Assembly (NCBI GenBank): GCA_964460605.1
Contig: CAYWPT010000001.1
Location: 33,548 to 97,547, forward strand
Direction: 5' to 3'
From: an uncultured Methanosarcinales archaeon
GTDB lineage: Archaea > Nanobdellota > Nanobdellia > Woesearchaeales > GW2011-AR9
DNA: 64,000 bases
The position numbers were made by a program, and so were the translations under genes. Positions within the stretch are counted from its first letter, which is position 1. Every line of letters starts with the position of its first letter. Under the pieces are notes generated by a model that searched no databases, was not told the DNA's origin, and was given only the letters and a program-made list of their open reading frames with translations. This document shows positions 1 to 64,000 of this stretch, one piece after another.

Positions 1-253
1 TAAATAGAATATTGGCTTTTTTGTTCTCTCAAAAATAATATCATCAACTTTTGTTTTTGTTTTGTTTGCAAATACCTGTAGAATATTCGCGAAAAGATAC
101 TGGAAAAGCTTTGCTAATACCCCAGTAAGCACTAAAATTGTAAGAGCTACAAGATAGTCATTTTGGAATAAAAAGATGTGCTGGTTCAAAGCTACAAAGT
201 TACTGATTGTCTCATTTAACATGATAAGTCAAGAATTGATTCTGTTTATAAAA

Positions 254-1033
254 TTAATTAAAAAAATCTTTCAAACTAAACTTTTTCTTCTTCTTGGGAA
301 TATTTCGTTTATGCTTTCGAAGCATTACATCAATTTCTTTCTCTACTCCAAGCATATCTGGATACATTCGTTCAGCTTTTCTAAATGCAGTCGAATGATA
401 TGAAGCCCTCCCGGCATTATGTTCAAATTTGAAATGCTTGTGCAATAATTCATGATACATCAGAAAATCTAATACTCTTTGTGAAGCATCTTTAAAAACT
501 GTACTCACCGTCACTGTATTATTTTGAAAATTATAGCAAGCTAATTTACGAGTAGAAGCCCTACCCCAAGTCAAATTTGGAATATCCATTGCATTTGAAA
601 AGAATTGATTATTCACACGATTAAATGACTTTTCCAAATGAGGGTCTTTTTTATTCACTTCAACAAATTCGTGGATTCTTTTCAAAAAATTATTATACAG
701 ATCAATATTCAAAAAAGAAATCCCACTTTTATCTTTAATTTTAAACACTCTAAGAAGTAAAGATTGTACTAGACCAATTTTAATCTCATCATTAATATTT
801 TTCCACTGTAAGTTATATCGTAAACGAATCTTATAAGGTGTCACAAAAATATTAGCATTAAAATCCTTAAGTCTCAAAGAATACTCTTCCTCAACTTCAT
901 AATTAAATTTACGATTAGGAAACAACCTACGAAATGACTCTTCGACCACCATTAAAAATAAATTATTTTTGTAGAATAAAAACTTTTCCAGCTTAATGAA
1001 TAGGGAACCTAAGAATTGCAGCAAGACCACCAA
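254..1033 (-). CDS. DUF45/YgjP-like zinc metallohydrolase (M48-related); true start probably the internal Met near 952
   Basis: C-terminal block 'WGRASTRKLACYNFQNNTVTV...LDFLMYHELLHKHFKFEHNAGRASYHSTAF..MYPD' matches the DUF45 core (WGSCS..., HExxH, MPD); N-terminus overlaps the aRF1 3' end. Confidence 0.6.
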   Translation of the reverse strand: MVVLLQFLGSLFIKLEKFLFYKNNLFLMVVEESFRRLFPNRKFNYEVEEEYSLRLKDFNANIFVTPYKIRLRYNLQWKNINDEIKIGLVQSLLLRVFKIKDKSGISFLNIDLYNNFLKRIHEFVEVNKKDPHLEKSFNRVNNQFFSNAMDIPNLTWGRASTRKLACYNFQNNTVTVSTVFKDASQRVLDFLMYHELLHKHFKFEHNAGRASYHSTAFRKAERMYPDMLGVEKEIDVMLRKHKRNIPKKKKKFSLKDFFN

Positions 1034-2096
1034 GATTTTTCAACTGTACTCCTTCACGAGTATCTGTGGAAATAATTTTCATGCTAGAGCCACCATCTTG
1101 TGCCTTTTCTTCATAAGCAAATACTTTTTCTTCAGGTAAACTCTCACTTACCAACAATAAATCAACTGCGCTCATCTCTAAAGCTTTTGCAACTTCAGCT
1201 TCACCATAAGCAGCTTTGCTAGGATTATTGAGCAACATTTTCAAAAATTTCTGCATGGCTTCTTTCTCTTGTGCAACTTCTTCGGCAGCTAATAAATCGG
1301 AAGATTTCTCAAGTAATTCTTGTAAACCAAATTCACCAGTATAAGATAAATCCTTAGTTCCAAGAATCTTTTTCTTAATATCTCCAGTTAAGTATTCATA
1401 ATTTAAAAAACTTTGAACAGTTGTTCCCGGACCACCCACAATTATTCCTTTCAAATTAGTTCCAATTGGTAAAAATTGTTCTTTCATATATTCTGCAATC
1501 TTCTTAAAATGTTCTTTGTATGCCCCTTCACGAATACGTGCGAAACGCTGAGCACTCTGCCCACCAGCTTTTGTTTTTCCTGGAACTTCTGAATGTGTGG
1601 TTTGTAAAATTTCAATCTTCTTACCTTTAAGCAAAGCAATTGAAGCATCCCTTCTATCTAAAACAACTAAACCATAAGTAGTATCATCAATTAAGTATTC
1701 CTCTAAAATGTCAGTTTTGAAAGCTTTATCACACCTATAGATTCTCGTGTTCAAAGGTATCTTAGGTTCATAACTCCACACTTTGAAATCTTGTTTTCCT
1801 TCAGAAGCTGCAACGTTCCCACAAAAAACAGCAATACCATTTTCAGGAGTCCTCCCAATACCTTTGAGATGCACTAACATTTTCTCTAAAGCTGCTTGCA
1901 CATTTTTTCTGGTCACAGCTGATTTAATATTAGAAGCAGTACCCTTTTCATCAGATAAATGAGCAATAATTTTGTCCATGTTATATCCTGCTGGAACGTA
2001 AACAGTAACAAACTCTGTGTGCATAGCCCTATGAGATTTTAATTCTTTTAAGAGCTTCTTTAAGTACAATCTGTCCCTACTATTCATTATTGCCAT
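993..2096 (-). CDS. prf1: peptide chain release factor aRF1
   Basis: NIKS decoding motif (TASNIKSAV) and GGQ motif (GGQSAQRFARIR); 367 aa, typical aRF1 length. Confidence 0.9.
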   Translation of the reverse strand: MAIMNSRDRLYLKKLLKELKSHRAMHTEFVTVYVPAGYNMDKIIAHLSDEKGTASNIKSAVTRKNVQAALEKMLVHLKGIGRTPENGIAVFCGNVAASEGKQDFKVWSYEPKIPLNTRIYRCDKAFKTDILEEYLIDDTTYGLVVLDRRDASIALLKGKKIEILQTTHSEVPGKTKAGGQSAQRFARIREGAYKEHFKKIAEYMKEQFLPIGTNLKGIIVGGPGTTVQSFLNYEYLTGDIKKKILGTKDLSYTGEFGLQELLEKSSDLLAAEEVAQEKEAMQKFLKMLLNNPSKAAYGEAEVAKALEMSAVDLLLVSESLPEEKVFAYEEKAQDGGSSMKIISTDTREGVQLKNLGGLAAILRFPIH

Positions 2097-2193
2097 AATA
2101 TGCCTTTAGTATATTTTGGCTTCCAGTCATCTTTGATTACTGATAGCCATATTAAAGAACTAATATTGATGTGCTTTTATAAAGATTTAGATA

Positions 2194-2748
2194 TCATTTA
2201 AGACCTGGATTTCCCATAATTAAATTCTTAATTTGTTTTTCTATTACACTACTTTGTACAGAATTTGAGATTGGACCTGCAATAGCCCCTAATTTTCCGT
2301 TTAACCCCCTTGCAATGAGCCTAATGTGTTTTTTGTTTTCATTAGATAGATCTAATTTTTGGTACAATTCCTCCACTTCAGGAAGTAAATGTTTAGAAAT
2401 CTCCTGACTAAGCTCATGCGCAAAAGATAAAATTTCTTGTTCTAAAGCTGCCGCGTTTTTTAATGCATTTAAAGCCCTTTCTGGATAGTCATAATATAAA
2501 ATTTCTGAAACCCTCATTAATTTATCGTAATTCTTTCTCTTTTTTTCAATAAGTTTAATTTGCTTATGGAGCTTTACTAACTCTTTTCTAATTTTTTTCT
2601 CAAGATCTAATTCATTTAATGCTTCATCTTCAGCCAAAGAAATATCCCTTAACATTGACATAAAAGCCCTTCCGACATTTCTAATAGGAATATCTTTAGC
2701 TTTAGCTTTCTTTTCTTCACCCATTCTTCCAAAACCAATTTTTCCCAT
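2194..2748 (-). CDS. hypothetical coiled-coil protein
   Basis: 184-aa ORF, charged and helical, with no motif I recognise. Confidence 0.3.
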   Translation of the reverse strand: MGKIGFGRMGEEKKAKAKDIPIRNVGRAFMSMLRDISLAEDEALNELDLEKKIRKELVKLHKQIKLIEKKRKNYDKLMRVSEILYYDYPERALNALKNAAALEQEILSFAHELSQEISKHLLPEVEELYQKLDLSNENKKHIRLIARGLNGKLGAIAGPISNSVQSSVIEKQIKNLIMGNPGLK

Positions 2749-2785
2749 AGTATACCTAATAAATTAAATATTTATATAATCTCCC

Positions 2786-3289
2786 TTAATCTAGAGCTTG
2801 CTTCACCCGAGCAACGATATCTTTTTGCTTCAAAGTTTTAGCACTATCAAAGGTAATTATATCCAATTTCTTCTTCTGAGCTTCCTCTAAACAGGTTTCA
2901 AAGATTTCAGCATCCATATTATCTTGCACTTTCCCTCTAGAATAGCCACGTTCCTGAAGTCTTCTTTTCAACTTTTTCAAATCTGAACAAGTGATAATTA
3001 TTGCAAGAGAAATCATGGGCTTAGGTAACAAGTGCGCGACATGGCTATCAAAAACAAATAATTCCTTATCACTTTCCTTAACAAATCTCTTAATTCCTTT
3101 AGCTAACTCTTTCATATCCAAATCATAACTTTTTTTTGAACGATTATAACCCAAATTAATCCTTTTATTCTTCCTCATCAGCTTGTGCCAATCAATATGC
3201 GTAAAACCTAATCTCTTAACCAGAACAGAAGTGAGTGTAGATTTTCCAACGCCAGGTGTTCCAGAAACAATAATTAATTTCTTACTCAT
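2786..3289 (-). CDS. adenylate kinase isoenzyme 6 / Fap7-like P-loop kinase
   Basis: N-terminal P-loop 'IVSGTPGVGKST'; ~165 aa; overall pattern of archaeal AK6 (ribosome-biogenesis NTPase). Confidence 0.65.
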   Translation of the reverse strand: MSKKLIIVSGTPGVGKSTLTSVLVKRLGFTHIDWHKLMRKNKRINLGYNRSKKSYDLDMKELAKGIKRFVKESDKELFVFDSHVAHLLPKPMISLAIIITCSDLKKLKRRLQERGYSRGKVQDNMDAEIFETCLEEAQKKKLDIITFDSAKTLKQKDIVARVKQALD

Positions 3290-5043
3290 TTTGAAAGCTT
3301 ATGAGCCACCTTTTTTGGTTTAGCTTTACTTTTTTGTTTTATCTTAAACAACTTCCCTTTAAGTTCAGCTTTTTTCTTTTGCACTTTGCTCAACTTCTTC
3401 CCACTTGCAACTAAAGTGTCCATCATCAATAATATGAAGAACAAGAAGATACCATAAGCAATCAAAATACCAACATCATCTAAGATGCCAATAATGTTTA
3501 CACCAAAGATGAATACTTCACGAATTAATTTTTCTGTAATAACAAAAGGATTCAGTGAAATAAATTCACGAAGTCCAGGAGACATACCTTCAATTGGTAA
3601 AATAATCCCTGATAAGAATAAAAATAAGCTACCCGTGGAGATACTAGCTAAAATCCCTGTCTCTTCTGTGGTGAACAGATAACCAATGATCATACCCACT
3701 AAAGTAAAAAGTGTTGCCGATAATAAGAGTACAAAGAATAATAATGGGAATTGAGCAATAGAATCATAAAGAAAGAAAACAGAAATTATCAAAATAATAA
3801 ATAATTGGAATGCCAATAATAATACGTTACTCAAAAGAGTAGCTAAAACAAAAGTTACCTTTTTTACAGGGATCAAAAAGTTTCTTACATACGCTTGAGA
3901 GGTTTTTTCCATCATTACTAAAGTATCACCAAGCATGATAGCTAAGAACATAACAATTAAAGCCAATAAACTTGGGAAGACATAATTCAAGTTAGTTTTT
4001 TCTTCACTCACTGTTTCAATTTTTGTAACTAATGGGTTTGTGATAGTCCCAGTATCAGACACTGAAAATGCACTCAGTTCTGTTTTAATACCTTCTAAAT
4101 CATTTGAAATTGCATCCAAACTTGCACTCATATCAGTCAGAGTTGTACCTACTTCAGCAACATCAGCACCTGCTTGATCAAGAACCACATTAGCTGAACT
4201 AATTTCTGCTTGCAGAGTATCTAAAATATTTTTCACTGCTTGATAAGTAGAAGTACCATTGTTGCCAAACAATGCCAAAGCTTCATCTAATTCTCTTTCA
4301 ATATCTCCTAATTCTGAGAGTGCAGTTGTTTTTCCGGAACTATCATCCAGACCGTCAACAGCTGTTTGTGCAGCTTCTACAGCAGAAGAAGCAGTCTTAA
4401 TCTTATCTTCCATATTCGCTTGGAAGTTGTCTAAAATCCCTTGATCATAACTTGAATCAAGAACGACATCAGTTAAACTTGAAGATACAGTAGAAGTTGT
4501 GCCTGCCGCAGTATCACTATATTCTCTAAGTGTTCCTAATTCTCCTTTTTCAACATCAATGCTTCCTTGTGCAGTACTAATTTGAGTAAAGATATCAGTT
4601 ACAATATCTTGAGAAAGTTCTTGTGTTTTCAAATTAAACTCATTTCCTAAAGATTCTTGGATAATCCAAACTAAATTAATCCTACTCTGATCAATATAGA
4701 AAGTTACCTCCTTTGGCGTATTATCTGTGACCTGGAATGAATTCGGTACAGAAACACAAGCATGTACAAAATTTGTAGCAATATCACTTTTACAATCGTT
4801 TAAATTAACATAAGTAATCACTTTGAAGTCTTGTTCTTGCAAAGAATCAATTAATTGTGTTACATCGTCTCCAAAACTGTCTGCATGAATTCCAATGTTT
4901 AATCCAAAAAATGCTGAACTATTATAACTCAGACCGATTAAAAGAATAATAAGTAAAGGAGCAAAAATAACTATGAGTGCTGAACTCTTCGCCCTTAACA
5001 GTAAACGAATGTTTTTCTTTACTAATAAAAATAATTGTCCCAT
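3286..5043 (-). CDS. ABC-2 family transporter permease with YhgE/Pip-like extracytoplasmic domain
   Basis: N-terminal TM, then ~330-aa S/T/D/A-rich helical ectodomain, then C-terminal multi-TM ABC-2 permease region; directly downstream of an ABC ATPase gene. Confidence 0.6.
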   Translation of the reverse strand: MGQLFLLVKKNIRLLLRAKSSALIVIFAPLLIILLIGLSYNSSAFFGLNIGIHADSFGDDVTQLIDSLQEQDFKVITYVNLNDCKSDIATNFVHACVSVPNSFQVTDNTPKEVTFYIDQSRINLVWIIQESLGNEFNLKTQELSQDIVTDIFTQISTAQGSIDVEKGELGTLREYSDTAAGTTSTVSSSLTDVVLDSSYDQGILDNFQANMEDKIKTASSAVEAAQTAVDGLDDSSGKTTALSELGDIERELDEALALFGNNGTSTYQAVKNILDTLQAEISSANVVLDQAGADVAEVGTTLTDMSASLDAISNDLEGIKTELSAFSVSDTGTITNPLVTKIETVSEEKTNLNYVFPSLLALIVMFLAIMLGDTLVMMEKTSQAYVRNFLIPVKKVTFVLATLLSNVLLLAFQLFIILIISVFFLYDSIAQFPLLFFVLLLSATLFTLVGMIIGYLFTTEETGILASISTGSLFLFLSGIILPIEGMSPGLREFISLNPFVITEKLIREVFIFGVNIIGILDDVGILIAYGIFLFFILLMMDTLVASGKKLSKVQKKKAELKGKLFKIKQKSKAKPKKVAHKLSK

Positions 5044-5104
5044 TTTAATTATTTATCCTTAAAATGGGGCTCAAAAATTTCTTAATTTTTGTTTGTCCCA
5101 TCTT

Positions 5105-6154
5105 TTACTCTTCTTGTGTAACCGCTTCGAAAATAGTTTTCAATTTCGGTTGTGATACATCTAATGTGTTTAATGAAAGATCATTTTGGTCTATATATGA
5201 TAATAACATTTCTGCTGTTTTGTTAAAATTACTTGTCTCAAGAAGGATATGATTTCTTCTATCAATAATTTTGCTTACCGGAAGGTTCTGTACAAACCCT
5301 AACATTTGTTCATGATTTTTCCCAGTTTTTACTGTAATCACACTATCTTTATGCAAATAAGGACCTCTTAAACTATCTAAAGAGCCATTTTCTTGCAACT
5401 GACCTTTATGTAAAATTGCAACTTTATTACAAATCGCTTCAATACTCTCCAAATCGTGTGAAGCCATAACCACAGTGATTCCTTGTTTGTTTACTTCTTT
5501 AATCAAATAAAGGATTTCTCTTTTCAGATGTGGGTCTAAATTCATCACTGGCTCATCTAAAACTAATAATTTTGGTTTATGGATTAAACTACAAGCAATA
5601 TCTAAACGCTTCTGCATACCACCAGATAATTCTTCAGCTAAATAATTTCTATAAGCGTACAAATCTGTAAATTTGAGAAGGTTCATGGCATTTTCTTTAA
5701 GTACAGATTTCTTTAAGCCATACATTTGTCCAAAATGCATAAGGTTTTCCATTACAGACAACTTAGGATAAAATGATAATCCTTGTGGAGTAAAACCAAC
5801 TTTCTTTCTAATATTAAAACCATGATCTTTGAGATCTCTTTTTTTTCCAGTAGAAGTTGTATACTCTACCCTACCACCTTCAAAGTCTAAAAAACCGACA
5901 ATTACATTTAACAAAGTAGATTTCCCACTACCTGAACGTCCAATAACACCGTAGATGTCACCCTCATCAATACTCAAATTTACATTGTCCAAAATTTTCT
6001 TATGAGAGAACCTTTTAGACAAACCATTCACTCCTAACAATTCCACGACAAGATTAAGCTTTTTTTGTTTATAAATGTTTTTACATAGCTTATTGATAAA
6101 ATAACTCTTATCCTCCACAATCTTTAAATACCCTTCAAGAAAAATATGCTCCAA
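5105..6154 (-). CDS. ABC transporter ATP-binding protein
   Basis: Walker A 'GRSGSGKST', signature 'LSGGMQKRL', Walker B 'LLVLDEP'; extra C-terminal domain. Confidence 0.85.
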   Translation of the reverse strand: MEHIFLEGYLKIVEDKSYFINKLCKNIYKQKKLNLVVELLGVNGLSKRFSHKKILDNVNLSIDEGDIYGVIGRSGSGKSTLLNVIVGFLDFEGGRVEYTTSTGKKRDLKDHGFNIRKKVGFTPQGLSFYPKLSVMENLMHFGQMYGLKKSVLKENAMNLLKFTDLYAYRNYLAEELSGGMQKRLDIACSLIHKPKLLVLDEPVMNLDPHLKREILYLIKEVNKQGITVVMASHDLESIEAICNKVAILHKGQLQENGSLDSLRGPYLHKDSVITVKTGKNHEQMLGFVQNLPVSKIIDRRNHILLETSNFNKTAEMLLSYIDQNDLSLNTLDVSQPKLKTIFEAVTQEE

Positions 6155-7050
6155 TGTTGAAAAATATCAAAAAGTTTTACGAAAGTAAATACAAAGCACT
6201 TTTAATCATACCATTCTTAGTATTATTACTGGCTGTTGGACAAATCGCTTTGCAAACTTCAACTACAGGAGATTTTGTAAATAAAGGTATCAGCTTAAAA
6301 GGTGGTTCCAGTATTATTTTGTATGAATCTTTTTCAGTAGATGAATTATCTAGCTTAGAAAATGCATTACACAATAGGTTCCCTTTAGCAGAAATTGAGA
6401 TTAGAGAATTGAGCTCTGCTGGGCAACAAATTGGTATTGCTATTGATGCAGATGCTCAAGAAACAAACGAAATTGAAGCTTTGAGTGTAGCCATCTCAGA
6501 GATAACAGACATTGATACAGGAGAATTTAGTATTGAAGTTGTTGGTTCAAGTTTAGGTGAGAGTTTCTTTACACAAACTATGCTTGCATTATTAGTAGCT
6601 TTTAGTTTAATGGGAATCGTAGTATTCTTTTACTTTAGATCTTTAGTTCCTAGTTTAGCAGTTATCTTAGCAGCTTTCTCAGACATCGTAGTTACCTTAG
6701 CTATTTTCAATATGACTGGAGAAAAACTAAGCACTGCTGGGATTGCAGCATTCCTTATGTTAATTGGATATTCAGTAGACAGTGATATCTTATTAAGCAC
6801 TAGAATGCTAAAGAAAAAAGGAGACATCATGGAAAGAGTATACAGCGCTATGAAAACTGGGCTTACCATGTCAGCTACAACCCTCTCTGCTGTTTTGATT
6901 GCTTTCACACTTGTAAAAAGTGAAATTGTGAAACAAATTATGCTTATTTTATTCATTGGTCTTTTAGTAGACCTTATAATGACCTATCTTCAGAATGTGG
7001 GAATTTTGAGATTGTACCTTGAAAGAAAGGAGAAAAAGAAGAAAGAATGA
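6154..7050 (+). CDS. secF: protein-export membrane protein SecF
   Basis: ~300 aa, N-terminal TM plus periplasmic domain plus 5 C-terminal TMs; ATGA overlap with downstream secD. Confidence 0.75.
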   Translation: MLKNIKKFYESKYKALLIIPFLVLLLAVGQIALQTSTTGDFVNKGISLKGGSSIILYESFSVDELSSLENALHNRFPLAEIEIRELSSAGQQIGIAIDADAQETNEIEALSVAISEITDIDTGEFSIEVVGSSLGESFFTQTMLALLVAFSLMGIVVFFYFRSLVPSLAVILAAFSDIVVTLAIFNMTGEKLSTAGIAAFLMLIGYSVDSDILLSTRMLKKKGDIMERVYSAMKTGLTMSATTLSAVLIAFTLVKSEIVKQIMLILFIGLLVDLIMTYLQNVGILRLYLERKEKKKKE

Positions 7051-8672
7051 AACGTGTTGAAAAATTATTAAGAAATGTACGAGTAATAATTTTAATCATC
7101 TTTTTAGCACTCTCTTTGGTAACAATCTTTTCAATTGATCCTGGAAACTGGACTGCAGAAGGTGTTTCTATTAGAGCAGTAGAATTTAACAGCTCAGCTG
7201 CAAACGCTGGTTTAGAAAACCCATCAAATACTGATCAACCCTTAGATAGAGAAGTAATTGAAAAAATTGATGGAAAAAGAATAACAAATCTTGACGATTA
7301 TTATAATGCAGTTAATAATTTAGAAGGTGGCCTTACAGTGAGAATAAAAACTGACAAAGGCGAATATATCTTAACTTCTGATAAAGTAGATGAAAATAAC
7401 ATTACTTATTTAGGAATTAGTGTAGAAGATGTTCCACATAACAATTTGAGAAAAGGTTTAGATTTAGCCGGTGGAACAAGAGTATTATTAGCTCCTGAAG
7501 AAAAAGTAAGTCAAGAAGATTTAGATTTAATTGTAACAAATTTACAACAAAGATTGAATGTATACGGGTTATCTGATGTTGTAATTACTACAGCAAAAGA
7601 CCTTGCCGGGAGTAATTTTATTCTAGTTGAGATTGCTGGTGCAACTGAAAGCGAAGTCAGAGAATTATTAGCACAGCAAGGTAAGTTCGAAGCTAAGATT
7701 GGAAATGAAACTGTTTTCAATGGTGGAGACAAAGATGTAACTTATGTGTGTAGAAGCGCAGATTGTTCAGGTATTGATCCACAAAGAGGTTGTTATGCCA
7801 ATGGTGGCGGATACGGTTGTTCATTCTTCTTTAGTATAAGTTTGAGCACAGACGCTGCACAAAGACAAGCTGACGTTACAAGCCAACTGAATATTCTCAG
7901 AGAAGGCACCTATACTTATTTGAGTGAACCACTTACATTATTTTTAGATGATGTTGAAGTTGACTCTCTGCGAATTGCTGCAGACTTACAAGGAAGAGCA
8001 GTTCAAGAGATCCAAATTACTGGATCTGGAGAAGGGATTACCCAAGAGGATGCAGTAAATGATGCTCTAAAAAATATGAAGCAATTACAAACCATTTTGG
8101 TTACTGGGAGTTTGCCAGTAAGTTTAGAGATTGTAAAAATGGATACCGTAAGTCCAAGTTTAGGTGATGAATTTTTGAGCAATATGATGCTCGTAGGACT
8201 TTTCACAATCCTAGCAGTAGTGACCATTGTATTTTTACGATATAGAAAAATCCAAGTTGTACTTCCAATGATTTTGATCGTACTCTCAGAGATCGTTTTA
8301 ATCTTAGGATTCGCAGCACTCTTTAAGTGGCAATTAGATTTAGCAGCTATTGCAGGGGTAATTATTGTAGCAGGTACGGGTGTAGATCATTTAATCATTA
8401 TTACAGATGAGACCATTCGTGGTGAGAAGATCCATAGTATGAAACAAAGAATCAAGAACGCCATGTTTATTGTAATTGGCGCTTACTTGACAACTGTTGC
8501 TGGAATGGTACCATTATTATGGGCTGGAGCAGGATTGTTAAAAGGATTCGCTCTTACAACCATTGCAGGTATTTCCTTTGGAGTATTAATTGCAAGACCA
8601 GCTTATGCAGCTATCATTGAAGAACTTCTAGAAGAAGATGACGAGTTAGAAACATCAAGTAAAGAAGAATAA
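7047..8672 (+). CDS. secD: protein-export membrane protein SecD (carries a Cys-rich insertion)
   Basis: 541 aa, N-terminal TM, large ectodomain, C-terminal 6-TM SecD/SecF core; insertion 'CRSADCSGIDPQRGCYANGGGYGC'. Confidence 0.8.
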   Translation: MKRVEKLLRNVRVIILIIFLALSLVTIFSIDPGNWTAEGVSIRAVEFNSSAANAGLENPSNTDQPLDREVIEKIDGKRITNLDDYYNAVNNLEGGLTVRIKTDKGEYILTSDKVDENNITYLGISVEDVPHNNLRKGLDLAGGTRVLLAPEEKVSQEDLDLIVTNLQQRLNVYGLSDVVITTAKDLAGSNFILVEIAGATESEVRELLAQQGKFEAKIGNETVFNGGDKDVTYVCRSADCSGIDPQRGCYANGGGYGCSFFFSISLSTDAAQRQADVTSQLNILREGTYTYLSEPLTLFLDDVEVDSLRIAADLQGRAVQEIQITGSGEGITQEDAVNDALKNMKQLQTILVTGSLPVSLEIVKMDTVSPSLGDEFLSNMMLVGLFTILAVVTIVFLRYRKIQVVLPMILIVLSEIVLILGFAALFKWQLDLAAIAGVIIVAGTGVDHLIIITDETIRGEKIHSMKQRIKNAMFIVIGAYLTTVAGMVPLLWAGAGLLKGFALTTIAGISFGVLIARPAYAAIIEELLEEDDELETSSKEE

Positions 8673-8674
8673 GA

Positions 8675-9166
8675 TTATTTTTTTCTCGCTAACTTTCCAA
8701 TAACACTAGGAGATAATAAGAAGATTGAAAAGATGATAGCTAGTAACCAAGGATTATGAGTTTCATTAACAATTTCTAAGCTTGTAATTAAACTATTGCT
8801 CACTAAAACCATAACCACAATGTTTACAAAAGCAATTACTGGGATTGCAATCATTGCTAAGATATGATGTTCTTTATCTAAGTGCCCAATATCTAAAATT
8901 AAATAATTGTATAAGAATCCCATTACTAAAGCTAAGATTACTACAAACAAATAGAGGAGCAAAGGACTGATTAAAATTGAGATAAACATCAAAGCAAAAG
9001 CTGACATTATATTAGCGAATACTATCAATAATAAAGCGCTGTAGAAGACAATTTTAGAAAAATGTATGTCATGTTCAGTAACACGCTCAAGGCTCTTCAT
9101 AGCTTGTTTTACTTCCTTCTCATGCCAACCCTTCTTTTTCAAAGTTTCTCGTAAATTCTTCTTCAT
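8675..9166 (-). CDS. hypothetical polytopic membrane protein, cotranscribed downstream of minD-like
   Basis: charged N-terminus then 4 hydrophobic helices; 3-nt spacing from the MinD-like gene. Confidence 0.4.
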   Translation of the reverse strand: MKKNLRETLKKKGWHEKEVKQAMKSLERVTEHDIHFSKIVFYSALLLIVFANIMSAFALMFISILISPLLLYLFVVILALVMGFLYNYLILDIGHLDKEHHILAMIAIPVIAFVNIVVMVLVSNSLITSLEIVNETHNPWLLAIIFSIFLLSPSVIGKLARKK

Positions 9167-9168
9167 TT

Positions 9169-9882
9169 TTAATGTACATTACACAAAAATTCTGCTAATT
9201 GTTGGTATTGTTTAGCAGATCTGCTTCTTGGATAGTGAAATTGTAAAGGCACTTGATTGTGGACAGATTTTTTTATTTTATTATCTCTATACACATTTGC
9301 AATTACATGTGCTCCTAAAATTTCTTCAACTTCTGCTGATGCCATTTCATGACTTCCAAACCAAGAACTCATATTCAATAAAACTCCAGGGATAGTATTA
9401 TGCATAGAACGTGCTAATTCAATAGATTTTACAGCTTCCATCAAACTACTATTAGTTGGGTTTACCACAGTTAAAGCTTCGTCTGTGTGCTCTAAAATCT
9501 TTTTGAGATCTTCTCCTAATCCAGAGGGAGCATCAACTAAAACAAAGTCCGCAAGACCATTGAGATGGTCAAATATTTTTCCCAATTTTTCTTGATCTGT
9601 GTTTTTGAAAATATTGTATGAACTTGAAGCTGGGATAAAAGCTAAACCAGAATCATGTGTATGGATAATCTCATGAATAGAATTTTTCTTTTCTAGAAAA
9701 TGATTAAGACTTGTCTCAGCATCAATTAGTCCTAAGTGTAAACCAATATTTGGAGTTACAAGATTAGCGTCAACGATAAGCACACTTTTTCCATGATTCA
9801 TCAAAGCATGCGCCAGATTGATTGTAGAAGTGGTCTTTCCAACTCCCCCTTTACCAGAAATTAATGCAATAAATCTTGTCAT
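9169..9882 (-). CDS. MinD/ParA-family ATPase (archaeal MinD-like)
   Basis: deviant Walker A 'ISGKGGVGKTT' and overall MinD architecture; 237 aa. Confidence 0.8.
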   Translation of the reverse strand: MTRFIALISGKGGVGKTTSTINLAHALMNHGKSVLIVDANLVTPNIGLHLGLIDAETSLNHFLEKKNSIHEIIHTHDSGLAFIPASSSYNIFKNTDQEKLGKIFDHLNGLADFVLVDAPSGLGEDLKKILEHTDEALTVVNPTNSSLMEAVKSIELARSMHNTIPGVLLNMSSWFGSHEMASAEVEEILGAHVIANVYRDNKIKKSVHNQVPLQFHYPRSRSAKQYQQLAEFLCNVH

Positions 9883-9943
9883 CTATCTTACCTCAAGAAT
9901 AATAGAAACAATATCTGTATTTATACTTTACTATAACAAAGGA

Positions 9944-10450
9944 TTACTCTTCTTCTTTTACAAATCCAAGAAGCTTCTTAGAATAATGGAAATATTGATG
10001 TACAAAATATTCACAAGTCTCTAAACTATCAATGTTGATCGCACAGGTCCTATCTTCTAGATGAAATAACATGCCCACATGTCTTCTATATTCATTGATT
10101 TTCTCATAATCTTTTTTAAGAAGATCTTTAAGGAAGAAATAAAAGTTTAAGAATTTCAACATTTCCTTATCTTCTTCAAAAACTTCAGATAATTTTGTTG
10201 CTTTGAGAGCTGGACTTTTTGGAATTCTATCAATTTTATCATTCTCTTTAGCTCTAATCATATGTGAATGAATAAGAATGTCATAAAAGCTTACAAAACG
10301 TAAAACTGCATTTCTTAAAACGTCGGTAGTCCTCGTATATTTTAGACTTACATAAATAATGTGTTCAACACGCTTCAGTTCTTCTCTGCTTTCAAAAAAA
10401 TACTCTTCTACTGTTGTATATTCTTCCATTGATAGTTTATCCCCATACAC
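9944..10450 (-). CDS. hypothetical protein
   Basis: 168-aa ORF with no motif I recognise. Confidence 0.3.
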   Translation of the reverse strand: MYGDKLSMEEYTTVEEYFFESREELKRVEHIIYVSLKYTRTTDVLRNAVLRFVSFYDILIHSHMIRAKENDKIDRIPKSPALKATKLSEVFEEDKEMLKFLNFYFFLKDLLKKDYEKINEYRRHVGMLFHLEDRTCAINIDSLETCEYFVHQYFHYSKKLLGFVKEEE

Positions 10451-10468
10451 CCCTACTACTACACTGTT

Positions 10469-10882
10469 TTACTTCCCTAATGATTGTTTTGTAGTGGCCA
10501 ACGTATTTAGGTAATTTTGAAGTAAATCTACAGAAAGTACTTGAACTTTATAATTGTTTTTACATATCACATAAGATTCTCCTCTTTTGAAGCTGAAAAG
10601 GTCGTTATCTTTCGCATATTTGAGTTCTTTGAGTGATGTAAATACTTCTTGAAATTCCGAAGATTTTTCGGATAATTTAGGCACTGAGGAATCTTTGATT
10701 CCTTGTGCAGAAAATATTTCATTTTCTTGCACTTCAGAGAGGTCCCTACTTGCAGCTTCTAAATGGTTAATTATTTCCAAAAATAACTTCACTTCTTTGA
10801 CTAAAGGATAGGTTTTGTTCAAAAGATAATCAGCATAAGCTAGCCTCTTTTCTATCCTTTCATTAATGGGAAGATCATCCAT
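10469..10882 (-). CDS. hypothetical protein
   Basis: 137-aa ORF with no motif I recognise. Confidence 0.3.
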   Translation of the reverse strand: MDDLPINERIEKRLAYADYLLNKTYPLVKEVKLFLEIINHLEAASRDLSEVQENEIFSAQGIKDSSVPKLSEKSSEFQEVFTSLKELKYAKDNDLFSFKRGESYVICKNNYKVQVLSVDLLQNYLNTLATTKQSLGK

Positions 10883-10926
10883 AGTGCTTAAAATAAGTTA
10901 ATAGATAAAAAGAATTAGGCTATAAA

Positions 10927-11277
10927 TTACTTATTGGAGTTTTGATCAAAATGCATTATTGCTTCTGCTAAATCACCGTTATGTTCCTCGATAGCGGTTT
11001 TAGCTTCTTCTTCGGAAATGTTTGCTTGTTCCATAACAGTTTGCACATCATCTGCTGAGATTTCAGGCCTAGTATCTAATGATCTCTCTTGAGCTTCTCC
11101 TACAATTTGGTAGGTATGTTGACCCATCATATTTACTTTAGAGACTTGAGGGTTTAAAATCACTAATTCTTTGTCTGCAGTCCTAATGATTACTTCAGTA
11201 GCAGGGATTTCTACTTGTTTGATACCCATCTGTTTCATCATTTGTTGAACTTTCTTTTGACTCATTCCTGGAAACAT
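10927..11277 (-). CDS. nac: nascent polypeptide-associated complex protein (NAC alpha: NAC + UBA domains)
   Basis: 'MFPGM...QMMKQMGI' NAC N-terminus and C-terminal UBA-like 'VMEQANISEEEAKTAIEEHNGDLAEAIM'; the track start (GTG at 11286) is likely too long, and the ATG at 11277 fits. Confidence 0.85.
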   Translation of the reverse strand: MFPGMSQKKVQQMMKQMGIKQVEIPATEVIIRTADKELVILNPQVSKVNMMGQHTYQIVGEAQERSLDTRPEISADDVQTVMEQANISEEEAKTAIEEHNGDLAEAIMHFDQNSNK

Positions 11278-11286
11278 TTTTTTCAC

Positions 11287-11460
11287 CTACTGAAGAAAAG
11301 ACCCACCAATGTAATGAAGTAAAATGACTACTACCCCAACAACAATACAAAGAATAACCACAGTATTTGGTGAGAATTTAACCTTTGATACTGAATCTTC
11401 AAAATATCTTGTAAGTCCACCTTGCCCTGAAGGCATGTGAATTCTGTTATCTTTTGCCAT
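11287..11460 (-). CDS. secG: preprotein translocase subunit Sec61beta (SecG), 57 aa; missing from the ORF track
   Basis: I translated 'MAKDNRIHMPSGQGGLTRYFEDSVSKVKFSPNTVVILCIVVGVVVILLHYIGGSFLQ*', which matches the archaeal Sec61beta pattern (MAK...P.S.AGL.RYF.E, then a single C-terminal TM). Confidence 0.7.
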   Translation of the reverse strand: MAKDNRIHMPSGQGGLTRYFEDSVSKVKFSPNTVVILCIVVGVVVILLHYIGGSFLQ

Positions 11461-11534
11461 AATTGCTTAAATTAGTATTCTGTTTATATAACTTTTGGAG
11501 CCTAAAGTTTAAAAATGGGCTTGATTATAAGATA

Positions 11535-11911
11535 GTGTTAGTGGTAGTAGGGAGCTCACGGGCATTTATGTCTGAGGAAAGTCCACCCACCGCGAAAAGT
11601 GACTTTGTGTAAGCAAAGGGAGAGAAATCTCTGGCTCTGGCGAAGAAACGACACGTCCTTTGAAATGGTACTTAGAAATCTATGATCTCTTGTACCCTAG
11701 AAATTTTTAATTTCTAGAGGAATGATAATAATGGCGAAGCTTTTTTCAATGAAAAGCAAGTTAAATTTTTGACGTCTTCAAAGGGATCGATGAAACGGCG
11801 AAACCTCACTGGTGCAAGTCATTGTGACGCATAGTAGAATGCTTCCACAGCTTATCGACAAGTTTTACTTGTTTTGGAGCTGACAGAAGGTGGCTTATGC
11901 TGCCCTAACAC
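11535..11911 (+). ncRNA. rnpB: RNase P RNA (archaeal type)
   Basis: P4 5' strand 'GAGGAAAGTCCACC' at 11574-11587 and P4 3' strand 'ACAGAAGGTGGCTTA' at 11883-11897; P1 pairing 'GTGTTAG' (11535-41) with 'CTAACAC' (11905-11); 'GAAACGGCG' element inside; ORF-free; ends ~376 nt from its start. Confidence 0.75.
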
Positions 11912-11914
11912 TTT

Positions 11915-12586
11915 TTACTTCAATAATCGCAACATTTCTTTTTTGTGCCCTGCACCAACTACAGCCAAGATTGATTCCTCGGGATATTTCTCTCTTAAAG
12001 CTTTCAATTTCTTCACCATATAGACATTTCTATCAGCGATTATCGTCTTATAAATTGATGGATACCTTTTTTCAACATGTTCAATCATTTTGTCAATAAG
12101 TTCATCTTCAGGAACTTTGCTTAAGTCAAAATTCATGTCAAAACCAAGATCACTGACGACTTTTTTACGTCTAAAAACACCATTGAAAATATCAACTACA
12201 AATCTCCATCTCTCTGTCCAAGTTAAACGTTTAGAAAAGTTACGCAAAGTGATTTCAATAGGTTGATCAATGAGCATTATCTTTAATTTGTGTTTATGAG
12301 CAGTAGCTAAAGCCATTTTCATCTCTGAGCCAGGTTTTACACCAACCATCTCGCCGAGTTTCTCTTGTACATACTGTCCAATTTTAGCAAAAATAAATCC
12401 TTTAAGTCCAATGTAACGAATCTCACGCAAGCCAATCTTTCTTTTTTGTTTAGAAGTTAAAGCTCGAGCCCTATTCATATCTAGCTCTACCGCTACAATA
12501 TCTGGTAAATTCTCTTCTATTTCTCGTTTTATCTTACGAACGCTCTCTTTACTGATGTGGGATGTTCCAAGGATTTTTATGATCAT
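11915..12586 (-). CDS. TraB/PrgY/GumN-family protein
   Basis: N-terminus 'IKILGTSHISKESV..I...I.E..PDIVAVELD' and C-terminal 'VVGAGH' are typical of the TraB family. Confidence 0.65.
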   Translation of the reverse strand: MIIKILGTSHISKESVRKIKREIEENLPDIVAVELDMNRARALTSKQKRKIGLREIRYIGLKGFIFAKIGQYVQEKLGEMVGVKPGSEMKMALATAHKHKLKIMLIDQPIEITLRNFSKRLTWTERWRFVVDIFNGVFRRKKVVSDLGFDMNFDLSKVPEDELIDKMIEHVEKRYPSIYKTIIADRNVYMVKKLKALREKYPEESILAVVGAGHKKEMLRLLK

Positions 12587-12645
12587 TTGAGCTTAAATCA
12601 TGGAAAACTATATAAAGCTACTTCCCTTTTCTTTTTGCTGGTGAG

Positions 12646-12927
12646 GTGGAGTATATGCTAAAAATGAAAAAAATATCCCATACCTATGACTTAAAAGTCT
12701 TTACAGATAATGGGGAATATTTCGGTGACATAGAGGATAGTATCATCCAAGGAAACAGAGTGTTTGGTTGGAAAATTAAATCTACTAAAAACTCATTCTT
12801 AAGCAAAATTTTAGGAAATGCAAAAGGAGTGATTGTCCCACATCAATTAGTGAAAGCTGTTGGTGATATCTTAATTATTTCAAAAACAGCAATTCCAACA
12901 GGAAATAGAGATGCTGGTGAGGAATAA
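12646..12927 (+). CDS. PRC-barrel domain protein (possible CdpB-like)
   Basis: 93 aa with a 'dG...G.I.D......v.G..I......GVIVP...V..VGD.I.I' PRC-barrel-like pattern. Confidence 0.45.
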   Translation: MEYMLKMKKISHTYDLKVFTDNGEYFGDIEDSIIQGNRVFGWKIKSTKNSFLSKILGNAKGVIVPHQLVKAVGDILIISKTAIPTGNRDAGEE

Positions 12928-13023
12928 GAAAAAATGAAATTTTGCTATGAAAAGTGTTATAAAGATTTGTTGCAGTTTAATATGCTACAAGGCAACATTG
13001 GTGAAGAAGAATTACCTTTTCGT

Positions 13024-13443
13024 TTAGCTGCCTAGATTTTTTTTAAACATCTTTATTTCTTTTTTTGAATTAAAATGAAGAACATGTTTCTGATTTTCAC
13101 TTACAATATAAGCACCAAGTAAATGATGATCAAAAGAACTTTTCTTGACATCCTTTAAATAAACTTTTTCTTTTTTAACTTTACCATTAAGATTTTTGTG
13201 TATATGTAAATGGCTACCCTTGATGTGATAAGCTTCTTCAAATATAAATATCTTTTCGACAAATGCTCTTACAATCAAATACAAAGCCAAGAAACTTAAA
13301 ACAACAAGAAGTGCAGGGAATACTTCTCTTTGAAAATATAAAAGCATTAGAAAGAAGATTAATAGTGATAATAATAAAACAATATATTCCTCTAAAATTC
13401 TCATTGGATTATCTTTGTGAGATATCTTCCAGGAATAAGCCAT
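13024..13443 (-). CDS. membrane protein with bacterial-PH (bPH_2/YdbT-like) domain
   Basis: two N-terminal TMs followed by a ~80-aa beta-rich domain. Confidence 0.4.
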   Translation of the reverse strand: MAYSWKISHKDNPMRILEEYIVLLLSLLIFFLMLLYFQREVFPALLVVLSFLALYLIVRAFVEKIFIFEEAYHIKGSHLHIHKNLNGKVKKEKVYLKDVKKSSFDHHLLGAYIVSENQKHVLHFNSKKEIKMFKKNLGS

Positions 13444-13447
13444 TCGC

Positions 13448-13843
13448 TTACCTCCTAACTACTCTAATTGGTGCTTTAGCCATACTAATTAAAGCCGCAA
13501 AGAACATTAACAAGAATGCCAGTAAGAATGCCATCCCAAATTTAAGACTTTGAGGGAACACCCAATAAATAGTAATCAAAAGTCCAAGAATTGCAGTTAA
13601 CATGAAGCTAGTTGGTAATTGTACTGCTTGCCAATCTGTAAATACTTTTCTTGTATCTCTTCTTTGACGATGGGCTGCTTTTTTCAAACTGCTTTTCCTT
13701 CTTGTAGCTTTTCTCTTAATCAGAGATTTTCTTTTAGCAGTTTTCTTCTTGGCAACTTTTCTTTTAGAAGAAGATTTTCTTTTAGTTGTCCTTTTTTTAG
13801 AAGCACTTTTTCTACTAAATTTCTTAGCTTTACGTTTAGCCAT
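13448..13843 (-). CDS. membrane protein with histone-H1-like K/R/S/T-rich N-terminal tail
   Basis: N-terminal ~65 aa is almost pure K/R/S/T/A ('KRKAKKFSRKSASKKRTTKRKSSSKRKVAKKKTAKRKS...') and is followed by two TM helices. Confidence 0.4.
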   Translation of the reverse strand: MAKRKAKKFSRKSASKKRTTKRKSSSKRKVAKKKTAKRKSLIKRKATRRKSSLKKAAHRQRRDTRKVFTDWQAVQLPTSFMLTAILGLLITIYWVFPQSLKFGMAFLLAFLLMFFAALISMAKAPIRVVRR

Positions 13844-13915
13844 TTTATACCTTTATTTTTAAAATAGGCACTGAAAATCTTTGATTTTCATTAGCCATAC
13901 TGGAATGATTATTTT

Positions 13916-15019
13916 TCAGTATAAAAACTTATCGACTTGTTTAGCTGCTTTTGCACGTTTCTTTTGGTGCTGATCCAAAAATGTGTTTATTTGTTCAATA
14001 AGAATAGCTTTTAATTCACCAGACAATAACTTTCCTTTTTTGTAATCATCATGAATATTTTTTAACTTTTTATCATCTTCTTCAAAATAACGTAACCATT
14101 GGTAAGCAATATCAATATCTGGGTTTCCTCCTTTCTTTCTATGTTCTTCTACAGTTACTTGTCCACCGGAGAAAGCATACTTATTGATTTTCTTTTTCAC
14201 AGTTTTAGCATTATCTGTTGTTAAGATTGCTTGATGCGCAGTGCTTGAGCTCATTTTTCCTTTCATACCAACTAAAGGTGGCATAAATTTAGAATGTAAA
14301 ATCGCAGGTTTATGGTGACCTAATTTTTCAATAACATCTCTACTAATTCTAAAGTGCGGATCTTGATCTACTCCAAGTGGGATTAAACAAGGTTGTTTTT
14401 TCCCTGAGATTACATTTGGTAAAAATGCAGGAACTGTTTGCATTGCAGTATAAAAAATACTTCCAATGTTATTTGAATCTTTAAAACCAAAAGCTGATTT
14501 AACTGTTGAAAAAGTGATTTTTTTTGCGACCTTAATAGCTTCAGGATAAAGTAAATTTGCATGCTTAGTATCTACAATAAAATGTGTTTTTTTAGGGTTA
14601 AAACCTAGAGCGATTACATCAAGCATATTTTCGTGTAACCATTTTTGAATCTCACCATAAGACTTATTTTTGAATAAGAATTTTTCATCATCAGTAAATT
14701 GGAACCATACATCTACGTCAAACTTTTCTTGAAGCCATTGAGTAAATCTCCAAGTTCCGATATGCCCAAGATGAATTGGTCCTGAAGGTCCACAACCAGT
14801 GTATAGAAAGAATTTGTTGCCTTTTTCATATTCATCTAAAAGCCATTTAATGTCTCTATGTGCAAAAAAAATACCTCGTCTGAGATAAGGGTGTACTTCA
14901 CCTGCAATCTTCTTTATTCTCTTTAAATCAGAAGGAGTGAGTTTTTTTATTCCGAAGTCTTTTATGAGCTTATCATAATCAACATTCCCTTCAACCTCAT
15001 AAGGATTCACCTTTGCCAC
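13916..15019 (-). CDS. trpS: tryptophanyl-tRNA synthetase (archaeal/eukaryotic type)
   Basis: 'YTGCGPSGPIHLGHIGTWRFTQWLQEKFDVDVWFQFTDDEKF' aligns with the eukaryotic TrpRS HIGH region; 'KMSSS' KMSKS-type motif. Confidence 0.9.
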   Translation of the reverse strand: MAKVNPYEVEGNVDYDKLIKDFGIKKLTPSDLKRIKKIAGEVHPYLRRGIFFAHRDIKWLLDEYEKGNKFFLYTGCGPSGPIHLGHIGTWRFTQWLQEKFDVDVWFQFTDDEKFLFKNKSYGEIQKWLHENMLDVIALGFNPKKTHFIVDTKHANLLYPEAIKVAKKITFSTVKSAFGFKDSNNIGSIFYTAMQTVPAFLPNVISGKKQPCLIPLGVDQDPHFRISRDVIEKLGHHKPAILHSKFMPPLVGMKGKMSSSTAHQAILTTDNAKTVKKKINKYAFSGGQVTVEEHRKKGGNPDIDIAYQWLRYFEEDDKKLKNIHDDYKKGKLLSGELKAILIEQINTFLDQHQKKRAKAAKQVDKFLY

Positions 15020-15124
15020 AGTAATACTTATAAAATGACCTTTATATTTCTATCGATATTGAGCAAAATCAGGAGTGGAGAGGGGGTTTAAGCCCTATCA
15101 CTAATTAGTAACAAAAGGGAGAGA

Positions 15125-15140
15125 GGATTTATAAATAGGT
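15125..15140 (+). promoter_or_regulatory. TATA box 'TTTATAAATA' ~25 nt upstream of the ATG at 15157 (near-leaderless archaeal promoter)
   Basis: seen directly in the sequence; spacing fits archaeal BRE/TATA to TSS. Confidence 0.4.
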
Positions 15141-15156
15141 GTTATATTGAGATACT

Positions 15157-16293
15157 ATGGTAGCTAGAGAGGTAAATAGTGGTACAAATTCTAACAGATC
15201 ATTGGATTCAGTTACAAAAGGCCCATACAAAGTAATGCATTATTCAGACACACATAATGTAAATAGAATTAAAGAAGCTGTAGGCACAGCCCTAGCATAT
15301 AATAAACAAGAAGGTTTAGATGCATTTTTCCATACAGGCGATTTTATAGAGGGAACTGTTGGTGAAGGTGGCCTAGTTGACAGAGTTTTATCAAATACAA
15401 TTAAAGATAATATCAAAAGTGCAGCAGTTGAACTTTCTCAAAGCTATGATGGGGCTGAGACAGAAGATATAATGAAAGCTGCTCAAAAATATGGGTTAGC
15501 AAAAACTGCAGAAGAATTGGACATCACAAAAATAGTTAATGAAATTAAAGCTGAATATCATGATAATGCTAAAGAACTAAATAAATTAGTAAAAGAAGGG
15601 GTAAAAGTATGTGTAACTTTAGGAAACCATGATTTTAAACTAGCAGTAGATATTTTTTCTCAATACGGTATTGAAGTTGTAGATTATAATAAAGGAACAA
15701 AATTAGGAGATTTAACAATTAAGGGCGTTACTAATACTTATGAAATGCCAGCACTACAACAAATTATGCGTGGTGCTATGGAAATACAAAAAACATATGA
15801 AGACACATATAAAGACATTTTTATTAATTATAATGCAGGACACAGTCTAAGCGAATTGAAAGAAAATGCTAAAAAAGGAGAAAAAAGTCCAGATTTAGAA
15901 ACTATGATTGCAGAACTTGAAGTAAATGAAACTAAAGAGAGAGAACGTCTTGGAGAATTAAATGCAGATATCTTACTAACTCATAAACTTCCAAAAAATC
16001 AACACGGAACAAATGATATTGTAAAAAATATTGAAGCAAGAACCATTCTTGGCGGACATATTCATCAACCTGAAAGATATAAAAATAAAAAAGACCCTAG
16101 TATTGTTGAATTAAATCCCGGAAACACAGGCGGGTATCTTTTAGAGATTGATGCTAAAACAGGTCATGTAAATCAAGATAAAATTGGATACATTCCTTTC
16201 CAAGATTATGCAAAAGAAATGAAAAAAGAACAAGCAGCAAATAATAATAACAATTATGCTAAGGAAAAAAAAGTAACTAAAAAAGAAGCATAG
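15157..16293 (+). CDS. calcineurin-like metallophosphoesterase
   Basis: 'HYSDTH', 'GDFIEG', 'TLGNHD', 'GGHIH' phosphoesterase motifs; low-complexity K/N-rich C-terminus. Confidence 0.7.
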   Translation: MVAREVNSGTNSNRSLDSVTKGPYKVMHYSDTHNVNRIKEAVGTALAYNKQEGLDAFFHTGDFIEGTVGEGGLVDRVLSNTIKDNIKSAAVELSQSYDGAETEDIMKAAQKYGLAKTAEELDITKIVNEIKAEYHDNAKELNKLVKEGVKVCVTLGNHDFKLAVDIFSQYGIEVVDYNKGTKLGDLTIKGVTNTYEMPALQQIMRGAMEIQKTYEDTYKDIFINYNAGHSLSELKENAKKGEKSPDLETMIAELEVNETKERERLGELNADILLTHKLPKNQHGTNDIVKNIEARTILGGHIHQPERYKNKKDPSIVELNPGNTGGYLLEIDAKTGHVNQDKIGYIPFQDYAKEMKKEQAANNNNNYAKEKKVTKKEA

Positions 16294-17409
16294 CTAAAGA
16301 TCAATAGTAATCTTTTTACTCTTCAAATCAATACCCTTAATTTTACTTTCTTTTTTCAATTCTGTCTTAATCTCTTGCCATTCTTTACTTTTACGCATCT
16401 TTTTAACTATATCTAATAATTGTTGAAGCTGAGCATAGTTCTCATATACTTTTTCTCCTTTTTCTGTATTAAGTTTAATCTTATCTTCAATCAATTGGAT
16501 GGATTCCTTTTGTTGTTCAATAATTTTCTTAGCATTGGCTATTTTCTGATCATAAGGGGATTGTTTTTCAAAAGGATCAACAGTATCTAAAGCATCATTG
16601 TAAGTCTCACACATCTGGTTTACTTCTTTTCCCTCTAATAAAACAGGGGACATACTCTCATCACTAAAAATGAAACCTTTAGTACCACTTAGAGATTTTA
16701 CTAATTCGTGCAATGATTCGTGTAATGCTTTAATCTCTTTTTCTTGCACTTCAGCTATCTCTTTTTTGGGGTAGACATCAGCTTTTGCGCAAATTTGTTC
16801 AGCGAAGATCCCACCTAAACTCAATTCAGTTGCAAGACATGTAGCTAAATTTCTCTTCTCACTTTTAGTAATAATTTCTTTTAATTGTTCCAAGCTTGTC
16901 TCTTTCCAATTAAATCCTGCAGGTGGCAATTCATATTTTTCCCTAGCTTTAATAGTTCTAGATTCCCAAATTTGATTGCCTAAGGTCCCAATAATTTCCC
17001 AATCACCATCTGTAATCAACAAATTCCCTTTTGAAAAAAATTCTACAACTAAATTATAAATTCTAACATGCCGTATATTATTTTCATAATAAGCAGTCTC
17101 TAAAACAAAATACATAATTCTTTCTGAATCAATTTGTTTGATTTCTCGAATAAATGCCCCATTGAGATATTTTCTCAGTTGCATACAAAAACCACTTGGT
17201 CTAAGCACTGATTTTTTATCTTTTGTAATATTAAGAAATTTTCCAGGAATAATTCTCAAAAGTCCCTTGCCTTTTCCTCTAGCATAGTACTGGATAATTA
17301 ACTCACCCTTATCTGGATGATAAATTTGTGAGATTTTCCCATCTACTAAGAATTGTAACTCGTTTACTAGTGCTGCGAGTTCTACAGAAGAGATTGCTTT
17401 TTTTGCCAT
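16294..17409 (-). CDS. NFACT-N (FbpA/Rqc2/NEMF-like) domain protein, short form
   Basis: N-terminus 'SVELAALVNELQFLVDGKISQIYHPDKGELIIQY' is typical NFACT-N; at 371 aa it has no DUF814/NFACT-R region. Confidence 0.55.
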   Translation of the reverse strand: MAKKAISSVELAALVNELQFLVDGKISQIYHPDKGELIIQYYARGKGKGLLRIIPGKFLNITKDKKSVLRPSGFCMQLRKYLNGAFIREIKQIDSERIMYFVLETAYYENNIRHVRIYNLVVEFFSKGNLLITDGDWEIIGTLGNQIWESRTIKAREKYELPPAGFNWKETSLEQLKEIITKSEKRNLATCLATELSLGGIFAEQICAKADVYPKKEIAEVQEKEIKALHESLHELVKSLSGTKGFIFSDESMSPVLLEGKEVNQMCETYNDALDTVDPFEKQSPYDQKIANAKKIIEQQKESIQLIEDKIKLNTEKGEKVYENYAQLQQLLDIVKKMRKSKEWQEIKTELKKESKIKGIDLKSKKITIDL

Positions 17410-17455
17410 ATTCTAAAGAGTATGTATGTATTTAATAAACTTATCAGAAAATAAG

Positions 17456-17527
17456 AGCGCCTACCCGGATTCGAACCGGGGATACCCGCTTTGCAGGCGG
17501 GTGCCTTAACCACTTGACTATAGACGC
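17456..17527 (-). tRNA. tRNA-Cys (GCA)
   Basis: cloverleaf folded manually: acceptor GCGTCTA/TAGGCGC, anticodon stem CCCGC/GCGGG with loop CTGCAAA, T-arm CCCGG-TTCGAAT-CCGGG; 72 nt, no intron, no encoded CCA. Confidence 0.85.
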
Positions 17528-18192
17528 AGATAATAAAGCCTCTCTGGAAGAGATGTTCTAGGCATATAATATCCTAATTTCTTCCATAACAGATATTTAG
17601 TTCTGTTCTTAAGACTACTAAAGCCTATTTCTTTAATCCACTTATTTAAACTTTTCTCGCCACTCATGTAAATTACCAAAGAACCCCTATTTTTACGAGC
17701 ATGCACATTAAAACCATTTTTCTTAAGAATACTTACTAATTGTTGAGCTAAAGACTCACTAACAGTAGAGAATTCAAGTCTTGGATATGAGGGATATTTA
17801 ATATTTTTTTATTTTGAAAAATAAAGACTTCCATCAGTTTCAAAAATACCCCTAATAATATGTTTACTCTTTTCCCAATCTGTTAACTCATCTTTAATAT
17901 AAGTGTTATAAGTTTTATTTCTTTTTATCCCATACCCCTTAAGAGATTTGACTAATTCTTTATTGTATACTTTAAGTTTAATAGAATTGCCACTTTTATC
18001 TTTTCTAACAAAAATCCTTGGCTTGATATTAAACTCCTTTTCCATAAAATCTCCAAGTCTATCATAATAATCTGTTTCTTCTATATAATTTCCAGTGATT
18101 TCTATGCCATAAATTCCATGTTTGGGATAATCTAACAAATAGCCATCACCCATCATCACTCCTATGAATTCATATAAGTTAATTTCAGACAT
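17518..18192 (-). pseudogene. double-motif LAGLIDADG homing endonuclease interrupted by one in-frame TAA (17809-17811)
   Basis: motif 1 'IGVMMGDGYL' and motif 2 'RGIFETDGSLYF'; track ORFs 17809-18192 and 17518-17706 are in the same frame and separated only by the TAA; the joined product is ~224 aa with a typical C-terminal 'GSLVIYMSGEKSLNKWIKEIGF'. Confidence 0.7.
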
Positions 18193-18268
18193 ATTTAATC
18201 ATAAAAATAGAAGTTAATAAACTCTGTCCGCACCTGTCCAGTAGACCAGTTAGATTAAAAGAAAAAAG

Positions 18269-18381
18269 TGAGCCTAGTGGGATTCGAACCCACGGTCCCC
18301 GGCTCGCTTCGTAAGAAGTGTCCAGAAGGAACACTTCTCGTATAGAAGGCCGGTGCCCTATCCAGACTAGGCTATAGGCTC
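18269..18381 (-). tRNA. tRNA-Arg (TCT) with 38-nt canonical intron (37/38)
   Basis: acceptor GAGCCTA/TAGGCTC, D-stem GCCT/GGGC, anticodon stem CCGGC/GCCGG, loop C-T-TCT-A then 38-nt insert with internal helix (AGAAGTGT/ACACTTCT) consistent with a BHB intron, T-arm GTGGG-TTCGAAT-CCCAC. Confidence 0.8.
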
Positions 18382-18429
18382 GTGTAGTGAACTCAAACTA
18401 GAATTGACTTTTAAACGTTTCTATATAAA

Positions 18430-19354
18430 TGGTCTGTCCAGAAAGGAATAAAAGTGTATACTGACTTTCGTCAGTTATGACACAAACAAAAATACAGCAT
18501 ACACCAAAGCATAGCTTTCTGACTGAATTAATAAATCTTTACCATGAAATGGACTTCCCATTACATGACAACGACCTCGGTCCCAGAATTTACTCAGAGT
18601 TTCATAAATTCTCATTGGTCGTCTTGTTCAGACGATCAAAGAAAGTTCTGCGTGATTTTATCGCAGAGCTTTATGAGACAAAATGGCCTTCTTGGCTTGA
18701 TTTACGCCAAATTCCAAGTAAAAGTGTTCTTCATAACTGGTGCAAAAAGTACACTGTTGAGTTCTTGCGTGAGCTCAACAGAACTTTTCTTTTAAAAAAA
18801 AAAGTCCAAAATTAATGGCAATTGATGCTACAGGAGTAGATGCACATATACGAAGTAGGCATTATGAGAAGAGAATCAAAGAAAAAGCCAAATTCAACAA
18901 ATTGACCATTTTTATTGATGTAGAAAATATGCTCATTTATGATCATGTCTTGCAAATGATACCAAGACATGATGTTAAAGCTACGGAGACAATATTCCGT
19001 AGAACACACCTTCGTAAGATAAAATCTCTGGGTGATAAAGGATATGATAGTGAGCCACTTCATGAAGTGGCTCTAAGTAGGCAGAATACTTTGTTTGCAC
19101 CAGTTAGAAAAAGCTCACGAGCTAACCCAAAAGGTTGGAATAGAAGAAGATGTGCTCAAGGAGATGAGGATTATAACAAAAGAGCACATGTGGAAAGCTG
19201 TATCCACAGCTTAAAGAGAAGGAGAATACCAATTCTACGTAGTAAGCTCCACTATATGAAGAAAAGAGAAATGGCTCTTCAGATACTCATTCACAATATT
19301 GAGAAAATGAAGAACATACTGAGAATGATGTTCTACATCATTCTGGACAGACCA
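18430..19354 (+). mobile_element. insertion sequence (~0.92 kb) with 14-bp terminal inverted repeats and two-ORF transposase (IS5-family IS427-like or IS1-like organisation)
   Basis: IRL TGGTCTGTCCAGAA (18430-18443) and IRR TTCTGGACAGACCA (19341-19354) form a perfect inverted repeat; orfA/orfB overlap after an A10 run; 'GDKGYDS' DDE-type motif in orfB. Confidence 0.7.
18477..18815 (+). CDS. IS transposase OrfA (N-terminal DNA-binding part)
   Basis: 112 aa, ends TAA at 18813-15 just after the slippery A10 run (18794-18803). Confidence 0.6.
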   Translation: MTQTKIQHTPKHSFLTELINLYHEMDFPLHDNDLGPRIYSEFHKFSLVVLFRRSKKVLRDFIAELYETKWPSWLDLRQIPSKSVLHNWCKKYTVEFLRELNRTFLLKKKVQN

Positions 19355-19384
19355 CAAAAAAATAGCCTTAACTATTATTTATAG
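18815..19384 (+). CDS. IS transposase OrfB (DDE catalytic part), -1 frame relative to OrfA
   Basis: 'AIDATGVD' and 'LGDKGYDSEPL' DDE transposase motifs; the ORF reads through IRR and stops 30 nt into flanking DNA. Confidence 0.7.
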   Translation: MAIDATGVDAHIRSRHYEKRIKEKAKFNKLTIFIDVENMLIYDHVLQMIPRHDVKATETIFRRTHLRKIKSLGDKGYDSEPLHEVALSRQNTLFAPVRKSSRANPKGWNRRRCAQGDEDYNKRAHVESCIHSLKRRRIPILRSKLHYMKKREMALQILIHNIEKMKNILRMMFYIILDRPQKNSLNYYL

Positions 19385-21645
19385 TCTTCATCAAAGAAAT
19401 CAGTCAATCTAGTTGCAATAGTCTTTCCAATACCTTTTATTTTTTGCATGTCTTCGGAGCTAGAATTTACTAGATTTTTTACAGAACCAAAGTGTTTGAG
19501 CAGAGTTTTTGCTGTACCCATACCAATATTTGGCATAGCTGCTACAAGATATTCTTGCTGTTCTTTTGCTGAAGCCGGTTTGCTTGTATGTGGGTTGAAG
19601 AATTTTGAGCCTGCCTTTCCTTGCTCACGTTTTGCCATCACCATAAGAAATTCCGCAGTATCTCTAGGATTCTTAGTATGAATAATTGGAATATTGTAAC
19701 CTAAAACGATAGAGGCCATTGCGCCTCTGATTGCATTTGGATGCACATTTCTTTGTTGGTACAAATCTTCTTCACCTTCAACAATAACCAATGATTGTTC
19801 AAAATGTTCTTTCATCTGTTTCATCTGTTGCATTAATCTTCCATCTAGAATTGAATTGACAAAATCTGGCACTTTTTTTAGCTCAACTGCAACCTTTCCT
19901 GAAACAATATAATCTGCGCAGTTTAATTGAGTAGATTCTGCATGCACGCCCATGCTAAGAAGTTCTTTGAGAATTCTGTTATCTTTTTCTCTATGATCTA
20001 CAAGGATTGCTAGGTTTTGATTCTCAGCTTGTTTCTTCTCAACTTTAGCTTCAGGAAGCTTTTCTGGAATGAGTTGCTTCTTAGGCTTATCAATCTCTTT
20101 TGCTGTTGAGAATTTGTCTAAAGTAGTATTAGTATCTAAAGCGGAGAGATCTTTTTTGAGTTTGTCTAAAACCCTATACATTGTCTTTTCTTTGTGAAAA
20201 GCAGCCCACCTGTATGCTTCATCACGAGTTCCTTTGACATACATAACTTTGACTGCTCCTTCTTCGAGTCTACCTGTACGTCCTCTTCTTTGGATGTTTC
20301 TAATAGCGCTTGCTGTTGGTTCGTAAAAAATAACTTGGTTTACCTTGGGGATATCTAATCCTTCTTCAGCTACTGAAGTTGCAACAAGAACTTGGAATTC
20401 TCCTGCTCTAAATTGATCCAAAACTTCTTTTTGTTGTTTTTGACTCAGACCAATACCATTCTTCTTTGCTTGACCCACAAAAATTTTGTGTTTGATGGCC
20501 AAAAGTTCTAAGTTTGCAGCAATTTCTTGTGCAGAATCTCTAAAGTTAGTAAAAACAATAATTTTTGTATCAGGAGTAGTAGCAACTTCTTTGAGGATTA
20601 ATTCGTTGAGCTTTTGAGTTTTAGGATGTTGCACTTGTCTTTCAATTAAACTCTTTGTAAGATAATGCGCAGCTTTAAAATTAGGATCTATTGCTAAATT
20701 TTTTACAGCTTTAGTTTTACTTTTGTGCGCTTGCTCAAATAATTTGTTCATGTAAATATCTAAAGGTCTGATTCCTTGGCATTCTAATAATTCTAAAGCG
20801 TGTTCAGCTTTGAGTGCTTCTGCTAAAAGTGAAAGTGATTTGAGCGCATCATAATTAACCGCTTCTCTTCCTAATTGAGATTGAATTAATTTCTGGATTC
20901 TAAGCAATTGGCCTTTGTTCAAATTGATTGTCTTAATGAAACCTAAAGATTTGATTTGTTTAAGCTTTTTTTGAACAACTATTTTAAGTTCATGATGCAC
21001 TTTCTTTAACTCTTCAGGGAATTTTAATTCGATCCATTCAGTTTCTGTTTTTTGCACGTAAGGTTTTACATCGGGATCATTATTTGTCCTCACTTCAACC
21101 TTTTCGATTTTAAGATTCTGACAGATCTCTCTAATCTTTTCTGCATCTGCTCCAGGTGATGCTGTTAAGGCGAGGATTCTTTTGTTTATTGCAGTTTTAT
21201 CATAATGTTCTGCTAGCCAAACATAAGAGTAATCTCCAGTTGCATGATGACATTCATCAAATACTAATAATGAAACTTCTTTGAAAGTAATTCTTCTGTT
21301 AATCACATCGTTTTCAAAACCTTGTGGAGTTGAGATAATAACTTGAGCATCTTTCCAGAGTAGTTGTCTTTTTGCAGAATTGATTGCTCCCGTAAAGACT
21401 ACAATGTTTTCTTGTGGAATGTCTAAGTGTTTGATGAATGTAGACTTATGTTGGTCGCATAGAGGCTTTGTAGGTGCAAGCATAAGAATTTTAGAATTTG
21501 GATAAGTTTTGAGTCTTTGAGTGGCTAGCAGAAGTGCTATTGCTGTCTTTCCCATACCTGTTGGAAGTACTGTTAAAGTGTTACTTTTTACAGCTGTACC
21601 TAAAATTGTTTGCTGGTATAATCTTGGCGTGAAATCTGTGAGCAT
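19375..21645 (-). CDS. hef: Hef: helicase-associated endonuclease for fork-structured DNA (SF2 helicase + ERCC4/XPF nuclease + HhH2)
   Basis: Walker A 'PTGMGKT', 'DECHH' box, helicase C motifs ('QRRGRTGR'), ERCC4 region 'ILVDHREK', C-terminal HhH 'GIGKTIATRL'. Confidence 0.85.
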   Translation of the reverse strand: MLTDFTPRLYQQTILGTAVKSNTLTVLPTGMGKTAIALLLATQRLKTYPNSKILMLAPTKPLCDQHKSTFIKHLDIPQENIVVFTGAINSAKRQLLWKDAQVIISTPQGFENDVINRRITFKEVSLLVFDECHHATGDYSYVWLAEHYDKTAINKRILALTASPGADAEKIREICQNLKIEKVEVRTNNDPDVKPYVQKTETEWIELKFPEELKKVHHELKIVVQKKLKQIKSLGFIKTINLNKGQLLRIQKLIQSQLGREAVNYDALKSLSLLAEALKAEHALELLECQGIRPLDIYMNKLFEQAHKSKTKAVKNLAIDPNFKAAHYLTKSLIERQVQHPKTQKLNELILKEVATTPDTKIIVFTNFRDSAQEIAANLELLAIKHKIFVGQAKKNGIGLSQKQQKEVLDQFRAGEFQVLVATSVAEEGLDIPKVNQVIFYEPTASAIRNIQRRGRTGRLEEGAVKVMYVKGTRDEAYRWAAFHKEKTMYRVLDKLKKDLSALDTNTTLDKFSTAKEIDKPKKQLIPEKLPEAKVEKKQAENQNLAILVDHREKDNRILKELLSMGVHAESTQLNCADYIVSGKVAVELKKVPDFVNSILDGRLMQQMKQMKEHFEQSLVIVEGEEDLYQQRNVHPNAIRGAMASIVLGYNIPIIHTKNPRDTAEFLMVMAKREQGKAGSKFFNPHTSKPASAKEQQEYLVAAMPNIGMGTAKTLLKHFGSVKNLVNSSSEDMQKIKGIGKTIATRLTDFFDEDYK

Positions 21646-21724
21646 ATGGTTTTAAGAGAAAAGAAGTATAAAAAAGCTTAGTGAGTTTGACCAGTGTGGG
21701 TAGTGGGAGAAATTTGATTAATTA

Positions 21725-21946
21725 TTAATTCTTACGAGTATACTCTACCCTACCAGCAGAAAACTCATTACAAGTTTCCCCATCAAATAAAATTGTATAT
21801 CCCCTTCTTGTACCAGGGTTAAATAATCTAGATCTAGAATCAGAACTATCAAGATGAGTATTTAATCTTTGGATACCAGCCCTAATTGATTGTTTTGAAG
21901 CGCTTCTACCTACATATTCACCATATGCTTCACATAATTCATCCAC
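21725..21946 (-). CDS. hypothetical HTH-like ORF, possibly a frameshifted remnant
   Basis: GTG-initiated 73-aa ORF with HTH-like 'SVDELCEAYGEYVGRSASKQSIRAGIQRL'; an upstream K-rich 23-aa ORF (ATG 22078) lies in another frame. Confidence 0.25.
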   Translation of the reverse strand: MDELCEAYGEYVGRSASKQSIRAGIQRLNTHLDSSDSRSRLFNPGTRRGYTILFDGETCNEFSAGRVEYTRKN

Positions 21947-22264
21947 AGATACTAAATTTCCGCTTGTTTCTTCTCTTTTGGATAAAATATGATTATAAAT
22001 AAAAGTAGCAAGGCCCTTTGGAAGATTTAATTTATTTTCTTTTGACCTTCCTTTTTAGAACTTTTCTTAGAATCTTCTTTGCTAATTTCTTTTTTCATGA
22101 ATATCTAATGTAATTTGTTATTCTTAATAAACTTTTCACTTTTTTTATTCCTTGAGAAATTAATATAAATTTTATGAAAATTATTTAAAGAAAATTAAAA
22201 TTCTGTCTCTTTAAAGGTTGTGAAAATCTTTTAGCAAAGACAATTTTGCCAATTATTCTCTTCT

Positions 22265-23059
22265 CTAATGTGCATGGCCATGACCAACTTCAAATAATAA
22301 CAAGGCTGCCATCACAGTGATACCTAAAACAAAGACAAACAATTGCATTAAAGATACTTTCAAAGCGCCCTCATGTTTGAGTTCAGGAACTAAATCCGCC
22401 ATTGCAATGTAAATGAATCCACCTGCCGCAAAAGGCACTAAAAATACTTCTACATGCTCAAAAACATTCTGTAATAATAAAGCGCCAACTGCGCCGATAA
22501 CTGCTACTAAACCGCTTAAGAAATTGTAGAATAATGCTCGTCCTCTTGAATAGCCACTATGAATTAAAACCCCAAAATCACCAATCTCTTGTGGAATCTC
22601 GTGCAAAAGTACAGCAACAGTTGTAGCAATACCTACAGGAATGCTTACTAAATAACTTCCTGCAATAATAATACCATCAATAAAGTTATGCGCCCCATCT
22701 CCAATCAAATTCATTTTTCCAAAACTTTCTGCATGTTTATGATGTTTTTCATGATCATGATCAGTATGGTGACAGTGGTGCCACTGAATAACTTTTTCTA
22801 CAAAGAAAAATGCCACGATACCTAACAATAAGCTCATTGAGATTTGTAGAGTAAAACCACCTACTTCTTCAACAATCTCAGGTAATAAATGAATAAAGGC
22901 ATCACCAATTAATGCGCCTGCTGAAAAGCTTACTAGATATAATAAAAATTTTCTTAATTTGTCTAATTGCCAAGATAAAGTGAAAATACCAATAAGAGAA
23001 ATTGCACTTACAATAAAAACACTCGCCAGAGTATAAATCCATACTGTTGCACTAATCAT
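22265..23059 (-). CDS. zupT: ZIP-family zinc transporter ZupT
   Basis: 'HEIPQEIGDFGVLI' ZIP signature, His-rich loop 'HHCHHTDHDHEKHHKH', ~8 TMs. Confidence 0.85.
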   Translation of the reverse strand: MISATVWIYTLASVFIVSAISLIGIFTLSWQLDKLRKFLLYLVSFSAGALIGDAFIHLLPEIVEEVGGFTLQISMSLLLGIVAFFFVEKVIQWHHCHHTDHDHEKHHKHAESFGKMNLIGDGAHNFIDGIIIAGSYLVSIPVGIATTVAVLLHEIPQEIGDFGVLIHSGYSRGRALFYNFLSGLVAVIGAVGALLLQNVFEHVEVFLVPFAAGGFIYIAMADLVPELKHEGALKVSLMQLFVFVLGITVMAALLLFEVGHGHAH

Positions 23060-23080
23060 TAAGAAAAGAAAAGCGTAAAG

Positions 23081-23111
23081 TATTTATAAAAGTTGCTGAT
23101 AACCATTATCA
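23081..23111. promoter_or_regulatory. bidirectional zupT/zur promoter: palindromic TATA (TATTTATAAAAG) plus Fur/Zur-box-like inverted repeat TGATAA-N3-TTATCA (23097-23111)
   Basis: seen directly in the sequence, in the 58-bp divergent intergenic region; the inverted repeat sits between the TATA box and the zur ATG (23118). Confidence 0.5.
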
Positions 23112-23117
23112 ATAAGC

Positions 23118-23480
23118 ATGGTAAGGATGACTAAACAAAGAAAGGATTTGTACTCTAGTTTGGAGGGTTTTAGCTCTTTTTTCAATGCTGAAGAGCTTTT
23201 TGAAAAAGCTTCTAAAAAAAATGAGAAGATAGGCATTGCAACTGTCTACAGGTTTCTTAAAAAGTTGGTAGAAGATCATGAGTTACATTCTTATACTTGT
23301 GAGGGGAAAACAATTTATTCAAAAAATAAACATAACCATTGTCATTTCATTTGTAAAAAATGTGGGAAGAAAGAACACATTGATGTGAAAAAGTTAGATT
23401 TTCTAGAGAAAGGAAAAAAGAAAGTTTGTCATTTTCAAATTGATATCACTGGAACCTGTGAAGATTGTGTTAAGCGTTAG
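23118..23480 (+). CDS. zur: Fur-family metalloregulator (probable zinc uptake regulator Zur)
   Basis: N-terminal wHTH 'IGIATVYRFLKKL', C-terminal 'HNHCHFICKKCGK...C..C' metal sites; divergent from zupT. Confidence 0.75.
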   Translation: MVRMTKQRKDLYSSLEGFSSFFNAEELFEKASKKNEKIGIATVYRFLKKLVEDHELHSYTCEGKTIYSKNKHNHCHFICKKCGKKEHIDVKKLDFLEKGKKKVCHFQIDITGTCEDCVKR

Positions 23481-23979
23481 TTTGCAATTCTAAAAACTTC
23501 TTTAGATAATAAGCATCTCTTAAAATTATGAATTTTCCAGCATAGCTTTCTGGATTTCCATTTTTTACTAAACTGAGTGCTTCTTCTGGTTTAACCCAAA
23601 CTACTTCAAATCCTAAAGAGAGTTCTTTTTCTGTAAAGTTGGGTTTCCCTTCTTCTAGAAGTTCAGCACTAAAACAATGAGATGTTTGTACTAATTGATG
23701 ATGGCTCCTGTGTTCAAGTATCTCACCAATTTCACTATTAACTTTCACTTTTGAACCTACTTCTTCAAGAATTTCTCTGTGAAGAGCATCAATGATTGTT
23801 TCTCCTTCATCAACACCACCACCAGGGAGTTTGTAATAATTATCTTTTGTTACATGCAGAAGTGCAACTTTGTTTCCATTTTTGATTACTGCTCTAGCTG
23901 CTGTCCGAGGTTTATTTTTTACATCACCTTTCACTTCTGCGCCAACATCTTTATCACTGATCTCAAGAATTTTTTCCAT
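23470..23979 (-). CDS. NUDIX hydrolase
   Basis: Nudix box 'GGGVDEGETIIDALHREILEEVG'. Confidence 0.8.
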   Translation of the reverse strand: MEKILEISDKDVGAEVKGDVKNKPRTAARAVIKNGNKVALLHVTKDNYYKLPGGGVDEGETIIDALHREILEEVGSKVKVNSEIGEILEHRSHHQLVQTSHCFSAELLEEGKPNFTEKELSLGFEVVWVKPEEALSLVKNGNPESYAGKFIILRDAYYLKKFLELQTNA

Positions 23980-23985
23980 TTTACA

Positions 23986-24285
23986 CTAATAATTTAACTC
24001 ACTTTTAATTATTTCCTTCAAATCTTCCACATTTCTAATCTCTTTAAAGAACCGACCGGAAGGATAGACTACAGCTACACCGCCTTGAGCATGACAAAAA
24101 CCCAAACAATGTGTTTTAGTCACGTAAACTGCATTAGCCCAGCCTTTAGAAAGTACCCATTGCTTCAATTCATGTACCAAAGAAGCATCCACGCCATGAG
24201 CGCAACTGTTGCTCCCCACAGAAGATCTATTGTTTATACAAACAAATAAGTGTACTTGAGGTTTTGAAAAAGAAATTTTTTTCAT
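23986..24285 (-). CDS. thioredoxin-like [2Fe-2S] ferredoxin
   Basis: Cys spacing C-x12-C ... C-x3-C ('VCINNRSSVGSNSCAHG', 'THCLGFCHAQGG') typical of Trx-like 2Fe-2S ferredoxins. Confidence 0.55.
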   Translation of the reverse strand: MKKISFSKPQVHLFVCINNRSSVGSNSCAHGVDASLVHELKQWVLSKGWANAVYVTKTHCLGFCHAQGGVAVVYPSGRFFKEIRNVEDLKEIIKSELNY

Positions 24286-24302
24286 TTTTAGAAAAAGAAA
24301 AA

Positions 24303-24602
24303 TTAAAGTTCTTGCTCACCAGTCAAGGTAACAATTCTTGTGTTTTCATCAAAATCTACAACTAAGTGTAATAAATTGTTGATAACTAAATCATTACCCA
24401 TTAGATAAAAACTTACATTTGCTAAATCACGCAGACGAAGCTTGACTACATCTTCAACTTCTACAGTCTTAAAAGGTACCTTGGCTTTTAAGTGCGGGTT
24501 ATTGGTCTCGAACAATGCAATTACGGCAGTCCAAAGACCATCTTTGTCTTTTCCAGGTTTTCTACTTAAAACCACACTTTTTGCTTCGTATTTTTCTGCC
24601 AT
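24303..24602 (-). CDS. hypothetical protein
   Basis: 99-aa ORF with no motif I recognise. Confidence 0.3.
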   Translation of the reverse strand: MAEKYEAKSVVLSRKPGKDKDGLWTAVIALFETNNPHLKAKVPFKTVEVEDVVKLRLRDLANVSFYLMGNDLVINNLLHLVVDFDENTRIVTLTGEQEL

Positions 24603-24605
24603 AAG

Positions 24606-25001
24606 CTACTTGAGGAAGCTCTCACTTTTAAAGATTACTAAGTATTCTTTCATATGGAGCCAATAGCTTAAAAAGAAAAAGAAAAGGAATAAAAGTATCA
24701 CAAATATCCTACTATGATTAAAACTCCCGGCAACAAAACCGATAATAAAAGCTAAAATTGCTAAAACTGAAGCTAAAATTGATTGTGTCCTTCGCTTAAC
24801 ATAGTAAATTCTTCCAAAAAGAAAAGCAAAGAGTGAAATTACGAAATAAGCAACAAAAGGATATTCTAAACGAAAGGCAACAACAAAACCGCCAAACAAA
24901 AGAAATAATGCAAAAAGTTCCCCCCAACTCTTGTGAAAGTTGAGCCCATCAATATGTTTATCTATCTTTGTATTAAGAAACTTTCTTATCATGCCCGCCA
25001 T
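24606..25001 (-). CDS. hypothetical membrane protein
   Basis: 4 predicted TMs, overlaps the upstream ORF by 13 nt. Confidence 0.35.
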   Translation of the reverse strand: MAGMIRKFLNTKIDKHIDGLNFHKSWGELFALFLLFGGFVVAFRLEYPFVAYFVISLFAFLFGRIYYVKRRTQSILASVLAILAFIIGFVAGSFNHSRIFVILLFLFFFFLSYWLHMKEYLVIFKSESFLK

Positions 25002-25717
25002 AGTGTAGTTATAACTCCTGTGATTCCACCGATTGCAATCAAAATGATTAAACCAATTTTAGTTCCTGATAATAATAACAAACTTGTCAAAGCTAAAGCA
25101 ATCCAATTTACCCCATACAAAAAGCGTGAACCAAAGAAAATTTGTATACCATCAAAACGAGGTAGTGGTAATAACATAGAAACACCCATGAATAAATTCA
25201 TCATCATTCCTGTTCTAAAAAAGAAACTTTCTTGGAAAACGTATAACAAAATTCCAAAAGCTGTAGCTAAAGTTAAATTAGCCCATAAACCCCATGATGC
25301 AATTTGAGCGTTTTCTTCAAAATTAAAACCATAAAAGAATTTACCAATACGTTGCCTAGTCATAAAAGTACTTGTTGTTCCACCTGCAAAAATAAATGGA
25401 AGATAACCAAAACTAAGCAAGGATAAAATGATTGAGGCAATTACTCCTTCCCACCATACTTGGAAACGTACAAGATAGCCTAATTCAATCCCTACAATTT
25501 TTTGTAATGAGATTCTAAAAAAGAAAGTCAAGAATGCTAAAATAGTTGCTAAGAAGAAATATCCTATCCATGAAAGTACCCGGAAATCCTCTCCAGGAAA
25601 ATTGATTGAGAAAATAAAACCGAAGGCTAAACAAGTTAATACTAATGGATAAAATTCAGATTCCCTGAATCTAAAAAATTTCTTTAACTTTGCGCGACTT
25701 TGATAGCGTCCTTTCAT
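24989..25717 (-). CDS. site-2-protease (M50)-like membrane protein with degenerate active site
   Basis: S2P 'NLFMGVSMLLPLPRFDG' (LDG-type) motif is present, but where HExxH would sit the sequence reads 'IELGY' (QKIVGIELGYLVR). Confidence 0.5.
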   Translation of the reverse strand: MKGRYQSRAKLKKFFRFRESEFYPLVLTCLAFGFIFSINFPGEDFRVLSWIGYFFLATILAFLTFFFRISLQKIVGIELGYLVRFQVWWEGVIASIILSLLSFGYLPFIFAGGTTSTFMTRQRIGKFFYGFNFEENAQIASWGLWANLTLATAFGILLYVFQESFFFRTGMMMNLFMGVSMLLPLPRFDGIQIFFGSRFLYGVNWIALALTSLLLLSGTKIGLIILIAIGGITGVITTLWRA

Positions 25718-25751
25718 AAGCTAAAAGAAGTATTATAGCATATAAAAAGAT

Positions 25752-26807
25752 TTAGTTTTTTTCTATAAGATAGAATTTGTATGCACTCTGCCCTTTGTGC
25801 AATTCTTTGTCCTTAATTATCTTAAATTTGCTTCCTACCACTAAATCAAAAACAGGTCTTGTCAAAAAAGCAACTTTCCCACCTTTTTTCAAAACTAAAG
25901 CTAATTGGTAATATAATTCATTTAATCTTTCTTCATCCCTTCTTCCCATTAAGACAAAGATCTTATCAATACTCTCATGCTGAATTTTTACTTCTAAATC
26001 ATCTAAACGCACTTTCATTATTTCTAATGCTTCAGAAATGCCTGCAATCTTCGCATTATTTTTTGCAGAACGTAAATTCCCCATGGACTCTTCAATAGAA
26101 TACACTTTTTTCTTAATTTTTTTCTCTATCTCTTTACCTTTCTCTAAACAAAATCCTTCCATTCCCCTTAGAGGAAAATCATTTTGATGAGCAGCTGCTT
26201 CAATTGATAAAGTTGCATCCTTAGCAAACAAAACTAAACATTTTTCATATTTATTCAATTCAGCTTCACGAATTAAAGCGTAGGCAAAATCTCCCCTAAA
26301 TGAAGCTTGATGCGCATAGACACGATATTCTCTTTGGTCTAAATCTTCTTTGTGTACACGTAAAGAGAGTAAATATTCTTCACCAGTAAAGTATAATTGA
26401 AAAACAAAATCATATTCTTTGAAATCAACTTTAAGCTCTTTTCCTAACTCTTTACGAAAGCTGTTTCCAATAATTGGATACAAATCTTTACCTAAAGCAA
26501 TTCTGTTTTCATTCCCTTTTACATTCAAGTATTTGATAGTAAATTTTGCTTCTTCTTTTCCAAGAACATCTTTTAATCCAGATAAATCAATTTTCAAATC
26601 TTTTGCTTCTTTTGCTTTTCCTAGAAAAATTCCAAGAGAAGTTGAGGATTGTAGTCTTTGAAATAAAGTACATAATTGAGAAAGTTTAGTATCAAAAAGT
26701 ACTACATCACTAATCAATTCAGCATCTTTTCCTAGAATTTCTTTAAGTTCTTCTAAAGCGTAAGTTCCAAAGCCAGTATGTGCACAAGCAATTCCTTTAA
26801 TTACCAT
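25752..26807 (-). CDS. THUMP-domain-like protein (putative RNA-modification enzyme); methyltransferase motifs not evident
   Basis: central 'YRVYAHQASFRGDFAYALIREAEL' resembles THUMP; no clear SAM-binding D/ExGxGxG. Confidence 0.35.
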   Translation of the reverse strand: MVIKGIACAHTGFGTYALEELKEILGKDAELISDVVLFDTKLSQLCTLFQRLQSSTSLGIFLGKAKEAKDLKIDLSGLKDVLGKEEAKFTIKYLNVKGNENRIALGKDLYPIIGNSFRKELGKELKVDFKEYDFVFQLYFTGEEYLLSLRVHKEDLDQREYRVYAHQASFRGDFAYALIREAELNKYEKCLVLFAKDATLSIEAAAHQNDFPLRGMEGFCLEKGKEIEKKIKKKVYSIEESMGNLRSAKNNAKIAGISEALEIMKVRLDDLEVKIQHESIDKIFVLMGRRDEERLNELYYQLALVLKKGGKVAFLTRPVFDLVVGSKFKIIKDKELHKGQSAYKFYLIEKN

Positions 26808-26854
26808 TCTAAAAAATCACCACCATGATTTTTTGTCGACAAATAATATTTTTA

Positions 26855-29404
26855 TTATTTGCCATTTTGATTGAGACCTTCGTTAAATTCTTTATCCATC
26901 CTATAGGCCTCTTCTAATAATTCCGCAGTGATCTCTCTTGGAAGTTCCACATCTTCTTCTTCAGCTTCTTCTTCAGCACCGATAATTGCTGCTGCTGCTA
27001 CAATATCGCTCTCTTTCATACGCATAACACGTACACCTTGTGTAGCTCTACCAATTTTAGATACATTTGCACAAGCTACTCTGATTGCAATACCATGTTT
27101 GGACATAACCATTAAATCTTCTGAACCATCAACTACTCTTGCTACAACAGCAGGACCATTTTTCTCAGTAGTTTTAATGTTAGTTACACCCTTACTTCCC
27201 CTATTACAAAGTCTGTATTCACTAATATTTGTTCTTTTTCCATAACCTTTCTCAGTAATAGTTAAAATTTCTTTAGCATCATCTGCTGCAAGTAAACTGA
27301 TTACAGAATCACCTTCTTCTAATCGCATACCACGTACACCACGAGCTGTTCTCCCCATAGGACGCACATCGGTTTCCCTGAATCTGCTCGCTCTCCCATT
27401 TTTACTTGCTAAAATAATTTCTTGATCGCCAGTTGTGTAACGTACACCAACTAAACTGTTCCCTTCTTCAATATCAATTGCTCTAATTCCACCTTTTCTT
27501 GGTCTTGAAAAGAGTGCTAAATCAGTTTTCTTTACAGTTCCATTTTTAGTAGCCATGAATAAATAGCCCTCTTCGAAATTACGTACTGGAACAATTGCAG
27601 AGATGTTTTCTCCTTCTTTTAATTCTAATAAGTTTGCAAAATGTCTTCCTTTAGCTTGTCTGCTTCCTTCAGGTATTTTGTATACTTTGAGCCAGTGTAA
27701 TTGACCACCATCAGTAAAGACTAATAAATAAGCATGGGTTGAACAGATGTATACTTTTTCCACAAAGTCTTCATCTTTCATTCCAGTAGCAATTACTCCT
27801 TTACCACCACGGTTTTGAGTTCTATAGGTATCTAAAGGTAAACGTTTCATGTAACCACCATGAGTTATGGTAACTACTTGATTAGTTTCTTCAATAAGGT
27901 CTTCAATATCTAATTCGTCGCTTCCACCAATAATAATTCTTGATCTTCTTTCTCTAGAATATTTCTCTTTGATTTCTACAGTTTCATCTTTGATGATTGC
28001 ATCAATTTTCTCAGGTGATGCTAGAATCTCACGTAAACCTTCAGCAACAGTGGTAAGTTCGGCATGTTCATTCTTTACTTTTTCTTGCTCTAAAGATGCT
28101 AATTTTTGTAAACGCATCTCTAAAATTGCTTTTGCTTGAATTTCTGATAAGGTATAATTTTGCATTAAATGAGCTTTAGCATCATCAACAGTTTTACTAT
28201 TTCTAATCGCAGGAATAATAGCATCGATATTTACTAAAGCTACTAATAAACCATCAAGAACATGTAATCTTGCTTCTGCTTTCTTTAAATCATAAGCAGT
28301 TCTTCTTTTTACAACTTCTCTTCTATGGAGGATATGTTGTATTAAGAAATCTTTTAACCCTAATAGTTTAGGTTGATTATCAACTAAAGCAAGCATGTTG
28401 AGACTAAATGATGTTCGTAGTCTGCTGTATTTGTATAATTGGTTTAATACAACTTGACCATCAGCGTCATTTTTTAGATCAATAACAATTCTGATACCAT
28501 CTCTATCTGATTCATCATTGATATTTCTGATACCAAGAACTTTTTTATCTTTTACTAAATCTGCAATTTGAATAATTAAGTCTGATTTGTTTACTTGGTA
28601 AGGGATTTCGCTTACAATTAATTTTTTGTCTTGTACATCAACTACTGATTTCATGATCACTCGACCACGCCCAATTTCATATCCGTGTGCTAATTCGCTC
28701 CCTACATAGACTTCAGCACCAGTTGGAAAATCTGGACCAGGCACTAATTTATGTAATTCAGAAGTTTCGATTTCAGGGTTTTCCAAAATTGCTACAGTTG
28801 CATCACAAACTTCCCCCAAATTGTGTGGAGGGATGTTTGTTGCCATACCAACAGCAATACCAGAACTCCCATTAATCAATAAGTTTGGTAATTTTGAAGG
28901 AAGCACAGTAGGCTCTTTCAAACTTGCATCGAAATTATCTCTAAAATCGACAGTATCCTTTTCAATATCTTGGAGCATCTCCGAAGCAATCTTTTGGAGT
29001 TTTGCTTCAGTATACCTCATAGCAGCTGCATTATCACCATCAATTGATCCAAAATTACCTTGACCATGTACTAAAGGGTATCTGAGCGAGAATCCTTGCG
29101 CCATACGCACTAAAGAATCATATACTGCAGTATCACCATGCGGGTGGTATTTACCCAATACTTCACCAACAATTCTTGCACACTTTTTAGAAGGTTTATT
29201 GTAAGTCATACCCATATCATTCATAGCATAGAGAATTCTTCTATGTACTGGCTTTAATCCATCTCTTACATCTGGAAGAGCTCTGCCAACAATAACAGAC
29301 ATTGCATAAGTTACGTATGCTGTCTTCATCTCATCCTGAATCAATTTTGGGATGATTTTATCTGGCTTGTCCTCTTGTTGTAGTTCTTGGATTTCAGTCG
29401 ACAT
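26855..29404 (-). CDS. gyrA: DNA gyrase subunit A
   Basis: '[31 protein letters not shown]' with active-site Tyr region, C-terminal beta-pinwheel repeats, acidic tail; 849 aa. Confidence 0.9.
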
Positions 29405-29538
29405 TTTAGCTAATTATTTTTGAGAATTGCGATCTAAATAAGGCCCCTTTTTCTCTATAAAATAGGATAATTCCAACTTTATAAAGCTTATGGTGATCTT
29501 TTACAACAGTAGAAAATAGATAAGAAAAAGTGACTATT

Positions 29539-30171
29539 TTACTCCACTTTTCCCATAGCTTCTTTGATAGCTGACTCACTCTCTTCTGTCTTTTCCTGCT
29601 CTGCTGCAAGACGTTCGGCTTCATCAATTTCTTTATTGATTTCTTCAGCTTCACGCAAAATTTCTTCAGGAATTTGTTTCAAGAATGCATCTTTAGCTTC
29701 TGCGCTTGGCAGATCAAAATATGCAAAGAATTTTGGAGTTAATTTGATTTTAAAAGTTCGACCAAATTTTTCTTTAGCGATAAAACCTTGTTCCATAAGT
29801 GCTTTCATATGCTCGTATGCAGCTGCACTTCGCAATTTAATTACTTCACTTTGCACAACTGGGTATCGCCAAGCGATAACTGCGAGAGTGTCCATTAATG
29901 GTCTTTCTAATTCTGTGGATGAGACAATACTGCTCACCAATGGAATAAATTGATCTTCTACTGTTAATTTCCAAGAATTTTCTTTTTGAGTAATTTGTAA
30001 GGAGTTGTCTTGTGAGGCGTAATCACTTTGGAGCTCTTTGATAAGTTTCTCAGTTTTCTTTGCATCAAGTTCACATAAACTTGCTACTCTCTCAGTAGAA
30101 ATCTCTTTACCTACAGCAAAAAGGATTGCTTCTACTTTTTTCTTACTCACACCAACACCTTCTTTAGTCAT
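29539..30171 (-). CDS. scpB: segregation and condensation protein B (ScpB)
   Basis: tandem winged helices ('VEAILFAVGKEIS...', '...MDTLAVIAWRYPVVQSEV'); the likely start is the Met at 30171 rather than the track start 30219. Confidence 0.75.
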   Translation of the reverse strand: MTKEGVGVSKKKVEAILFAVGKEISTERVASLCELDAKKTEKLIKELQSDYASQDNSLQITQKENSWKLTVEDQFIPLVSSIVSSTELERPLMDTLAVIAWRYPVVQSEVIKLRSAAAYEHMKALMEQGFIAKEKFGRTFKIKLTPKFFAYFDLPSAEAKDAFLKQIPEEILREAEEINKEIDEAERLAAEQEKTEESESAIKEAMGKVE

Positions 30172-30172
30172 T

Positions 30173-30757
30173 TTATGCAATTTCCCCACTTGCTTGTTTA
30201 ATGGAATATAATTCGCCATTCAAGTCTACTTTGCCTTCATCGATTAATCTATCAAGATAATCTCCTAGCTTTTCTTTTTCAACACCAGTTAACTTAGATA
30301 GTTGGTTTAAGTTTAAATCACTTTTGCCTAAGAGTACTAAAAGATAGTTTCTTAAGAGACCCGCCATATTTTTTTGTAAAATCTGATTTCTCATATTCAG
30401 CTGCTTAGCAATCATATCTACTTGGTGTAATCTTGCTTGTAGATCGTTTAATACATGTGAGAATTCCCTATCGTTTAATGTAAGACTTTTTGGTTCAACA
30501 ATTTCGATAATACTTGGCATGTAATCAAAACAAAAAGACACGATATTGTCAATTTTTTCTGTGCTAAAATCGAGTTCTGCAAAAGCCACCCATAAATCTG
30601 TATTATCTTGCTTTTTTCCTTCAGCGAGTTCTAGATTTTCAAGTTTATAATTCTCATCTTTTTGGAATTTCTCAAGATATCCCTTCAAAGAATTTTCAAC
30701 ATGTTCTTTGGGCTTTCCCATTACTTCAATTAATGCTCTACATACTACTTTTGTCAT
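30173..30757 (-). CDS. hypothetical protein with C-terminal winged helix; a ScpA-like kleisin is possible from synteny only
   Basis: C-terminal 'LNQLSKLTGVEKEKLGDYLDRLIDEGKV' wHTH; immediately upstream of scpB with 1-nt spacing; the N-terminus is not recognisably ScpA. Confidence 0.3.
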   Translation of the reverse strand: MTKVVCRALIEVMGKPKEHVENSLKGYLEKFQKDENYKLENLELAEGKKQDNTDLWVAFAELDFSTEKIDNIVSFCFDYMPSIIEIVEPKSLTLNDREFSHVLNDLQARLHQVDMIAKQLNMRNQILQKNMAGLLRNYLLVLLGKSDLNLNQLSKLTGVEKEKLGDYLDRLIDEGKVDLNGELYSIKQASGEIA

Positions 30758-30806
30758 AAGATATCTTTGTGAGAAAGGAGTTTTTAAGCTTTTTGGAAAT
30801 GTGATT

Positions 30807-32660
30807 TTATTTCTTTATAATAAGGTAGGATAAGAGTAAAATAAAGCTTAAAGCAAAGAAGTAAGGAACTAAGTGAATTGTCTTGGCAGCGCTACTCTCA
30901 TAGACTATGACTCCTGAGCGATTCATGACTTTTTGGTCTTTTTTAATACTTATTTTTTCTTGATAATTATTTTCGCTTGCTTCTGCCTGTGTGAGAGTTT
31001 GTATAGTATCATCAACAATAAATTCTTGGACAATGACTTCTTTTTCAAAAGTCTCACAAGTTTTTTTGCTAATATCATCGATGGAAAATTTTTCTTTGAT
31101 TTCTTGACCAAAACCTTTAATGTAAAGGGTGGCACTTCCATCTGCAATTTTTTCATTACAATTTGGGGTAAGCTCTAATGGTACTGTAAATATTCCTTCT
31201 GAAAATTTTTCTTGCATGTCTACTTTAGTTCTTTTTGTAATACTTTTATCAGATTTTTCAGCCCAGAGCTCAATAACATTTTTTGTCTCATCCCCTTTGT
31301 AAGCTTGGAATTTTACCCTGAATGTATCTCCCCAAGAAACTTCTTCATCTTTTCCAAAATCATAAAAATCAATAAAAAATATTTCTGATTCATTCTTTTG
31401 ATACTCAGGATTTACTGCAAGAAGTCTTTTTACAATATCGTTCTTTTCATTATAATCCTCACAGGAATTTTCCTCTATCCAAAACGCTAATTGGTAAGAA
31501 CCTTTTTTCAAATTTGGTGAATAAGATTTACTTTGACTAGTTGTGATTTCTTTATTTGTCCAAGGAGAATAACTCTCTACTTTTTTACCAAACAAATCTT
31601 GTATCTCCCCTTTTACACTAAGATTACTTTTAAGACCATCCAGTCTATTTGTTTCTATTGTAAAAGAAAGATCGTCACCCTGAAAAATTGCGTCTTCATA
31701 GGCGATATCTAAACCCCAATCACATTGAGGGTTGTACTGATTTTCTGCATTTGGCGTTGGAAGAGTTTGGTGCCAAATATCGTCAATTAAAGACCAAGAC
31801 ATCCCTTCTGTGCTTCCTGCAAAATTAGTGTAAGCAATCTTAGCGTCTCCAACATAAAGAGAGAGTTCTTCGAAGTCATAATTATTCAATGAAAAATCAC
31901 TATCTCCGTCTTTGTAAATTACCTTATAATTATTTGGATGGATTAAAGTAGAAGCGCCCATTGTTTTTGTTTGTGCAATAATTAATTCGTTTTCTTTTTT
32001 TATATCGGTAAAATAGAGGCCTTTAAGGTCTATAGTTTTTTCACCATCATTGTATAATTCAATCCATTCACCATTTGGTTTATCTGCCCCATCTTCTCCA
32101 AAAGGGTTTGCTAAGAATTCTGTGATGAAAATATTTTCAAATTCAATTGAAATTTCAGATATGCTATTCTCTTCTCCTGGGCTTCCACCTTGCGTGAGAG
32201 ATTCTCCCCATGTTCCATCACTTCTTCTTTCTAAAGTTAAATTGTTATTATTTGCTAATTTATCATTTGTTAAATAGGTATAATCAAAAGAAGTATTACA
32301 CCATTCACTACCATTGAGAATAAGCTCTTTTCCAGAATTTACTAAACTAAAAGTTATTTCCTGATAATTTTCTGGTTCTTTAAAATAATATGAAAAATTT
32401 TCATAATCTCTTAAGATAATTTTGTAACTATTTGCCGAAATGTTCCCTTCAAGTTCTTTGCCCATCAAACTACATTGACTAATATCTATTATCTCATCCA
32501 CTCCATTATACAATTCTATCCATTCGCATTGTGCATCTGGACATTGTCCTGGATCATACATGACTTCATTAATTAATATTTGTGCAGAAACTAAGCTTGA
32601 GAAGAGTATGAACATGAACGTGCCTAAAAGGGATAGTTTCATAAAGAAAAAACAAGACAT
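30807..32660 (-). CDS. cell-surface protein with two lamin-tail domains (LTD) and C-terminal TM anchor
   Basis: two copies of the LTD signature ('ILINEVMYDPG...EWIELYN' and 'IFITEFLANPFG...EWIELYN'), N-terminal signal/TM, C-terminal hydrophobic anchor 'YFFALSFILLLSYLIIKK'. Confidence 0.6.
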   Translation of the reverse strand: MSCFFFMKLSLLGTFMFILFSSLVSAQILINEVMYDPGQCPDAQCEWIELYNGVDEIIDISQCSLMGKELEGNISANSYKIILRDYENFSYYFKEPENYQEITFSLVNSGKELILNGSEWCNTSFDYTYLTNDKLANNNNLTLERRSDGTWGESLTQGGSPGEENSISEISIEFENIFITEFLANPFGEDGADKPNGEWIELYNDGEKTIDLKGLYFTDIKKENELIIAQTKTMGASTLIHPNNYKVIYKDGDSDFSLNNYDFEELSLYVGDAKIAYTNFAGSTEGMSWSLIDDIWHQTLPTPNAENQYNPQCDWGLDIAYEDAIFQGDDLSFTIETNRLDGLKSNLSVKGEIQDLFGKKVESYSPWTNKEITTSQSKSYSPNLKKGSYQLAFWIEENSCEDYNEKNDIVKRLLAVNPEYQKNESEIFFIDFYDFGKDEEVSWGDTFRVKFQAYKGDETKNVIELWAEKSDKSITKRTKVDMQEKFSEGIFTVPLELTPNCNEKIADGSATLYIKGFGQEIKEKFSIDDISKKTCETFEKEVIVQEFIVDDTIQTLTQAEASENNYQEKISIKKDQKVMNRSGVIVYESSAAKTIHLVPYFFALSFILLLSYLIIKK

Positions 32661-33030
32661 CTAGAATAAAAAACTAATCTAAATACACTATTTACTCTGT
32701 TATAGGTACTTGGATGACATATGCTTACTTATGGTGATTTGGGCGATTTTTAGATGATTTTTATAAAAATAGATTAAAAATGAGATAATAGAGGTAAAGT
32801 GAGAAGATTAGAACATTATGGGCTTTCTGGCCCTGATGCCTTTTGACACATTTATCGTTACGAAATTTCTCTTGATAATAAAATTATCATTACAAGAAAA
32901 GATAGCCAAAAACCATTAATTAGACAAATACCTATTGCAATGGTTGTCTCTCGAAATTTGTTTTTGAAAAGTTACTATTCTAAAATACTCAAGAAACTTT
33001 AAAAGCGAAATTACTTTGTTTTCTTAGATT

Positions 33031-33570
33031 ATGGGATTATTTTTTAGAAAGAAAAGGCCAAGCACAGGGATACCGGCACCAATTAGAAAATTTGGTGACT
33101 CAGAAGCACTCAAACTTCCAAGTAAAGATGGAGCTGAGAGAGTGATTACCCCTAAGGCTAAACAGTTCAAAAAAGCTGCAGGTGTAGAAGGTGGTTTTGA
33201 TAAGCAACTCAAAGATGATATGATTCCTATGCCGCCGAGTAGACCTCCTAGAGCTGCTCCACTTCCAAGTCGTCCAAGTCCAAAACTCCCAGATTTAGGT
33301 GCTCCTTTACCTGATATGCCAGAGAGACCTCTTGTTTCAGTTAAGTTAAATAATCAGGACGGACCAGTTTTTGTTGGAATGGAAAATTATAAGATGATAC
33401 TCAACGAAATCAAAGATGCTAAAAAGGAACTAAACGATTTAGCCGAGATTAGCAGAAATTTAGAAAAATCAGAATTTAGTGAAGAAAAAAGTTTTGGAGA
33501 TCTTCGATCTTCAGTAAAAAGTTTACACGATAAACTACTTAGCGTAGATGAAGTGTTATTCAAACAGTAG
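33031..33570 (+). CDS. hypothetical protein: Pro-rich linker plus C-terminal helical module (trio member 1)
   Basis: 'PMPPSRPPRAAPLPSRPSPKLPDLGAPLPDMPERP' then 'GPVFVGMENYKMILNEIKDAKKELNDL...'. Confidence 0.4.
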   Translation: MGLFFRKKRPSTGIPAPIRKFGDSEALKLPSKDGAERVITPKAKQFKKAAGVEGGFDKQLKDDMIPMPPSRPPRAAPLPSRPSPKLPDLGAPLPDMPERPLVSVKLNNQDGPVFVGMENYKMILNEIKDAKKELNDLAEISRNLEKSEFSEEKSFGDLRSSVKSLHDKLLSVDEVLFKQ

Positions 33571-33577
33571 GTGATTA

Positions 33578-33808
33578 ATGATGGAAAAAATGCCTGTATT
33601 TGTACAAGTTGAAGATTACAGAGACGTATTAGCACTCTTACGTGCAATTGAAAAGAAGGTTGATGATGCAAAAGATACCTTATTGAGAATTAACGAATTA
33701 AAAAATGAGGAAGATGAATTAGTTGAACATTGGCAAAATGGACTTGCTGAAGTTGAGAAAAAGATTGAATTTATTAATCACTCATTAAATGAACCAGAAC
33801 ATTTCTAA
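33578..33808 (+). CDS. hypothetical protein: helical module only (trio member 2)
   Basis: 'MPVFVQVEDYRDVLALLRAIEKKVDDAKDTL...' parallels the C-terminus of the upstream protein. Confidence 0.4.
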   Translation: MMEKMPVFVQVEDYRDVLALLRAIEKKVDDAKDTLLRINELKNEEDELVEHWQNGLAEVEKKIEFINHSLNEPEHF

Positions 33809-33809
33809 A

Positions 33810-34325
33810 ATGGCTCGAAAGAAAAAGAAGACTACACGAAGAAAGAGTACAAAAAAACGAAGCAGAAGCACTCGTAAGAAAATAGTAAAGAGTCCTCCAA
33901 GAGATAAACAACCATCCTATATGGTAAGAGTTGGGGAACCAAAATCTGTTCGAAAAGACGTATTAGAATCTTTACGTGAGGTTATCTTAATTATGCAAGC
34001 ATATGAAGAATTTAAAAGAATCCAAGCTGAGAAAAAAATTGTTTTTGCTCAATTAAAAGACGATGTAAAAGAACTCAACAATATGATTGATAATAGGTTA
34101 CGTTTCTATTTACCTAAAGGAAAGTTAACATTAGCACTTAAAAAAGAAAAAATTCAAGAAGATCAAAGAGTAAAATTAATGCGTGAATCAGTTGCTAAGG
34201 TTACTCCAAAAGTTGTTGGGTTAAAAGCTAAAGCCGTACCAGTAGCTCCAAAAAAGAGTGAGAAAGGCCTAGAAGACCTAGAGATGCAATTAGCAAGTAT
34301 TGAAAAACAATTAGGCGACATGTAA
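33810..34325 (+). CDS. hypothetical protein: K/R-rich tail plus helical module (trio member 3)
   Basis: 'MARKKKKTTRRKSTKKRSRSTRKKIVKSPP' then 'SYMVRVGEPKSVRKDVLESLREVILIMQAYEEFKRIQ...'; the start is taken at the Met after the upstream stop. Confidence 0.4.
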   Translation: MARKKKKTTRRKSTKKRSRSTRKKIVKSPPRDKQPSYMVRVGEPKSVRKDVLESLREVILIMQAYEEFKRIQAEKKIVFAQLKDDVKELNNMIDNRLRFYLPKGKLTLALKKEKIQEDQRVKLMRESVAKVTPKVVGLKAKAVPVAPKKSEKGLEDLEMQLASIEKQLGDM

Positions 34326-34436
34326 TTATTATTTCTTTTTTCATATAAACAAAAAGCTACTTTTTGAGATAAGAAATTAAATCTTCGTTTAATTTCATAT
34401 AATTTTATAAAAGACTTCTAGCTTGAGCTATTTAAT

Positions 34437-34520
34437 GCGAGTGTGCCGGAGTGGTCAAACGGGGCGGACTCAAAATCCGTTAGCTTAGTGCTTACGCAGG
34501 TTCGAGCCCTGCCACTCGCA
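34437..34520 (+). tRNA. tRNA-Leu (CAA), class II with long variable arm
   Basis: acceptor GCGAGTG/CACTCGC, anticodon stem GCGGA/TCCGT with loop CTCAAAA, 15-nt variable arm, T-arm GCAGG-TTCGAGC-CCTGC; TATA 'TTTTATAAAAG' ~28 nt upstream. Confidence 0.85.
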
Positions 34521-34569
34521 TTTTCTAAAACAAAGGATTTTTAAATCAGGTTAATAGTTATAGTTTAAA

Positions 34570-35913
34570 ATGGGAATTGAAGTATGCACAATTGGCGGTT
34601 TCTCCGAATGTGGAAGAAATTGTACAGCAGTGAGAGTTGATGACGAAGTAGTTATCTTAGACATTGGTTTAGAGATGGAAAACTATATTCGTCATACACA
34701 AAGTGAACGAGAAAATTTAGTAAAATTAAACTACAAAGATTTAGTCCGTGTTAATGCTGTTCCTAATTTAGATTTAATCAATGATTGGAAAGATAAAGTT
34801 GTGGCGATTGTTCCTTCACATGCACACTTAGACCATATTGGAGCGATTCCTTTTGCAGCCCCCATGTTTCCTAAAGTTCCTATTATTTCTACACCTTATA
34901 CGGTAGAAGTTATCAAAAGTATTCTCAAAGACGAGAGGATTAGATTAAAAAATAGATTAATTGGACAAAATCCAAATTCTAAGTATAAATTATCTGATAA
35001 AATTACTATTGAATTTGTAAATATTACACATAGTATTCCACACACAGCAATTGTTGTTTTACACACACCTTATGGAAAAGTAATGTATGCAAACGATTAC
35101 AAAATTGACCTTACTCCAACTTTAGGACAAAAACCTAATTTTAAGCGTCTTAAAGAGTTAGCAGAAGAAGGAATTGATTTACTTATTAGTGAAACACTTT
35201 ATGCAGATCATCATTCAAAATGTCCATCCGAAGCAATTGCACGTCAAATGCTCAGAGATTTAATTGCAGGAACAGACCATACAGGCCAAGGTATTATTGT
35301 AACCACCTTCGCTTCACACATTGCTCGTTTAAAGAGTGCAATTGAAATTGGGAAAAAATTAGATCGTAAGATTGTCTTATTTGGTAGATCACTTAAGAAA
35401 TATATCACTGCAGCTGAGAATATTGGGATTATAAACTTCTCTAAAGATGTCAAAATGTATAGTAGACGTCATGAACTTGAGAAAGTTATGCGACAAATCA
35501 ACAAAGAAGGTATGGATAAGTATATGATTATTTGTACCGGACATCAAGGTGAACCTGGTGCTGTTTTATCTCGTATCTCTGATGGTCGTTTACCTTTAAA
35601 ATTAAGTAAAAGAGATTTAGTTGTCTTTTCATGTTCAGTAATTCCGGTTGAGCTAAATATTCAGAATAGATTAGAGTTAGAGCGTAAATTAAAAGGAAAA
35701 GGTGCACGACTCTTTGTAGATGTACACGTATCAGGTCATGGACACAGAGAAGATTACCGTGAACTTATTGAAATGATTAAACCAAAACATGTCATCCCTG
35801 CCCATGCTGGACACCAAAAAGCTGAACATATGAAAGAATTATGTTTAGAGATTGGTTATGTGGATAAGGAAACATTCCATATGATGGAGAATGGTAAACG
35901 TTTATTACTATAA
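34570..35913 (+). CDS. rnj: ribonuclease J (beta-CASP metallo-beta-lactamase RNase)
   Basis: MBL motif 'PSHAHLDHIGAIP', beta-CASP region, 447 aa typical of archaeal RNase J. Confidence 0.85.
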   Translation: MGIEVCTIGGFSECGRNCTAVRVDDEVVILDIGLEMENYIRHTQSERENLVKLNYKDLVRVNAVPNLDLINDWKDKVVAIVPSHAHLDHIGAIPFAAPMFPKVPIISTPYTVEVIKSILKDERIRLKNRLIGQNPNSKYKLSDKITIEFVNITHSIPHTAIVVLHTPYGKVMYANDYKIDLTPTLGQKPNFKRLKELAEEGIDLLISETLYADHHSKCPSEAIARQMLRDLIAGTDHTGQGIIVTTFASHIARLKSAIEIGKKLDRKIVLFGRSLKKYITAAENIGIINFSKDVKMYSRRHELEKVMRQINKEGMDKYMIICTGHQGEPGAVLSRISDGRLPLKLSKRDLVVFSCSVIPVELNIQNRLELERKLKGKGARLFVDVHVSGHGHREDYRELIEMIKPKHVIPAHAGHQKAEHMKELCLEIGYVDKETFHMMENGKRLLL

Positions 35914-35915
35914 TT

Positions 35916-37250
35916 TTATTTTGCTTTACGATATTTTCCTTGACTAATCCATCTTGTTTTTACGACTTTGGGCATTCTATCATGAACAATAAATCCCTTT
36001 TTTTGTGGTTCTACATAAAATATTTCTTTATACTTGAATTTATCAATTTTTTTTGCTTCTTCTTTTCCATTAGAAAAGCCAGGAGGAACTACACCAGTTG
36101 CTAAAGTAGGCAATGCTTCTGCAGTATAACAAGAAAAATCTCCTGGAGCCATGCTCGCAGTGCTAACTAGAAAAGTGCGGGGCATATTTGGGAGAATATA
36201 AATTATTTGATCTCTTCTTGTTACTTGTTTTATTTCTTTAAGATGTTTTCTTGAATCAAAAAGAATATCTGCGAGAGTGTTTTCTGCAGTGAGTTTTCTT
36301 ACTCTTCTCCAAGAAGGGATCCTAAAACTATCTTCAACAGTGAGAAGAAGATCCCCTAACCATTTATCTTGACAATGTGAATTATCTTTAAGTGATTTTG
36401 CCTCAGGAACAGCTAAAAATGCTTGTGTCCTTCTTCCAAAAACTTTTGGAACATCTTTTCTAAGAATTTCTTCAAGTTCAGAGATTGAAGTATCTTTACT
36501 CGCTGAGAGTGTATTACTTGTTTCTGCATCAAAAGTTGTAGTTGTTAAATCAGTATCATCACCTAAAGTTTTCAAAACTTCTAATGAAGCACCATTCCAC
36601 TTATCTGAATATACTGCAATCGCTGAAGCTGCATGATTATCTGAGTAAGCGATACCTGTTTGGATTTGGGCATAAGCCATAAATGAAGAAAAGAGTACTG
36701 AAAAATCTTCACAATCTCCATTACCATCCAATAAAGTTTGGAATGGATATTTAGCAAAATCTGCTTTTGGATCATTTTTGCTCCCGTCCGCCATCCAATC
36801 AAAAAACCAACCAGTTAAAGGTGCATGATAGGCATATAAATCTGGTTGATATTCTACATTATCATTAATAAATTCAAGAACATTGACAACATAATCTAAT
36901 TCATCTTCTGAATTATCCCATAATGCTTTAGCCATAGGTGATATTTGTTGTTGAACTACAAAATATTCTGCTCCTAATCCTGCAAATTTTTCTGAATCTT
37001 TGTACATAACAATTACATGATCTTTCAGATAAGAAATTCCTTTTTCTTCCCCATCTAAGGTGTAAGTTGTAGTTATTATCTCTTCTAATCCTGATTGAAG
37101 ATAATATTCACCACCCATAACTACTGTAGTTTGGTCTAAAGCATATTGCCCTGCAGAGAATACTCCATAAGCTAAAAGAACTGAAGCTGCTAAAGCTGGC
37201 ATTAGCATATCTTCTTTTCTTCTTTCATCCCAATAATCTTCATTATCCAT
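35916..37250 (-). CDS. transglutaminase-like domain membrane protein
   Basis: N-terminal TM; TGase-core 'GNGDCEDFSVLFSSFMAYAQIQTGI' (G-x-C-x-D-F ... ). Confidence 0.55.
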   Translation of the reverse strand: MDNEDYWDERRKEDMLMPALAASVLLAYGVFSAGQYALDQTTVVMGGEYYLQSGLEEIITTTYTLDGEEKGISYLKDHVIVMYKDSEKFAGLGAEYFVVQQQISPMAKALWDNSEDELDYVVNVLEFINDNVEYQPDLYAYHAPLTGWFFDWMADGSKNDPKADFAKYPFQTLLDGNGDCEDFSVLFSSFMAYAQIQTGIAYSDNHAASAIAVYSDKWNGASLEVLKTLGDDTDLTTTTFDAETSNTLSASKDTSISELEEILRKDVPKVFGRRTQAFLAVPEAKSLKDNSHCQDKWLGDLLLTVEDSFRIPSWRRVRKLTAENTLADILFDSRKHLKEIKQVTRRDQIIYILPNMPRTFLVSTASMAPGDFSCYTAEALPTLATGVVPPGFSNGKEEAKKIDKFKYKEIFYVEPQKKGFIVHDRMPKVVKTRWISQGKYRKAK

Positions 37251-37385
37251 ACTATTTGTTCATATTTGAGTATATTTTTAAACTTTAACAAAAATTCTTA
37301 ATATATTCTAGAGCACACATGAAGTCTTAATTACAGCAAATTTTATAAGGAACTTTACTTGAATTAAAGCTGAGGGTAAAAGACT

Positions 37386-38132
37386 ATGAAATTTGTTTTA
37401 GCAGACGTACGATTTTTTAAAGATAGCATTTCAATTGCTTCAGAACTTGTGAACGAAGTTACTTTTAAAGCGAGCACCGATGGGCTTGAAATGGTTTCAA
37501 TGGATCCAGCAAATGTTGCTATGATTATTCTTAAAATCTTAAGCAGTAGTTTCGTGGAATACAACATTGAAGGTGAAGAAGAATTAAGCGTAAGTTTAAC
37601 CAGTTTAAAACAAATTTTGAAAAGATCTAAAGCTGATGATGTCTTAAGTTTTGAGACTACTGAAGATAGTAAGTTAAAAATTCAGCTAAAAGGTAAAACT
37701 ACCCGTTCATTTAGTATTCCTTTATTAGAAATTGATGATAGGGAGCAAAGAGTACCTGAATTAAGTTTTCCAGTATCAGTTACCATGGCTTCTAGTACAT
37801 TAGGAGATTCTATTGAAGATGTAAGTATTGTAGCTGAATCAGTTACTTTTTTAGGTGATAAAGAACAATTACTTGTAAAAGCCCAAGGTGATTTGAGTAA
37901 AGCATTTATCGAAATCAAACCTGATGATAATACAGTTATCAAAACAGATTCTGAAGAGAAGTTTAAAGCTAAATATTCTTTAGAATATTTGAAAAAAATG
38001 ATGTCTGGAGCTAAACTAAGTAATGATGTTACTCTACGGTTCAACACTGATTATCCTTTACGTTTAGATTATACTGTTGTAGATAGATTATCAATGAGTT
38101 TTATTCTAGCTCCTCGTGTTGACAATGACTAA
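37386..38132 (+). CDS. pcn: DNA polymerase sliding clamp PCNA
   Basis: 'MKFVLADVRFFKDSISIASELVNEVTFKASTDGLEMVSMDPANVAMII' is the typical PCNA N-terminus; 248 aa. Confidence 0.9.
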   Translation: MKFVLADVRFFKDSISIASELVNEVTFKASTDGLEMVSMDPANVAMIILKILSSSFVEYNIEGEEELSVSLTSLKQILKRSKADDVLSFETTEDSKLKIQLKGKTTRSFSIPLLEIDDREQRVPELSFPVSVTMASSTLGDSIEDVSIVAESVTFLGDKEQLLVKAQGDLSKAFIEIKPDDNTVIKTDSEEKFKAKYSLEYLKKMMSGAKLSNDVTLRFNTDYPLRLDYTVVDRLSMSFILAPRVDND

Positions 38133-38595
38133 GCAATTAGTTTTACCTGGAATGGAAGAAGCATTAGCCATTCCTCTTGCTGAAACTCCCACTCGTTTTT
38201 TAGCAATTTATTTTTCTTTAGGTCGTTACACAGAAGATGATAGAGCACCTGAATTAGTTAATTATGATTGTCCTTTTGATGACTCTCCTGCTTTTGAAGC
38301 AGATTCTAAAGACGCCTTAGTTGCAATGATAACTGATCTTTATAATGGAGGGGATCAAAGAAATTATTCTCATGCAAGACCAATAGGTATGGACTTTGAA
38401 TCAGTTATGCCTGATATCATTGTTGATGGAAATGGAAAGATCTTAGATGAGCTTTATGATAGTTTAGCCATCGATCTTGAAGTAGAAGGTGCTAGACATC
38501 CAAAAAGAAAGCCACTGAGTGAAACCCTTTATTCTTTGGGAAGAGAGAGTCTTGCTGATCTTTGGGAGAGAGAAAGCCATAGGTGGGTTAGTTAG
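38125..38595 (+). CDS. hypothetical acidic protein
   Basis: ORF with strongly acidic composition; no motif I recognise. Confidence 0.3.
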   Translation: MTKQLVLPGMEEALAIPLAETPTRFLAIYFSLGRYTEDDRAPELVNYDCPFDDSPAFEADSKDALVAMITDLYNGGDQRNYSHARPIGMDFESVMPDIIVDGNGKILDELYDSLAIDLEVEGARHPKRKPLSETLYSLGRESLADLWERESHRWVS

Positions 38596-38596
38596 A

Positions 38597-39082
38597 ATGA
38601 AAAAAGTCACCCTTACAGTAATTAGCTATGATAACAAAATACTTTTAGGTATGAAAAAAAGAGGTTTCGGAGCTAGAAAGTATAATGGTTTTGGTGGAAA
38701 ACCAGAAGAAGGGGAAACATTGTACAGCTGTGTTCTTAGAGAAACTGAAGAAGAAGCAGGGATTAAGTTACATGAGCCTAAATTATTTGGTGTTCTTGAT
38801 TTTTATTTTACACATAAACCTGAATGGAATCAACAAGTGCATGTATTCAAAGTGAGTTCTTTTGATGGTGAAGCAAAAGAGACTGAAGAGATGAAACCAG
38901 AAGTTTTTGCTCATAATGAAATTCCTTATGATAAAATGTGGGTAGATGATCTTCATTGGCTACCAAAAATTCTTGAAGGGAAAAAAGTTCGTGGAAGTTT
39001 TTCTTTCGCTGAAGATGGAAGTATTTCTGAATTTGATTTGAATGAAGTTGAAGAACTTGAATGGAAAGCTAACAAGAATTGA
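38597..39082 (+). CDS. NUDIX hydrolase (MutT-like)
   Basis: Nudix box 'GGKPEEGETLYSCVLRETEEEAGI'; the start is taken at the ATG at 38597 just after the upstream stop. Confidence 0.75.
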   Translation: MKKVTLTVISYDNKILLGMKKRGFGARKYNGFGGKPEEGETLYSCVLRETEEEAGIKLHEPKLFGVLDFYFTHKPEWNQQVHVFKVSSFDGEAKETEEMKPEVFAHNEIPYDKMWVDDLHWLPKILEGKKVRGSFSFAEDGSISEFDLNEVEELEWKANKN

Positions 39083-39156
39083 AAATTCTTGGAAGCTCCC
39101 AGAAAATTTTTCATTTTCCGATAGCTATATAAGCAAGTTCTTAGTATTTTTGTTTT

Positions 39157-39375
39157 ATGACAATTTACGCAGAAGGAATTATTTGGTATGTCTTATTAGC
39201 AGATTGCATTACGTATAACATTCTTACTTGGTCTAAAGGGAAAATGCACGATAGGGTAAATCATTGGATTAGCGATTATTTTCCATTAAAAAAAGCAATT
39301 GGGCTTTGGTATTTAGTAATGATGATTTGGTTGGGATCTGCATTATATAGGATGCAAATCATAAAAATCTGGTAA
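39157..39375 (+). CDS. small hypothetical membrane protein
   Basis: 72 aa with two hydrophobic helices. Confidence 0.25.
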   Translation: MTIYAEGIIWYVLLADCITYNILTWSKGKMHDRVNHWISDYFPLKKAIGLWYLVMMIWLGSALYRMQIIKIW

Positions 39376-39516
39376 AAGCAGATTTTTAGATGCCAATAAA
39401 GTATTTTCTTTATTGAGCATCATCTTCTAATTCTAGAAAATATAGGACGGTTAAAGGGAAGTCTTTTATAGGGGTGACCCTTCAAAGCTCTCATTAACAT
39501 ATCGAGGTGTTATTAT

Positions 39517-40317
39517 ATGGAAAAAGAACATAGTCACGAACATGGACATGATCATTCTCATCATGACCACAGCCATCATGATCACAAACACGATCATCAC
39601 AAAGCTACAAGTTCTAAAAATAAAGATAATGAAATAGTGACCATTAGTAAAGTAAGTTTATGGCAAGGAATCGCTGGAGTATTAGCAGTTCTACTTGTTA
39701 TCTCAATTATTACTGGCGGTTTTGGAGGAGGCTCAGGTATTGCAGCTCCTACTGGAAATGGTGGAAGTGCTCCAACCGGAAACGCTGGTGCAGATACTGA
39801 ATTTTATGCTGCGGACGATCCTATGAAAGGAGATCCTGACGCTCCAGTAACCATTGTAGAGTTTAGCGATTTTGAATGTCCATTCTGTGGAAGATTCTAT
39901 TCACAAACTTATGGTTTAATTGAACAAAATTACATTAACACAGGAAAAGCAAACATTGTTTTCAGAGACTTTCCTTTAAGCTTTCATCAACAAGCTACTC
40001 CAGCTGCTTTAGCTGCTGAATGTGCAGATGATCAAGGTAAATTCTGGGAATATCACGACTTAATTTTCGAAAATCAAGGGGCTTTAAGCGATGCAAGTTA
40101 TACCGCATGGGCTCAACAACTTGGTCTAGATATGAACGAGTTTGACTCCTGTTACACTAGTAGAAAACATTTGGCTGAAGTACAAGAAGACTTCCAAGAA
40201 GGAGGAGCCTTAGGGATTACTGGAACTCCTGGATTCTTTGTTAACGGAAGACTGATTTCAGGTGCTCAGCCTTATAGTGTTTTCGAAGCTGCTATTGAAG
40301 CTGCTTTGAATGGCTAG
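39517..40317 (+). CDS. DsbA-like thiol:disulfide oxidoreductase with His-rich N-terminus and TM anchor
   Basis: 'FSDFECPFCGRFY' CPFC thioredoxin-fold active site; N-terminal 'HSHEHGHDHSHHDHSHHDHKHDHH'; TM then Gly-rich linker. Confidence 0.75.
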   Translation: MEKEHSHEHGHDHSHHDHSHHDHKHDHHKATSSKNKDNEIVTISKVSLWQGIAGVLAVLLVISIITGGFGGGSGIAAPTGNGGSAPTGNAGADTEFYAADDPMKGDPDAPVTIVEFSDFECPFCGRFYSQTYGLIEQNYINTGKANIVFRDFPLSFHQQATPAALAAECADDQGKFWEYHDLIFENQGALSDASYTAWAQQLGLDMNEFDSCYTSRKHLAEVQEDFQEGGALGITGTPGFFVNGRLISGAQPYSVFEAAIEAALNG

Positions 40318-40386
40318 TCATTTATTTTTTTTCTTTATTTTATTGTTCAAGCAAAGTTTTAAAACCAGATACTTGTTTCTCTTACT

Positions 40387-40932
40387 GTGAAATTTTTAGA
40401 ATATAGGGATAATGCCGTCTCAGCTTTAAAAGAAGTTTATAGTAAACCATTGAATGGAGTTTTTAGTGGAGCTTTGTTCTTGAGTTTTCTTACTTTGAAC
40501 TTATTTATCTTTCAATACATTCAGTTGGGATCTTTAATCATTGAGCAACCATTAGTTTTTTTCAAAAGTTATTTGTATACTTTGACTAATTTGCCTTTCT
40601 TGTCTATTGTTTCTACACTTTTGTTATCATTGTTATCAGGAGTTTTGATAGTAATGCTTATCTATGGCTATAGAAAAAATATGGCAATGAGTGCTGGTAA
40701 AAAAGGTGCTGCTGGAGCTTCTGGCAGTATTTTAGTTGGTTTATTAGCTCCTGCTTGTCCAAGTTGTGGTATTGGTGTTTTATCTGCTCTTGGGCTTGGT
40801 GGACTTGGTGCTGTGCTTCCTTTCGGTGGCCAAGAGATTGGAGTATTTGGAGTAATAATATTAATAGCATCCATTGTTTATGCGAGCAAACAGATAGTAG
40901 CTCCCGTGTGCAAGATAAAAAAGAAGCGTTAA
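40387..40932 (+). CDS. membrane protein with intramembrane CxxC (GTG start)
   Basis: 4 TMs; 'LAPACPSCGIGVLSALG' CxxC within a TM; lies between the DsbA-like and VKOR genes. Confidence 0.4.
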   Translation: MKFLEYRDNAVSALKEVYSKPLNGVFSGALFLSFLTLNLFIFQYIQLGSLIIEQPLVFFKSYLYTLTNLPFLSIVSTLLLSLLSGVLIVMLIYGYRKNMAMSAGKKGAAGASGSILVGLLAPACPSCGIGVLSALGLGGLGAVLPFGGQEIGVFGVIILIASIVYASKQIVAPVCKIKKKR

Positions 40933-40963
40933 GTTTATATTTGGGTTCTGATTTACAATTTTT

Positions 40964-41413
40964 ATGCTTACTAAGAAAAAATTATGGAAGTTTGTCATTG
41001 CATTAACTTTTATTGGAGCACTCGCTTCTGCATATTTGATTAAAGTAAAATATACAGGAAGTGGCTTTTGTGAAATTAATGCAAAATTTTCTTGTGATGT
41101 TGTAAATTCTAGTAAGTATAGTGAAATACTTGGAATTCCGGTTGCTTTATTAGGTGTAATTGCTTATCTCTTTATGGGACTAAGCGCTTATTTTAACTTG
41201 ACTGTTCGAAATTTTAAGAATAAATGGATGGCTAAGTTGTTTAGCTTTGAAGTATTGTTATACTTTGCTTTGATTTCCTTAACATTTACTTTGTATTTGA
41301 GTGGGATTGAATTTTTCGTTTTGAAGGCTTATTGTATATTATGTTTAACATCACAAGTTGCAATGCTTGGTATTGTTGGTAGTTTAGTATATATGAAGAA
41401 AAGATGGAAATGA
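40964..41413 (+). CDS. vitamin K epoxide reductase (VKOR) family protein
   Basis: loop Cys pair 'GFCEINAKFSCD' and TM active site 'AYCILC' in a ~150-aa 4-TM protein. Confidence 0.65.
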   Translation: MLTKKKLWKFVIALTFIGALASAYLIKVKYTGSGFCEINAKFSCDVVNSSKYSEILGIPVALLGVIAYLFMGLSAYFNLTVRNFKNKWMAKLFSFEVLLYFALISLTFTLYLSGIEFFVLKAYCILCLTSQVAMLGIVGSLVYMKKRWK

Positions 41414-41459
41414 AAAATGAAAACATTTTTCGTCCCATTAGAAATTTGGAGAATTTTAA

Positions 41460-41855
41460 ATGGAAATAAGTAGAGAAAGAATGATTTTAGCTGAGTCTAT
41501 CTTTTGGGCTCATGTATTGATTGTTATTCCTATCGTAGGATTATTTTTTGTTCCATTAAAAATTATGCCTGCACGTGATATTATTCATCTCTCTTATCTT
41601 GGTTTTATTATCTTCACGCAAGCTGGTTGGGGATTATTATTATTTGGTATGACAGGTCATTTTATGAACACTTGTCCGGTAACTACCTTTATGCAAAGTA
41701 TACGTGGTTATAAAATAAAAGATGTTGAGAATCATAAACATAGTTTTGTTGCAGAATTCTTTTCTCGTTATGGGATTACAAGTTTGAATAGTAAACGAGT
41801 TAATTATATGATGTTTACTGTGTTATTCTTTGCTACTATTCGGGTTGTGTTTTAG
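41460..41855 (+). CDS. hypothetical membrane protein
   Basis: 131 aa, 3-4 TMs. Confidence 0.35.
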   Translation: MEISRERMILAESIFWAHVLIVIPIVGLFFVPLKIMPARDIIHLSYLGFIIFTQAGWGLLLFGMTGHFMNTCPVTTFMQSIRGYKIKDVENHKHSFVAEFFSRYGITSLNSKRVNYMMFTVLFFATIRVVF

Positions 41856-42461
41856 AGATCTACATCATTGTAGATAATTACATCCACAACATCTCTTATT
41901 GGTAAGACATGTTCTTTATACATTGGTTCGATTGTTAAATCCCATTTTCTACTCTTCTCTACTTCTTCCAGCTCTAGTAACATCTCTTACAAGCCTTCTT
42001 TCTTTTCTCACAGCTTCAGGAGCATCAACGAAAACAAGCAAATCGATTACATCTCTCCACTCTTCCCTATGTGCGACAAAAAGACCCTGGGTTAGAGTAA
42101 CAAATTTTGCTTGAACTGGCACATAGCCTGTTCTTTTGCCTTGTTTAAAACAATATTCTGGTGCCATAATATCTCTTCCAGCACTTAAATCTAAGAAGTG
42201 TCCTCCATAAAGGTCAAGATCAAGAGAACTAGGATGATCATGATTAGTTATTCCTTCTGGACCGGGAATTCCTCCCAAGAAATATCCATCTTGAACATGA
42301 TAAGTTAGTGCAGCATTTGCAAGTCTTTCAGAAAGAAAATCTTTTCCTGATGCTGAGCCACCAACAATAGCTATAGTCTGCCTTGTACTAGAGGCTAATG
42401 CTTCTCTAATGTGAGCTTCAAGAAATCTATTACCTTCTACAAACTGGAATTCTCTTGCCAT
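41852..42461 (-). pseudogene. udk: uridine kinase with a frameshift near the 3' end
   Basis: P-loop 'IAIVGGSASGK', 'VFVDAPEAVRKERRLVRDVTRAGRSREE' then stop at 41949; the conserved Udk C-terminus 'KWDLTIEPMYKEHVLPIRDVVDVII' continues in another reading frame to a TAA at 41852. Confidence 0.6.
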
Positions 42462-42499
42462 AAAATTTTGTGGTAAATATCTTTTTTAAAGCTTATGAA

Positions 42500-43573
42500 T
42501 TATACAAAGAACTTAGGTTTTTCTTTTTTAAGAAGTGTTATTTGCCACTTTCTTAAAGCTGTTTTATCCTTTTTTACTATCAAAGATAACATTTGTTCTT
42601 TATTGATGATTAAGTGTCCTGGGATCTTTTGTTTCTCTGCAACCTTCTTTTGAATATCTTGTAATTGTTTAAATTTGAGCTTTTCTTCAGGGGTATGACG
42701 TTTAGATTCCTTTTTCTTTATTTCTACTGGATGTTTTCTTCCTTCCTCTACTGCTTGCTGGAATAAAGAAGCTCTTCTGTAAATAATTGGATGTACTCTT
42801 TTGATACGTTTCCAAACGTTTGGTGGACGTTGCGCAATTTCAAAGAGTCTTTTAGTTGAAATAATATGATGCACAGGCTCGTCCAACTCTTTTGCAATTT
42901 TTCTTCTTAGTTGGTATAATTTTTTAAGAATTCCAAGTTCTTTTGGGTTAAGTGTGTTCAATTTTTTAAGATCTTCAAACTTTTGTATCCTTAATTTGAA
43001 CTCTTTGTGTTCCAAAGAATCTAATTCTTGCTCAATCCATGCTAAACGTTTCTTTTCTTGTAGTTCTTTTTTGAGAATTTTGTATAATGGAATTAAATAT
43101 GAAGTATCTTTAGAAGCGTAAGAGAGCATTCCTACTGAAAGTGGTCTTCTAGTCCAATCTGCCTTTTGAAATTTACTCTCTTTATTTACTTTAAGATATT
43201 CTTCAAGTAATGAACCTAAACCAATGCTTTTTTTTCCTAACAATGAAGCTGCAATTTGAGTGTCAAAAAAATTTTTAGGTTTACAATCAAATTGTTTATC
43301 TAAAATTCTAAAATCAAATCCAATATCATGGAAGATTTTTTTGATGTTTGGGTTATGGAAGATTTTTATCAATTCTGGGATATCTTTTAGTTTGAGAATG
43401 TCAATAATCCAGTTTTTCTTTTCAGTAGAAATTTGTATTAATGAGATGTATACTCCAAAATGGTGCATATTGTTCTCACATTCTAAATCGATTGCTAGAA
43501 TTTTAGCTTTTTCCCAATCTTTAACTGCTTCTAAGAAATCCTCTTTTTGATCTATGAATGTGAATGTTGTCAT
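42500..43573 (-). CDS. RNase D-like 3'-5' exonuclease (DEDDy) with HRDC domain
   Basis: Exo I 'ILAIDLE', Exo II/III regions, C-terminal HRDC-like helical domain; basic tail. Confidence 0.65.
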   Translation of the reverse strand: MTTFTFIDQKEDFLEAVKDWEKAKILAIDLECENNMHHFGVYISLIQISTEKKNWIIDILKLKDIPELIKIFHNPNIKKIFHDIGFDFRILDKQFDCKPKNFFDTQIAASLLGKKSIGLGSLLEEYLKVNKESKFQKADWTRRPLSVGMLSYASKDTSYLIPLYKILKKELQEKKRLAWIEQELDSLEHKEFKLRIQKFEDLKKLNTLNPKELGILKKLYQLRRKIAKELDEPVHHIISTKRLFEIAQRPPNVWKRIKRVHPIIYRRASLFQQAVEEGRKHPVEIKKKESKRHTPEEKLKFKQLQDIQKKVAEKQKIPGHLIINKEQMLSLIVKKDKTALRKWQITLLKKEKPKFFV

Positions 43574-43612
43574 ATTGTAAATAGTGAAAGAAATGAGCTT
43601 TAAAAATCTTTA

Positions 43613-44041
43613 CTAGATTCTATCTTTGTATTTCTCTAAAAAGTGAGGAAATTGTGAGTGAAGAGGTTCTGGGAAATTATCTAAAGTAAACCAACCAATT
43701 TCATCACATTTGTGAGGCTCGCCAATCTTTACTTTATCCTTATCAATAAGAACTTTAAAATCTAAGGCAATCCAGTGAGTTTTTTTGCCATCATGTTCTC
43801 TATGTACATCTCTAAATCCAATATGTTCAATTTCTTTTACTTCTGTACAATATTCTTCTTCAATCTCTTTTTTGATGTTTTCTAAGATAGGCAAACCATG
43901 CTCTAGTGCTCCTGCACCTGGATCCCAAGTGCCATGCTCGTCTCTGCATTGCGCTGATCTTTTGCTCAGAAGATAATTACCTTCACCATCATGGCAGAGA
44001 AATACTGTAGTAACACCAGGATAATCAATGCCTTTTTTCAT
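43613..44041 (-). CDS. NUDIX hydrolase
   Basis: degenerate Nudix box 'GAGALEHGLPILENIKKEIEEEY'. Confidence 0.6.
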   Translation of the reverse strand: MKKGIDYPGVTTVFLCHDGEGNYLLSKRSAQCRDEHGTWDPGAGALEHGLPILENIKKEIEEEYCTEVKEIEHIGFRDVHREHDGKKTHWIALDFKVLIDKDKVKIGEPHKCDEIGWFTLDNFPEPLHSQFPHFLEKYKDRI

Positions 44042-44115
44042 AGAATTCTGTTGTAAGAACTTGTTTAAATGTATTTCTATAATTGAAGATATTAAAAAAA
44101 AAAGAAAAAATTGGC

Positions 44116-44517
44116 TTAAAACTTAGCCTTTCCAAAAACTTTTTTACCTAAAGCTAATTTTCCTGGACCGTAAGCACTAATCACTAAGAACACAGCTAAG
44201 TAAAGTAAAGCTGATTCTCCACCATTGGTGAATGGGTTAAATCCGTTTGAAAAGTGCACATAAGGGAAAGTTCCAATCATAATGATTGCACCAATAATTG
44301 CTCCAGATCTTGCAAAGATTCCTAAAACGATTGCTGCACCAACTAAGATCTCTAAAACTCCGATAATCCACATAAAACTCCATGCTGCTTGTGCTAACTT
44401 AGGTAATCCATGGTTAAAGAAAAATGCTCCAAAAACTAATCTTAAAAATACCAAAAAACCGTCAGCAGTCTTTTTTTGCCAATTGTTAAAAAATTTCTCA
44501 CATACTTCAAATGTCAT
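44116..44517 (-). CDS. DoxX-family membrane protein
   Basis: 4-TM 133-aa protein with the DoxX-like pattern 'FLRLVFGAFFFNHGLPKL'. Confidence 0.65.
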   Translation of the reverse strand: MTFEVCEKFFNNWQKKTADGFLVFLRLVFGAFFFNHGLPKLAQAAWSFMWIIGVLEILVGAAIVLGIFARSGAIIGAIIMIGTFPYVHFSNGFNPFTNGGESALLYLAVFLVISAYGPGKLALGKKVFGKAKF

Positions 44518-44582
44518 TTTAATATACCTCTCAAAATAATTTATAAGAATGAAAAATTGAAAAGAATTTAAACTTATCGTTA

Positions 44583-44945
44583 TTAGAAATAGTTTTCTAC
44601 TAAATATTTCATCCCTTCATATTCTCCTATTGTGGCCATGGCACCTATAGCTAAACCATAAACAAGACCGTTTGCATAGCTTCTAGCACTATCATCGTAT
44701 CTCAATACAATGTCAGAAGCACTTTTTGCCGCTATCCCCATTTGTACTGCTCCTGCTACAACCAATGAAGGGTTGGTCACCATAGGATCTATTTGTAATC
44801 CTGCTCCTTCAGCTATACCAATACCCATTGCTGATATTGCAGCAGATGGTAATGCGAATTTTGCTAAAAGCTCTAAGGGGAAATTTTTGTCTCCCGGAGT
44901 TCTAACCATTATACTATCTCTTCTTGTCTCTCTAACTCTATTCAT
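44583..44945 (-). CDS. hypothetical Gly/Ala-rich protein
   Basis: ORF with no motif I recognise. Confidence 0.3.
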   Translation of the reverse strand: MNRVRETRRDSIMVRTPGDKNFPLELLAKFALPSAAISAMGIGIAEGAGLQIDPMVTNPSLVVAGAVQMGIAAKSASDIVLRYDDSARSYANGLVYGLAIGAMATIGEYEGMKYLVENYF

Positions 44946-45105
44946 TTATTTTATCACTCCATTTATTGAAGCAATGCACAGAAAATACTCGATTTATAAA
45001 ACTTCTTATTAACGCTGAAGGTACAAGTAAATAAAGATAATAATACCTAAAACTAAGAGAAAATTTGCTGCAAGCATTGCAAAACGTGCAAGAAGAATTT
45101 TATCA

Positions 45106-45729
45106 CTAGCTTTCACTTTGGACTAGCCTCTCCTTGGTTTTTTTCAAACGAATAAAAGATTCACGCTCCATTTCAGCTAATTGTGCTTTAATGTTTTTCT
45201 CTACAGCTACTAACTCTGGAATTTTGATATATTCTAAAGCATTTACTCTTCGTTTTGTTTTTACAATTTCATCAGCTAACTTGAAGATTGTGTTTTCAAT
45301 CTCAGCTAATTTAAGTAAAGTGGGGAGTAATTGCACATAATTCTTTCTTGCATTCTCAACATATTGAGATAATCCTAAAAGTGAAACGTTTAATCCGTTC
45401 TCTTTTTCATCAATACTCAATTCTGCTACTTGCACGCCCATTAAATTCCTAGTAGTAAAAGAAACATTGCAAGTCTCATTAGTACTAAATGCTAAACTTT
45501 TTACTCTGTTTACACCACTTACCGCCTGAGCTACACGAAGTTCTTCGTAAGCTTCATCAAGACTTCTTTGCACATCTGCTTTAAGTGTTTTATAATCTTT
45601 GATAAGCTCAAAGAAAGTTCTAATTAAAGAATCTCTTTTCTTTTTCAAAAGTCCGTGGCCTTTTTGTGCAAGTTTCTTTTTAGCTTTAACACGTAATAAT
45701 TCCATACGTGTTGTAGGGTGCCCAGTCAT
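45106..45729 (-). CDS. atpD: A-type ATP synthase subunit D
   Basis: '[30 protein letters not shown]' is the typical subunit-D N-terminus. Confidence 0.9.
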
Positions 45730-47096
45730 GCTTGAATTGTCCTCAAATATTTTTCGATGTGTTCTTTTTTCACTTTCTTAAGCTCAGTTTTTGGTAATAT
45801 GCAAAGTAATTCCCAAGCAATTTTCAAAGTTTCTTCAACTTCTCTGTTCTCATAAAATCCTTGGTTAACAAATTCTCCTTCAAAAGCTTCTGCAAACTTC
45901 AAATATTGTTTATCAGTTTTGCTCAAACTACTTTCACCTACTACTGAGACTAATTGTCGTAATTCTAAACCGCGAGCATAAGCAGCATAAAGCTGATCAC
46001 TCACACCACCGTGGTCTTCTCGAGTTTTACCCTTACCAATTCCTGCGTTCATTAAACGAGATAAACTAGGTAATGGGTTTACTGGAGGGAACATCCCTTT
46101 TTTAAGCAAAGCTTTGTCTAAAACAATTTGTCCTTCAGTGATATACCCAGTTAAATCAGGGATTGGATGTGTAATGTCTCCTGCAGGCATGGTTAAGATA
46201 GGAATCTGAGTTACAGATCCTTTTGCTCCTTGCACCATTCCAGCTCTTTCGTAATTAGCAGCTAGATCTGTATACATGTAACCTGGATATCCTCTTCTTC
46301 CAGGAACTTCATTTCTTGCTGCAGAAATTTCTCTTAAAGCTTCACAATAGTTTGTGAAATCTGTTAATACTACAAGTACATGATAATCATGTTCGTAAGC
46401 CAAATATTCAGCAGTGGTTAAAGCTGCTCTTGGAGTAATAATCCTCTCAACACTTGGATCATCTGCCACATTCAAGAAAAGAACCGCGTTATCTAAAGCT
46501 CCTGTTTTTTTGAAATCGTCTACAAAAAACCGTGCTTCTTCATTAGTAATACCCATTGCTGCAAATACCACTACAAAATCTTCTCCTTTTACTTTAGCTT
46601 GCCTTACAATTTGAGCAGCTAATTCATTGTGTGGTAGACCTGATGCACTAAAGATAGGTAATTTTTGACCACGAACTAAGGTGTTCATACAATCAATAGT
46701 ACTAATACCAGTTTGAATAAACTGTGAAGATTTTTTTCTACTCGCTGGATTAATGGCAGCGCCGTTTACATCCAAATGTTTTTCAGCTACAAATTGTGTG
46801 CCATCTTTTGGATTTCCTAGACCGTCAAAAACTCTTCCGATCATTTCTTTAGAAACTCCTAATTCTGCTGTTTTACCAGTAAATTGTACCTTAGCGTTCA
46901 AATCAAGACCCATACTGTTCTCAAAGAGTTGTACAACTACTTTATCTTGAGCTGCGTCCAATACTTGACCGAACAATTCTCGATCATTTGATTTAATCTT
47001 ACAGATTTCCCCGTAAGCTACATCTTTTACTTTTTCTACAACAACCAATGGTCCTCTGATAGAACTTGTTGTTTTATACCAAGCTTGTGTTTTCAT
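45726..47096 (-). CDS. atpB: A-type ATP synthase subunit B
   Basis: non-catalytic B-subunit features ('[12 protein letters not shown]', '[13 protein letters not shown]'). Confidence 0.95.
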
Positions 47097-48835
47097 TGTT
47101 CTGCCTCCGCTACTGCAGCGCCAATTGTCTCTTTTGTTTTCGCTAACTTCTTTGAAGTAAATTCTTTATTTGGCATATATTTTAATCGAGCAATAAATTC
47201 TACAGATTCTGAAACTTGTAGTGCTTCAAGATCTAAAGTGTCTATTTTTCCTTTACATTTTTCATAGAATGCAAAGATTGCTTCTACCATTGCTAACTGC
47301 TTTTCAATCGGACAAAACATATCCACTTCATGGAAAGCATTTTGTTGCAAAAAGTCTTCTCGAATCATCTTTGCTACAAAAAGTAATAATTGCTGTTCTT
47401 TTGGTAAAGAATCTAAACCCACTAATTGTACAATTTCTTGTAATTCTGCTTCTTCTTGTAGAAGAGATTGTGTTTTCTCTCTAAGTAAATTCCAGTTTTT
47501 GGAGATGTTTTCTGAATACCAATCAGAGAGAACATCTTTGTATAAAGAATAAGACTCTAACCAATTGATCGCCCAATAATGTCTTTTATTAGCAAGACTA
47601 GAATCTAATGCCCAGAAACATTTTGCTATTCTTAAAGTATTTTGAGTAACAGGTTCTGAGAAATCTCCCCCTGGAGGACTTACTGCACCGATAACAGAAA
47701 TACTTCCTTCATCACCACCTAAAGTTTCAACAATTCCTGCTCTTTCATAAAATTCTGCAAGTCTTTTTGCTAAGTAAGCTGGATAACCTTCTTCACCAGG
47801 CATTTCTTCTAATCTTCCTGAAATTTCTCTCATAGCTTCAGCCCAACGACTTGTTGAATCTGCCATTAAAGCTACTGCGAATCCTTGGTCTCTGAAATAT
47901 TCTGCTAGAGTAATTCCAGTATAGACACTTGCCTCACGTGCAGCCACTGGCATGTTCGAAGTGTTTGCGATAAGAATAGTACGCTTCATTAATGCTTCAC
48001 CAGATTTAGGATCTTTTAGGTGTGGAAATTCTTCTAAAACTTCAACCATCTCGTTTCCACGTTCACCACAACCAACATAAACTATAATATCCGCATCGCA
48101 CCATTTTGCAAAAGATTGTTGTGTAACTGTTTTTCCACAACCAAAAGGTCCAGGAATTGCTGCTACTCCGCCTTTTGCAACAGGGAAAAGAAAATCAAAA
48201 ACTCTTTGTCCAGAAATTAATGGTTTTGAGATTCCTAACCTTTTTCCGGTTGGTCTTGCTCTTCGTACTGGCCATTCTTGTGCTAATTTAATTTCTTTAT
48301 CGCCAACTTTTCCGATTACATCTTTGAGAGTAAATTCTCCTGGTCGTAATCCTGAAATTTTTCCACTGAATCCAGGTGGGACTAAAATTTTGTGAGTGAT
48401 TACTGTGTTTTCTTCAACTTCTCCAATAATTTGTCCTTGTTCAACTTGAGTATTATTTTTCACAGTCGGTGTAAATGTCCAGACTTTTTCCATATCTAGC
48501 GAAGGTAGATCAATACCTTTCTTGATGAAAATACCACTTTTTTCTTTGATAACTTCTAATGGTCTTTGTGTACCATCAAATACTTGTGCTAGTAATCCTG
48601 GGCCTAAAGTAACTGAGAGTGGACTGTGTGTGTTTACAATGGGCTCACCAGGTTTAATTCCGGTGGTTTCTTCATATACTTGTACAACTTTTTCTTTGCC
48701 ACGTAGCTCAATGATTTCTCCTAAAAGAGCATCATTACCTACCTTAACTACATCATTTATTGCCCCATCTACTTCAGCGTAGACAACAGGACCTGAAATT
48801 CTTTTAATTATACCTTTGCTTTTCTTCATTGTCAT
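47093..48835 (-). CDS. atpA: A-type ATP synthase catalytic subunit A
   Basis: Walker A 'GPFGCGKTV', '[18 protein letters not shown]'; at 580 aa there is no room for an intein. Confidence 0.95.
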
Positions 48836-49133
48836 TCCTCATTACTATTCCTAATGTTTCTAAAACTAAATTATCAATCTCTTTATTGCTATCTCCCACA
48901 ATTTTTTCTGGGATGCTCACGAAAAACTTTCCTCGAGCTAAACTATGATTTTTTACTTTTTTGTGAAGGGACTCGTTCACTAAAAGAATACTTACATCAC
49001 GCAGATGTTCCAATGCTTTTGTGATTTCTTCATCTTTTGCTTCTCTATTTATCTCAGCTATGTGTTTTACACCAGCTAAACCAAATCCAATAATATCATC
49101 CTCATATCCAATGATTCCTATTTCTTCTTTCAT
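48804..49133 (-). CDS. atpF: A-type ATP synthase subunit F
   Basis: '[18 protein letters not shown]' is the typical F-subunit N-terminus. Confidence 0.8.
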
Positions 49134-50158
49134 GCGAGCACCTCTTTGATTTTCTCTGTGCTAAAATTATGATATTTCATCTTCAATAAAATGTTCAAGT
49201 TTCTTGTATTATTAGTTTTAAGAATAATATAACCAATAAGTGATGCTTCAGATAAAGGGTTACGCGCCATGAAGGCTTTCCCATCTGCTAACAATCTTCT
49301 ATACAAGTCTCTTTCTACACATTCTTTCTTTTTTGAATCTATTTTGTAGCCTTCTTCTTGTAACTTTTTTACTAATTCTTCTACAGACATTCCTTTTTGA
49401 AGTTCTTCAATGTGTAGATAACCACCGGGAATGATCGCTTCTTGATGTTTGAGTATTAAACCTACATTGTGTGAGTCAATAAGCATTTTCACATATTCTC
49501 TTGCTTCTCTACTTTTTGCATAGTAGAGCAATCTTTTGAATAAAAGTAAATCTAAATCTTCTTCAAAAGCTTTGAAATGATTCTTTTGAATTTCTTCATA
49601 ATGTTTTTTGAGAATATCGTAATAGATACTCCCTTTGAGTTCATTTTCTAATTCTTCTAAAGTGATTTGACGTTTTGCTAAAAATTCTCTAGAAAATACT
49701 TCAGAGAGATGATAAATGTCTTGTTTGTTGTACAATTTGAGATTAATTGAACGTACTACACTTTTGATCAGACTAATGTCATACCTTGATAAAAATACAG
49801 ACAAAAATTTCTGTGATTGTTCTGGGCTGATTCTTTTTACTTTGATCAATGTCTTTACTAATTCTGTTCTCAGGGCAGTATCAACACTTGCGTAAGAAAA
49901 GTCTGCTGCTAAATATTTCCCTAAACCTTTGAAAGTCTTTTTTTCTAATGAATAAATAATATCGTTGTAAGGTCTGTTGAAATATTCATCGAACTCTTCA
50001 ATTTTTACTAATTTAGATCTCATTGCTCGAAGTCTTGCGTTAGTGTAAGCATAAGGATAAATACCAACTAGTGTTTTGAATACTGGGATAAGTGCAGCTA
50101 TAAATAGTACAAACAATCCTGCTAAAAGTACCCCGATAAGCACTAATTCATCAACCAT
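49130..50158 (-). CDS. atpC: A-type ATP synthase subunit C
   Basis: 'YPYAYTNARLRAMRSKL' C(d)-subunit signature; 342 aa. Confidence 0.8.
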   Translation of the reverse strand: MVDELVLIGVLLAGLFVLFIAALIPVFKTLVGIYPYAYTNARLRAMRSKLVKIEEFDEYFNRPYNDIIYSLEKKTFKGLGKYLAADFSYASVDTALRTELVKTLIKVKRISPEQSQKFLSVFLSRYDISLIKSVVRSINLKLYNKQDIYHLSEVFSREFLAKRQITLEELENELKGSIYYDILKKHYEEIQKNHFKAFEEDLDLLLFKRLLYYAKSREAREYVKMLIDSHNVGLILKHQEAIIPGGYLHIEELQKGMSVEELVKKLQEEGYKIDSKKKECVERDLYRRLLADGKAFMARNPLSEASLIGYIILKTNNTRNLNILLKMKYHNFSTEKIKEVLA

Positions 50159-50727
50159 TATATCTTCTCACTAATCTTTCTTGCAATGAAATCTTTCATT
50201 TCTATTAATCTGTTTTCTAAAGATTCTTCTAAAAAAATCTCTTTACTCTCTGCATGTACTGCTAAAATGTTTAGGTTAGCCTTCATTTTTCCCTTAAGAA
50301 AACCTTTTGGCATACCATTCCATACAGAAAATTTGAATTCTTTTTTCTCTAAAGACAAAGTCTTGATTTTTTCCTCTACATCTTTGTACAATTCTTTTAC
50401 AATAGCCACTTTTTTAGCTTGAGACAAAGAAACAATTTCGTCTTTTACTTGTAAAAGTACTTTGTTGTAGAGTAGATCTTTCTTTTGAGCAAGGTCAACT
50501 TTTAGTTGCGTGTTTACTTCAGCAATTTGTGCTGTCTTTTCCGCTTGAGCTTCCCTTTCCGCTTGAGAGAGAAGTTTTCGTGCTAGACCTTCTGCCTTTT
50601 GAGTTTCTTTTTGAATAATAGCCTCTCTTTCCTTTTCTGCATCTAGATACAAAATAGAAAGCTCACGCTGGTATTCTTGTACGATAAACTCTTCGAGTTC
50701 TTTCGACTTGTCAATTACTACCTTCAT
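50158..50727 (-). CDS. atpE: A-type ATP synthase subunit E
   Basis: 189-aa coiled-coil protein in the conserved operon position. Confidence 0.75.
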   Translation of the reverse strand: MKVVIDKSKELEEFIVQEYQRELSILYLDAEKEREAIIQKETQKAEGLARKLLSQAEREAQAEKTAQIAEVNTQLKVDLAQKKDLLYNKVLLQVKDEIVSLSQAKKVAIVKELYKDVEEKIKTLSLEKKEFKFSVWNGMPKGFLKGKMKANLNILAVHAESKEIFLEESLENRLIEMKDFIARKISEKI

Positions 50728-50730
50728 TAT

Positions 50731-50961
50731 CTATGCTCCGAAGACGAAGAGTAGTAAGATTGCGATTACGAATCCATAGATTGCCTGTGTTTCAGGTAAT
50801 GCTGCGAATACTAACATCTTTGCCAAAAGTTTTTCGTTCTCTGCGGTCGCTCCTGCTGCTGCGCTAGAAGCAATACCTTGTCCAATACCGGAACCGAGTG
50901 CTGCAAATCCAATCGCAATTCCTGCTCCGATAGCAATTAATCCTGTTGCTAATTCTACCAT
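50731..50961 (-). CDS. atpK: A-type ATP synthase proteolipid subunit K (single-hairpin c subunit)
   Basis: 76 aa, two TMs, Gly-rich helix 1, conserved carboxylate in helix 2 ('ALPETQAIYG'). Confidence 0.85.
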   Translation of the reverse strand: MVELATGLIAIGAGIAIGFAALGSGIGQGIASSAAAGATAENEKLLAKMLVFAALPETQAIYGFVIAILLLFVFGA

Positions 50962-52742
50962 TATTCTTTACCTCCATGTGTCTTTATTTTAAATGGTTTG
51001 AATGGGTGACCTTCTCCATCGTAGAAGAAGGAAAAAAATTCTACATAATGTAACCTAGCTGCGTGAATACTGCAACCCAAAATGTTCAATGCGAAATTGA
51101 AGGTGTGCCCAAAAATGATGATTAAAATGCTTAAAAGTAAACCTGGGATCCCAAAAGCTAATGTTTTTTCTGCCATTACATTAACCGCCAAAGCTACTCC
51201 ACTTGTCGCTAAAGAGAGTGCTAATAATCTTGCATAAGAGAACCAGGTGCCAAAATAGCCACTAATATCCATGATACCAAAAATTGATTTTTCTTTGAGT
51301 AAAATAAGCACCGCTAAAGTAACAGTAATAATTGAAACAAAAGTTTGTTCTAAATATATTGCAAGCACAGCTATTTGTACTAAAGGGAATGGTGCTACTT
51401 TAATGAAAACCTCTTCTAAACCCTTTTTATTAGCAAACATTTGATAGATATTTAATCCTACAGCTAAATTCAAATGAATGAGTCCGATAATTAAGCTTGC
51501 AATAAGGATGGTGAATGATGCACTGAAACTATCGGTGTAGAGTGCAGGGATCTGTACAAGGTTCCCAAAAAATGAGCCGAAAATGAATCCGAAGAACATT
51601 GAAGAGAGTGCTGACCAGAAAAATATTTTTCTTGCGATAGCTGATTCTTCTCCAAATTTATATTTAAGAAGTGCAACTAAAGCTAAAAGTGCAATCCCGT
51701 AACCCACATCACTGAGCATAATCCCGAAAAAGAATGGGAAGAAAAAAGAGATTAATAATGTTGGGTCCACTGCCCGATAACTTGGCATTGCAAACAATTT
51801 TGTAATCAATTCATAAGTTTTTGAATAAGAGTTGTTACTTAATTTCGTAGGAGCATTTTTTACTGAAGGCCTTGCAGTAATCATTAACTCTGGAAGAGCT
51901 TGTTTTACTTTCTTGATATCTTTACCTTCAATGTAGCCTTCTAAAGCAAAAAGATGTTTACTTTGTTTGAATAAACTTGAAACTTTGGCTTGCTCATAAT
52001 AATTTTCTAAAACTGCTGTAAAAAAAGCTAATTTGCTTTCCTTTCCATTTAACTTTTTGAATAGTTCTTTTTCTAATTCTTTTTGTTTCCTCTTTCCTTC
52101 ATTAAGTAAAAGTTTAAGTTTATTTTTCTCATAAATGCTTGATCCTAATACGAAAGAAACATCAATCATTTTGAGAGGACTTTCTTTAATGTATTTGAGA
52201 AATTTTTCCTCTTGCTTTTGAGCAATAGTGATAGCATAATAATGTGTTTTCTTTTTGAAAATGTGTCTGATATCTGCTGAAAAGTTGATATTAATATTTT
52301 TTTGACTTTTGAAAATGAATAATTTAAGCTTTTTTGATTGTGGAATCTTAAAGGAGAAAGGAATTTTGTTTAAGCTTAAAAGTTGGCCATGTTTTTCTTT
52401 AAGATAGGCTTCTAAATCTTTTTTCTCTTCAGTGATTGATTTTACCTTACTCAAATGTCTGTCAATAAAGTCTTGAGCTTGTGTTTTAACTTTCTCATAA
52501 TCTGGAAGACCTTCTAAGTGAAAATCCTTTTTGAGATTTCCTTGTTCCATTAAGAAATTTAAATGTAAAAGTAATTTAGAAATTTCATCGATTTCTGGGA
52601 GTACCGTATCATTAGTGAAAGGTTGCGGTAAATCTGCTTTTCTTAAGTGTAAAACACCTAAGTGCTGAAGCTGCGCAATAATATCTTTTTTGTCCTCTTT
52701 CTTACCAAGAATCCTTAGTACATGTAGTCGTTTTGTGAGCAT
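50961..52742 (-). CDS. atpI: A-type ATP synthase subunit I (stator a subunit)
   Basis: 593 aa, hydrophilic N-half plus polytopic C-half in the conserved operon position. Confidence 0.85.
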   Translation of the reverse strand: MLTKRLHVLRILGKKEDKKDIIAQLQHLGVLHLRKADLPQPFTNDTVLPEIDEISKLLLHLNFLMEQGNLKKDFHLEGLPDYEKVKTQAQDFIDRHLSKVKSITEEKKDLEAYLKEKHGQLLSLNKIPFSFKIPQSKKLKLFIFKSQKNININFSADIRHIFKKKTHYYAITIAQKQEEKFLKYIKESPLKMIDVSFVLGSSIYEKNKLKLLLNEGKRKQKELEKELFKKLNGKESKLAFFTAVLENYYEQAKVSSLFKQSKHLFALEGYIEGKDIKKVKQALPELMITARPSVKNAPTKLSNNSYSKTYELITKLFAMPSYRAVDPTLLISFFFPFFFGIMLSDVGYGIALLALVALLKYKFGEESAIARKIFFWSALSSMFFGFIFGSFFGNLVQIPALYTDSFSASFTILIASLIIGLIHLNLAVGLNIYQMFANKKGLEEVFIKVAPFPLVQIAVLAIYLEQTFVSIITVTLAVLILLKEKSIFGIMDISGYFGTWFSYARLLALSLATSGVALAVNVMAEKTLAFGIPGLLLSILIIIFGHTFNFALNILGCSIHAARLHYVEFFSFFYDGEGHPFKPFKIKTHGGKE

Positions 52743-52749
52743 TACCTGT

Positions 52750-53061
52750 TTACACCATGTTCTTTAATACTTCGGGGAAGATATCTTTGCTCACGGAGTT
52801 AACATCCACATTGTTTAACCATTGTTTTCTTAATTGAGCATCTTGTTCAAGCTCATTAATCCGATTCGCTGCCTCTTGAAGGAAAGCCTTTTTCTTGTTT
52901 TCAGCTTCCTTCTGCGCATCCTTTAGAATAGAATTGTATTCTTCTTCAGCCTCTGTTTTGGCTTTAATAACTATTTTTTCTGCCTTTTTTTGAGCAGATT
53001 TTAACCTTGTTTCCCATAATTCTTCTAAAGCTGCTAAAACTTCAATATTTCTCTCTTCCAT
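52750..53061 (-). CDS. atpH: A-type ATP synthase subunit H
   Basis: 103-aa charged helical protein in the first position of the operon. Confidence 0.6.
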   Translation of the reverse strand: MEERNIEVLAALEELWETRLKSAQKKAEKIVIKAKTEAEEEYNSILKDAQKEAENKKKAFLQEAANRINELEQDAQLRKQWLNNVDVNSVSKDIFPEVLKNMV

Positions 53062-53103
53062 TTACTCTGGGGTGATGTGTTCCCTTTAAAAAGTTAATGG
53101 ATT

Positions 53104-54660
53104 TCAAGGCTTTATTTTTCCGAAAATCTTGCGAGATTTCCAAAATCCTAGGATTTTTACGGCTGTCAGGGTTCCTGCGAAAAGTGCTCCTGCAACACCT
53201 GCTGTAAGAATGTCTTGTCCGCTGAGATAGAGATTTTTAATATGAGTTTGTGGTTTTAGGTTCTGATTGTTGAGTCTTTTGCTAGAATGTTGTAATCCAT
53301 AAATTTCTCCTTGATTATATTTTGAGAAATATTTTGTACTCAGTGGTGTTGAGAGCTCATAGTGTGTGATATTATCTTTTGTTTGAGGGTGATGTTTGTA
53401 GAGGGTTTCTAAAAGTCTTTGGCTTAATTGTTCTTTGAGGGCTTCATAGTCTTCTGGCCTGTGTTTCCATTCAGAATCTTCCCACTTTTTGAAAAATTGG
53501 TAATTGATAGGTACAATAATTTCTATAGTAGATTTGTTAGGGTATTGTATATCCCATTGTGGATCTTTTGTTGATGGGAATGAAATGTAAGTTACTGGGA
53601 ATGGTTGGGTTATGTCTTTTTGTGCTTTTTCGTAGAGTTCATCGAAGTTTTCGTTATCATATATCCATAAGTTGCTTTGTTTTAGGTTTAATTCTTCTTT
53701 TGATTTGTTTAAACCAATGTAAAGACACAAATGTGCTGGTGATGCTTCTAAGGTTTCTGTATTTGGTATAGGCGTTCTTATGAGTTTGTTTGTGTTATGT
53801 AGTCCTACTGTTGAGATAACTCTTTTTGCTTTGATTTTTTTATTTTCTAGTTGTATTCCAAATGCTTTGTTGTTTGAAACTAGTATTCTGTAGACTTGCG
53901 CTCTGGTAACTACTTGTCCACCGTGTTTTTCAATAGTCTTAGTAATTTGTCTTGCAATTTGTGATGCTCCACCAACCGGATAATATGCTCCTTCAAAATA
54001 ATGTGATGTGACCATGGAATGGATAGCTAGGTTTGATTTTTTTGGTGGGAGACCATAGTCACCCCATTGGCCTGTTAAAACCGCTATAAGGGTTTCATTT
54101 TTTGTTAATTTTTTGAGTGTTTCATAAGTGTTTAAGTTGTTGAAATACTTTGCATCTTTTGTAAGGTGCTTGTTTAGAAATTTAGGGAGGATTTTTGCTA
54201 AAAAATTATCTTTTCTTGTTGTCTGGGCTAATTCTAATAATTGAAAATATTTGTTTACTGCTTGTTCTTCTTGAGGGAAGTTTTTTTTGAGTTCTTGCTT
54301 AAGGTTTTCTTTTCCTTTGATGTATTTGTAATGTTTGTTGTTGATTATGATAGTGTCGTAGTTGTCTTCTAAAAGGTTCCATTTGATTTGCTTTTCTGAG
54401 ATGTAGTCAAACATTTTTCTAAAAGGTGAATCTTTTTGTAAGTTACCTAAATAGTGTAATCCTACATCCCATTCAAAACCTCTTCTTCTAAAAGTATGTG
54501 TGAATCCTCCTGCTGTGTGGTGTTGTTCTAATACGAGAACTTTTTGTTTGTGTTGTGCGAGAATGGATGCTACGGTAAGTCCGGAAATTCCAGAACCAAT
54601 GATGATAGCATCGTAGTGATCTTTTAATTCTGCTTTGTTTAATGGAGTTCCAATGAGCAT
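53104..54660 (-). CDS. FAD-dependent oxidoreductase of the phytoene-desaturase (CrtI/RetSat) family
   Basis: N-terminal 'DAIIIGSGISGLTVASILAQHKQKVLVLEQHHTAGG' dinucleotide-binding fold; 518 aa; CrtI-family length and layout. Confidence 0.65.
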   Translation of the reverse strand: MLIGTPLNKAELKDHYDAIIIGSGISGLTVASILAQHKQKVLVLEQHHTAGGFTHTFRRRGFEWDVGLHYLGNLQKDSPFRKMFDYISEKQIKWNLLEDNYDTIIINNKHYKYIKGKENLKQELKKNFPQEEQAVNKYFQLLELAQTTRKDNFLAKILPKFLNKHLTKDAKYFNNLNTYETLKKLTKNETLIAVLTGQWGDYGLPPKKSNLAIHSMVTSHYFEGAYYPVGGASQIARQITKTIEKHGGQVVTRAQVYRILVSNNKAFGIQLENKKIKAKRVISTVGLHNTNKLIRTPIPNTETLEASPAHLCLYIGLNKSKEELNLKQSNLWIYDNENFDELYEKAQKDITQPFPVTYISFPSTKDPQWDIQYPNKSTIEIIVPINYQFFKKWEDSEWKHRPEDYEALKEQLSQRLLETLYKHHPQTKDNITHYELSTPLSTKYFSKYNQGEIYGLQHSSKRLNNQNLKPQTHIKNLYLSGQDILTAGVAGALFAGTLTAVKILGFWKSRKIFGKIKP

Positions 54661-54743
54661 ATGTTTTTGTATTGATGGTAGTTAATAAGAATTTGCTGTT
54701 TTTAGTAGAAGTTTTTTTAAAATATATTTAGAATTGAGTTTAT

Positions 54744-55106
54744 ATGGATGATTTAAGAGAAATTGCACTGATGACTTCGAGAGAGTTTGCATCGTATCTA
54801 AGTGCTCATGAAACTAATAGAGTTGCCTTTTGTAGAGAACACCATCCAAAATTTGGAATAAGTCGATCAAGTTTACAAATTATTCTCAGAAATCTTGAAC
54901 AGGGACACGCATATACATATTTACCAAAGGGAAATGGCCAGAATGGTCCACGCCATAGTAGGAGCAGCCCAAAAGAGAGAAAAATAAGACTAAAAAGGTT
55001 AGCAGTCCTTTATGAAACTCTAGGGCTTGAAAGTGATAATGAGTTGGTAGAAAAAGTTGCTGAGCGTTGGCCAGAGTTTAATGATTATTATTCTCAAGCA
55101 AAGTAG
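54744..55106 (+). CDS. hypothetical protein
   Basis: ORF with no motif I recognise; convergent 29-nt overlap with the next gene. Confidence 0.3.
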   Translation: MDDLREIALMTSREFASYLSAHETNRVAFCREHHPKFGISRSSLQIILRNLEQGHAYTYLPKGNGQNGPRHSRSSPKERKIRLKRLAVLYETLGLESDNELVEKVAERWPEFNDYYSQAK

Positions 55107-57198
55107 CTTTTTTTATCTTCAAGTAAGCTGAATTGTTATCTTCTACAATTTCTGCTTCTTCTATTTTGATTTCTTTTTTGAATAATGGGCAGTTTAAGGT
55201 TAATGATTCGAACTCTCCCCCTTCTCCGGCGATGTTTACTCCTAGGTCTTTGTTGAGTTGTTCTAGTTTGTTTACGTCTTCTTGTGTGATGACTTTGTTG
55301 AGCCAATCTTTATTGAGTCCTTCTGCTGCAACTACTGTTAAAATAATTTTGTAATTGTTACTTAGTACTTCTTGCATATGTTGTAGCTGAGATTTATGCC
55401 ATAATGGTGAAAATACTTTGAGGTTGAGGGATTCTGCGATTGCTTCTATTCGATCTCTTTGGTATCTTGAGAAAAGAGCACCAGTAACAATACCACCAAT
55501 ATTGTAATGCTCTTTTGCTTTTTGGATTGCTTTTTTTAGGTCTTCGAGTTCTTCTTCTTTGTTTCCCATTGTTGTTTGAGTGATAATAGGAATATCCATA
55601 GCTTCTGCTTGTAAGTCAGTTAATTCAGTTCCTGCAGTTTGAAACATGTAAGAAAAAGGGTTTTTGCTTTTCATAGTAATAAGACATGCTAATTGGTAAT
55701 TTTGCTCTTTCATGATTTGTGCAGCTCGTGTTGAGTCTTTTCCAGAAGAGAAGAGTACTCCTAATTTGAGATTGTGTTTTGGATAGAAGGTTCTCAGGTA
55801 TGCTGATTTGCTTGAAAAGTCATTTTGTTTTGCTAACTTTTGGATTGCACTATCGAATCTTGATCCATATTGTGCAGCTTTCTTTTTTCTCCAAGCGAAT
55901 TCTTTGCTGATTCCTTTTTCTTCAGCAATTTCTCTTAGAATGACTTTTCCAAAATCTTCGTTGAGTTTGTATTGTTCTGGAATTTTTAAAGCGTATTCTA
56001 CTAGTTCTTTATCTAAGAAAGGTAATCTTAATTCTAAGTTATTATCCATGGTTAAGACATCATCTCGATATAAGTCTCTTTCATAGATTTTTCTCAAACC
56101 AGCTAAGCATTCTTCATTAATATGATTTGCTTGTCTGTGCCTTTGATAGCCTGCGAAAATTTCCTCACTGCCTAAGCCTGAGAAGATGACTTTGTTTCCG
56201 TCTTTTTTAGCTGCTTGAGCTGCTAGGTAGAAGGTTAATGCAACGCCAACTTTTACTACGTTACTATCTTCAATTAAAGGGACAATGTGTTTGAGGTATT
56301 GAGGTATTTCTTCTTGTTTTATCTTAATTATCTTATGATTAAGCTTGAGTTCCTCTGCAACTTTGATTGCTGGCGCGAGATCTGCTGGTTCAGCATGTTC
56401 AGTATCTAAAACTGCAGTATAAGCTGTGAAATCTACTCCTTTTTCTTTGAGAGTCTTAGCTATGAATGTAGAGTCAATGCCTCCACTGAAAAGAAGAGCC
56501 ACTTGTTTTTCAGGTATACGTTTTTGGATTGCAGAATCTAATAATTCTTTAGTTTTAAGCTTAATTTCTTCTTTTTCTTGACTGTGTTCTGGTTTTGTTG
56601 TGAAGAAACCTTGTTCCTCTTTTTTGAGGGTTTTAGCTTGAGTATCGTAGTATAAAATAGTTCTTGGGTTTAATTCTTGGATATCAAGGTAATTTAAAGA
56701 TTCTAAGACTTTAGCTTCTGAGCTGAAAGCGAAAGTGTCTTTGTTCCATGAGAAATGAAGGGGTTTAACGCCGATAAGATCCCTTGCTAAGGCTATTGTA
56801 TTTCCTTTCCAGTAAGCGAAAGCGTAAACACCATCAAGTTCGTTTAATTTGTTTGTGTAGAACTTGTCTAAGAATTTAAGCAAAAGTTCAGCATCGTTTG
56901 TTGCTTCTAGTTGGTATTTTTCGGCTAATTCCTTCCAATTATAGATCTCGCAATTGGCAACTAAAGTTCCTTCTCCTTTGAGTGGTTGCGGGCTGTTTCC
57001 TACCACTGCATGCAAGGTGTGTCCTAGGATTGTGTTTCCACTCAATGTGTGTAATTCATTTGAACTTTTAGCTGTGATTATTTCAGTTCCGTTGGTGAGT
57101 CCACAGGCATCTTTTCCTCTGTTTTGTAATAAAGCTAAAGCTTCTTTTACTTCTTGTTTAGCTTTCTCTTTTCCAACAATACCAATGATTCCACACAT
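55078..57198 (-). CDS. asnB: asparagine synthetase (glutamine-hydrolysing) fused to a C-terminal Dph6-like (DUF71, diphthine-ammonia-ligase-type) PP-loop domain
   Basis: N-terminal 'MCGIIG' Ntn glutaminase; AsnB PP-loop 'LFSGGIDSTF'; C-terminal ~230 aa with 'LFSSGKDSTRAAQ', 'LQAEAMDIPII', 'GIVTGALFSRYQRDRIEAIAESLNLKVFSPLW', 'EGGEFESLTLNCPLFKK' matching the Dph6/DUF71 family. Confidence 0.8.
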   Translation of the reverse strand: MCGIIGIVGKEKAKQEVKEALALLQNRGKDACGLTNGTEIITAKSSNELHTLSGNTILGHTLHAVVGNSPQPLKGEGTLVANCEIYNWKELAEKYQLEATNDAELLLKFLDKFYTNKLNELDGVYAFAYWKGNTIALARDLIGVKPLHFSWNKDTFAFSSEAKVLESLNYLDIQELNPRTILYYDTQAKTLKKEEQGFFTTKPEHSQEKEEIKLKTKELLDSAIQKRIPEKQVALLFSGGIDSTFIAKTLKEKGVDFTAYTAVLDTEHAEPADLAPAIKVAEELKLNHKIIKIKQEEIPQYLKHIVPLIEDSNVVKVGVALTFYLAAQAAKKDGNKVIFSGLGSEEIFAGYQRHRQANHINEECLAGLRKIYERDLYRDDVLTMDNNLELRLPFLDKELVEYALKIPEQYKLNEDFGKVILREIAEEKGISKEFAWRKKKAAQYGSRFDSAIQKLAKQNDFSSKSAYLRTFYPKHNLKLGVLFSSGKDSTRAAQIMKEQNYQLACLITMKSKNPFSYMFQTAGTELTDLQAEAMDIPIITQTTMGNKEEELEDLKKAIQKAKEHYNIGGIVTGALFSRYQRDRIEAIAESLNLKVFSPLWHKSQLQHMQEVLSNNYKIILTVVAAEGLNKDWLNKVITQEDVNKLEQLNKDLGVNIAGEGGEFESLTLNCPLFKKEIKIEEAEIVEDNNSAYLKIKKATLLENNNH

Positions 57199-57221
57199 AA
57201 GTATGTTTTAGAGAATGGGTT

Positions 57222-57737
57222 TTATAAAAGTTTAGATAGGAATAATTCCCTAATCAAAAAAAAGATTATACTACTGATCACTGCAATAAAAACACCAATT
57301 AAAATCTTCTCAATTAACTCCTCCCTCTTGTTCTTAAGAGACTTCTTTGAAATTGGTTTTCCTTTTGAAAGGTTAATTAACTCACTCCTATCAGTAAAAT
57401 CGAAGGCATTGAGTTTTATCAACCTAAAAAGAACTGCGTTTTTCTTTCTTCCAAATTTTTTTGCTAAAAAAGGTATTGTTTTTCTTTCTGAGAATAATTT
57501 TAAAAGAAGTTTTGAGTCACTTTCAGGCCATATCCTTCCATGATTAATCGTATCTTTCTCTTCAGGAAAACCTAAGAAACCGCTTTTTATCAGCCTATAA
57601 GTGATTGCATCAAGATTTCTGTCTAATTTTTTTGCTATATGCTCAATTGATTTCCCCCCTTCATAGAGTTTTTTAAGTTTTAATAAATCCTGTTTGGACC
57701 ATGGCCTTCCTAAATTTTCTCTATTAACAATCCTCAT
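57222..57737 (-). CDS. membrane-anchored protein with two Myb/SANT-like HTH repeats
   Basis: two repeats 'W(S/P)..D..LL.L......I..(I/L)AKK(L/F)(D/G)R...A(I/V)..RLIK'; C-terminal TM 'ILIGVFIAVISSIIFFLI'. Confidence 0.45.
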   Translation of the reverse strand: MRIVNRENLGRPWSKQDLLKLKKLYEGGKSIEHIAKKLDRNLDAITYRLIKSGFLGFPEEKDTINHGRIWPESDSKLLLKLFSERKTIPFLAKKFGRKKNAVLFRLIKLNAFDFTDRSELINLSKGKPISKKSLKNKREELIEKILIGVFIAVISSIIFFLIRELFLSKLL

Positions 57738-57740
57738 CTT

Positions 57741-58838
57741 CTAATCCAAATGAACCTCAAGAACATCCTCATCAGCCAGTTTATGCCCAAGCATCAATTT
57801 CTGTCCTGGATGCTTAGCTGATTTACCCCAGACTCGAGCATACTTGAATCTTTTAGGAAAATCTCTATGTAACTTATTACACACATCTTTAATAGAAGCA
57901 GGTTTAGGAATAATTAAAGGCTCTTTCATGTCAGCTTCTTTACGAGGTTCTTTCAAATAGATCCGCATGAAATTCATTTTATCAAAAATCATATCTTTCA
58001 ATTTTACAATATTGATATCTTCATGAGCTGAAATTGCAATATCAGCTTTTATCTTCTTAGTTACACGACGTAATTCAGCTTTTGATACTAAATCACACTT
58101 AGATAAACAAATAATAGCCGGTAGATACTTTTTATTTCCTTCAATACAATCAATAAAATCATCAACATCTATTTTACTACGAATCAAAACTTCAGCATTG
58201 TTAATACGAAATTCCTGCAAAACTCTTTTCAAAGTATCATCAGGCACATCTAATCGAACAGTTTTACCAATTAATAAGCCACCCTTACCTTTTTTCTTGA
58301 TAAACACTTCTGGCTTGCGCTTATTAATACGAATTCCAGAAATGCGAATCTCCTTAAGCAAAGCTTCATAATGTACAGGAGTTGTTACATCAACTACCAT
58401 TAATACTAAATCTGCATTTCTAATTACAGCTAATACTTCTTTCCCTCTACCTTTTCCTGTAGCTGCTCCTTCAACAATACCTGGAACATCTAAAATTTGA
58501 ATTTTAGCTAACTTATGGTTCAACATACCCGGAACAACAGAGAGAGTTGTAAAAGCATAAGCACCAACTTCTGATTCTGTACCAGCCAATTTATTCAATA
58601 AAGTACTTTTACCAGCTGATGGGAAACCTAATAACAAGACAGTACCATCACCAGATTTACGTACTGAATATCCGTGATCTGAAGAACCTGTTTTTTTAGA
58701 AGTACGTGTAGCTTCCTTTTCTCTAAGAATAGCGATCTTAGCTTTCACTAAACCAATGTGATGTTGGGTCGCCTTATTGTACTTAGTTTTCTTGATCTCG
58801 TCTTCGAGCTCTTTGATTCGCTCTTTGTTTGAAGCCAT
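57741..58838 (-). CDS. DRG/Obg-family GTPase with TGS domain
   Basis: G1 'GFPSAGKSTLLN', G3 'DVPGIVEGA', G4 'SKCD'; C-terminal TGS; the start is taken at the internal Met (MASNKERIKELEDEI) because the track start overlaps the upstream gene. Confidence 0.85.
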   Translation of the reverse strand: MASNKERIKELEDEIKKTKYNKATQHHIGLVKAKIAILREKEATRTSKKTGSSDHGYSVRKSGDGTVLLLGFPSAGKSTLLNKLAGTESEVGAYAFTTLSVVPGMLNHKLAKIQILDVPGIVEGAATGKGRGKEVLAVIRNADLVLMVVDVTTPVHYEALLKEIRISGIRINKRKPEVFIKKKGKGGLLIGKTVRLDVPDDTLKRVLQEFRINNAEVLIRSKIDVDDFIDCIEGNKKYLPAIICLSKCDLVSKAELRRVTKKIKADIAISAHEDINIVKLKDMIFDKMNFMRIYLKEPRKEADMKEPLIIPKPASIKDVCNKLHRDFPKRFKYARVWGKSAKHPGQKLMLGHKLADEDVLEVHLD

Positions 58839-58987
58839 AATATTTACCTGTAAATGTGGTGGGTTCCAGAAATCAAAGATTTCTGATAGCCATTTAGGTA
58901 TAAACACCCAATCCCTCTTAAAAAGCTTTAGGTTAATTATGTGATTGGTAAGATATATAAACAAGAAAACAATTATTCTAGGCGGAG

Positions 58988-60274
58988 ATGGCAGATTATG
59001 TTACATTGAGTCTATTAGGTATTAGTTTAATTCTCCTATTCGGATTCTTCTCAGAATTTGTATTTAGAAGGTTCGGAATTCCGGATGTATTATTCTTAAT
59101 TGCACTAGGTTTTGGATTAGGTCCTTATGCATTAAAGTACCTCTCTCCAGATCAGTTTGCAGGAGCTGCACCCATTTTTACCACTTTCACCTTACTCTTT
59201 TTATTATTCGATGGTGCCTTTAACATAAATCTAAAATCTTTGATACGAGAATTTTCTCATTCTTTCTTACTAACAACTTTTAATTTTGTTATCTCTTCAT
59301 TACTCATTGCAGGGATTATGTATTTTTTTCAATTTCCAATTTCATCAGCACTCTTCACAGGTTTTGCATTAGGTGGTGTTTCTTCAGCTTTCGTGATACC
59401 AGTATTACAAGGAATGGATGTAAAAGGAAAGATTTATTCTCTCTTAGCTTTAGAATCTGCATTAACAGATGTTTTTTGTATCGTTTTTGCAATCACTGTT
59501 ATTGAAGTGATTCAATTAGGAACCTTGAGTGCGCAAACATTATTTTCATCAATCGTTTCTTTATTCGCTATTGCAATGCTCATCGGAGTTATTGCAGGAA
59601 TTTTATGGATCATATTAGTACTCAAAGTTTTCAAAGAACACAATTATATGATGACTATCGCTTTTCTTATCTTAATCTATGTGGTTACACAATTCCTAGG
59701 TGGGAACGGAGCGATCGCAACTTTATTCTTTGGTTTAATGTTGAACAACTCAAAACAACTCACGCATCTTACCAAAGAAATCTCTGGTGAAAATAATAAG
59801 AAGAAAACTAAAAAACAAAGGAAAGAAGATGCACCTACAAGCGTTACTACAAAGAACGAACAATTCTTTTACAGACAAATTTCATTTTTCTTAAAAACAT
59901 TCTTTTTCGTGTACATTGGAATTTTAATTGATCTGAGCGATATGAAAGCTTTAATGATTGGTATTATTCTCTCCTTCATTTTAATGGGAGCAAGATATGC
60001 ATCATTTATTCTTACCAAAGAGTTTGAATCCTTTAACAGAAAATTAGTAAATGTGATTTTCGCTAGAGGTTTAGCTGCAGCAGCTATCGCTCAAATTGCA
60101 ATCTCTAACGGAATTGCTGGCGCTGACTTTATAGCGAAGGTGATTTATGTAACTATTACTGGAACAATTATCTTAAGTTCACTGAGCGTATTTGTTATTA
60201 AAGTTCAAAAAAATAAAGCTGATTTATTAGTTAAAGCTCCTAAAAGAAAAAAAGGGGAAAAAACACTTTCTTAG
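58988..60274 (+). CDS. cation:proton antiporter (CPA/Na+/H+ exchanger family)
   Basis: 10-12 TMs with a CPA-like N-terminal pattern; K-rich loop insertion. Confidence 0.7.
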   Translation: MADYVTLSLLGISLILLFGFFSEFVFRRFGIPDVLFLIALGFGLGPYALKYLSPDQFAGAAPIFTTFTLLFLLFDGAFNINLKSLIREFSHSFLLTTFNFVISSLLIAGIMYFFQFPISSALFTGFALGGVSSAFVIPVLQGMDVKGKIYSLLALESALTDVFCIVFAITVIEVIQLGTLSAQTLFSSIVSLFAIAMLIGVIAGILWIILVLKVFKEHNYMMTIAFLILIYVVTQFLGGNGAIATLFFGLMLNNSKQLTHLTKEISGENNKKKTKKQRKEDAPTSVTTKNEQFFYRQISFFLKTFFFVYIGILIDLSDMKALMIGIILSFILMGARYASFILTKEFESFNRKLVNVIFARGLAAAAIAQIAISNGIAGADFIAKVIYVTITGTIILSSLSVFVIKVQKNKADLLVKAPKRKKGEKTLS

Positions 60275-60313
60275 ATGCAAAAGATTTAAAAGACTCAAGA
60301 TAGATATAAGCTT

Positions 60314-60850
60314 ATGACGCCATTTATTGAGCTCATTAAAAGTTACTTTTACCAAATCATTGTAGGATTTATTATGCTCCTTATTGGTTTTGGATTAGGA
60401 GTATTAGCAAAAAAATTCAGTAAGAAAGGACTCAAAGAGTTAGGTTTTAATAGAATTCTAAGAATTATTAACCTTCCTTATAATGGAGAAGAAATTATCA
60501 GTTCTTTATTATCTTACATTATTTATTTGATCACTGTTATCTTTTTCCTACAACAATTAGGAATCACCAGTATTGTACTTTACTTAGTTTTAGGAGCTGT
60601 GCTTATGATTATCACTTTAAGCTTTGTAGTAGGACTTAAAGATGTGGTTCCAAACTTTATTGCAGGATTAATCATTAAGAGTAAAGAACATATGAAAGCG
60701 GGTCACAGAGTAGATGTGAAAGAGATCCATGGACGTATTGAAAAGATTGGTTATTTGGAAACTGAAATTAAAACAGTACATGGAGATATTTTGTATGTTC
60801 CGAACACTTTATTCATTAAATCAAAAGTATTGCTTAGAAAAAAGGATTAA
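60314..60850 (+). CDS. small MscS-like mechanosensitive channel protein
   Basis: 3 TMs plus conserved 'GHRVDVKEIHGRIEKIGYLETEIKTVHGDILYVPN' beta-domain. Confidence 0.55.
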   Translation: MTPFIELIKSYFYQIIVGFIMLLIGFGLGVLAKKFSKKGLKELGFNRILRIINLPYNGEEIISSLLSYIIYLITVIFFLQQLGITSIVLYLVLGAVLMIITLSFVVGLKDVVPNFIAGLIIKSKEHMKAGHRVDVKEIHGRIEKIGYLETEIKTVHGDILYVPNTLFIKSKVLLRKKD

Positions 60851-61089
60851 GCACGCATTCCTTCTAAACTAGAAATAACATCCCATAACATTGTTTTAAT
60901 GTAAGAAGGTACGCCTTTGTTGTTGATATCTTCTAATTCTAAAATTGCTTTTTCAACACGTAAAGATTCTTCTTCTTCTTCTTTGAGAATTTTAACAACT
61001 TTATCAATATCTTCTTTTAGTTTTTTACTAGCATCTTGATCTTCTTTGATCATTTGTAATGCTTCAAAAATTTCTTCGTCAATTTGCAT
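60847..61089 (-). CDS. hypothetical acidic helical protein downstream of pfdB
   Basis: ORF only; start taken at the Met after the pfdB stop. Confidence 0.3.
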   Translation of the reverse strand: MQIDEEIFEALQMIKEDQDASKKLKEDIDKVVKILKEEEEESLRVEKAILELEDINNKGVPSYIKTMLWDVISSLEGMRA

Positions 61090-61090
61090 C

Positions 61091-61405
61091 TTATTTAATT
61101 TTCTTCTCTGGAATTGCATCTTTTTGCAAATCAGTGATAGATTTCTTTAAAGTTTCTTCTTGTTGCTCAATAGTCACTTTTCTTGTATCAAGAACTTTTT
61201 TTCTTTCCTCTAAATCTTTGATTAAACTTTCCTTATTTTTAGAGATCATTAATTTTCCCACAATTTTGTAAGTTTGAGTGCTTGATGGAAGTTCTTTTAG
61301 TGCAGAATCAAGTTCTAGAATTTCTTGCTGTACTTGCTGCTTTTGCATCATGTACTGCTGAAGATTTTGTTGCAATAATTGTAATTGCATAATACTATCT
61401 GACAT
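61091..61405 (-). CDS. pfdB: prefoldin beta subunit
   Basis: Q-rich coiled coils flanking a beta-hairpin 'TYKIVGKLMISKNKE'; 104 aa. Confidence 0.75.
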   Translation of the reverse strand: MSDSIMQLQLLQQNLQQYMMQKQQVQQEILELDSALKELPSSTQTYKIVGKLMISKNKESLIKDLEERKKVLDTRKVTIEQQEETLKKSITDLQKDAIPEKKIK

Positions 61406-61464
61406 ATTAAAAAATTCCCGTAATTTTTTATGTGCAAATAAGCCTTACCTGCTTATTTTGCATC

Positions 61465-61599
61465 TTATCTTGCTTTTACCTTAGCAGACGTTGATCTTGT
61501 CTTATGGACCATCTTGCCACCGCAGTAAGGGCATCTAACTCTTGTTGCAGTGTATTCTTCGTCCACTTTTTTGTCGCAATGAAAGCATTTATATTCCAT
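61465..61599 (-). CDS. rpoP: DNA-directed RNA polymerase subunit P (RpoP/Rpb12), 44 aa; missing from the ORF track
   Basis: I translated 'MEYKCFHCDKKVDEEYTATRVRCPYCGGKMVHKTRSTSAKVKAR*', a CxxC...CxxC zinc ribbon with the RpoP 'YKC..C' start; conserved position next to L37ae. Confidence 0.75.
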   Translation of the reverse strand: MEYKCFHCDKKVDEEYTATRVRCPYCGGKMVHKTRSTSAKVKAR

Positions 61600-61600
61600 T

Positions 61601-61798
61601 TTATTTAACTGTGTATGCCTTACCAGTAAACTTGTTCAAGCATTTTCTACATTCCCAAATTCCAACTGCTAATCTTTTAACAGCATCTTTGTTACAATGA
61701 GGACACTTATGTTTTCTCCTCTGTTCAGCTTCGATCTTAGCAAAAGACTTCTTAGGTCTTCTCCCATATCTTGCTCCAAATCTTTTTACTGATGACAT
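61601..61798 (-). CDS. rpl37ae: 50S ribosomal protein L37Ae (eL43)
   Basis: 'FGARYGRRPKK...KCPHCNK..VKRLAVGIWECRKC' C4 zinc ribbon. Confidence 0.9.
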   Translation of the reverse strand: MSSVKRFGARYGRRPKKSFAKIEAEQRRKHKCPHCNKDAVKRLAVGIWECRKCLNKFTGKAYTVK

Positions 61799-61820
61799 AT
61801 TTTTCTCCTTGAATATAAAA

Positions 61821-61934
61821 TGGTGGGGCTGCCCGGATTTGAACCGGGGTTATACGGTCCCAAACCGTAAGTGATAGATTGCCTAAAGGCATTTTAAGCG
61901 TAAAATAACCCTTACCAGGCTACACTACAGCTCC
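61821..61934 (-). tRNA. tRNA-Pro (TGG) candidate with ~36-nt insertion in the D-loop region (putative non-canonical intron) and genomically encoded CCA
   Basis: unambiguous 3' half: anticodon arm TACGG-TTTGGGA-CCGTA, V-loop TAAC, T-arm CCCGG-TTCAAAT-CCGGG, acceptor CAGCCCC-A-CCA; 5' half GGAGCTG-TA-GTGT-AGCCTGG... is separated from the D-stem 3' strand (TCAC) by an insert that folds as two hairpins. Confidence 0.5.
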
Positions 61935-62027
61935 ACAATGATTCATTTATAAAGATTGTGTTGATTTTCTCTTGAAATCTTTATAATTCGACAGGAAGCC
62001 TTCCTGTTTAAAAGATTTATGGTAATT

Positions 62028-63062
62028 CTAGAGTCTTATGAGCCCTTTAGGGAATTTGGTCAGAATCTTAGGCTTTTTCTGAAAAGCTATAGTATCTTCT
62101 ATTCGAAAACCGAATTTTTTAGGAAAATAGACCCCTGGCTCTATTGTGTAGACATGATTTTGTTCTATTTTCGCTTTTGATCCTGGACTCACTCGTGGCG
62201 CTTCGTGCACTTCAACACCAATTCCATGCCCTAATGAATGGAAGAAGTAAGAGGAGTATTTTCCTAGATTTTTTCTAGTCGCTTTGTCCAATTCATTGTA
62301 GGATAATCCTTCTTTACTCATGTTGATAGCTTTTTGTTGTACTTCGTTGAGAAAATCCCATTTTTCTTTTTCTTCTTTGCCCAATTTTCCTACTGCTAAT
62401 ACTCTCGTCATATCAGAACAGTAGAGATTCCTTTTTGCTCCAATGTCAATTAAGAGAGTTCCTGTTTTGAGTTTGTTTTTTCCAGTAATATGGTGAGGAA
62501 TCGCAGCGTTTTGTTTACTCGCAACAATTGTTGGGAAGGATAATTCTGCCCCTTGCTCTTTGATGTAGCGTTCTAAGTGGAATGCAACACTTGATTCTGT
62601 TGTGAATTTTTTTGCTGAATAGGCATCAACAAAACTTTGTAGTGCATCATCTGCTATTTTACAAGCAGCTCTAATTTTTTTTATTTCTGCATCTGTTTTT
62701 ACAGCTCTTAGAACTGAGAGTTCTTCATGGAAATTGTGAATCTTCACTTTTGGATATAATTCTTTGACTGTATCTAGAAAAGCTGCAGTTAATGATTCTT
62801 TATTGATTGCAACATTTTTTACTTTAAGATTTTTGAATTTTGTTTTCCATTTTTTGTCTATTGTTTTAACAGTCATGCCTAAAACTTTGTCCACATGATC
62901 CAATTTTGAGATATAAAAATCAGCTTTACTTGGCGTTATTAAAAGAAATGAATAGCTCGTATCTTTTTGTGTAAGCCAAGTGATATGTGGGTCTGGATGT
63001 ACTAAGAATAATAAATCAATATTTTTCTTTCTGAGAATCTTCTGTACTTCCTTGAGTTTCAT
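62028..63062 (-). CDS. pepQ: Xaa-Pro aminopeptidase / prolidase (M24B family)
   Basis: 'HSLGHGIGVEVHE' and 'YTIEPGVY' metal-ligand motifs; pita-bread-fold length. Confidence 0.85.
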   Translation of the reverse strand: MKLKEVQKILRKKNIDLLFLVHPDPHITWLTQKDTSYSFLLITPSKADFYISKLDHVDKVLGMTVKTIDKKWKTKFKNLKVKNVAINKESLTAAFLDTVKELYPKVKIHNFHEELSVLRAVKTDAEIKKIRAACKIADDALQSFVDAYSAKKFTTESSVAFHLERYIKEQGAELSFPTIVASKQNAAIPHHITGKNKLKTGTLLIDIGAKRNLYCSDMTRVLAVGKLGKEEKEKWDFLNEVQQKAINMSKEGLSYNELDKATRKNLGKYSSYFFHSLGHGIGVEVHEAPRVSPGSKAKIEQNHVYTIEPGVYFPKKFGFRIEDTIAFQKKPKILTKFPKGLIRL

Positions 63063-63172
63063 CTTCTTAGAGAATTATTTGATGTATATAAAGCTGAGTA
63101 TTCACAGGGTTAAGCCTATTTTATACGAATAAGAAAGCATTATATAGCTAAAAGATATAGTTTTTACTAATA

Positions 63173-64000
63173 ATGAAACGTTACATTTTGCCAAATGGTT
63201 TAACAGTACTCTACTCGAAAAAGAAAGGAAAAACAGCAGTAGTGCAAGCAATGGTCAAAGGCGGATCTGTAATTGAGAAGAAAGGGCAAAAAGGGATTTC
63301 ACATTTAATCGAACATTTAGCTTTAGAAGGTACTGAGAAAAGACCAAACGGGCAAAGTATAGCAAACGAGATTGAAAGTTTGGGTGGAGAGTTTAACGCT
63401 TACACCGCTTATTATCGTACAGCGTTTTATGCAAAGATTTTGAACAAACATTTTGACAAAGCTGTGGAAATTATAGCTGACGTTCTACAAAATCCATTAT
63501 TCCGAGAAAAGGATTTCAAAAGAGAACGAGGAGTTGTTCTCAAAGAAATTGATATGGTCTTTGATGATCCACGATATTATCAATGGGTCTTATTTCAAAG
63601 ATTAATGTACAAGAAGCACCCTTGTAAAACGCCAACCTATGGTGATAAAAAAGAATTGATGAAAATGACTAATGAAAATGTCAAAGAGTTCTTTTACAAA
63701 TATTATCATCCTAGCAATATGGTTATCTGCGTAGTAGGAGATTTACGTAATTGGAAACGAGTGGTTCGTAAATATTTTGGTAAGGTTAAGAAAAGAGATG
63801 TTACATTACCACGTATTGCTAAAGAGAAAGTTTCAGCTAAAAAAACAAGCCTAGTTGAGAAAAGAAAAACTGCTAACAGTTATTTAGTGATGGGTTTTCC
63901 TACAGTTACTCGTGATCATAAAGATAGTTACGTTTTAGATGTGATTCAAGGGATTTTAGGTCGTGGACAGAGTGGAAAAATCTTTGCTGAGCTTAGAGGT
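63173..64000 (+). CDS. M16-family zinc peptidase (pitrilysin-like), 5' partial at window end; missing from the ORF track
   Basis: inverted zinc motif 'HLIEHL' (HxxEH) with downstream 'E' region; the ORF is open to the end of the window. Confidence 0.75.
   Translation, partial: MKRYILPNGLTVLYSKKKGKTAVVQAMVKGGSVIEKKGQKGISHLIEHLALEGTEKRPNGQSIANEIESLGGEFNAYTAYYRTAFYAKILNKHFDKAVEIIADVLQNPLFREKDFKRERGVVLKEIDMVFDDPRYYQWVLFQRLMYKKHPCKTPTYGDKKELMKMTNENVKEFFYKYYHPSNMVICVVGDLRNWKRVVRKYFGKVKKRDVTLPRIAKEKVSAKKTSLVEKRKTANSYLVMGFPTVTRDHKDSYVLDVIQGILGRGQSGKIFAELRG

Follow-up and report, generated by a model that had tools for sequence, protein, structure and literature searches.

What are the three small genes that follow one another on the + strand of the window (the whole 64,000-nucleotide stretch of DNA analysed here), and do their products work together? 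Woesearchaeota and their DPANN relatives are abundant, uncultured archaea; to our knowledge, a function has yet to be assigned to most of the proteins that they conserve, and their cell biology is essentially obscure. The first-pass annotation read the locus as three consecutive + strand ORFs of 179, 76, and 172 aa, encoding paralogs with one core module and swapped disordered tails, possibly a self-assembling scaffold. The ORFs are present, at 33031-33570 (179 aa), 33578-33808 (76 aa), and 33789-34325 (178 aa), and contain every one of the peptides quoted from them; the lengths of the second and third proteins are corrected here to 75 and 171 aa. The features of the locus are:

30807-32660, - strand: Lamin-Tail-Domain (LTD) surface protein, conserved divergent neighbour (PF00932, E=6e-18)
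32998-33005, + strand: TATA-like box (TTTAAAAG), ~30 nt upstream of the P1 ATG
33031-33570, + strand: P1, 179 aa
33361-33567, + strand: C-terminal strand-plus-helix module of P1, its fourth part (aa 111-179)
33570-33575, + strand: GGTGAT, a Shine-Dalgarno-like motif that overlaps the stop codon of P1 and precedes P2
33581-33808, + strand: P2, 75 aa, net charge ~-8, bare module
33810-34325, + strand: P3, 171 aa
34263-34319, + strand: conserved C-terminal amphipathic helix of P3 (aa 152-170; AF2 model and alignments)

P1, P2, and P3 are real genes and form a single operon. The start of P2 is most likely the ATG at 33581 (MEKMPVF, 75 aa), because orthologs agree on it and the GGTGAT motif precedes it; a Shine-Dalgarno-like motif stands before P2 at 122/138 loci (88%), compared with 106/700 background positions. 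P3 begins at ATG 33810 (MARKKK, 171 aa). The 33789 start of its ORF is rejected because this segment is the conserved C-terminus of P2 read in the other frame; the -20 overlap of the P2 and P3 ORFs is seen again in 8 loci. Intergenic gaps within 67 complete trios are mostly 1-12 nt. Upstream, a TATA-like motif lies 24-42 nt before the P1 ATG at 76/96 related loci (79%) versus 48/695 random positions (7%), with its position peaking at -28 to -31 relative to the ATG. Placed ~30 nt before the P1 ATG, the box of the window therefore implies an operon transcript that would be leaderless or near-leaderless. The AT-rich, ORF-free spacer described upstream of the trio is confirmed (370 bp, no ORF of at least 40 aa, GC 27.8% versus 33.4% for the window), and an Rfam scan of 32400-34700 returned tRNA-Leu as its sole match.

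The trio is a strongly conserved operon of Woesearchaeota-type (DPANN) archaea. It occurs in identical order at ~150 related archaeal loci, which fall into two divergent subgroups (A and B); a P1-like protein is encoded at 79/80 genome loci and 80/80 metagenome loci, and P3 at 77/80 and 69/80, respectively. With P2 at ~63% and >1,700 cluster representatives (1,731 50%-cluster representatives at E<=1e-3; mean column identity 63% across 29 orthologs), the trio is among the better-conserved lineage-specific gene sets of Woesearchaeota/DPANN. P1 identity to the window protein is ~30-35% across deep divergence, where gene order and few-nucleotide spacing stay fixed. A mobile-element origin is rejected because relatives of the trio are absent from INPHARED phages, PLSDB plasmids, and IMG/VR. 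A candidate fourth paralog in the window (ORF 10469-10882) was also rejected, at merely 12 bits (E=0.003).

The proposed paralogy holds for two of the three proteins. On sequence criteria, the C-terminal 70 aa of P1 (P1C) and P2 are genuine paralogs. BLASTP pairs them at E=8e-4 in the window, and hhalign relates them with a probability of 84-91% (E ~1e-6). The P2 HMM matches P1-like ORFs at 1e-7 to 1e-9, the P1C HMM reciprocally matches P2, and BLAST single-linkage joins the two families into one. Their alignment is full-length and gapless, with the same hydrophobic pattern and identical length, and a joint P1C/P2 HMM recovers window P2 at E=2.7e-28 and window P1 at E=2.2e-24. In contrast, P3 is not detectably homologous to P1C or P2: BLASTP against P1 or P2 gives non-significant E-values of 0.01-0.87, hhalign against P1C/P2 a probability of 0.2-5%, and the module HMM E=0.6, which places P3 outside the module family. 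What P3 shares with P1C/P2 is a layout, in which a short strand precedes a helix of ~56 aa and both the heptad register and the offset of the polar break coincide.

Searches of Pfam, NCBIfam, PDB sequences, and solved folds gave no match for P1, P2, or P3, in agreement with the earlier view that the module belongs to no familiar family; profiles of SepF, ZapA, ESCRT-III/Snf7, PspA, and phasin did not match either. In Pfam and NCBIfam, the window proteins, 76 P2 relatives, 24 P3 relatives, and the subgroup B P1/P3 proteins gave sub-threshold matches alone (MtrG, Med9, Laminin_II, Rad50, ASRP), which are coiled-coil noise, and PDB profile searches with five alignments returned nothing significant. 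SepF (PF04472), ZapA (PF05164), MinE (PF03776), and DivIVA are absent at E<=1 in Pfam and at E<=10 in NCBIfam. For Med9 (PF07544, gathering threshold 26.9 bits), three P2 orthologs score 24.7-27.4 bits and 14/76 relatives reach E<=0.01; membership was rejected, as window P2 has no match and those of its relatives are sporadic and helix-limited. A fusogen reading was likewise dropped because the weak haemagglutinin HA2 matches (E=0.4-0.9) are heptad noise and a signal peptide and transmembrane segment are absent. No relevant publication emerged from literature searches on MJ0538, on lamin-tail proteins in DPANN, or on coiled-coil proteins in Woesearchaeota.

Structurally, the three proteins combine strand-plus-helix segments with different appendages, and no transmembrane segment is predicted in any of them. 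P2 has no N-terminal appendage, as first described; its strand PVFVQV is followed by one continuous helix (AF2, mean pLDDT 87.3; modelled on the 76-aa ORF from 33578, helix residues 11-70 in that numbering). P1 opens with a hydrophobic-plus-polybasic motif (MGLFFRKKRP; MGWLFGKKK in the family consensus), continues with a short conserved motif VITPxxxxFKKAAGV and a Pro-rich acidic linker (aa ~64-106), and ends in the C-terminal module. The PxxP-rich linker noted at first is thus only part of its appendage, which also includes a near-invariant N-terminus. P3 begins with a disordered K/R/S/T-rich tail (aa 1-36) and the strand YMVRV (aa 37-41), followed in the AF2 model (run with a 9-sequence alignment) by a long helix of 56 residues (aa 45-100, pLDDT >90), a weaker helix (aa 105-130), and a disordered linker. 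Its C-terminal amphipathic helix is invariant in alignments of relatives; the first description of P3 captured the histone H1-like tail of the window protein and missed this helix.

The helices of the three proteins also agree in register. Hydrophobic profiles anchored on the strand correlate best at shift 0 among 21 shifts (P2/P1C, r=0.77; P2/P3 and P1C/P3, r=0.46 each), the match with P3 being modest (r=0.46 versus 0.40 for the next-best shift). The hydrophobic seam is interrupted at the same offsets in P1C, P2, and P3, with complementary conserved charges at the breaks. At offset 35, counted from the strand's first residue, P2 carries K/R (131/131), P1C E/D (85/127), and P3 Q or R, and at offset 38 P2 carries E (130/131) and P3 K (122/125); the polar or charged residues predicted in the core are P2 K35/E38/D39, P3 K38, and P1C E35/E38. 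Net charge is complementary as well (-8 to -9 for P2 versus +3 to +6 for the P3 core). A lone 60-residue helix such as P2 would be unstable alone and therefore suggests an obligate partnership, and its 63% mean column identity points to extensive buried contacts. These features bear on the idea that P1, P2, and P3 are functionally independent small helical proteins (e.g., regulators or chaperone-like factors) that share no complex and resemble one another through generic coiled-coil composition. P3 has no statistical relation to P1 or P2, and the database matches are all coiled-coil noise, as this idea would predict. However, the heptad register and charged core positions agree, gene order and few-nucleotide spacing are fixed across deep divergence, and P2 is an isolated single helix at high conservation; independence is quite unlikely.

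The anatomy of the trio points to a structural, membrane-proximal role. The reading that we favour, with a probability of roughly 0.4, is a heteromeric coiled-coil scaffold on the inner membrane face, tethered to the membrane via P1. The original suggestion of a self-assembling scaffold is in part retained here, since each protein pairs a strand with one long helix, the P1 N-terminus is membrane-targeting-like, and P3 has a polybasic disordered stretch. P1, P2, and P3 would be co-translated from one leaderless operon, and their strand-plus-long-helix segments would associate in parallel and in register as a heteromeric coiled coil (1:1:1 in the simplest case), with P2 as the very highly conserved acidic core subunit. 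P1 would anchor the complex at the cytoplasmic membrane face through its N-terminal hydrophobic-plus-polybasic motif and long Pro-rich acidic spacer. The polybasic disordered stretch of P3 would bind an anionic surface (nucleic acid or acidic lipid), and its C-terminal amphipathic helix, on a flexible linker, could dock back on the bundle or link complexes to one another or to a partner. Such an assembly would act as a peripheral scaffold at the membrane or as a cytoskeletal adaptor, and would be specific to Woesearchaeota-like DPANN archaea. We infer complex formation among the three proteins, for which natural fusions of the module with P3, or of two modules, offer no support (none among ~160 loci), and likewise the stoichiometry of the complex, its binding to the membrane, and the process that it serves in the cell. 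A more ambitious version is rather doubtful: an unrecognised membrane-associated cytoskeletal or remodelling system of DPANN archaea (GTDB Nanoarchaeota, Woesearchaeales-like), in which a buried ionic layer would lock a coiled coil of three in-register subunits, tethered by P1 and cross-linked through the P3 polybasic stretch and C-terminal helix, with a role in division, envelope or host-contact organisation, or chromosome anchoring.

The N-terminus of P1 differs between the subgroups. In subgroup A, MGWLFGKKK(x)VPKVPFP is near-invariant and, with a hydrophobic moment of 0.11, is not an amphipathic helix, so membrane binding would need Trp/Leu/Phe insertion plus charge. In subgroup B, the N-terminus reads MGFLxFLKKK and its helical hydrophobic moment amounts to 0.45-0.61, close to the 0.44 computed for what we take to be the membrane-targeting sequence of E. 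coli MinD; these N-termini (MGFLKFLKREKK, MAFLDFFKKKRK) presumably resemble the targeting sequences of both MinD and MinE, with a similar moment. P3 also shares the seven residues LRKDILE with the sequence that we assume for E. coli MinE, an identity regarded as coincidence. A MinE-like reading built on LRKDILE and the P1 N-terminus was dropped, because MinE profiles do not match and the conserved neighbourhood lacks a MinD gene; the window has a single MinD/ParA-type gene, 23 kb from the trio. The P1 N-terminus (MGWLFGKKK, MGLFF-) resembles what we take to be the MG-x-(L/F)F start of CHMP3, CHMP6, PspA, and Vipp1. This counts for a divergent ESCRT-III/PspA-like remodelling polymer split over three polypeptides, in which P1 would supply the membrane-insertion motif and P3 the basic helical core and C-terminal regulatory helix; in P3, the helical core is indeed basic, and an acidic helix conserved at the C-terminus follows a flexible linker. 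Yet a Snf7 (PF03357) or PspA_IM30 (PF04012) match is absent in every member even at E<=0.1-1 (window proteins at E<=1; 76 P2 relatives and 10 subgroup B P1/P3 proteins at E<=0.01-0.1), and the AF2 models are single long helices rather than an alpha1-alpha2 hairpin followed by shorter helices. The P3 C-terminal helix, ELxxLExQLxxIExQL, is by inspection off the MIM1 charge pattern, and no AAA+ or Vps4-type ATPase gene lies within +/-6 kb of the trio at ~150 loci. A split ESCRT-III/PspA polymer is thus very unlikely.

The polybasic disordered stretch of P3 (~+8 net charge) is present in both subgroups, N-terminal to the core in A and within the linker in B. The tails of the trio are conserved, but not simply swapped as first described; the H1-like N-terminal position is limited to one subgroup. 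This stretch, H1-like in the window, would suit a nucleoid-membrane tether or chromosome-organisation adaptor, with P3 on DNA and P1 on the membrane, acting with the adjacent SMC-ScpAB-type machinery. Genomic neighborhood analysis lends this some weight: in both subgroups, GyrA, ScpB, and an MJ0538-like protein are encoded upstream and PCNA downstream, and RNase J is also among the conserved neighbours. However, the LTD gene separates the trio from ScpB and the MJ0538-like gene, and transcription is divergent. Furthermore, acidic lipids are bound equally well by polybasic stretches, no DNA-binding fold is predicted, and ScpB, RNase J, PCNA, and the MJ0538-like protein may be conserved as neighbours because a small-genome lineage has retained its ancestral gene order, rather than because they share a function. 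A chromosomal tether is accordingly unlikely. FtsZ, SepF, Vps4, and MinD are absent as partners from the conserved neighbourhood, which counts against the scaffold reading.

The divergent neighbour was correctly recognised as a surface lamin-tail protein gene. It is found upstream and divergent at 69-70 of ~80 genome loci and at 29 metagenome loci, sharing a promoter spacer of typically only ~100-120 bp with the trio. This proximity favours a cytoplasmic accessory module that organises, positions, or anchors the LTD protein from inside. Read by eye from its translation, the LTD protein appears to start with a signal peptide and to carry a membrane anchor at its C-terminus, but it stops straight after the anchor (...LIIKK) and would therefore leave no domain in the cytoplasm for the trio to bind. 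In 11 subgroup B loci, moreover, a radical SAM gene 1-2 kb upstream takes the place of the LTD gene. An accessory role for the trio is improbable.

The scaffold reading has partial counterparts among known systems. Like the ZipA, SepF, FtsA, MinD, and MinE tethers, P1 joins a short terminal hydrophobic-plus-basic motif, similar to membrane-binding ones, to an assembly domain through a long, flexible Pro-rich spacer. Unlike them, the trio has no sequence or fold homology and no FtsZ- or MinD-binding domain, and its assembly domain would be a heteromeric coiled coil. CdvA, the crenarchaeal division adaptor, has a coiled coil reported on membrane and DNA, and its conserved C-terminal peptide recruits a partner on a flexible linker. 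P3 combines a coiled coil with a polybasic stretch and a C-terminal helix that is conserved, and would on paper work similarly, whereas the trio lacks a PRC-barrel domain, homology, and nearby CdvB/CdvC, and its features are split over three proteins. With ESCRT-III/PspA/Vipp1 proteins the trio has in common an N-terminal start resembling a membrane-insertion motif (MG-(L/W)-(L/F)-F), helical segments that are basic, and, past a linker, an acidic helix at the C-terminus, but it fails their profiles, has neither a predicted hairpin nor a neighbouring Vps4 gene, and distributes these elements over separate polypeptides. The ~55-60-residue helices, sharing a register and placing conserved polar or charged residues at the predicted core, recall the SNARE four-helix bundle with its zero layer. 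However, the trio has no transmembrane anchors and no SNARE profile match (the sole syntaxin-like match is at E=0.058), its putative bundle has three proteins rather than four helices, and its N-terminal strand has no SNARE counterpart.

If the trio does form a membrane-tethered heteromeric coiled coil, it would give a concrete, testable handle on DPANN cell architecture, and reconstitution could be easy, P1, P2, and P3 being small and soluble. Were the scaffold reading false, two new protein families with clear annotation signatures would still be defined. In the P1C/P2 signature, the strand and turn P[VLI][FY]VK[VI]xxY lead into a continuous helix, the polar break of which is conserved (K-N-E-E-D / Y-N-E-E), and (I/V)DKTLF(K/E) is the C-terminal motif.

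The three small genes P1, P2 and P3 lie consecutively on the + strand (33031-34325) of a low-GC window (33%) that also encodes archaeal housekeeping proteins (GyrA, ScpB, RNase J, PCNA, NAC and SecD) and whose nearest relatives are MAGs that bear the labels Woesearchaeota, Nanoarchaeota or just archaeon. They form a putative operon divergent from the gene for a Lamin-Tail-Domain (LTD) surface protein:

Features of the P1-P2-P3 locus (window coordinates)
29539-30219, -, ScpB, overlapping the MJ0538-family gene by 47 nt
30173-30757, -, 194-aa protein flagged in precomputed data as MJ0538 family (PF27325), with weak winged-helix hints only
30807-32660, -, LTD protein gene
32661-33030, LTD-P1 divergent spacer (370 bp, 27.8% GC)
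32998-33005, TATA-like TTTAAAAG, ~30 nt before the P1 ATG
33031-33570, +, P1 (179 aa)
33578-33808, +, P2 as first called (76 aa)
33789-34325, +, P3 as first called (178 aa)

Comparison with orthologs corrected two of these starts: P2 begins at ATG 33581 (MEKMPVF, 75 aa), with a GGTGAT motif (33570-33575) 5 nt ahead of it, and P3 at ATG 33810 (MARKKK, 171 aa), 1 nt downstream of the P2 stop. In the longer version of P3, the conserved C-terminus of P2 (...LNEPEH) is read in another frame. Its false upstream start (MNQNISK..., 33789-33809) produces the same -20 overlap in eight loci in all, the window and seven related ones, and gene-caller output with the 178-aa form is probably wrong.

The trio consists of real, conserved genes. 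A syntenic relative whose P1 is only 44% identical carries the same trio at 202/75/169 aa, with ScpB, MJ0538-like and LTD genes flanking it at one end and RNase J and PCNA at the opposite end. Among 80 P2-containing loci obtained by scanning a single genome per species, P1 was present in 79 and P3 in 77, with intergenic gaps mostly of 1-12 nt (67 loci with all three called). When more distant P2 relatives served as seeds for scanning metagenomes, 80 further loci were recovered, a divergent group designated subgroup B (the window trio being of the subgroup A type), with a P1-like gene in 80/80 and P3 in 69/80. The three genes proposed in the first-pass annotation are thus borne out, their order being kept across genome and metagenome loci. 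Expression signals are likewise shared: in 76/96 loci, compared with 48/695 control positions, the P1 ATG is preceded at 24-42 nt by a TATA-like motif, whose peak at -28 to -31 implies a leaderless transcript, and an SD-like motif precedes P2 in 122/138 loci (versus 15% of background positions). Searched exhaustively with HMMER, the P2 profile matched 1,731 50%-identity cluster representatives at E<=1e-3 (287 at E<=1e-10), almost all of them 70-80 aa long; the phage, plasmid and IMG/VR collections contained no relatives. The LTD-P1 spacer measures 370 bp in the window, whereas most relatives have about 100-120 bp; the additional ~250 bp are AT-rich, with further TATA-like motifs at 32760-32781, and Rfam returned nothing for 32661-33030.

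The C-terminal ~70 residues of P1, a strand-plus-helix module (P1C), are paralogous to P2. The two window sequences match by BLASTP over 25 residues (E=8e-4), alignment of the family profiles gives 84-91% probability (E about 1e-6), and the HMMs cross-match, that of P2 with P1-like proteins (1e-7 to 1e-9) and that of P1C with P2. BLAST single-linkage merged the two families, and their joint alignment (about 270 sequences) is gapless, with coinciding hydrophobic positions from PVFVKV to (I/V)DKTLF; one protein, P0217, carries a P2-like C-domain within a P1 architecture. The first-pass annotation had placed a related module in all three proteins, and whereas profiles and cross-HMM matches uphold it for P1 and P2, homology of P3 is unsupported: comparison with P1 and P2 gave E=0.01-0.87 by BLASTP, 0.2-5% probability by hhalign against the P1C and P2 families, and E=0.6 with the module HMM. 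P3 does have the same layout, a five-residue ###-# strand (YMVRV) followed directly by a long helix. With all families anchored on the first strand residue, hydrophobicity profiles compared over 21 shifts correlated best at zero shift, with r=0.77 for P2/P1C and r=0.46 each for P2/P3 and P1C/P3. Breaks in the hydrophobic seam fall at offsets 35 and 38 in all three.

Structural modeling (AF2) predicts P2 as an extended N-terminal segment followed by one continuous helix (residues 11-70, mean pLDDT 87). Because this helix is isolated, 60 residues long and conserved at 63% mean column identity, it must be buried against partners. P3 is predicted to be more elaborate:

AF2 model of P3
aa 1-44, disordered basic tail
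aa 45-100, helix, pLDDT above 90
aa 105-130, weaker helix
between the weaker and C-terminal helices, disordered linker
aa 152-170, C-terminal helix

Charges are complementary, with P2 strongly acidic (-8 to -9) versus a basic P3 core (+3 to +6), and they extend to the predicted core break:

Residues at the core break (offsets counted from the strand start)
Offset 35: P2 K/R 131/131; P1C E/D 85/127; P3 Q 74/125, R 49/125
Offset 38: P2 E 130/131; P1C E 74/127, K 25/127; P3 K 122/125
Offset 39: P2 D 131/131; P1C E/D 116/127; P3 V/I/L

The fixed order of the genes, their translational coupling, the equal lengths of the helices, the shared register and the complementary conserved charges at core positions all favor a parallel, in-register heteromeric coiled coil made up of P1C, P2 and P3. 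In this inferred assembly the N-terminal strands would build a small sheet.

The appendages suggest how such a bundle may be positioned. P1, P2 and P3 all lack transmembrane segments. In subgroup A, P1 opens with the near-invariant MGWLFGKKK(x)VPKVPFPEG (MGLFFRKKRP in the window); subgroup B P1 proteins start with an amphipathic segment of the MGFLxFLKKK type, after which comes ELDIPPxPP. The hydrophobic moment of this amphipathic segment is 0.45-0.61; the E. coli MinD membrane-targeting sequence gives 0.44. Downstream of the N-terminal motif, the P1 linker is acidic and Pro-rich (14-16%). Subgroup B P1 proteins (L087-L166) also share an (E/D)LD(I/L)PPxPP motif after the amphipathic segment and a short ER-x-AV-x-EE helix ahead of the module, which look like short linear binding motifs. 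In P3, a polybasic disordered stretch of about +8 is kept in both subgroups at different positions, N-terminal to the core in subgroup A (the H1-like tail of the window P3) and between core and C-terminal helix in subgroup B. The C-terminal helix, ELxxLExQLxxIExQL, holds most of the invariant residues of P3. Through its N-terminal motif and spacer, P1 could anchor the bundle on the cytoplasmic side of the membrane, with P3 supplying an electrostatic binding arm and its C-terminal helix serving docking or cross-linking. The scaffold envisaged in the first-pass annotation is plausible and partly supported.

The trio families are new to the databases searched. Neither Pfam nor NCBIfam gave a significant match for the window proteins or dozens of relatives, profile searches of PDB sequences gave nothing significant, and the SepF, ZapA, MinE, Snf7 and PspA profiles did not match. 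Three Woesearchaeal P2 orthologs (P0047, P0053 and P0037) reach borderline scores for Pfam Med9, Mediator subunit 9 (24.7-27.4 bits, cutoff 26.9); as the window P2 has no match and only the helix is covered, this was treated as coiled-coil noise. Further weak matches to Med11, Med28 and, in Foldseek, a core-Mediator chain probably also reflect generic helical-bundle similarity. The inferred kind of structure, a peripheral-membrane coiled-coil scaffold, is already familiar.

Elsewhere, the window encodes a MinD/ParA-type ATPase among small ORFs:

MinD/ParA-type locus
9169-9882, -, MinD/ParA-type P-loop ATPase (Pfam ParA, E=3.6e-23)
8675-9166, 9944-10450 and 10469-10882, -, three small flanking ORFs, no Pfam matches

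The 137-aa ORF at 10469-10882 is the third-best window match of the P1C/P2 HMM (E=0.003, 12 bits), which is not significant, and was rejected as a module relative.

Translation of the LTD gene suggests a signal peptide and a C-terminal membrane anchor. Genomic neighborhood analysis shows the trio flanked at one end by ScpB, MJ0538-like and LTD genes and at the opposite end by RNase J and PCNA. This conserved setting suggests envelope or chromosome-related roles, without a choice between them, and may simply be inherited gene order. The literature searched contained no mention of MJ0538. The gene of this family invariably occurs together with ScpB (61 and 58 of 80 genome loci), with an overlap of 47 nt, and its product could be a divergent kleisin/ScpA partner. 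Between the trio and RNase J, the window carries a tRNA-Leu (CAA) gene (34436-34521, +), an interval occupied by a NUDIX gene in a syntenic relative (L001). In the window, a further gene (35916-37250, -), whose 444-aa product has weak transglutaminase-like matches (DUF553, E=7.7e-4), is inserted between RNase J and PCNA, a position at which that relative lacks it.

Follow-up and report, generated by a model that had tools for sequence, protein, structure and literature searches.

Short introns in the D-loop of archaeal tRNA genes, bordered by relaxed HBh′-type motifs, have been reported before (PMC5829648). One of the closest described systems is the pre-tRNA-Glu(UUC) of Methanopyrus kandleri, which likewise carries a short D-loop intron, at position 20b/21, within a relaxed HBh′-type motif, and RNA-seq data from this organism contain mature tRNA-Glu, indicating that the intron is removed in vivo (PMC5829648). 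The locus that we describe here differs from it in encoding tRNA-Pro instead of tRNA-Glu and in having its predicted splice site, 19/20, one to three residues earlier. The M. kandleri gene moreover holds a canonical intron as well and belongs to a hyperthermophilic euryarchaeon whose (αβ)2 EndA is loop-less (PMC5829648). A non-canonical D-loop intron is likewise found in the pre-tRNA-Thr(UGU) of Aeropyrum pernix and has been spliced experimentally by (αβ)2 EndA (as cited in PMC5829648; PMC3241643), so D-loop motifs resembling a bulge–helix–bulge (BHB) are real EndA substrates. That system is crenarchaeal, however, and depends for recognition on a Crenarchaea-specific loop (L1), which is reportedly absent from DPANN EndAs.

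Two further systems are close in lineage or in isoacceptor. ARMAN-2 (Micrarchaeum), also a DPANN archaeon, has relaxed (hBH) introns at non-canonical positions in its tRNA genes, tRNA-Pro included, but these lie at 53/54 and 59/60 in the T-loop, and the organism uses a three-unit ε2 EndA with an L2 loop (PMC3239211). The same isoacceptor as here, tRNA-Pro(UGG), is interrupted in Pyrobaculum islandicum (Thermoproteales) by BHB-type introns at 25/26, 37/38 and 56/57 (PMC4090602). The introns of Thermoproteales are thought to be recent and spread by transposition (PMC4090602), whereas the present case involves a single intron, at one site and in one syntenic locus, across deep divergence. Outside the supplementary tables of PMC5829648, which may list the intron for Woesearchaeota or Pacearchaeota, our literature search returned no paper describing this tRNA-Pro intron.

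The window, by which we mean the whole stretch of 64,000 nucleotides that was analysed, has a G+C content of 33% and contains, on its minus strand at 61821..61934, a tRNA-Pro(UGG) gene made up of exon 1, a predicted intron, exon 2 and an encoded CCA. Read along that strand, the gene is GGAGCUG-UA-GUGU-AGCCUGG-[UAAGGGUUAUUUUACGCUUAAAAUGCCUUUAGGCAA]-UCUA-UCAC-U-UACGG-UUUGGGA-CCGUA-UAAC-CCCGG-UUCAAAU-CCGGG-CAGCCCC-A-CCA. The Rfam tRNA model RF00005 matched 61824-61934 (-) over its full length, positions 1-71 of 71, with 45.7 bits, above the gathering score of 29 and at E = 1.5e-6 over the whole window, leaving 44 nt of the D-loop unaligned. The earlier note, made from the sequence alone, had described a tRNA-Pro(UGG)-like gene with an insert of about 36 nt in the D-loop, and this description agrees with the Rfam match and with an insert at 61879-61914. 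Exon 1 (pre-tRNA 1-20; 61915..61934, minus strand), delimited by the BHB rule and by an intron-less ortholog described below, comprises the 5′ acceptor strand, U8 A9, the 5′ strand of the D-stem (GUGU) and the D-loop AGCCUGG through G19. Exon 2 (pre-tRNA 57-114; 61821..61878, minus strand) supplies the rest of the D-loop, UCUA, together with the 3′ strand of the D-stem, the anticodon arm, a 4-nt variable loop, the T arm, the 3′ acceptor strand, A73 and CCA. The anticodon UGG (pre-tRNA 73-75; 61860..61862, minus strand) is followed by G37 and sits in a 7-nt loop, UUUGGGA, in which U33 and G37 are present; the discriminator is A73.

Two exon features that had also been pointed out at the outset were borne out by the analysis. 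CCA is encoded at 61821-61823 and is absent from the three remaining tRNA genes of the window, those for Cys, Arg(UCU) and Leu(CAA). A3 (61932) faces C70 (61827), a mismatch that leaves the acceptor stem without its full seven standard pairs; pair 3-70 is G-C in 17 of the 20 aligned genes. We observed the combination of A3·C70 with an encoded CCA in only one other gene, L046 (Ga0233437_1000039; 5626-5726, minus strand), whose intron is different and 45 nt long. Because the mismatch recurs there beside a different intron, it is inherited and not a sequencing error. The tRNA locus was base-for-base identical in four further assemblies from different samples and is therefore no assembly artefact.

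ARAGORN called no gene at 61821-61934 on the unspliced window, with or without its intron option, which covers anticodon-loop introns only. When the predicted 36-nt intron, UAAGGGUUAUUUUACGCUUAAAAUGCCUUUAGGCAA (pre-tRNA 21-56; 61879..61914, minus strand), was deleted in silico, the program called tRNA-Pro(tgg), which is the outcome expected if the insert is a non-canonical D-loop intron, as had been proposed. In standard tRNA numbering the intron sits between D-loop residues G19 and U20, and cutting it out leaves AGCCUGG-UCUA as the D-loop. Shifting both cuts one base later would give the same mature sequence, because the first intron base and the first base of exon 2 are both U. We placed the junction by the BHB rule, that is, with the cut after the second bulge nucleotide, and with the help of the intron-less ortholog L071. 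A review states that the first two anticodon bases sit within the 4-bp central helix (PMC4090602), from which we infer that the second base of each 3-nt bulge is the last one before the EndA cut.

The predicted junction contains most elements of a BHB motif. The 5′ strand of the central helix H is formed by G15 C16 C17 U17a (pre-tRNA 15-18; 61917..61920, minus strand) and its 3′ strand by A51 G52 G53 C54 at the 3′ end of the intron (61881..61884, minus strand); all four pairs of this helix, GCCU:AGGC, can form in the window, each with an ensemble probability of about 0.4. The 5′ splice-site bulge has 3 nt, G19 G20/U21 (tRNA G18 G19 plus the first intron base; 61914..61916, minus strand). It is followed by the intron helix h′, in which A22-U27 (61908..61913, minus strand) and G45-U50 (61885..61890, minus strand) form six contiguous pairs. 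An apical hairpin, AUUUUA-CGCU-UAAAAU (pre-tRNA 29-44; 61891..61906, minus strand), caps h′ in both the minimum-energy and the centroid folds and shows no conservation among relatives. The earlier note had drawn the insert as two hairpins; this one stands in the minimum-energy fold, but the other, GCC-UUUA-GGC, is probably not the relevant pairing, because the comparative data pair G45-U50 with A22-U27 and A51-C54 with G15-U18. The 3′ splice-site bulge, A55 A56/U57, is followed by C58 opposite A14 (61877..61880, minus strand) and can be drawn either as a 3-nt bulge with a mismatch or as a 4-nt bulge. The outer helix at this site has none of its three pairs in strict register; with a 4-nt bulge, either 3 bp (A14-U59, U13-A60 and G12·U61) or the D-stem can form. 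As the exon-side helix at the 3′ site is missing in strict register, we class the window motif as relaxed HBh′ and not as strict hBHBh′. With an outer helix of 0/3 and a non-canonical 3′ site, a strict α4 EndA might therefore not cut it.

The motif in the window is not convincing on its own, because a loosely defined HBh′ can be found somewhere in the region for 72% of shuffled introns. In the window register, only 14 of 200,000 shuffled introns reached H = 4/4 together with at least six h′ pairs. About 40% of the computed ensemble adopts the BHB conformer, whose energy is about 4-5 kcal/mol higher than that of the minimum-energy fold; the two differ mainly in that H is slid in the latter. We conclude that the HBh′ motif carries meaning only when its register is set by the tRNA and by comparisons with related genes.

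Relatives were found by pattern scans of GTDB genomes, which gave a Woesearchaeota MAG (L023), and of metagenome contigs, which gave many more; one locus (L076) came from an L37Ae look-up. We identified 22 distinct genes with an insert directly after the D-loop GG, namely the window gene and 21 others that are Woesearchaeota-like. The insert of the Woesearchaeota MAG has 36 nt and occupies the same site, and its sequence is unrelated to the window intron. Across the family, inserts range from 16 nt (L034) to 47 nt, are unrelated in sequence and mostly end in ...GCAA. Splicing in silico after GG and after the terminal AA produced a tRNA-Pro(tgg) call by ARAGORN in all 21 genes tested (the window and 20 relatives). 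The 5′ bulge is GG+N, 3 nt, in most of the 21 relatives and 4 nt in two of them (L046 and L052), and the 3′ outer helix forms 3/3 pairs in strict register in 11 of the 20 relatives tested; relatives in which 3 exon bases follow the cut reach 3/3. Bacterial matches were left out of the family, their upstream TAGCCTGG adjoining an ordinary tRNA-Pro, as were Asgard and Methanomethylicia tRNA-Pro genes with inserts at another site. We also observed a contig (L064; CEPZ01208310.1, 783-860, plus strand) in which the D-loop intron and the 3′ half are normal but the 5′ acceptor strand, TTTATTG, does not pair with CAATCCC; either the gene is disrupted a second time, near position 3/4, or the copy is decaying.

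Covariation at the junction was counted on fixed-length constructs of the window gene and 20 relatives. Of all H and h′ cells in these 21 genes, 89.9% were paired and 51 had changed on both sides; none of 500 shuffles reached the observed pairing, and slid registers gave only 29-55%. Across the relatives, H was 94% paired, with changes on both sides at two of its four pairs (C17-G to U17-A and C16-G to U16-A), and h′ was 86.7% paired, with such changes at all five pairs tested; as the relatives' 3′ boundaries were set by eye from ...GCAA, the procedure favours the counts for H but not those for h′. The expectation that the junctions could form a relaxed BHB thus fits what we found in the window, with H complete, a 3-nt 5′ bulge, a 6-bp h′ and a loose 3′ side, and the motif covaries over 21 genes.

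The neighbourhood of the gene is conserved along with it. In the window, an L37Ae gene (61601..61798, minus strand) begins 22 nt downstream of CCA, and genes for RpoP (61465-61599), prefoldin β (61091-61405) and UPF0147 (60847-61119) belong to the same conserved neighbourhood, all four named by Pfam labels. In most related loci, tRNA-Pro lies immediately upstream of L37Ae, RpoP, prefoldin β and UPF0147, and L37Ae identity across these loci runs from 84% down to 45%. Judged from sequence and gene order, the related tRNA-Pro loci are orthologous. The closest L37Ae homologs are labelled by their sources as Candidatus Woesearchaeota, Nanoarchaeia or Nanoarchaeota. We observed that many L37Ae homologs of the clade are called at about 100-105 aa, compared with 65 aa in the window, and that at least in one locus (L074, 1501-1815) no tRNA lies upstream of a long L37Ae; some lineages may truly have the N-terminal extension, and in others it may be an over-call.

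One lineage carries the gene uninterrupted. At the same syntenic site, L071, L072 and L073 have an intron-less tRNA-Pro(UGG), GGGGCUGUAGUGUAGCUUGG-UUUAUCAU..., which scores 53.2 bits, beside an L37Ae that is 64% identical. The D-loop of L071, AGCUUGG-UUUA, is the very junction predicted for the splice in the window. In a rough neighbour-joining tree of L37Ae, RpoP and prefoldin (about 200 aa), this intron-less lineage falls among intron-bearing ones, a placement that tentatively suggests precise intron loss in the L071 lineage, given that the tree is built on only about 200 residues.

Taking these results together, we consider it roughly 85% probable that 61821-61934 is a functional tRNA-Pro(UGG) gene of a tiny marine Woesearchaeota-like DPANN archaeon, interrupted by a non-canonical 19/20 intron that is presumably removed by EndA. 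The pattern is unlike that of a tRNA-Pro pseudogene or remnant, inactivated by the 36-nt insertion and no longer used, although ARAGORN made no call at the locus and the A3·C70 mismatch weakens the acceptor stem, as would suit a decaying gene. In the spliced exon cloverleaf of 20 genes, 95% of stem cells are paired, both sides have changed at 14 pairs, and pairing reaches 100% in the anticodon and T stems. Stem complementarity has thus been kept among the orthologs, under purifying selection, and compensatory changes occur in all four exon stems, which contradicts the pseudogene alternative named in the earlier note and excludes a decaying pseudogene. Down to 45% L37Ae identity, the relatives also keep the position of the insert, the helices at its junctions and the neighbouring genes, and the mismatch itself is shared with L046, whose intron differs. 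Inactivation by the insertion is, on these grounds, extremely unlikely.

The remaining alternatives concern the fate of the insert. It could stay in the mature tRNA as an expanded D-loop with an extra stem-loop, and a stable stem-loop able to protrude from the D-loop does exist; but the conserved pairing uses up G15-U17a and places G18 G19 in a bulge. Mature tRNAs need D-loop residues G15-U17a, G18 and G19 for tertiary contacts. An insert that varies from 16 to 47 nt, conserves no sequence outside the helices and is entirely absent from one syntenic ortholog points to an excised element and not to a functional domain, so we regard retention as highly unlikely. Excision might also proceed without BHB recognition and EndA, for instance by self-splicing or through another RNase. 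This would accommodate the departure of the 3′ site from the canonical motif and the fact that EndA was not found in the window or the related loci, but an insert of 36 nt, and of only 16 nt in L034, comes nowhere near the size of a group I or II ribozyme, and an Rfam scan of the intron and its region for C/D-box or other RNA families returned only tRNA with an E-value below 0.1. The helices that covary, moreover, are exactly H and h′ of a BHB, with 3-nt bulges in most members, and we give a route other than EndA an extremely small chance of being correct.

For an intron removed by EndA, the pathway can be outlined as follows. The transcript would have a 114-nt body with the 36-nt intron between D-loop residues G19 and U20, and in this precursor G15-U17a would pair with AGGC, the last four helix-forming bases of the intron, to give the 4-bp central helix. 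The 5′ cut would fall within the clean 3-nt bulge G18 G19/U, closed by the 6-bp intron helix, and the 3′ cut within the looser bulge A A/U, followed by the A14·C mismatch or drawn as a 4-nt bulge, in an HBh′-type relaxed motif. From established archaeal tRNA splicing, EndA would be expected to cleave both bulges and an RtcB-type ligase to join the exons. The product would be a mature tRNA with the normal D-loop AGCCUGGUCUA, and the predicted spliced form has 78 nt with the junction ...AGCCUGG-UCUAUCAC.... The alignments show a tRNA gene under purifying selection, with a covarying relaxed BHB at a fixed site; we infer transcription, cleavage by EndA, ligation and a tolerance of relaxed motifs by the EndA of this lineage.

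Neither EndA nor RtcB was present among the Pfam labels of neighbouring genes or in three Pfam scans of 30 window ORFs, and a tblastn search of the window and the related loci with an approximate Methanocaldococcus EndA query gave no match, a result that carries little weight. A tRNA-Arg(UCU) gene elsewhere in the window (18268-18381, minus strand) is interrupted at the canonical site, 37/38, by a 38-nt intron, so the genome uses BHB splicing and the machinery for it is implied. In that intron, H (CUUC:GAAG) and the 3′ bulge are canonical and the 5′ site lies in a 5×2 internal loop, not a 3-nt bulge, which hints that the host enzyme tolerates relaxed motifs. A DDE transposase ORF (18815-19384, plus strand) adjoins this gene. 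DPANN EndAs, α4 types included, carry an L3 insert that has been associated with more disrupted tRNA genes (PMC5829648).

The upstream regions of the tRNA-Pro genes differ with distance from the window. A palindromic TTTATAAA lies 7-11 nt upstream of the mature 5′ end in the window (61946-61953) and in closer relatives (the regions with this proximal palindrome were those of the window, L023, L028, L033, L040, L043, L046, L052, L060 and L067); at this spacing it is too near to serve as the TATA box of a transcript that starts at +1 or earlier. More distant relatives (L031, L044, L048, L058, L065 and L066) have a TATA-like box 21-26 nt upstream, the usual archaeal spacing, and a second TATA-like box of the window lies about 45-53 nt upstream (61979-61987). 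A scan of the locus for bacterial-type promoters and terminators returned nothing useful, the model being bacterial and the host archaeal.

Disruptions of other kinds were seen in other tRNA-Pro genes. In Asgard-type tRNA-Pro(UGG) genes, the complete D arm is followed, at about 26/27, by an insert of about 25-35 nt that forms a hairpin; this non-canonical site differs from the DPANN one, and the insert was seen in L011, L014, L017, L019, L021, L026, L027, L029, L054, L055 and L068 (Promethearchaeota/Thorarchaeota and similar contigs) and looks conserved over several MAGs. An internal stretch of about 25 nt, reaching from the D-loop into the anticodon region of tRNA-Pro, is duplicated in tandem in a Gemmatimonadales MAG (L025, 4167-4247, minus strand) and in an unlabelled metagenome contig with a bacterial-type acceptor stem (L056, 828-908, minus strand); the cause is either misassembly or disruption of the gene. 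Elsewhere in the window we noted an archaeal RNase P RNA (11539-11907, plus strand; 150 bits) of 369 nt, which has several large insertions compared with the 288 positions of the Rfam model, and an ORF of 706 aa (55078-57198, minus strand) that combines glutamine amidotransferase, asparagine synthase and Diphthami_syn_2 (diphthamide-synthase-like) domains in an unusual fusion.

The tRNA-Pro(UGG) intron is a solid, though not a surprising, case of a known phenomenon and leaves knowledge of the mechanism unchanged. Its modest addition is breadth of conservation at one syntenic locus, a junction fixed by an intron-less ortholog and a DPANN tRNA gene that standard finders miss. Since they miss the gene, genomes of this lineage would appear to be without tRNA-Pro(UGG). 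The tRNA sets of DPANN genomes are often incomplete, which points to undetected disrupted genes (PMC5829648), and the window gene is a concrete, well-supported case of one. The 22 intron-bearing orthologs, together with the intron-less one, form a natural series for the evolution of relaxed BHB motifs and for the substrate range of DPANN EndA.

A broader and doubtful reading, which we put forward only tentatively, is that the 19/20 intron of tRNA-Pro(UGG) is ancient and has been vertically inherited in a large Woesearchaeota/Nanoarchaeia clade, held at one syntenic locus despite complete turnover of its sequence, with occasional precise loss as in the L071 lineage. If true, this would contrast with the view, based on Thermoproteales, of non-canonical introns as recent and mobile. 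The conserved A3·C70 mismatch and the encoded CCA in the sub-lineage of the window could then hint at an extra repair or editing step. The broader reading would also imply selection for the interruption itself, for example through intron-dependent modification, gene protection or quality control, and a DPANN EndA (α4 with the L3 loop) for which relaxed motifs are dependable substrates.
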